Source: Promethearchaeia archaeon (GTDB lineage: Archaea > Asgardarchaeota > Lokiarchaeia > Sigyniarchaeales > SOKP01). Taken from it: a stretch of DNA of 13,753 nt. The position numbers were made by a program, and so were the translations under genes. The stretch lies in assembly GCA_029856105.1 (NCBI GenBank), contig JAHQWH010000227.1:1-13753 (forward strand), written 5' to 3'. The notes beneath the pieces were generated by a model. The model was given only the letters and a program-made list of their open reading frames with translations, was not told the origin of the DNA and made no database searches. Positions within the stretch are counted from its first letter, which is position 1. Every line of letters starts with the position of its first letter. Below, piece by piece: positions 1 through 13,753 of the stretch.

Positions 1-1073
1 AGGCGTTTCGTTAAGATGCCATCAATAATTAGAAATTGTGTACCTTTAAAATCTTTAATTTTTTCAAAGAGTTCTCCTACCTTGATTTCAAATAGTTTCT
101 CTAAGCTTTTATTAAACCCTATACTGTGGCCTGGCTCTATTTTCTTAAAGCTTTCTTCTATTATTGAGTAATTTTTGACTTTTAATTTCTTCAATAATTT
201 TTGTAAATGCGATTCCTTTCTCATAGGTTCTTTTCTCTCGATAACCTTAGTCCCATGTGTGGCTCTTGCGGGCTTTTTATTTTGGAGAGATTTTATCATT
301 TGTTTACGAGTAAGTTCTTCTACTTCGTAACCTTCTGGTGCTCGCGCTACATAATCAAGTTTTGCAACTTGTAGAAGTTCATTTAAAATAATAGTTCCTC
401 CACGATCCCCGTCTAAGAAAGCTATGACATTTTCTTTTTTCTTAGTTAAACTAATAACCGACTTAGGAACTTGAGTACCTTGTACGGCAACTGTATTTTT
501 AACTCCTATCCTCAATAAATTTAATACATCTGCTCGACCTTCAACGATTATTAGTTCTGAACTAGAGTCAATGTTAGGACCCGCGGGTAAACCTTCTGGG
601 CCCCAAGAGATGATTTCTCCTAGTTTTATATCCTTATCGATTTGTTCTTCTATTTCGCTTGGTTCTAAAGATTTTTCATCCCATTCTTTTAATAGTTCAG
701 CTGCCCGTTCAATTATTTGCTTACGTTTAGCTTCTCTCACATCTCTTATTTCTAATAATTGAATTTCAGCTTCACAAGGTCCAACACGCGAAACAGTTTC
801 TACAGTTGCTGCTAATAGAGCAGTTTCTTTACGAGTAAGGCTAGAGGGGATTTTAATGATTCCTTCGGAAATTCCTTCCTTTGATTCATTTTCAACCTCA
901 ATCCGTCCTATGCGCCCTGACTTTTGAAGATCTCGCAAGTCGAGATCTAATAGAAGCCCTTCAGTTTGTCCAAAGATCGCTCCGACGATGTCTGATTTCT
1001 CAACAACGCCTTTAATCTTAAACTTCGTTTCGATAATATACTTTGTAGTAAAATCTACATTATTATTTGTAAT
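1..1073 (-). CDS. dnaG: Archaeal DnaG (TOPRIM primase-like, exosome-associated protein), 3' end outside window; probable ATT start
   Basis: Manual translation of the minus strand from 1073 gives ITNNNVDFTTKYIIETKFKIKGVVEKSDIVGAIFGQTEGLL...DLQKSGRIGRIEV...RVGPC...IIVEGRADVLNLL...FLDGDRGG...LIIDGILTKR, open to the window edge. These are the archaeal DnaG N-terminal signature and the TOPRIM motifs (EGxxD, DxD). The ORF track missed it because its stop lies outside the window. Confidence 0.95.
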   Translation of the reverse strand, partial: MTNNNVDFTTKYIIETKFKIKGVVEKSDIVGAIFGQTEGLLLDLDLRDLQKSGRIGRIEVENESKEGISEGIIKIPSSLTRKETALLAATVETVSRVGPCEAEIQLLEIRDVREAKRKQIIERAAELLKEWDEKSLEPSEIEEQIDKDIKLGEIISWGPEGLPAGPNIDSSSELIIVEGRADVLNLLRIGVKNTVAVQGTQVPKSVISLTKKKENVIAFLDGDRGGTIILNELLQVAKLDYVARAPEGYEVEELTRKQMIKSLQNKKPARATHGTKVIERKEPMRKESHLQKLLKKLKVKNYSIIEESFKKIEPGHSIGFNKSLEKLFEIKVGELFEKIKDFKGTQFLIIDGILTKR

Positions 1074-1591
1074 CTAAATCACTACCTTTTTTAATTTATT
1101 ATTTTATTATTTAATTTTATCAATCAATCTAAAATTGAATATAAACTTATAAAAAGAAGTAAAATCCAACTTATGGATAAGATCTAATGTTAAACTGATA
1201 ATTCCTAACTAAGATCTTGATTACTTTATCTTTTGAGATAGTTTTATTTATCTTTATTAAGCTTGAATTATGAATACTTCCTATAAATTGTTATAAGTTT
1301 GGATAATAATTTTGATTGATTTTTTTGATTTATTTAATTGATAATTTTTTTGAAAATTTTTATTATTATTATTATGAATGAAAAATTTGATTAGAAACTC
1401 TATAAATAATCAATATTTTTTGATGATTATTTAATTAAAGTAATTCTTTCAATTTATCTTTTATCAATTTAAAGGTTCAAATAAGGCTCCGCCCTTATTG
1501 TTATATTATCTCCATAAAATACTATTTTTTTAAGACTAATTTTGATTATACATCTATGAGTATTTATTGGAATAATAAATTATTAAAAAAA

Positions 1592-1735
1592 ATGTCAGAT
1601 AATACCAAAAGAAAGGTAAAGTACAAACTTAATACGGATATCGGGAGATTTTATTTCTATATCGAAAGAAATAAGGATTGTGAGACTCCAACTCTTACCG
1701 GGAAGTTAGTCTTTTTTCCTAAAAAAATCCAATAA
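1592..1735 (+). CDS. Small hypothetical protein, 47 aa (MSDNTKRKVKYKLNTDIGRFYFYIERNKDCETPTLTGKLVFFPKKIQ)
   Basis: ATG 1592 to TAA 1733-1735. Visibly higher GC and complexity than the extremely AT-rich flanks. Co-oriented with, and 99 nt upstream of, the ArsA-family gene. Below the ORF-track size cutoff. Confidence 0.55.
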   Translation: MSDNTKRKVKYKLNTDIGRFYFYIERNKDCETPTLTGKLVFFPKKIQ

Positions 1736-1834
1736 ACTAATGTAGAATTATTAAAATTCTTGAATTTATTTTACATATTATATCGTTATTTAATATTATT
1801 TAATTTCTTATTTTAAAAAATCTAAGCGTTTGAC

Positions 1835-2860
1835 ATGATTGAAAGAATAATAGTGTTAGGAGGTAAAGGAGGCGTAGGGAAAAGCTCTATAAGTGCAGCT
1901 ACTGCTGTACTTTTGTCAAAACTTCTTCCAAATAAGAAGATACTTCTCATTTCCTTTGATATGGCCCATAATTTATCAGATCTCTTATCTCAGCAAATTG
2001 GAAACATGATTACGCCAATAACAAGTAATCTATGGGCAATTGAACCTGATCCAAATATTTATGCTGAAAAATATACTAAAGATTTAGTTAATAAGATGAA
2101 AGCTCTTATGAAACAGATGCCTTTAGTGGGGATGATCCCAAAAATTGAAGAGTTTTTTGATACTACCTTTACTTCCGATTCAATTCCGTTGGCTTTAAAA
2201 AACGCTATATTTTTTCAAAAGATCTTAGATGCTGAGGATGTAACTTCTCAAGATATTCAATTTGATATCATTGTAGCTGATTTCCCTCCTACTGCTAACA
2301 TGATTACTCTCTTTGAAATTCCCCAAGACCAAGTAAAAGTCGTCTTAAAATACTCTTTAAATTTTTACAATTCAATAAAAGGAACAATTAGGAATTTTTC
2401 TAAAATGTTTCATCAAATTATTAAACCATTTGACGATCAAGAAAAGAGAAGGGAATTAGGTAAAGAAATATTCAATATGATAGTCGATCTTGAAAAGCGT
2501 GGCGAGAGAATTACTGAACTAATCCATAACGTAGGATCCTTAAGGTTAGTTTCAATAGCTGAAAAACCTAGCTTTGAAGAAGTTAAACGCGCAAGAGATT
2601 TAACGAAAAAATACATTAACCTTGATGCAGTCCACATTAATATGTTGACTCCTGATCCTAAACACTGTAATTTCTGTAAAAAAATGCGTCAAATACAATT
2701 AAAATTTTCTGGGGAAATTAAAAAAGAATTTAAAAATTTAAAAATTTGGGAGTCAGATAAGCTCCTTGAAGAACCACTTGGAATAGATGGTCTCAGAAAA
2801 CTGGCTTATGAAATCTATGGAGATATTACTGCTGAAGATATCCTAAACCCTAAAAGATAA
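1835..2860 (+). CDS. ArsA/Get3(TRC40)-family ATPase, single-domain, divergent switch motifs
   Basis: Deviant Walker A GGKGGVGKSS, switch I-like SFDMAHNLSD, switch II-like DFPPTAN, CxxC (CNFC) and an A-loop-like LEEPLGIDGL near the C-terminus. At 341 aa it has a single ATPase domain like Get3, not the duplicated ~580-aa ArsA. Confidence 0.9.
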   Translation: MIERIIVLGGKGGVGKSSISAATAVLLSKLLPNKKILLISFDMAHNLSDLLSQQIGNMITPITSNLWAIEPDPNIYAEKYTKDLVNKMKALMKQMPLVGMIPKIEEFFDTTFTSDSIPLALKNAIFFQKILDAEDVTSQDIQFDIIVADFPPTANMITLFEIPQDQVKVVLKYSLNFYNSIKGTIRNFSKMFHQIIKPFDDQEKRRELGKEIFNMIVDLEKRGERITELIHNVGSLRLVSIAEKPSFEEVKRARDLTKKYINLDAVHINMLTPDPKHCNFCKKMRQIQLKFSGEIKKEFKNLKIWESDKLLEEPLGIDGLRKLAYEIYGDITAEDILNPKR

Positions 2861-2912
2861 AATAAAAAAAAATTTATTAATTTGTATAGAGCTCTGAATA
2901 AAGCCCCATAGC

Positions 2913-3260
2913 TTATTTTTTAAATTTTTCATAATTAATATTAAAATTAGGAGTATGAATAAGAATTAAATTAGCAAAATTTTTATGAATGTTCTTATAG
3001 GAAAAATGTTGCCCTTTCTTAACAATACAAAAATCTCCTTTGGATAAATTAAATTCCTTTTCTTCCAAAATAAATTGAATTTCTCCATTGATAATGTAGT
3101 AATACTTATCGGAACGTGTAGACCAAGATTCTGAATGCTGGGAATTTGGAGGCATTTGGATCACAGCAAAAGAAGAACTCATTTCTAATCCTTCTGTAAA
3201 ATCATATATCTTTAATCCAGAGAAATCAATAGGTTTTAAAGAATCCTTTTTTATTATCAT
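2913..3260 (-). CDS. Cupin-domain protein
   Basis: 115 aa with cupin motif-1-like DKYYYIINGEIQF and motif-2-like LSKGDFCIVKKGQHFSYKN. Directly downstream of ahcY on the same strand. Confidence 0.85.
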   Translation of the reverse strand: MIIKKDSLKPIDFSGLKIYDFTEGLEMSSSFAVIQMPPNSQHSESWSTRSDKYYYIINGEIQFILEEKEFNLSKGDFCIVKKGQHFSYKNIHKNFANLILIHTPNFNINYEKFKK

Positions 3261-3317
3261 TACATAACCATTTTATTATAAAATATGAAAAATTGAAAAA
3301 ATTAAAAAGAAGAAGAA

Positions 3318-4586
3318 TTAGGTTCCTTCTTCGTAGCCGTGGATGTAGTTATACTGCTCCTCGGTTAATGTGTCGATCTCGATACCCATTGCTTGAAGTT
3401 TTAGGGTGCCCACTCTATCGTCAATATTCACTGGAACATCTACCATTCCTGGATTTAGTGAGTCTTTGTTTTTGACGATGTACTCAGACATTAGCGATTG
3501 TAGACCAAAAGACATGTCCATTACTTCAGCAGGATGCCCTTCAGAAAGCACTAAATTAGCTAATCTTCCTTTAGCAAGTAGGTATATCCTTTTGCCATCA
3601 GGAAATATTAATTCTTCTACATCTTGCCTTAGTGGTCTGATTTCCTTAGCATGTTCATACAATTCTTTAGTGGGAATCTCAATATCGAAATGGCCCAAAT
3701 TACCGAGAATAACACCCTCCTTCAGTTTATTGAACATTTCTTTTGATGGCGGAATTACATGCTTACAACCCGTTGCTGTAAGAATTATATCGGCAATGGG
3801 GAGAGTTTTTTCAATAGGCATAACATTATATCCCGCGAATTTGGCTTGTAAAGCTTTTATTGCATCAACTTCAGTAACAATTACATTAGCCCCTAATCCT
3901 CTAGCTCTTAATGCCATTCCTGAGCTGCAATGCCCGAACCCTGCAATCACAACATTTTTTCCTGCGAAGAGAACATGCATGCCATAGATCGCGGCTACAA
4001 TTCCTTGTCCTGTCCCTAATTCATTATCAAACTGGTTTTTACATCGCGCATCATTTACAGGGAAGAGTGGGACTCTCAATATTCCTTGTTTATCCATTGC
4101 TTTAAATCTCTTAACCCCAGTTGTAGTTTCTTCTTGACATGCGATTATCGTGCCATTTTCAATCAACTCTGGAAACTCCTTATGAGCAGTAACAATCATA
4201 TCCGCACCATCGTCAATTAAAATATTCGGTTTTGCCTTGAGACACTCTCGAATACACCAATAAAATTCTTCGTCTGTGTTGCCATGCCACGCAAAAACAT
4301 TTATTCCTTCTTGAACTAAGGCTGCAGCAACATCATCTTGAGTAGATAACGGATTACTTCCACATAAATAAACTTCAGCACCCCCTGCTTTCAAAGTACG
4401 GGCGAGATTTCCGGTTTCTTTAGTAATGTGTAAACATCCTGCAATTGTTATGCCTTTCAAGGGCTTCTCTTTGGAAAACCTCTTACGAATAATTTCGGCT
4501 GTAACAGGCATTTTAGATTCAGCTACATACAGAGCTTCTTTGCCTTTTTCAGCAAGGTTTTCATCAGCTACTTTATAATTAACCAT
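3318..4586 (-). CDS. ahcY: S-adenosyl-L-homocysteine hydrolase family (adenosylhomocysteinase or S-inosylhomocysteine hydrolase)
   Basis: Motifs CLHITKET, GSNPLSTQDDVAAAL, IDDGAD, QEETTTGV, GHFDIEI, GRLANL, EGHPAEVMDMSF and the archaeal-type C-terminus EEGT. ATG at 4586 is preferred over the GTG at 4598. Confidence 0.96.
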   Translation of the reverse strand: MVNYKVADENLAEKGKEALYVAESKMPVTAEIIRKRFSKEKPLKGITIAGCLHITKETGNLARTLKAGGAEVYLCGSNPLSTQDDVAAALVQEGINVFAWHGNTDEEFYWCIRECLKAKPNILIDDGADMIVTAHKEFPELIENGTIIACQEETTTGVKRFKAMDKQGILRVPLFPVNDARCKNQFDNELGTGQGIVAAIYGMHVLFAGKNVVIAGFGHCSSGMALRARGLGANVIVTEVDAIKALQAKFAGYNVMPIEKTLPIADIILTATGCKHVIPPSKEMFNKLKEGVILGNLGHFDIEIPTKELYEHAKEIRPLRQDVEELIFPDGKRIYLLAKGRLANLVLSEGHPAEVMDMSFGLQSLMSEYIVKNKDSLNPGMVDVPVNIDDRVGTLKLQAMGIEIDTLTEEQYNYIHGYEEGT

Positions 4587-4608
4587 ATTCAATTTCACTA
4601 TTCACAAA

Positions 4609-4627
4609 AATGATAAATTTTAACATT
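4609..4627. promoter_or_regulatory. Imperfect palindrome, candidate Lrp-family operator in the ahcY/lrp divergent region
   Basis: AATGATAAA-T-TTTAACATT (8 of 9 arm positions complementary, TG-N11-CA core with AT-rich centre), 23-41 nt upstream of the ahcY ATG. The AT-rich context lowers its significance. Confidence 0.3.
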
Positions 4628-4746
4628 ATACTAATCTAATAATTTTATGATATTATTTAAATATGATTGTCAAAAAGTGTAAACTAAATAATGCAATATT
4701 TATACAAACAATTATATTTTTAAATATCAATTACTTAAAAATTATT

Positions 4747-5706
4747 ATGGTAAGCAACAAAAATCATATAAAATCTTTTGAGATATTGAAAAAAGTCAAT
4801 ACAAAATCGAAACCTAATATTTCAAAAATTTCAAAAGAATTGGGGATTACTAGACAAACTTTTCAAAATAAATTTGAAATGTTAAAGGATAAAGGAACAA
4901 TTAAAAATTTCACTATTAACATCAACCCTAATATTCGACCCAATTTAAAATATGTGATTTTGGAAATAAAAACAAACCCTAAAGAGCCACACATCGTTGA
5001 AGATTTGTTAAAAATTCCTCAAATGAAAATGCTAGATGGAATTTTTGGAGAATACTCGCTCATCGCTCTGTTTGTGTTTAACGATTCTGATGAGTTTAAC
5101 AAAGTTCTCATTAAAGTAGATGAAATAATGGGAACATCTTATTTTAAGAAATATCAGATAATTGAAGCGATAAAAGTGTTCAAAACTTACGGAATAGATG
5201 TATCGACAACTGAATTGGAAAAAGATCTAAACCTTGACCAAATTGATTATAATGTTCTGAAAATAATGGAGAACGAACAAAATTTAAAATTAATTTCTAC
5301 TTACGAAATTTCCAAAATTTTCAAGAAAAGATATAATGTAGAGCTGTCACAATCTACTATTTACAATAGAATAAAAAAACTTGAAGAATCAAGCGCTATA
5401 CTTAATTATTCCATAAATTTTAAGCCAAAAGAGGTGGGATTTAAAGGGAAATTTATAGTAAGAATTAAACCTAAAGATTCTTCGAAATACAGTGAATTGG
5501 CACTAAGCTTAGTAAGGAAGGATGAAATTGTGTTTCTGTTCCGGATGGGCGAACAATACGGATTGTTAGCGATTGTTCGAGTAAAAAAAATCGAAGATTT
5601 TGGCGGTTTTATCAAAAATCTCTACGACTCAGAAGATATAGAGGATACTTATACTAATTTTGTGCTTGATGAGTTGAAATTGTACACAAACTTTAAAATA
5701 TTTTGA
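4747..5706 (+). CDS. Lrp/AsnC-family transcriptional regulator with two tandem HTH+RAM modules
   Basis: Module 1: ISKISKELGITRQTFQNKFEMLKDKGTIKNFTININP followed by RAM-like DGIFGEYSLIA. Module 2: LDQIDYNVLKIM...LSQSTIYNRIKKLEESSAILNYSINF followed by FRMGEQYGLLAIVRV. The ATG at 4747 is more plausible than 4663, whose extension is low-complexity AT-rich sequence. Confidence 0.9.
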   Translation: MVSNKNHIKSFEILKKVNTKSKPNISKISKELGITRQTFQNKFEMLKDKGTIKNFTININPNIRPNLKYVILEIKTNPKEPHIVEDLLKIPQMKMLDGIFGEYSLIALFVFNDSDEFNKVLIKVDEIMGTSYFKKYQIIEAIKVFKTYGIDVSTTELEKDLNLDQIDYNVLKIMENEQNLKLISTYEISKIFKKRYNVELSQSTIYNRIKKLEESSAILNYSINFKPKEVGFKGKFIVRIKPKDSSKYSELALSLVRKDEIVFLFRMGEQYGLLAIVRVKKIEDFGGFIKNLYDSEDIEDTYTNFVLDELKLYTNFKIF

Positions 5707-5792
5707 TTTTACTATAGTTTTTTGATTGAATTTTAAAAAAGTAGGAAAAAATTAATTTAAATACCTTTGAATGATATCTTTAATTGAAAAAC

Positions 5793-7874
5793 ATGAATTA
5801 TTTTTTTGAATTAATAGCTAAAGGAATAGGTTTTTCTAGAGTAGGAAGAATAATTTGCTCGAAGGAATCTAAAAGGTTTATATCGACACCTAATATCCTC
5901 GTTCCAATGAAGAAAAGTTTAATGAACCATATAAGTTTTCTTGAGGAATTTGAAGACCACGAGGTATTTTTGATCTTAAAAGAATTTTACTTGAAAATTG
6001 GATTTTTACGAGAAAAATTTAAGCATACCGGCTTTATTTATAAGCACAATGGTTCAATGGAAAAATTTAAAGAAATTTTAGCTAATAATATTGATATTTT
6101 TTCAGAGGATAACATTATACCTTTAATTCCCTTTAATATTCCTACAACAACCATAAATAAGGAATTCGCTAAAAACGAAATTATCAATTTTATAACCAAC
6201 GCTAATCAAATCTTAAATCAATATCGGAATTTAGATTTTGGTTTATCTATTAAGATTTTTGAGCATCCCGAATTATTTGATCTGTATCTTCCTTTAATTA
6301 AGGACAACAGTAACGTTAGAATAATAAATTTAGTCGATCTATTTGATGTATTTAGTAAATATAGAAATATTTTAAAAGTAATTTTTCAAATTAAGCAGGA
6401 GCTTGACAACAATTTAGTCTTAATGGCTTCCGGTAGAATTATTCCGAAATTATATCCAATTTTAGTCTATTTAGGAGTAGATTTAATCGATTGTTCCTAC
6501 CTATTATATTTATCTTCTGAAAATTTCTACGATACTATAGAACATCTACTTCCCATTTATAAATTGAAATATTTACCCTGTCCGTGTTCTATTTGCAAAA
6601 GGAAATTAAAACATATCCTAGAAAACAAATACTCTTCCGAAAAAATAGAACAATTAACTCTTCATAATATTATATCTGCATATACATACATGAATAAAAT
6701 AAAGTTGTATTTGCGCACGGAGGATTTTCGAGGTTTTGTAGAAAAAACCTCATTTGACGACATGAACATAATATCGATGTTAAAAGTCTTAGATAAGCAG
6801 TACTTTAACGCGATGAAACTTGAAACTCCGATAACTCAAGCGAACAAAATCATTAATTGTTTTGGTCCATCTTCATATTATAGACCAGATTTCCAAGAAT
6901 TTCGGGAGAAATTATTGAAAAATTTTACGCCGGAATCATGGACAAAATTAATTATCATACTTCCTTGCTCGGCAAAGAAACCTTACTCCGACTCGAAATC
7001 TCATAAAAAATTTCATAGCATCATACGTAAATTTCGCGATTTTCCTGATTTTCAAGAAATAATTTTAACTTCTCCCTTAGGAACCATTCCTAGACAACTT
7101 GAAAATATATACCCCGTAAATTCATATGACATCTCGGTAACTGGGGATTGGGATAATGAAGAGATAACAATTGCATCAAATATGTTAATTAAACTATTAG
7201 AGAAATATGATAAGGACATACCTATTATATGTTATTTAAAAGAACTTGGATACATAAAAATTATCGATAACGCTCGATTAAAACTAAAGAATAAATTCTA
7301 CTTCACGGAAGTTAAAAGCAGTCTAACTACCATTGAATCCCTAAAATCTTTAGAAAACAGTATTAGGGACCTAAAAGATTCGTTTAAACCCTTAGAACCT
7401 ATTCCAAAAAATAAAAATTTCTCAAAGAGTTGGACTCGTAAATTTAATAAAATATTGGATTATCAATTTGGAACTGGTTCTGGAGAAAAAATATGTTCTA
7501 ACGGAATTAGGACTAGAAAAAATGATAGAAGGCACCAAATAGAAATTTTTGACTTAGTAAGTAATGAGAATCTTGGAAAACTCAATTTTAATACAGGACA
7601 AATAGAATTAAATCTTTCAGGAGCTAATAAACTATTACCTTTAAGTGAAAATACGAATTTTATAGTTTTTGATGGTCAAGTAATTAAGGGGAACACCTTA
7701 TTTCGTCCTGGGATAGTAAGTTATAGTCCAAATCTCGTTCCAAAAGATTTTACGCTTATTTTCGATAAAGATAAAAAGAATTTAATTGGATTAGGGAACT
7801 TAGAAGTTGGTTCAAATTATATAAAGAATTCAAAAACAGGTAAAATTGCAAATGTCTACGAAAAAATTAAATGA
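5793..7874 (+). CDS. arcS: Archaeosine synthase subunit alpha (ArcS/TgtA2; TGT-like barrel, DUF5591-type domain, PUA)
   Basis: TGT-like N-terminus (SRVGRI...STPNIL, LGVDLID, Zn site CPCSIC...HN), ArcS signature LPCSAKKPYSDSKSHKKF and ILTSPLGTIPRQLE..YP..SYDISVTGDW, then DYQFGTG and a C-terminal PUA-like GNTLFRPGI. Start is ATG 5793 or TTG 5784. Confidence 0.88.
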   Translation: MNYFFELIAKGIGFSRVGRIICSKESKRFISTPNILVPMKKSLMNHISFLEEFEDHEVFLILKEFYLKIGFLREKFKHTGFIYKHNGSMEKFKEILANNIDIFSEDNIIPLIPFNIPTTTINKEFAKNEIINFITNANQILNQYRNLDFGLSIKIFEHPELFDLYLPLIKDNSNVRIINLVDLFDVFSKYRNILKVIFQIKQELDNNLVLMASGRIIPKLYPILVYLGVDLIDCSYLLYLSSENFYDTIEHLLPIYKLKYLPCPCSICKRKLKHILENKYSSEKIEQLTLHNIISAYTYMNKIKLYLRTEDFRGFVEKTSFDDMNIISMLKVLDKQYFNAMKLETPITQANKIINCFGPSSYYRPDFQEFREKLLKNFTPESWTKLIIILPCSAKKPYSDSKSHKKFHSIIRKFRDFPDFQEIILTSPLGTIPRQLENIYPVNSYDISVTGDWDNEEITIASNMLIKLLEKYDKDIPIICYLKELGYIKIIDNARLKLKNKFYFTEVKSSLTTIESLKSLENSIRDLKDSFKPLEPIPKNKNFSKSWTRKFNKILDYQFGTGSGEKICSNGIRTRKNDRRHQIEIFDLVSNENLGKLNFNTGQIELNLSGANKLLPLSENTNFIVFDGQVIKGNTLFRPGIVSYSPNLVPKDFTLIFDKDKKNLIGLGNLEVGSNYIKNSKTGKIANVYEKIK

Positions 7875-8955
7875 AAATAATTTCCTCATTGAAAAAATCA
7901 AAGTTCTTAGATCTAAAACTATTAGAAAAAAGTCAAAATTTGAAGACGAACGATTAGATAAACCAGTAAGTTTTTGGATAAAAGAAGATCGTTTGCTCAA
8001 GGAAAAAGGAAAGGAGTTCACGATTATATTAAGAACAAAGGGATGTAGTTGGGCATTAGGAGAAACTGGAGGGTGTTCAATGTGTGGATATATTCAAGAT
8101 TCTACCATTGTCGAAATTGACCCTAATCATATTATCAACCAATTTGATTATGCCTTACAAAAAAAAATCAAGGAAATTTCTATCGACAAAGATGATTTCA
8201 TCCTCAAGATTTTTAATTCTGGAAGCTTTTTCGATGACGACGAAATATCTGCAGATGTTCGTGAACATATATATAAAAAAATCGCTGAAATCCCTAAAAT
8301 AAAAGAAATTGTTGTAGAATCTCGAGTTGATTATATAACTCGTGAGAAGCTTAAAAAAATGAAAGGCATATTAGAAAATAAGTACATCGAAGTAGCAATA
8401 GGTTTGGAAACGGTAAATGATTACATTAGAAATATTTACGTAAATAAAGGCCTAAAATTCGAAGATTTTTTAAAGGCAGTCCAAATTTGTAAGGAAAATA
8501 ATATAGGTGTGAGAGTGTATTTATTGTTTAAACCACCCTTCCTAAATGAACAAACAGCAATAGATGATTGTGCTAGTTCTATTCAAAAATTAGCTGAATT
8601 AAAGGTTAATACTATTTCAATCAACCCTCTCAACATTCAAAAAAATTCACTAGTGGAATATTTATGGTATCAGAACCGATATCGGCCCCCTTGGTTTTAT
8701 TCTTTATTTAAATGTATAATTAAAGCTTGCAAAGACAATTCTATCTTGGATTCAGTTAGGATTATATCATCGCCCTCTGGAGCTGGCTCGAAAAGAGGAA
8801 TTCACAATTGTTTAAAAAGAGATTGCAACGAATTTATGATAAACTCTCTCAAAGAATTTGTAATTTCTCAAAATATCAATTGTTTAGTAAAAAAAGACGA
8901 TAGCTACTCGTGTGGGTGCCTAATAAAATATCAGTTGCAGAAAAATTTCATTTAA
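7852..8955 (+). CDS. raSEA: Archaeosine biosynthesis radical SAM enzyme RaSEA
   Basis: ILRTKGCSWALGETGGCSMCGY (CX9CX2C), KIFNSGSFFDDDE, VESR, AIGLET, YLLFKPPFLNE, YRPPW, GSKRGIHNC and a terminal CGC match the TIGR01210-type family. Overlaps the arcS stop. Start is ATG 7852 or TTG 7846. Confidence 0.92.
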   Translation: MSTKKLNENNFLIEKIKVLRSKTIRKKSKFEDERLDKPVSFWIKEDRLLKEKGKEFTIILRTKGCSWALGETGGCSMCGYIQDSTIVEIDPNHIINQFDYALQKKIKEISIDKDDFILKIFNSGSFFDDDEISADVREHIYKKIAEIPKIKEIVVESRVDYITREKLKKMKGILENKYIEVAIGLETVNDYIRNIYVNKGLKFEDFLKAVQICKENNIGVRVYLLFKPPFLNEQTAIDDCASSIQKLAELKVNTISINPLNIQKNSLVEYLWYQNRYRPPWFYSLFKCIIKACKDNSILDSVRIISSPSGAGSKRGIHNCLKRDCNEFMINSLKEFVISQNINCLVKKDDSYSCGCLIKYQLQKNFI

Positions 8956-9161
8956 TAAATACAATTAAGATGACAATTAAAATAAATTCTTGAACTCACT
9001 TTTAAAAGTAATCAAAAACGGACAGAATTTTTGTATTTTTGTCGAAAATCAATAATTTATTTATCTATCCCACCCATTTCCCGTTTATTAAGATTTTTAA
9101 AATAACGTACATTTGGAATAAATTAATCATTTTTGTAAGCCCTTTTTAAATAAAGGGTATA

Positions 9162-9169
9162 TTTATATA
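9162..9169 (+). promoter_or_regulatory. Candidate TATA box for gar1-tfb
   Basis: TTTATATA about 50 nt upstream of the gar1 TTG, preceded by purine-rich AAAGGG. Confidence 0.35.
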
Positions 9170-9220
9170 TTATTTAACAATTTTCTATTCTATATTTTAA
9201 ATAATAGTTAGGGTCGTCGT

Positions 9221-9469
9221 TTGCAAAAATATATTAAGCTAAATCTATCCTATCTCGGGAAGTCTAAGAAACATCAGATCTTTAGAGCTAAAAGGTGGGA
9301 CAAAAACCTTGAAAATATTTTTCATAAATCTGTTTTTACGGAAAAATACGAAGAAATTGGTTATATTAAAGAAATTTTTGGTCCTATAAATTTGCCATTT
9401 ATTTCTATAAATACATTACCTAACAAAAAATTTAATCCAAATGATACTCTCTATGCTAAATTACATTAG
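9221..9469 (+). CDS. gar1: H/ACA RNP subunit Gar1/Naf1-family protein
   Basis: 82 aa with EEIGYIKEIFGPINLPFISI, matching the Gar1 motif G-x-V/I-x-D/E-V/I-F-G-P-V-x-x-P-Y. Its position directly upstream of tfb is a gene order known from many archaea. Confidence 0.85.
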   Translation: MQKYIKLNLSYLGKSKKHQIFRAKRWDKNLENIFHKSVFTEKYEEIGYIKEIFGPINLPFISINTLPNKKFNPNDTLYAKLH

Positions 9470-9518
9470 TATTTTATATTTATTTTAAGAAAAAGAAATA
9501 TCAAAAAAGGTGTAAATT

Positions 9519-10481
9519 ATTTCAAGTTGGAACCAAAGCAACGCATTTGAAGAAAATAATTTGAATATAAGTGATGTTAGTTGTAGTGAATGCGGTAAAA
9601 ATATTCTATTTGACGAAAATAGAGGTTTATTGGTTTGTCAAGAATGTGGTTTAGTACACTCAGAAAAGCATATAGATCAGGGTCCTGAATGGCGTGCTTT
9701 TGATGCAGATCAAAAAAAAAAAAGAACTAGGACAGGAGCGCCTATGACATATATGATCCACGACAAGGGCTTAAGCACAATGATAGACTGGAAAAATAAG
9801 GATATCTTTGGCAAAGAGATTTCTGCTAAGATTAGAGGCCAAATATATCGCTTGAGAAAGTGGCAAAGTAGGATTAGAGTATCAGATGCAACTGAAAGAA
9901 ACTTGACTTTTGCCTTAAGTGAGTTAGATCGCATGGCTTCAAACCTTGATCTTCAGAAAAATCTTCGAGAATGTTCTGCAAAAATCTATAGAGACGCTGT
10001 TGGAGCTCATCTTATTCGAGGAAGAAGCATTGAAGGCGTTGCTGCTGCAAGTCTATATGCCGCTTGTAGAAGGTATAAAGTACCACGCACATTAAACGAG
10101 ATAGCAGAAGTTGCTCGTGTTGATAAAAAAGAAATAGGACGATCCTTCAGATTTATCTCAAGAGAATTAGAACTAAATTTAAACCCAACTAAACCATTAG
10201 ATTTTCTTACTCGGTTTATATCTGAATTAGAACTATCTACAGATTGTCAAAAAATGGCAAAGAAAATTATTAAAAAAGCTGAATTAATGGGACTAACCTC
10301 TGGGCGTGGACCAACGGGATTATGTGCCGCAGCAATTTATACCGCATCAATTCTCACTAAAGAACGGAGAACTCAAAGAAAAATAGCCAAAGTTAGTCAA
10401 GTCACAGAGGTGACCGTTCGAAATCGCTTCTCCGAACTTATAGAAAATTTAGATCTTGGAATTAGTTTAAAGAAAAAGTAA
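9519..10481 (+). CDS. tfb: Transcription initiation factor IIB (TFB)
   Basis: Zn ribbon CSEC...CQEC, B-reader [15 protein letters not shown], two cyclin repeats (LIRGRSIEG; TSGRGPTG) and C-terminal [22 protein letters not shown]. The start is uncertain: ATT 9519 (6 nt after SD-like AAGGTG) or TTG 9561. Confidence 0.97.
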
Positions 10482-10595
10482 TTTTTCATTTTGTACAAAC
10501 TCTCTTTTTTGTAATACCTTCATAATATATTGATTTAAGACATTTTTTTTCCAATTTTATTCTATCGATTATAAGATTTTGATAGGTCAGGTATA

Positions 10596-10952
10596 ATGAA
10601 ACAAGAGAATACTAGATTAATAAATCAAATTGAAGTAAACTATTTCTTACACAGGATTAAGAAAAATTTCCCCAATTTTGTAGCAGGCGTAATAACCGAT
10701 AAAAATGGATTCGCAATAGGCTCGGATATCTCAAAAAGACTTTGGATTCACGAGAATAAACTAGCTTTATGGGCAATATCCAAAAATAAGGAGAATAAGG
10801 ATATCTTAAACGATCCAAATTTAGTTCAACTCAAGTTTGATATCGATAAAGGGAAGAGATTTAAACTATTTATTTTGTTAGAAAAATCGAAAAATAATAA
10901 AAACAGAGTAAAACCCTTAAAAACTTTGATTAGCTCGCAAGAGTTATTTTAA
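10596..10952 (+). CDS. Hypothetical protein with roadblock/profilin-like N-terminal half
   Basis: Helix followed by NFVAGVITDKNGFAIGS, the h-h-h-x-D-x-x-G-h-x-I pattern of roadblock/longin-like folds. SD-like AGGT lies upstream of the ATG. Confidence 0.6.
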   Translation: MKQENTRLINQIEVNYFLHRIKKNFPNFVAGVITDKNGFAIGSDISKRLWIHENKLALWAISKNKENKDILNDPNLVQLKFDIDKGKRFKLFILLEKSKNNKNRVKPLKTLISSQELF

Positions 10953-11129
10953 TCCGTTGCGCAACATAAAACTATTTAGAGTGAATTAAATTTTTATAGA
11001 TAGAATTTTATTTTTATACTATATATACTTAAAAAGGATAATTAGAGTTTACTTTAAATAAATTCTTTTTAATAAAAAAGCACATTGGATAATATCTAAA
11101 TCGCTTAAAAAAATAAATGGTAGGTCCAA

Positions 11130-11603
11130 TTGAGTTATTCTCAGGACGAAAATACATTAAAAAAAATATTAAACGAAATTATTAATAGTACGCCAGGTTT
11201 AAAATACGCTATAATCATAGACGATACTGGAATAACTATTGTGAGCGAGTCTAAATTCATTCTAAAGGCTTCCAAAGACGATATCTCCGTTGAAAAAATT
11301 GGAGCAATTGGAGGTGCTGTGTTCACCGCTGGCGAAGAACAAGGATACATCCTCGGTTATGGAAACATTCACCTACAAATCACTGAATATTTTAAAGGGA
11401 TGATTTTTTCTATAAAAGCAGGTAAAGGAGTGTTATGCGTTGCTTCAGATAAAAATATTCAAATAGGGCTTGTAAGAGCGATAATGAACAAGTACTCGCC
11501 AAAGATTGCGGTAATTTTAAACCAATACATTCAAACAGAGGAAGGAGAAATCAATAAAGAGTTGAAAGAACTCTTTAATGCGGACACGGTTAGTCTTTTA
11601 TGA
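11130..11603 (+). CDS. Roadblock/LC7 (MglB/LAMTOR-like) domain protein with C-terminal helical extension
   Basis: LKKILNEIINSTPGLKYAIIIDDTGITIVS...VEKIGAIGGAVF...LQITEYFKGMIFSIKAGKGVLCVASDKNIQIGLVRAIM follows the canonical roadblock pattern. SD-like GGTAGGT lies upstream of the TTG. Confidence 0.9.
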   Translation: MSYSQDENTLKKILNEIINSTPGLKYAIIIDDTGITIVSESKFILKASKDDISVEKIGAIGGAVFTAGEEQGYILGYGNIHLQITEYFKGMIFSIKAGKGVLCVASDKNIQIGLVRAIMNKYSPKIAVILNQYIQTEEGEINKELKELFNADTVSLL

Positions 11604-11610
11604 TGAATAC

Positions 11611-11624
11611 TCTTTTCTCTTTTT
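11611..11624 (+). terminator. Pyrimidine/T-rich archaeal-type terminator for the roadblock gene
   Basis: TCTTTTCTCTTTTT begins 8 nt after the TGA stop. Confidence 0.4.
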
Positions 11625-11646
11625 GAAGTAAGTACAAATTCTTTTT

Positions 11647-11958
11647 AAAATCAGCATATATTGTAGCCTAGTGCACTAACACATAATTTATCATTTAATG
11701 GTTATTCCATAAAATCAAATAAGTTCTCTCGTGCTAGGCGATAATTTCTATGCCTTTTTGGGGCATAATCATATCTGCACGCTGGGTACTGACTCGAATC
11801 TCATCGCACGGAATTACCTTAGCTTGATTAAGAGCCCATTTTTGATGCAGTAAATTGTTGATTAATAAACTCAGGATGTACGCATAAGTTTGCACACGTA
11901 ATCACGGGTTATCATACGTGTCCTCGAATATGCCAATGTTCCATCATCATTTTCCCAT
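11647..11958 (-). ncRNA. Multi-hairpin box H/ACA guide RNA (or cluster) flanked by box C and box D motifs
   Basis: Minus strand, 5' to 3': box C AUGAUGA (11950-11944); hairpin 1 (11933-11882) with K-loop, then ACA (11879-11877) and CUGA (11874-11871); hairpin 2 CUGCAU/GUGCAG (11850-11775), then AUAUGA; small hairpin UAUGCC/GGCAUA (11767-11749); hairpin 3 GCCUAG/CUAGGC (11739-11666), then ACA (11664-11662); terminal CUGA (11654-11651). GC is elevated relative to the flanks and there is no credible ORF. Confidence 0.75.
11877..11933 (-). ncRNA. H/ACA hairpin predicted to guide LSU rRNA pseudouridylation at E. coli-equivalent U2496
   Basis: Lower stem GCAUA/UAUGC. Pocket 5'-UUCGAGG and 5'-GCAAACU. 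Upper stem ACACGUA/UACGUGU capped by the K-loop AUGA-UAACCC-GUGAUUA. ACA lies exactly 14 nt from the upper stem. The pocket is complementary to RGUUUGC-U-N-CCUCGA. Confidence 0.85.
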
Positions 11959-11978
11959 GTAATAATAAAAAAGCTGAG

Positions 11979-11986
11979 TTAAAAAA
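11979..11986 (-). promoter_or_regulatory. Candidate TATA box for the guide RNA
   Basis: The minus strand reads GAATAAA-TTTTTTAA about 25 nt upstream of the AUGGGAAAAUGAUGA 5' end, which is archaeal BRE/TATA spacing. Confidence 0.35.
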
Positions 11987-12077
11987 TTTATTCTATTTAA
12001 GTGGGAAATTTAATTTACTCTTAACTAATTTTTTATATTTTCATTAAGTTCGTTATTAATTTATAATATCATGTAAA

Positions 12078-12094
12078 ATCACTAATTTAGTGAT
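12078..12094. repeat. Perfect 8-bp inverted repeat, 1-nt spacer
   Basis: ATCACTAA-T-TTAGTGAT. Confidence 0.6.
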
Positions 12095-12188
12095 AAAAAT
12101 TGACAAAATATGATGACTGCTAATAAAAAAGAAAGAAATAAAAAAAAAAAAATTATTTATTTATTAAAATTTTGTTATTTGGGTTTGT

Positions 12189-13753
12189 TTACTGCTCGTA
12201 TAATGCTGGAATATCCCACCATACGGGATAGAAGTAAGTTCTGCCCATTGCGTTTGATGGAAAATCCATTAAGTCTTTGAGCCATGCATCATTATCTATA
12301 CCGACGTATCCATATGCCCAAGGCATATCTTGTTCTACTAGAAGTGTTTGAATCCTATCGTAATAGACTTCTCTTTTATGATCGTCCGTTTCTAATAATG
12401 CTTCTTCCATTAAGAGCTGTACGTTGTCCATTAGGTCAAAAGCGTCCCTACCAGCTTCAATTGCGGATAAATATCCATTATATTTAGCACCATTAGATGC
12501 AACAGATCTGTTGGTAAATAATGGATTAATATAGTTGCTAGGATCATTATAATCGGGAATCCATCCGATCCAGAACATTTGGTTTAAATCTCTGTGGAGA
12601 CCAGCGAGTTCGTACAAACTTAAGATGAATTGTTCAAACGTGGTACCAGCGTCTTCTACTTCTATTCCAATATAATCAAGATTATCCACCAAAAGAACAT
12701 ACATATTTTCCCGCATATCATTACCAATGTTATAAGTATAGTTAAACGTAGCAAAAGTTGCGGCTTTCCATTCAGCATCAGTTGTGAATCCAACACCATA
12801 TCCCATACTTTGCATAGTAGCTTGGGCTGCAGCACGATTAAAGAGTGTTACATCATTTGTCCAGTTAGCATATGCTATACCTTCTGGGATAGGTGATTTT
12901 AACCTGACTGCTTGTCCTTCTTTTAGCTCTTCAATTATAAAAGAATAATTTATTGCCTGAGAAATTGCTTTCCTAAAGGTTGTGTTAATCCAAACGCTAT
13001 TCATTCCAAGATATTGAACTCCAAGATCTTGTCCAGCTTCAAAGAGCGTAATATCTGGATCCGAGTCAAATGTAGATAACATAGAACCCATAGGATCAGT
13101 TATGATATCAACATCACCGGATAATAAAGCATTATTTCTGATTTGAGGGTCGGTGATAATAGAGAAGATTAATGTATCAATCTTAGGTCGTAATCTCCAG
13201 TAAAAATCGTTTGCGTGGAATAATATTTCAACGCCGGCTTCATAACCGTCATAAACAAACGGTCCGGTACCAACCAAGTCTCCATTTGCAGTGTCGATTG
13301 GTTCATCGAGAGGAGTGGAAGCTGGTGAAAGCATATATGCCGCATTAAAGGATAAGATAGCTTCGAAGGCACTATATATCGTATTTAAAGTGAATTTTAT
13401 TGTATAATCATCCACGACTTCCGTTTTATTAATAATATTGTGAAATACTGGCGCTGTTTCTCCTGTAGTAATGTTAACAACATCTGTTCTAACGTAAAAT
13501 TGATAAAGCTCTCCAGCTTTAGCTAATTGATTGGCCATTAAACCAGCTAATCTGTCGAAATTCCATTTAGCGGCAACAGCATCAAATTTGGTACCATCAT
13601 GGAACCATACATCATCTCTTAACTCAACGGTATATGTAGGTAGTACTCCAGTAAAGTTCCAATCACCTTTAGCTTTTGCGAGTATTGGTAAAATTTCTAA
13701 GTCAGGATCGGTTAAATTGTACATAAATAATGCTTCACAAACTTGATCATGTA
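12189..13753 (-). CDS. ABC transporter substrate-binding protein, family 5 (DppA/OppA/NikA-like), 5' end outside window
   Basis: LRDDVWFHDGTKFDAVAAKWNFDR, VVDDYTIKFTL, VGTGPF, FRKAISQAIN and WIPDYNDP. The frame stays open upstream of the track's M (HDQVCEALF-MYNL, resembling the family's 'xYEgL' motif), so the true start is beyond 13753. Confidence 0.93.
   Translation of the reverse strand, partial: HDQVCEALFMYNLTDPDLEILPILAKAKGDWNFTGVLPTYTVELRDDVWFHDGTKFDAVAAKWNFDRLAGLMANQLAKAGELYQFYVRTDVVNITTGETAPVFHNIINKTEVVDDYTIKFTLNTIYSAFEAILSFNAAYMLSPASTPLDEPIDTANGDLVGTGPFVYDGYEAGVEILFHANDFYWRLRPKIDTLIFSIITDPQIRNNALLSGDVDIITDPMGSMLSTFDSDPDITLFEAGQDLGVQYLGMNSVWINTTFRKAISQAINYSFIIEELKEGQAVRLKSPIPEGIAYANWTNDVTLFNRAAAQATMQSMGYGVGFTTDAEWKAATFATFNYTYNIGNDMRENMYVLLVDNLDYIGIEVEDAGTTFEQFILSLYELAGLHRDLNQMFWIGWIPDYNDPSNYINPLFTNRSVASNGAKYNGYLSAIEAGRDAFDLMDNVQLLMEEALLETDDHKREVYYDRIQTLLVEQDMPWAYGYVGIDNDAWLKDLMDFPSNAMGRTYFYPVWWDIPALYEQ

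Follow-up and report, generated by a model that had tools for sequence, protein, structure and literature searches.

A clamped three-motif H/ACA RNA in Asgard archaea, a divergent relative of HgcG/Pab40 with predicted targets in the functional centres of 23S rRNA

The closest described relatives of the RNA reported here are Pab40, Pf7, Pho40 and Afu4, known as HgcG (Rfam RF00064). In P. abyssi, the first motif of Pab40 makes Ψ2588, a pseudouridine that was detected in rRNA and reconstituted in vitro; the authors list it as a site that eukaryotes share (PMC2377435). The third motif makes Ψ1915, and the second has been shown to act on Ψ1932, while L2646 (=2554) is no more than a computational candidate for it. 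A homologue of stems II and III of Pf7, sR-h45, is found in Haloferax volcanii; it has no motif 1, its first stem targets U2586, and its second stem makes both Ψ1915 and Ψ1917 from one pocket, with four bases unpaired. Productive archaeal guides have a GA stem of 10 layers and a distance of 14–15 nt to the ANA box (PMC4652768), and guide spacings of up to 17–19 nt can work (PMC7075261). H/ACA-like motifs with degenerate lower stems have already been described, and a length of 7–9 bp is typical, not strict. In yeast, position 2496 of E. coli becomes 2865 (offset between the large-subunit numberings, 369; PMC2584109), a pseudouridine guided by snR46 (PMC5699541), while U2554 is Ψ2923, which is guided by snR10. 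In the open-access literature, we found no paper on H/ACA guides in Asgard archaea.

The window, i.e. the whole stretch of 13,753 nt that was analysed, belongs to a Promethearchaeia archaeon (assembly GCA_029856105.1, contig JAHQWH010000227.1). An original prediction, made from the letters alone, placed a stand-alone 57-nt H/ACA guide hairpin on its minus strand, at 11933–11877, and the sequence is present there exactly as written. Yet the hairpin does not stand alone: it is motif 1, the first third of a guide RNA of about 300 nt with three H/ACA hairpins (11956–11654, minus strand), whose ends were inferred from conservation in 29 same-genus genomes. Its parts, together with a neighbouring gene for an H/ACA protein, are as follows:

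11654–11956, minus strand: whole box H/ACA guide RNA with its three motifs (block conserved across 29 genomes of the genus, covariation, GC contrast, HgcG match of homologues)
11978–11986, minus strand: TATA-like box TTTTTA[A/G], 27–30 nt upstream of the conserved 5' GGG
11940–11952, minus strand: 5' strand of the basal K-turn clamp that encloses motif 1, with box C-like RAUGA
11877–11933, minus strand: H/ACA motif 1 (pocket 11928–11922 and 11893–11887; K-loop 11915–11900; ACA 11879–11877)
11867–11876, minus strand: 3' strand of the basal K-turn clamp, with box D-like CUGA, directly after the ACA
11859–11865, minus strand: 5' strand of clamp helix 2, pairing with 11771–11765 just after the motif 2 box (93% of cells paired)
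11772–11850, minus strand: H/ACA motif 2 (pocket 11840–11834 and 11791–11784; non-standard K-turn; AUA/ACA box)
11765–11771, minus strand: 3' strand of clamp helix 2, then CCC able to pair with the 5' GGG
11748–11753, minus strand: 5' strand of clamp helix 3, pairing with 11661–11654 (absent in some genus members)
11662–11739, minus strand: H/ACA motif 3 (pocket 11730–11725 and 11680–11675; K-turn; ACA 11664–11662)
9221–9469, plus strand: gar1-like gene for an H/ACA RNP protein, immediately 5' of tfb (Pfam Gar1 E-value 1.9e-6, 28 bits against 29.3)

The structure, conservation, complementarity, family match and protein genes found here lead us to the reading, with a probability of roughly 0.88, that motif 1 is part of the Asgard form of the Pab40/Pf7/Afu4 (HgcG) RNA, in which motif 1 would direct Ψ2496, motif 2 would act on U2554 and motif 3 on helix 69.

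The RNA occupies an AT-rich gap, flanked by the gene for a solute-binding protein (ending at 12189, minus strand) and by a convergent gene of 157 aa (ending at 11603, plus strand), and its GC content of 38% compares with 16–24% in the flanks. The TATA-like box is found at its distance of 27–30 nt in 28 of 30 genus loci, with the flanks diverging, and is putatively the RNA's own promoter. In a 59-pair model of the whole RNA, 93% of cells are paired, as against 33–42% in slid controls, and 16 pairs show two-sided changes among the 29 genus homologues; the model was drawn from the same sequences on which it was scored, and these kin are not independent. Short contigs from RNA runs of relatives span 11742–11947, giving neither strand nor ends, and are no more than suggestive of expression; they come from two runs of different studies (depth 66 and 9, neighbours 0–3), and the runs were found with this stretch. 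One assembly (G009, contigs C465 and C124) holds two slightly differing copies of the RNA, possibly a strain mixture. Elsewhere in the window, two small ORFs at 10596–11603 (plus strand) have no Pfam matches and appear roadblock-like by eye; at 25 of the 29 genus loci, the second of them lies next to the RNA. Two overlapping genes at 5784–8955 (plus strand) encode a 696-aa TGT/DUF5591/PUA protein and a radical SAM protein, a pair resembling the archaeosine synthesis pair ArcS-RaSEA.

Motif 1 contains all the elements that had been read from its letters: a lower and an upper stem, a K-loop with tandem G.A pairs, a U.U pair and an A-U replacing the usual C-G, and an ACA 14 nt below the upper stem. 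Its GA stem has 10 layers in all 29 same-genus homologues, and the distance from pocket to ACA is 14 nt in 28 of them and 15 nt in the remaining one, matching the published productive geometry. The upper stem is 93.6% paired across the genus, with two-sided changes in four of its seven pairs, and the lower stem is 99% paired; the latter measures 4–5 bp in the host family, short of the canonical 7–9 bp, and 6–8 bp in some distant homologues. Both A's of the ACA box are invariant across families, and the pocket letters CGAGG and GCA(A) are fixed phylum-wide while the stems vary, the fixed letters being those that pair with rRNA. A descriptor derived from the hairpin has one match in the 3.66-Mb genome, at its own locus. 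Single-sequence folding was uninformative, the energy of the hairpin being ordinary (z −0.37), and neither the window nor the RNA element alone has a relevant Rfam match, so that the case for a guide rests on comparison. The genus homologues, in which pocket, K-loop and ACA are conserved and the stems covary, bear out the guide claim. With a covarying stem-pocket-stem arrangement, a K-loop on a 10-layer stem, ANA spacing and a bipartite target, the 57-nt element can be regarded, at the level of sequence comparison, as a confirmed, genuine H/ACA guide hairpin.

Its target in the host 23S rRNA reads GGCUUGC-UU-CCUCGAU and lies at host position 2713, which, from its helix-89 context, we take to be E. 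coli 2496. The pocket pairs with four contiguous bases on the 5' side and six on the 3' side, around the unpaired U2496–U2497. This is the site that the original prediction had named; the host has a U there, no site is better by pocket complementarity, and the equivalence with yeast Ψ2865 and snR46 holds as well. The details of the pairing came out differently: the genome does not contain RGUUUGCUACCUCGA, the string put forward as a test, the two bases left unpaired are UU and not UA, and a 5' duplex given as 6–7 bp has only four contiguous pairs (about −2.9 kcal/mol), followed by an A.C mismatch, a C-G pair and a U.G pair. Across the host 23S and a 16S from the same genus (most of the host's own 16S is unassembled), U2496 is the sole site with at least 3+3 Watson–Crick pairs, and only 5 of 2000 shuffled pockets had equal or better sites (P about 0.003). 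The target UUGC-UN-CCUCG is present in all 23S genes examined except for that of L142, which is aberrant, looks mis-binned and was left out. Moreover, positions 2549, 2588 and 2603 in P. abyssi are spaced by 39 and 15, as are 2826, 2865 and 2880 in yeast, and the same offsets land on U in the host 23S too. [quoted passage not shown]

In the host 23S and most Loki-type 23S, position 2497 is U and position 2555 is A (in the host, L001, near 4214 and 4303), and A2497 is retained in families f8 and f29; bacterial 23S usually has A at 2497 and U at 2555. At a total of 3332 nt, the host 23S has extra sequence inserted around helix 91 and within domain VI (L001, about 4245–4275 and 4540–4720), consistent with Asgard expansion segments.

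Motif 3, which aligns with motif 3 of HgcG, pairs with 4+5 bases around the loop of helix 69 in two overlapping registers that expose U1915 or U1917 (host positions 2141 and 2143), and its target score was equalled in 19 of 1000 shuffles. It most likely guides modification in this loop, at U1915 and possibly also at U1917, a double target for which the second stem of sR-h45 is a precedent. As a side observation, the 23S sequence leaves the consensus right after helix 69 in families f8 and f29 (L127, L129, L134), and the 23S match of genome G116 is split; these irregularities in helices 69–71 are possibly rRNA introns or insertions.

All three hairpins are enclosed by basal clamps, a K-turn in the case of motif 1 and plain helices in the case of motifs 2 and 3. 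The non-canonical stem of the K-turn (GGA/UCC) is invariant in 29 of 29 genus homologues, and its canonical stem is 97% paired, with compensation; the K-turn is retained with GC/GC stems in families f8, f11, f17, f18, f21, f25, f26 and f29. Most other families form the same clamps from unrelated sequences, whereas f10 and the HgcG consensus are without them; since an automatic clamp table picked the wrong boxes in f8, f21, f26, f18 and f10, clamps were judged by the pairing model and by reading. In this layout, the ACA of motif 1 is located in an internal loop, adjoining a helix. The clamps probably stiffen the lower stems, which are short, and shield the ends of the RNA.

Covariance models of motif 1 detect the RNA in 82 of the 151 Asgard genomes, spread over 14 families, with 27 of these sequences having been part of the model; sixteen further matches, mostly weaker, were read and have the multi-hairpin layout. 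One of the models, R2, missed three complete genomes of a sister family, and a motif 3 model recovered the RNA in one of these and in genome G054, so blanks in the R2 survey do not mean absence. In G050, a complete sister-family genome of 4.3 Mb, the RNA lies on the minus strand at about C1:3369800–3370100. A pattern scan of genome contigs yielded seven Promethearchaeota records and two bacterial matches that are probably due to chance; it was too strict, and also missed the Thermococcales. Several homologues match HgcG at 21–45 bits, with E-values down to 2e-10; for scores of 32–45 bits, E-values range from 9e-7 to 2e-10, one f8 copy reaching 32 bits and one f10 copy 45 bits (2e-10), the latter across all three motifs. 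HgcG does not match the window copy, and a search of 21 close genomes with RF00064 missed the locus. As all scores are below the gathering threshold of 77 bits, the Asgard RNA is a divergent relative of HgcG and not a formal member of the Rfam family.

The genome encodes Cbf5 and Nop10, and it has an L7Ae-like gene that scores 129.6 bits against a cut-off of 134.6. The gar1-like gene lies in the window itself, directly upstream of tfb (9221–10481, plus strand), with TTG starts called for both. Transcribed in the host, the RNA would assemble with these proteins: L7Ae would bind the K-loop of motif 1 and Cbf5-Nop10-Gar1 its lower stem and ACA, while the K-turn around the motif would add a second L7Ae-type K-turn among the basal clamps. 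The pocket would then pair with UUGC and CCUCGA at the base of helix 89, leaving U2496–U2497 unpaired, and U2496 would be isomerised to pseudouridine as by a standard archaeal H/ACA RNP.

The best site of motif 2 in the host 23S is the A-loop around U2554 (host position 2801), with 7 bp on one side, 4+3 on the other and three bases unpaired, and the score of this site was equalled in 8 of 1000 shuffles. The 5' strand of the pocket and helix 92 change together: AAUGGGC faces GCCCAUU in the host family, GAUAGGC faces GCCUAUU in f8, and GACAGGC faces GCCUGUU in f17. In f26, the guide strand is GACGGGC, from which GCCCGUY was predicted in advance of retrieving the rRNA; the sequence in a genome of that genus proved to be GCCCGUU. 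The pocket hence covaries with helix 92 in four families (f1, f8, f17 and f26); the f18 strand matches at 6 of 7 positions, and in f2 the fit to U2554 is weak. Motif 2 could instead, as in haloarchaea, be directed at U2585/U2586, an alternative that concerns this motif only and that we regard as unlikely. It would agree with the 3' strand of the pocket, (A)ACCC(AG), which pairs with CUGGGU(U) at −8.6 kcal/mol, with SL1 of sR-h45, the homologue of Pf7 stem II, which makes Ψ2586, and with a pocket-to-box spacing for U2554 that, at 16–18 nt in the host family, exceeds the 14–15 rule. It would not account for the way in which the 5' strand tracks helix 92; moreover, five 23S genes of the host genus (L037–L039, L041 and L042) have C at 2586 with motif 2 retained, and the 3' target side for 2585 is weak (−2.2 versus −10.5 kcal/mol). 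We therefore favour U2554 in the A-loop as the most likely target, and motif 2 may use both sites. Our literature search found no report of a pseudouridine at 2554 in archaea, which does not show its absence. The f29 RNA (L118:295–500) is a two-motif form without motif 2, and in the f29 23S, A2557 pairs with U2551.

The boxes of the clamp raise a different question, given that motif 1 of the host is flanked by AUGAUGA on its 5' side and by CUGA on its 3' side, that the element has weak Rfam matches to C/D RNAs (e.g. snoU43, E-value 5.9), and that a transcript uniting H/ACA and C/D parts is known in Pab21. A chimera of this kind, or of the kind of the composite scaRNAs, would bind Nop5-fibrillarin at these boxes and guide 2'-O-methylation as well. 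Among the homologues, however, the full box C is often broken while the register of the K-turn is kept, box D varies (CAGA, CUAA, UGGA), and the ACA and a variable lower stem occupy the place 5' of box D where a conserved antisense element of 10–12 nt would be expected; nor was a C'/D' pair seen. With variable boxes and no antisense element, a role as a methylation guide is very unlikely. A U3-like RNA with terminal C/D boxes was rejected, the 3' CUGA being lost in about a third of the genus homologues. We give an equally small chance to the view that motif 1 is mainly an rRNA chaperone, keeping helix 89 open while the ribosome is assembled and modifying it little, if at all: the short 5' target duplex would suit it, and roles of this kind in folding are known for snR10 and U14 of yeast (PMC5699541), but the geometry for catalysis (10 layers, 14 nt) is strictly conserved and the orthologous motif of Pab40 is active. 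Finally, the ordinary folding energy and the silence of Rfam on the window might suggest a chance hairpin or a terminator in an intergenic gap. We consider this ruled out by the covarying conservation in 29 genus genomes, the spread over 14 Asgard families, the unique rRNA match and the similarity of the homologues to HgcG. A pseudouridine guide of the Pab40 type thus remains our preferred reading.

The original prediction had implied a novelty shared by Asgard archaea and eukaryotes. As motif 1 of Pab40 makes the same pseudouridine in Euryarchaeota, the pair of guide and site is not specific to Asgard archaea, and since Ψ2496/2865 is common to Thermococcales, Asgard archaea and eukaryotes, it predates the Asgard–eukaryote split. 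On the sequence record, the motif 1 guide is an old archaeal feature and not a special Asgard–eukaryote link, and it is a counterpart of snR46, as had been proposed, only in the sense of sharing its target site. What is new is the clamped layout, together with a probable shift of motif 2 to U2554. Somewhat short of even odds, we think it possible that most Asgard lineages rebuilt an ancestral Pab40-type RNA by placing clamps on every hairpin, moving the ACA into an internal loop and redirecting motif 2 from U2586 to U2554. A single RNA would then make the pseudouridines for which yeast relies on snR46, snR10 and snR191, and Ψ2554 would be a site shared by Asgard archaea and eukaryotes, for which we found no experimental report in other archaea. 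The RNA, whose window copy Rfam misses, yields concrete predictions, open to test, for three pseudouridines at functional centres in the lineage nearest to eukaryotes; its layout bears on whether Cbf5 accepts an ACA within an internal loop, and motif 2 would be a case of guide–target covariation at the A-loop.

For the comparison with known systems, the Rfam HgcG consensus stood in for the Pab40 sequence. Both RNAs have three motifs in the same order; they share the motif 1 pocket, CGAGG and GC(G/A)A, with its K-loop, a 3' strand of motif 2 ending in AACCC, and a 3' strand of motif 3 with GUUA toward helix 69. Compared with the published targets, complementarity assigns motif 1 to 2496, the E. 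coli equivalent of Ψ2588, and motif 3 to helix 69, as in Pab40. In the HgcG consensus, however, the next stem begins directly after each ACA, whereas each Asgard hairpin is clamped, with a K-turn around motif 1, and the lower stem measures 4–5 bp in the Asgard host family and 8 in HgcG. The 5' strand of motif 2 is GGGC(UC), which fits U2554, in the Asgard RNA and GGUC, which fits U2586, in HgcG; that of motif 3 is GAGAGA, leaving 3–5 target bases unpaired, in the former and GGGUUAG in the latter. The f10 copies (L146–L148, L159) are unclamped and Pab40-like, and lie just upstream of a tRNA gene. In yeast, the predicted sites 2496, 2554 and 1915/1917 are those of snR46 (Ψ2865), snR10 (Ψ2923) and snR191 (Ψ2258/2260), which are separate two-hairpin snoRNAs without K-turns. 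A C/D-like K-turn beside an H/ACA motif, as in the Asgard RNA, occurs in Pab21/snoR9, a combined H/ACA and C/D transcript, and in eukaryotic composite scaRNAs such as U85; the Asgard K-turn differs from these in closing around one hairpin only and in lacking an antisense element.

Follow-up and report, generated by a model that had tools for sequence, protein, structure and literature searches.

The locus that we analysed probably encodes one H/ACA guide RNA of ~300 nt with three modules, an Asgard counterpart of Pab40/Pf7/Afu4, in which module 1 would be closed by a kink-turn, modules 2 and 3 would be closed by helices, and the targets would lie in 23S rRNA. The gene was located at positions 11647–11956 on the minus strand of the window (the whole stretch of DNA analysed, 13,753 nt from a Promethearchaeia archaeon), in a 585-nt gap separating convergent ORFs; all features described below are on this strand. 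Its length of ~300–310 nt is based on homologues present at full length, of which there are 29 within the genus, with an identity of 70–97%. We infer the transcript ends, the single-transcript status and the protein binding: the 5′ end would be the GGG at 11956, and the 3′ end would fall somewhere in 11654–11647, at the U tract (11650–11647), which is probably a terminator. A TATA-like element, AAATTTTTTAA (11979–11989), has its centre ~28 nt upstream of the GGG start, which is conserved, and is itself conserved in the genus and family alignments; given the usual archaeal spacing, it would be the promoter.

An earlier sequence-only reading had proposed an RNA unit of ~310 nt here, and we regard the locus as a real gene because it is conserved, as indicated by the homologues, by the TATA-like element with the GGG, and by covarying helices. 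Single-sequence folding was uninformative (z = -0.11). In the genus alignment, the full structure of 67 pairs was 95.0% paired, with a covariation of 0.221, in comparison to 0.091 in shuffles and ≤0.052 in slid controls. The whole three-module RNA could be aligned over 13 genera of the family, with the module order and spacing kept. A model of module 1 matched 119 of the 131 family genomes and, outside the order, genomes of six families, namely f26 (6/7), f17 (10/14), f21, f18, f8 and f29; in the sister family f2 it matched only 1 of 14 genomes. A search of Rfam (cmscan over 11550–12250) returned no family at the gathering threshold, and only noise (twister-P1, sR46) at E values up to 10. All motifs named in the sequence-only reading are present where it placed them and in the order it gave: AUGAUGA at 11950–11944, with GGGAAA directly before it; the first CUGA at 11874–11871, beginning 2 nt past the first ACA (11879–11877); and the terminal CUGA at 11654–11651, with UUUU directly after it. 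By themselves, the C/D motifs are without statistical significance: RTGATGA occurs 3 times in the window, with 4.0 occurrences expected from shuffles, and CUGA is a common tetramer.

Module 1 consists of an H/ACA hairpin (hairpin 1, 11882–11933) with P1 GCAUA/UAUGC, a pocket formed by UUCGAGG and GCAAACU, P2 ACACGUA/UACGUGU and a K-loop UGAU...GUGAU. Both P1 and P2 covary. The ACA box (11877–11879), located 15 nt below the pocket top, is invariant in the genus and reads ANA in the phylum set. Around this hairpin the alignments point to a kink-turn. Its stem I would be formed by AAAU (11949–11952) and GUUU (11870–11867), two strands that covary; the innermost pair in the genus is UA18/UG8/CG3, and in the family and phylum alignments 4 of the 4 pairs are changed on both sides. 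The conserved box C register, AUGAUGG (11941–11947), follows AUGAnGR in 28 of the 29 genus homologues. Within the predicted kink-turn, GAU (11948–11946) would be the 3-nt bulge, G11945 and A11944 would form the sheared pairs, and GGA (11942–11940) would be the 5′ strand of stem II, whose 3′ strand, UCC, overlaps the putative functional box D, CUGA 11874–11871 (together 11871–11876). The GGA/UCC combination is invariant in the genus and is replaced elsewhere by the compensatory AGA/UCU and other pairs.

Among 29 phylum-wide representatives, the GA of box C was found in 28 and that of box D in 27–29, whereas 3b.3n is variable. In this set the two stems covary (pair 9-130, GC14/AU11; pair 18-125, GC18/AU7/GU3), and the overall covariation was 0.748, in comparison to 0.240 in shuffles, with agreement from the family set; both alignments were fitted to the model, so that the pair counts are biased towards it. 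The G.A pairs rest on sequence reading, and covariation is no test of them. In two genus homologues, L008 and L014, the first box D reads CUAA instead of CUGA, and in a distant homologue of hairpin 1, L125 (f19), the kink-turn motif is entirely absent. We read the conserved box C and the first CUGA as a C/D-type kink-turn that encloses hairpin 1 and its ACA box only. The fallback version of the sequence-only reading, a self-contained unit of box C, hairpin 1 with ACA, and box D at ~11954–11867, is thus borne out by conservation and covariation, as is the combination, in one RNA, of H/ACA hairpins and box C/D elements, which here make up a genuine C/D-type kink-turn. The first CUGA, which it had called a D′ box, is present as claimed, but it appears to act as the box D paired with box C and not as an internal D′.

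The main proposal of that reading was a larger frame, in which the 5′ AUGAUGA (11950–11944) and the terminal CUGA (11654–11651) make up a C/D core at the termini, with a stem of gaaa and uuuu, and enclose all three hairpins as in U85, with D′ and C′ boxes internal. All of its motifs occur in this genome, and the terminal CUGA is found in 17 of the 29 genus homologues and 9 of the 21 family representatives, in several genera. This is above the 1-in-16 chance of GA after AUGCU, so the terminal CUGA may be an ancestral state. We nevertheless consider such a frame extremely improbable. The terminal CUGA is missing in 12/29 genus homologues and 12/21 family representatives, all of which retain the hairpins, and it is missing in other families as well; an unconserved CUGA next to kept hairpins is what the sequence-only reading had itself named as evidence against the frame. 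The AUGAUGA register (11944–11950), which begins 3 nt upstream of the conserved register and overlaps it, is intact in only 17/29 genus homologues and is unlinked to the terminal CUGA (2×2 table 11/6/6/6, without association). The conserved register pairs, with covariation, to the first CUGA and not to the terminal one. The proposed 5′–3′ terminal stem was paired in 77.6% of cells, no more than in shuffles (77.7%) or after a shift by +1 (78.0%), with zero compensatory changes. Neither is the 3′ tail free, as the frame supposed: it is already engaged, by pairing with a segment upstream of hairpin 3 (closing helix 3, see below), of which the first C of the terminal CUGA appears to be a part. On this evidence the 3′-terminal CUGA does not appear to be a functional box D.

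Module 2 contains an H/ACA-type hairpin (hairpin 2, 11775–11850), whose P1, CUGCAU/GUGCAG, covaries strongly, with 5 of the 6 pairs changed on both sides. Its pocket strands, AAAUGGGC and CAG(UA)CCCA, are invariant, and its upper stem carries a kink-turn with GAUGA (11805–11801) opposite AA (11825–11824). The ANA box (AUA here, ACA in most relatives) and the 3′ strand of closing helix 2, UGAUUA, together occupy 11766–11774. The 5′ strand of this helix, UAAUCA (11859–11864), was predicted by RNAalifold and is 100% paired in the genus, and compensatory variants were found in UAAUU/AAUUA (g24), UUUUC/GAAAA (f2g10) and UAAUCC/GGAUUA (f26). The AUGAUUA at 11772–11766, which had been taken for a C′-like motif after hairpin 2, is located there, but it would be the end of the ANA box and a Watson-Crick strand pairing with UAAUCA, for which these compensatory variants are known, and not a box C′. 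Internal C′/D′ motifs were not found in the RNA, AUGAUUA being a helix strand and a partner D′ being absent.

Hairpin 3 (11666–11739) has P1 GCCUAGCAC/GUG(CA)CUAGGC, a pocket of GAGAGAA and UGUUA, and GA/GA kink-turn signatures in the upper stem, where one pair (alignment columns 260-298) is UA15/AU14. Its ACA box (11662–11664) is invariant in the genus. The 3′ strand of closing helix 3, UAUGC (11654–11658), pairs with GCAUA (11753–11749), with 99% pairing and one compensatory change in the genus; variants include a G-C pair in L077 and GCAUGGGA/UCCCAUGC in f2g10, and in f8, f17, f18, f26 and f29 helices of unrelated sequence are found at the same position. The GCAUA strand doubles as the 3′ strand of a mini-hairpin, UAUGCC-CCAAAAA-GGCAUA (11749–11767), which is dispensable. 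We looked for covariation in this element (11767–11749) and saw none, and set it aside. In L014 a U-A to A-U change preserves closing helix 3 and disrupts the mini-hairpin, and in L027–L030 and genus g21 the GCAUA strand and the 3′ tail are deleted jointly.

All three hairpins were predicted by RNAalifold, and their lower and upper stems covary. On a reading of the sequences, they have a K-turn or K-loop ~10 pairs above the pocket, as archaeal H/ACA hairpins do. In hairpin 1, seven Watson-Crick pairs and a U.U are followed by G.A/A.G, giving 10 in total; in hairpin 2, GAUGA faces (A/U)A, and pair C137-G184 is reached at 10 positions provided that U.C is counted as paired; in hairpin 3, UGAU/AUGA is present. 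The ANA box is expected 14–16 nt below the pocket top and is found there at 15 nt in hairpin 1 and at 15–16 nt in hairpin 3; in hairpin 2 it lies at 17 nt, which include a 2-nt bulge of variable length, so that the distance is effectively 15 nt.

Alternatively, processing could yield two or three separate RNAs, such as box C-hairpin 1-box D apart from hairpins 2 and 3, and the closing helices would then mark the units. Every module is a self-contained closed unit, as this would need, and in Pyrococcus the H/ACA sRNA Pab21 accumulates in vivo in two forms, one that includes the linked C/D part and one that lacks it (PMC2377435). We find separate processing improbable here: the sole conserved promoter-like element seen lies upstream of module 1, neighbouring modules are separated by 2 nt or by nothing at all (stem I reaches to 11867, and the first nucleotide of closing helix 2 is 11864), and the three-module order and spacing are kept over the 13 genera.

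The kink-turn carries no detectable methylation guide. The sequence-only reading had found no convincing methylation target at either CUGA, and our duplex search with shuffles agrees with it: for the sequence upstream of the first CUGA, 114 of 200 shuffles equalled the best rRNA duplex, for the sequence upstream of the terminal CUGA 145 of 200, and for guides upstream of each CUGA or CAGA the rRNA complementarity was at chance level. The terminal CUGA is preceded by a strand of closing helix 3, and the first CUGA by the lower stem of hairpin 1, which covaries, and its ACA.

The kink-turn could still be a true C/D core that binds L7Ae and then recruits Nop5-fibrillarin, in which case the RNA would form a composite archaeal particle, with a possible role in methylation that needs no canonical guide, or in processing or circularisation. 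Its layout is of the C/D type: stem I is terminal and is followed by a 3-nt bulge whose last nucleotide is U, by GA/GA pairs, by a 3b.3n position that is often U.U, and by a G-C pair; the genome, which encodes Cbf5 (428 bits) and L7Ae (82.5 bits), also has a fibrillarin gene; and in human U85, a large composite RNA, the C/D core helps the RNA to be processed and to remain stable (PMC4041459). Several features speak against such a particle. The C′/D′ partner motif is absent, the 3b.3n pair is variable (U.U, A.A, C-G, U.G), and the 12 nt upstream of box D covary as hairpin 1 lower stem and ACA, which is not a guide-like conservation, with their best rRNA match at the chance level given above. 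That a bona fide box C/D core inside an H/ACA guide RNA recruits both Nop5-fibrillarin and Cbf5 into a single composite RNP is unlikely in our view, as is the reading as a whole, and we retain a three-module H/ACA RNA with a kink-turn closing module 1.

For the pocket of hairpin 1, LSU U2713 of the same genome was the best match for every one of the 29 homologues (mean 10.2, minimum 9), and the pairing UUGC-UU-CCUCGA is clearly bipartite, as for H/ACA guides. With an offset of 217, U2713 equals E. coli 2496, which in turn equals Psi2588 of P. abyssi (offset +92, from the Pab35 sites), the verified site of Pab40 motif 1 (PMC2377435). As a candidate target of hairpin 1, this 23S position is well supported. 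For hairpin 2 we tentatively propose the A loop (equivalent of E. coli 2554), where a 7-bp duplex GCCCAUU/AAUGGGC is combined with CUG..GGG against CAG(bulge)CCC. This pairing has a guide bulge and 3 unpaired target nucleotides, and its score alone is near chance; the indel-variable alignment columns of hairpin 2 coincide exactly with the guide bulge. For hairpin 3 the tentative target is helix 69 (equivalents of E. coli 1915/1917), paired as UAAC-UAUAA-CUCUC with 4+5 bp and 5 unpaired target nucleotides. Here too the score alone is near chance, and the pairing fits the unpaired UVUN rule followed by helix 69 guides (PMC7075261). Two further LSU rRNAs from the family show conservation of the proposed target sequences.

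Several other matches were considered and set aside. Hairpin 2 has a 10-nt perfect match to UGGGUACUGA and an 8-bp match in SSU 305-327; it was rejected because the strand order is the reverse of that of an H/ACA guide, because the nucleotide at the target position is G, and because indels of relatives at columns 189-191 break the match. At the equivalents of E. coli 2585/2586, the 5′ half (GCUGGGU/ACCCAGC) is good, the 3′ half has only 3–5 bp and a bulge, and the conservation of ACCCAG stops at ACCC; LSU U2177, U2534 and U1013 conflict with the stems. For hairpin 3, the top-scoring LSU U2620/U2622 (mean 11.1) was rejected because the target region is unconserved in the two other family LSU rRNAs while the guide is invariant, and LSU U423 is matched by a half-site only. 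LSU U1007 (UAGC-UG-GUUCUC) was kept as a weaker alternative, disfavoured by the guide variants GAGAGACC (g28) and GAGAGAC (f2g10). A genome-wide regex search for hairpin 3 targets gave 122 unspecific matches, and a 12-bp match (including 4 G.U) of the linker CUGAGUUUAUUA to LSU 2174-2185 is at chance level and unconserved.

Among known RNAs, Pab40/Pf7/Pho40/Afu4 (HgcG, RF00064) of Thermococcales and Archaeoglobus is likewise an H/ACA sRNA with three motifs (PMC2377435). Its motif 1 site is shared (P. abyssi 2588 = E. coli 2496 = LSU U2713 here; PMC2377435), and its motif 3 targets helix 69, also the best reading for hairpin 3. For Afu4 motif 2, Tang et al. first proposed the equivalent of P. 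abyssi 2647, ~E. coli 2555 (PMC2377435), which adjoins the A-loop site proposed here for hairpin 2. However, the HgcG covariance model gave no match to the Asgard RNA over 11550–12250, either at the gathering threshold or at E values up to 10, and the basal kink-turn of module 1 and the closing helices of modules 2 and 3 may be additional.

Pab21 (Pf1), linked to the C/D sRNA snoR9 (RF00065) in Pyrococcus (PMC2377435, PMC4652768), resembles the present RNA as an archaeal transcript carrying both H/ACA and box C/D motifs. There, however, the H/ACA hairpin sits 5′ of a complete, separate C/D guide in tandem, whereas in the Asgard RNA a single C/D core encloses the hairpin, without a guide, C′/D′ or a separate C/D body. 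With U85 it shares a C/D core motif flanking an H/ACA structure in one RNA (PMC4041459), and a similar stabilising role may apply. In U85 the C/D termini enclose the entire two-hairpin H/ACA domain, and the C/D domain is a methylation guide; here only one hairpin out of three lies within the motif, with no detectable methylation guide. The U85-like scaRNA architecture of the sequence-only reading does not hold in this respect, the core enclosing hairpin 1 and not the whole H/ACA domain and the outer frame lacking conservation. A review from 2021 describes scaRNAs as absent from archaea (PMC7991803). Like canonical archaeal box C/D sRNAs, the RNA has a box C (RUGAnGR)/box D (CUGA) kink-turn with a terminal stem, and by this analogy the basal kink-turn is presumably an L7Ae site; unlike them, it has no C′/D′, 12-nt spacers or antisense element, and an H/ACA hairpin of ~65 nt stands between its boxes. 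In the literature on Asgard H/ACA or composite archaeal RNAs we found no description of the closed-module and kink-turn architecture.

In the mechanism that we propose, each module (a hairpin with its ANA box) would be shut by an extra helix just past the ANA box. The closure of module 1 would be a kink-turn (stem I AAAU/GUUU, a 3-nt bulge, tandem G.A/A.G and stem II GGA/UCC), and those of module 2 (UAAUCA/UGAUUA) and module 3 (GCAUA/UAUGC) would be ordinary Watson-Crick helices. L7Ae would bind the basal kink-turn and the three apical K-turns/K-loops. On the basal kink-turn it would tie the 5′ end to the hinge and fix the angle between modules 1 and 2, and a protective or stabilising effect on the RNA is also probable. 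Cbf5-Nop10-Gar1 would use the pockets to pseudouridylate 23S rRNA at the equivalents of 2496, 2554 and 1915/1917.

The usual description of archaeal H/ACA RNAs is that of bare hairpins with an ACA box, and composite C/D-H/ACA RNAs are usually seen as a eukaryotic speciality. Here, a C/D-type kink-turn appears to be kept around the first of three H/ACA modules in many families of one archaeal phylum. Existing Rfam models miss this RNA, and the covariance model of module 1 recovers it from most of the family's genomes and from several further families. If the modules are closed as proposed, each with its ANA box in an internal loop, this could amount to an assembly principle of its own for H/ACA RNPs with several hairpins, and the RNA would offer a testable case of L7Ae-type kink-turns organising a guide RNP of several modules. 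Whether both snoRNP machineries can share one RNA outside eukaryotes could also be shown with it; should Nop5-fibrillarin and Cbf5 indeed meet on it, the RNA would be an archaeal forerunner of the eukaryotic composite C/D-H/ACA scaRNAs. For these uncultured archaea, the reading predicts pseudouridines at three functional centres of LSU rRNA, namely the peptidyl-transferase region, the A loop and helix 69.

All the motifs on which the sequence-only reading was built, a scaRNA-like C/D frame enclosing three H/ACA hairpins, are present on the minus strand of this DNA: AUGAUGA at 11950-11944 (its box C, with GGGAAA directly before it), the first ACA at 11879-11877, the first CUGA at 11874-11871 (its D', starting 2 nt after this ACA), the C'-like AUGAUUA at 11772-11766, the last ACA at 11664-11662 and the terminal CUGA at 11654-11651 (its box D, with UUUU directly after). 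Such motifs carry little weight by themselves; the window has 3 copies of RTGATGA, with 4.0 expected. The RNA gene is nevertheless real. It sits in a 585-nt gap with convergent ORFs on either side, where neither a tRNA nor, up to E = 10, any Rfam family was detected, and a DNA search of relatives returned full-length homologues with 70-97% identity in 29 further genomes of the genus (the own assembly is 3.66 Mb and 92% complete; the window is one entire contig). In the genus and family alignments, a conserved AAATTTTTTAA element has its centre ~28 nt 5' of a conserved GGG, and the two would suit an archaeal TATA box with its transcription start.

RNAalifold, applied to 29 genus sequences, predicted three hairpins and two long-range helices. 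We drew the full structure by hand (67 pairs) and scored it on the genus alignment, where 95.0% was paired, 21 pairs were altered on both sides, and covariation was 0.221, in comparison to 0.091 for shuffles and at most 0.052 for slid controls. Each of the three hairpins (11882..11933, 11775..11850 and 11666..11739) has the archaeal H/ACA anatomy of a lower stem, a pocket whose strands are invariant and an upper stem ended by tandem G.A signatures, and the ANA box lies 15-17 nt below the pocket top. The RNA is composed of three closed modules: in each, a hairpin and its ANA box are enclosed by a helix that forms past that box, in module 1 a kink-turn, in module 2 the UGAUUA/UAAUCA helix and in module 3 the tail helix. 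That modules closed in this way are processed separately seems very improbable to us. The helix closing module 2, found by RNAalifold and by pair counts in the genus, joins UAAUCA (11864-11859, minus strand) with UGAUUA, and has compensatory variants UAAUU/AAUUA (genus g24), UUUUC/GAAAA (f2g10, sister family) and UAAUCC/GGAUUA (family f26). The supposed C'-like box thus dissolves into the module 2 ANA box (AUA here, ACA in most relatives) and the UGAUUA that pairs with UAAUCA.

The closing element of module 1 is a kink-turn. The invariant 5' motif, AUGAnGG followed by A in 28 of 29 genus homologues, lies 3 nt downstream of the AUGAUGA named before; there are two overlapping box C registers at 11941-11950, minus strand (AUGAUGAUGG), of which only the downstream one is conserved, and the earlier reading was misled by the upstream one. 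The GGA of the conserved box C pairs with the UCC directly after the first ACA, overlapping the first CUGA. In the resulting model (minus strand), stem I (11952-11949 with 11870-11867) is supported by covariation, its innermost pair in the genus being UA18/UG8/CG3; the core has a 3-nt bulge GAU, the pairs G11945.A11871 and A11944.G11872, and then U.U; and stem II (GGA/UCC) shows compensatory changes in relatives. Judged from sequence, box C and the first CUGA are predicted to form a textbook C/D kink-turn. The combination of a box C/D-type kink-turn motif with H/ACA hairpins stands, with covarying stems.

A covariance model of module 1, searched in the family, the sister family and beyond the order, matched 119 of 131 family genomes (13 genera), 1 of 14 in the sister family and, outside the order, 6 of 7 in f26 and 10 of 14 in f17, as well as families f21, f18, f8 and f29. 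In a phylum set of 29 representatives, the GA of box C was present in 28 and that of box D in 27-29, the 3b.3n position varied, and stem pairs 9-130 and 18-125 were GC14/AU11 and GC18/AU7/GU3. Both stems covaried in this set, overall at 0.748 vs 0.240 for shuffles, and the family set behaved alike; the family and phylum alignments were fitted to the model and so are biased towards it, and margins in them were large over both controls. Compensatory changes are also visible in a plain MAFFT alignment, with AGA/UCU accompanied by UUGA (g24, g29) and, in stem I, ACUC/GUGU (g20), AGAC/GUCU (g27) and CAAC/GUUG (g18). In two genus homologues (L008, L014), CUAA replaces CUGA at the first box D, and both have ACGAUGA at box C and the terminal CUGA; the kink-turn of these two may accommodate an A.A pair or turn to a different partner. 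A hairpin 1 homologue from an AT-rich genome of family f19 (L125) has the same pocket, AUCGAGGAC ... GUGCAA, but lacks a surrounding box C/D kink-turn, and modules 2 and 3 could not be recognised downstream of it. The sole further match in the own genome (G000 contig C19:195673-195713, L038; 22.4 bits, E 0.68) is probably noise.

The outer frame did not hold. The hairpins are all kept where the terminal CUGA is absent, namely in 12/29 genus homologues (4 of which lack the whole tail), in 12/21 family representatives and in other families; within the genus, the terminal CUGA shows no association with the upstream box C register (2x2 = 11/6/6/6). The proposed gaaa/uuuu terminal stem had 77.6% of cells paired, in comparison to 77.7% for shuffles and 78.0% after a one-column slide, and showed no compensatory changes. 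We accordingly give an outer C...D frame almost no credence. Comparative sequence instead points to another partner for the 3' tail than the 5' end, since UAUGC (11658-11654) is predicted to pair with GCAUA (11753-11749, minus strand) just upstream of hairpin 3. Across the genus, 99% of this closing helix 3 is paired; U-A has become A-U in L014, G-C stands for A-U in L077, and f2g10 has GCAUGGGA/UCCCAUGC. In other families, the position is taken by helices whose sequences are unrelated (GGAUC/GAUCC, GGGUCGUG/CACGACCC, GGGAACCGA/UCGGUUCCC, GCGCGUCA/UGACGCGC, AAGCGCCGG/CCGGCGCUU), and tail and partner strand are lost together in L027-30 and genus g21. In family f17 (L117, L119-L121, L126), hairpin 3 is without a plain ACA at the usual place, and the tail after it reads CUGCAGAGCA, possibly a second CAGAGC-type kink-turn strand, followed by the closing helix.

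The first CUGA is preceded by the covarying lower stem and ACA, and the terminal one by a strand of closing helix 3; no methylation guide was found upstream of either, the best rRNA duplexes being equalled or beaten by 57-72% of shuffles. Box D with its linker (CUGAGUUUAUUA, 11863-11874, minus strand) matches own LSU 2174-2185 (UGGUAAGUUCAG, about E. coli 1948-1959) over 12 bp with 4 G.U, which is about chance, and the match falls to 9 bp in relatives with CUGAAUUUAA. The own genome carries genes for fibrillarin, Cbf5 and L7Ae, and therefore either machinery could be available; that the kink-turn recruits Nop5-fibrillarin into a composite RNP is unlikely in our view.

Pseudouridylation targets were searched in the own-genome LSU rRNA and the closest relative's SSU rRNA. 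The best site of hairpin 1 was LSU U2713 (UUGC-UU-CCUCGA) in 29/29 homologues, E. coli position 2496 by flanking landmark alignment, which corresponds to yeast Psi2865. Since Pab35 covers the RluE, RluB and RluC sites, the P. abyssi offset is +92, and the hairpin 1 site is therefore Psi2588 of P. abyssi, which experiments have verified as the target of Pab40 motif 1 (PMC2377435). Hairpin 2 fits the A loop with its two invariant strands (AAUGGGC with GCCCAUU, CAG...CCC with GGG(G)CUG), leaving U2801, the equivalent of E. coli 2554, unpaired, and the only indel-variable columns of this guide lie in the bulge. In L082 (g28), the 3' pocket strand is CAGC, not CAG(UA)CCC, making 4 contiguous, bulge-free pairs with A-loop GCUG, which lends mild independent support to this target. 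Hairpin 3 fits helix 69 (UAAC-UAUAA-CUCUC against GUUA and GAGAG), an arrangement that resembles the one demonstrated for Haloferax sR-h45, with UVUN unpaired (PMC7075261), and agrees with the Pab40 motif 3 target. On score alone both assignments are near chance; we hold the A loop for hairpin 2 and helix 69 for hairpin 3 each to be about as likely right as wrong. The target sequences of all three hairpins are kept in two further LSU rRNAs of the family. Both invariant strands of hairpin 2 (11783-11841, minus strand) also complement adjacent 16S segments GGGAGCCC and UGGGUACUGA at SSU 305-327 of a relative (G005, L032), but in the wrong strand order for H/ACA; indels break this match in relatives, and we judged it coincidental. 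The own LSU rRNA (G000 contig C34:45014-48345; L031 1501-4832) has 3332 nt vs 2987 positions in the Rfam model. Its offset to E. coli numbering is 217 at position 2496 and 247 by position 2552, indicating that ~30 nt, seen as GGGAGCGCAUAUAAUCGUUUCGGUUUCGGAGCGGUGCGCAU, are inserted between the peptidyl-transferase and A loops.

The closest relative in function is the three-motif archaeal H/ACA sRNA Pab40/Pf7/Afu4, with which the motif 1 target is shared and the motif 3 target probably so. Its Rfam model (HgcG, RF00064) does not match the present RNA, and the basal kink-turn and closing helices are, as far as can be told, additions to it. Pab21-snoR9 is arranged in tandem, in contrast to the nesting seen here (PMC2377435, PMC4652768), and in U85-type scaRNAs, unlike in the present RNA, C/D encloses the whole H/ACA domain and carries a real methylation guide (PMC4041459). 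A 2021 review describes scaRNAs as absent from archaea (PMC7991803), and our literature search found no paper describing a three-module H/ACA RNA with a basal C/D kink-turn. The motifs and the C/D-type kink-turn thus survive from the sequence-only reading, while the outer frame and the C'-like box do not; the 3' tail is paired in closing helix 3.

The structure and its conservation are observed, and from them we infer a mechanism. L7Ae would bind the basal kink-turn like other K-turns and, once bound, the kink-turn would fasten the 5' end at the hinge that follows the first ACA, setting the geometry between modules 1 and 2. The closing helices would keep each ANA box in an internal loop, giving three compact units in one transcript, and Cbf5-Nop10-Gar1 would work at the three pockets.
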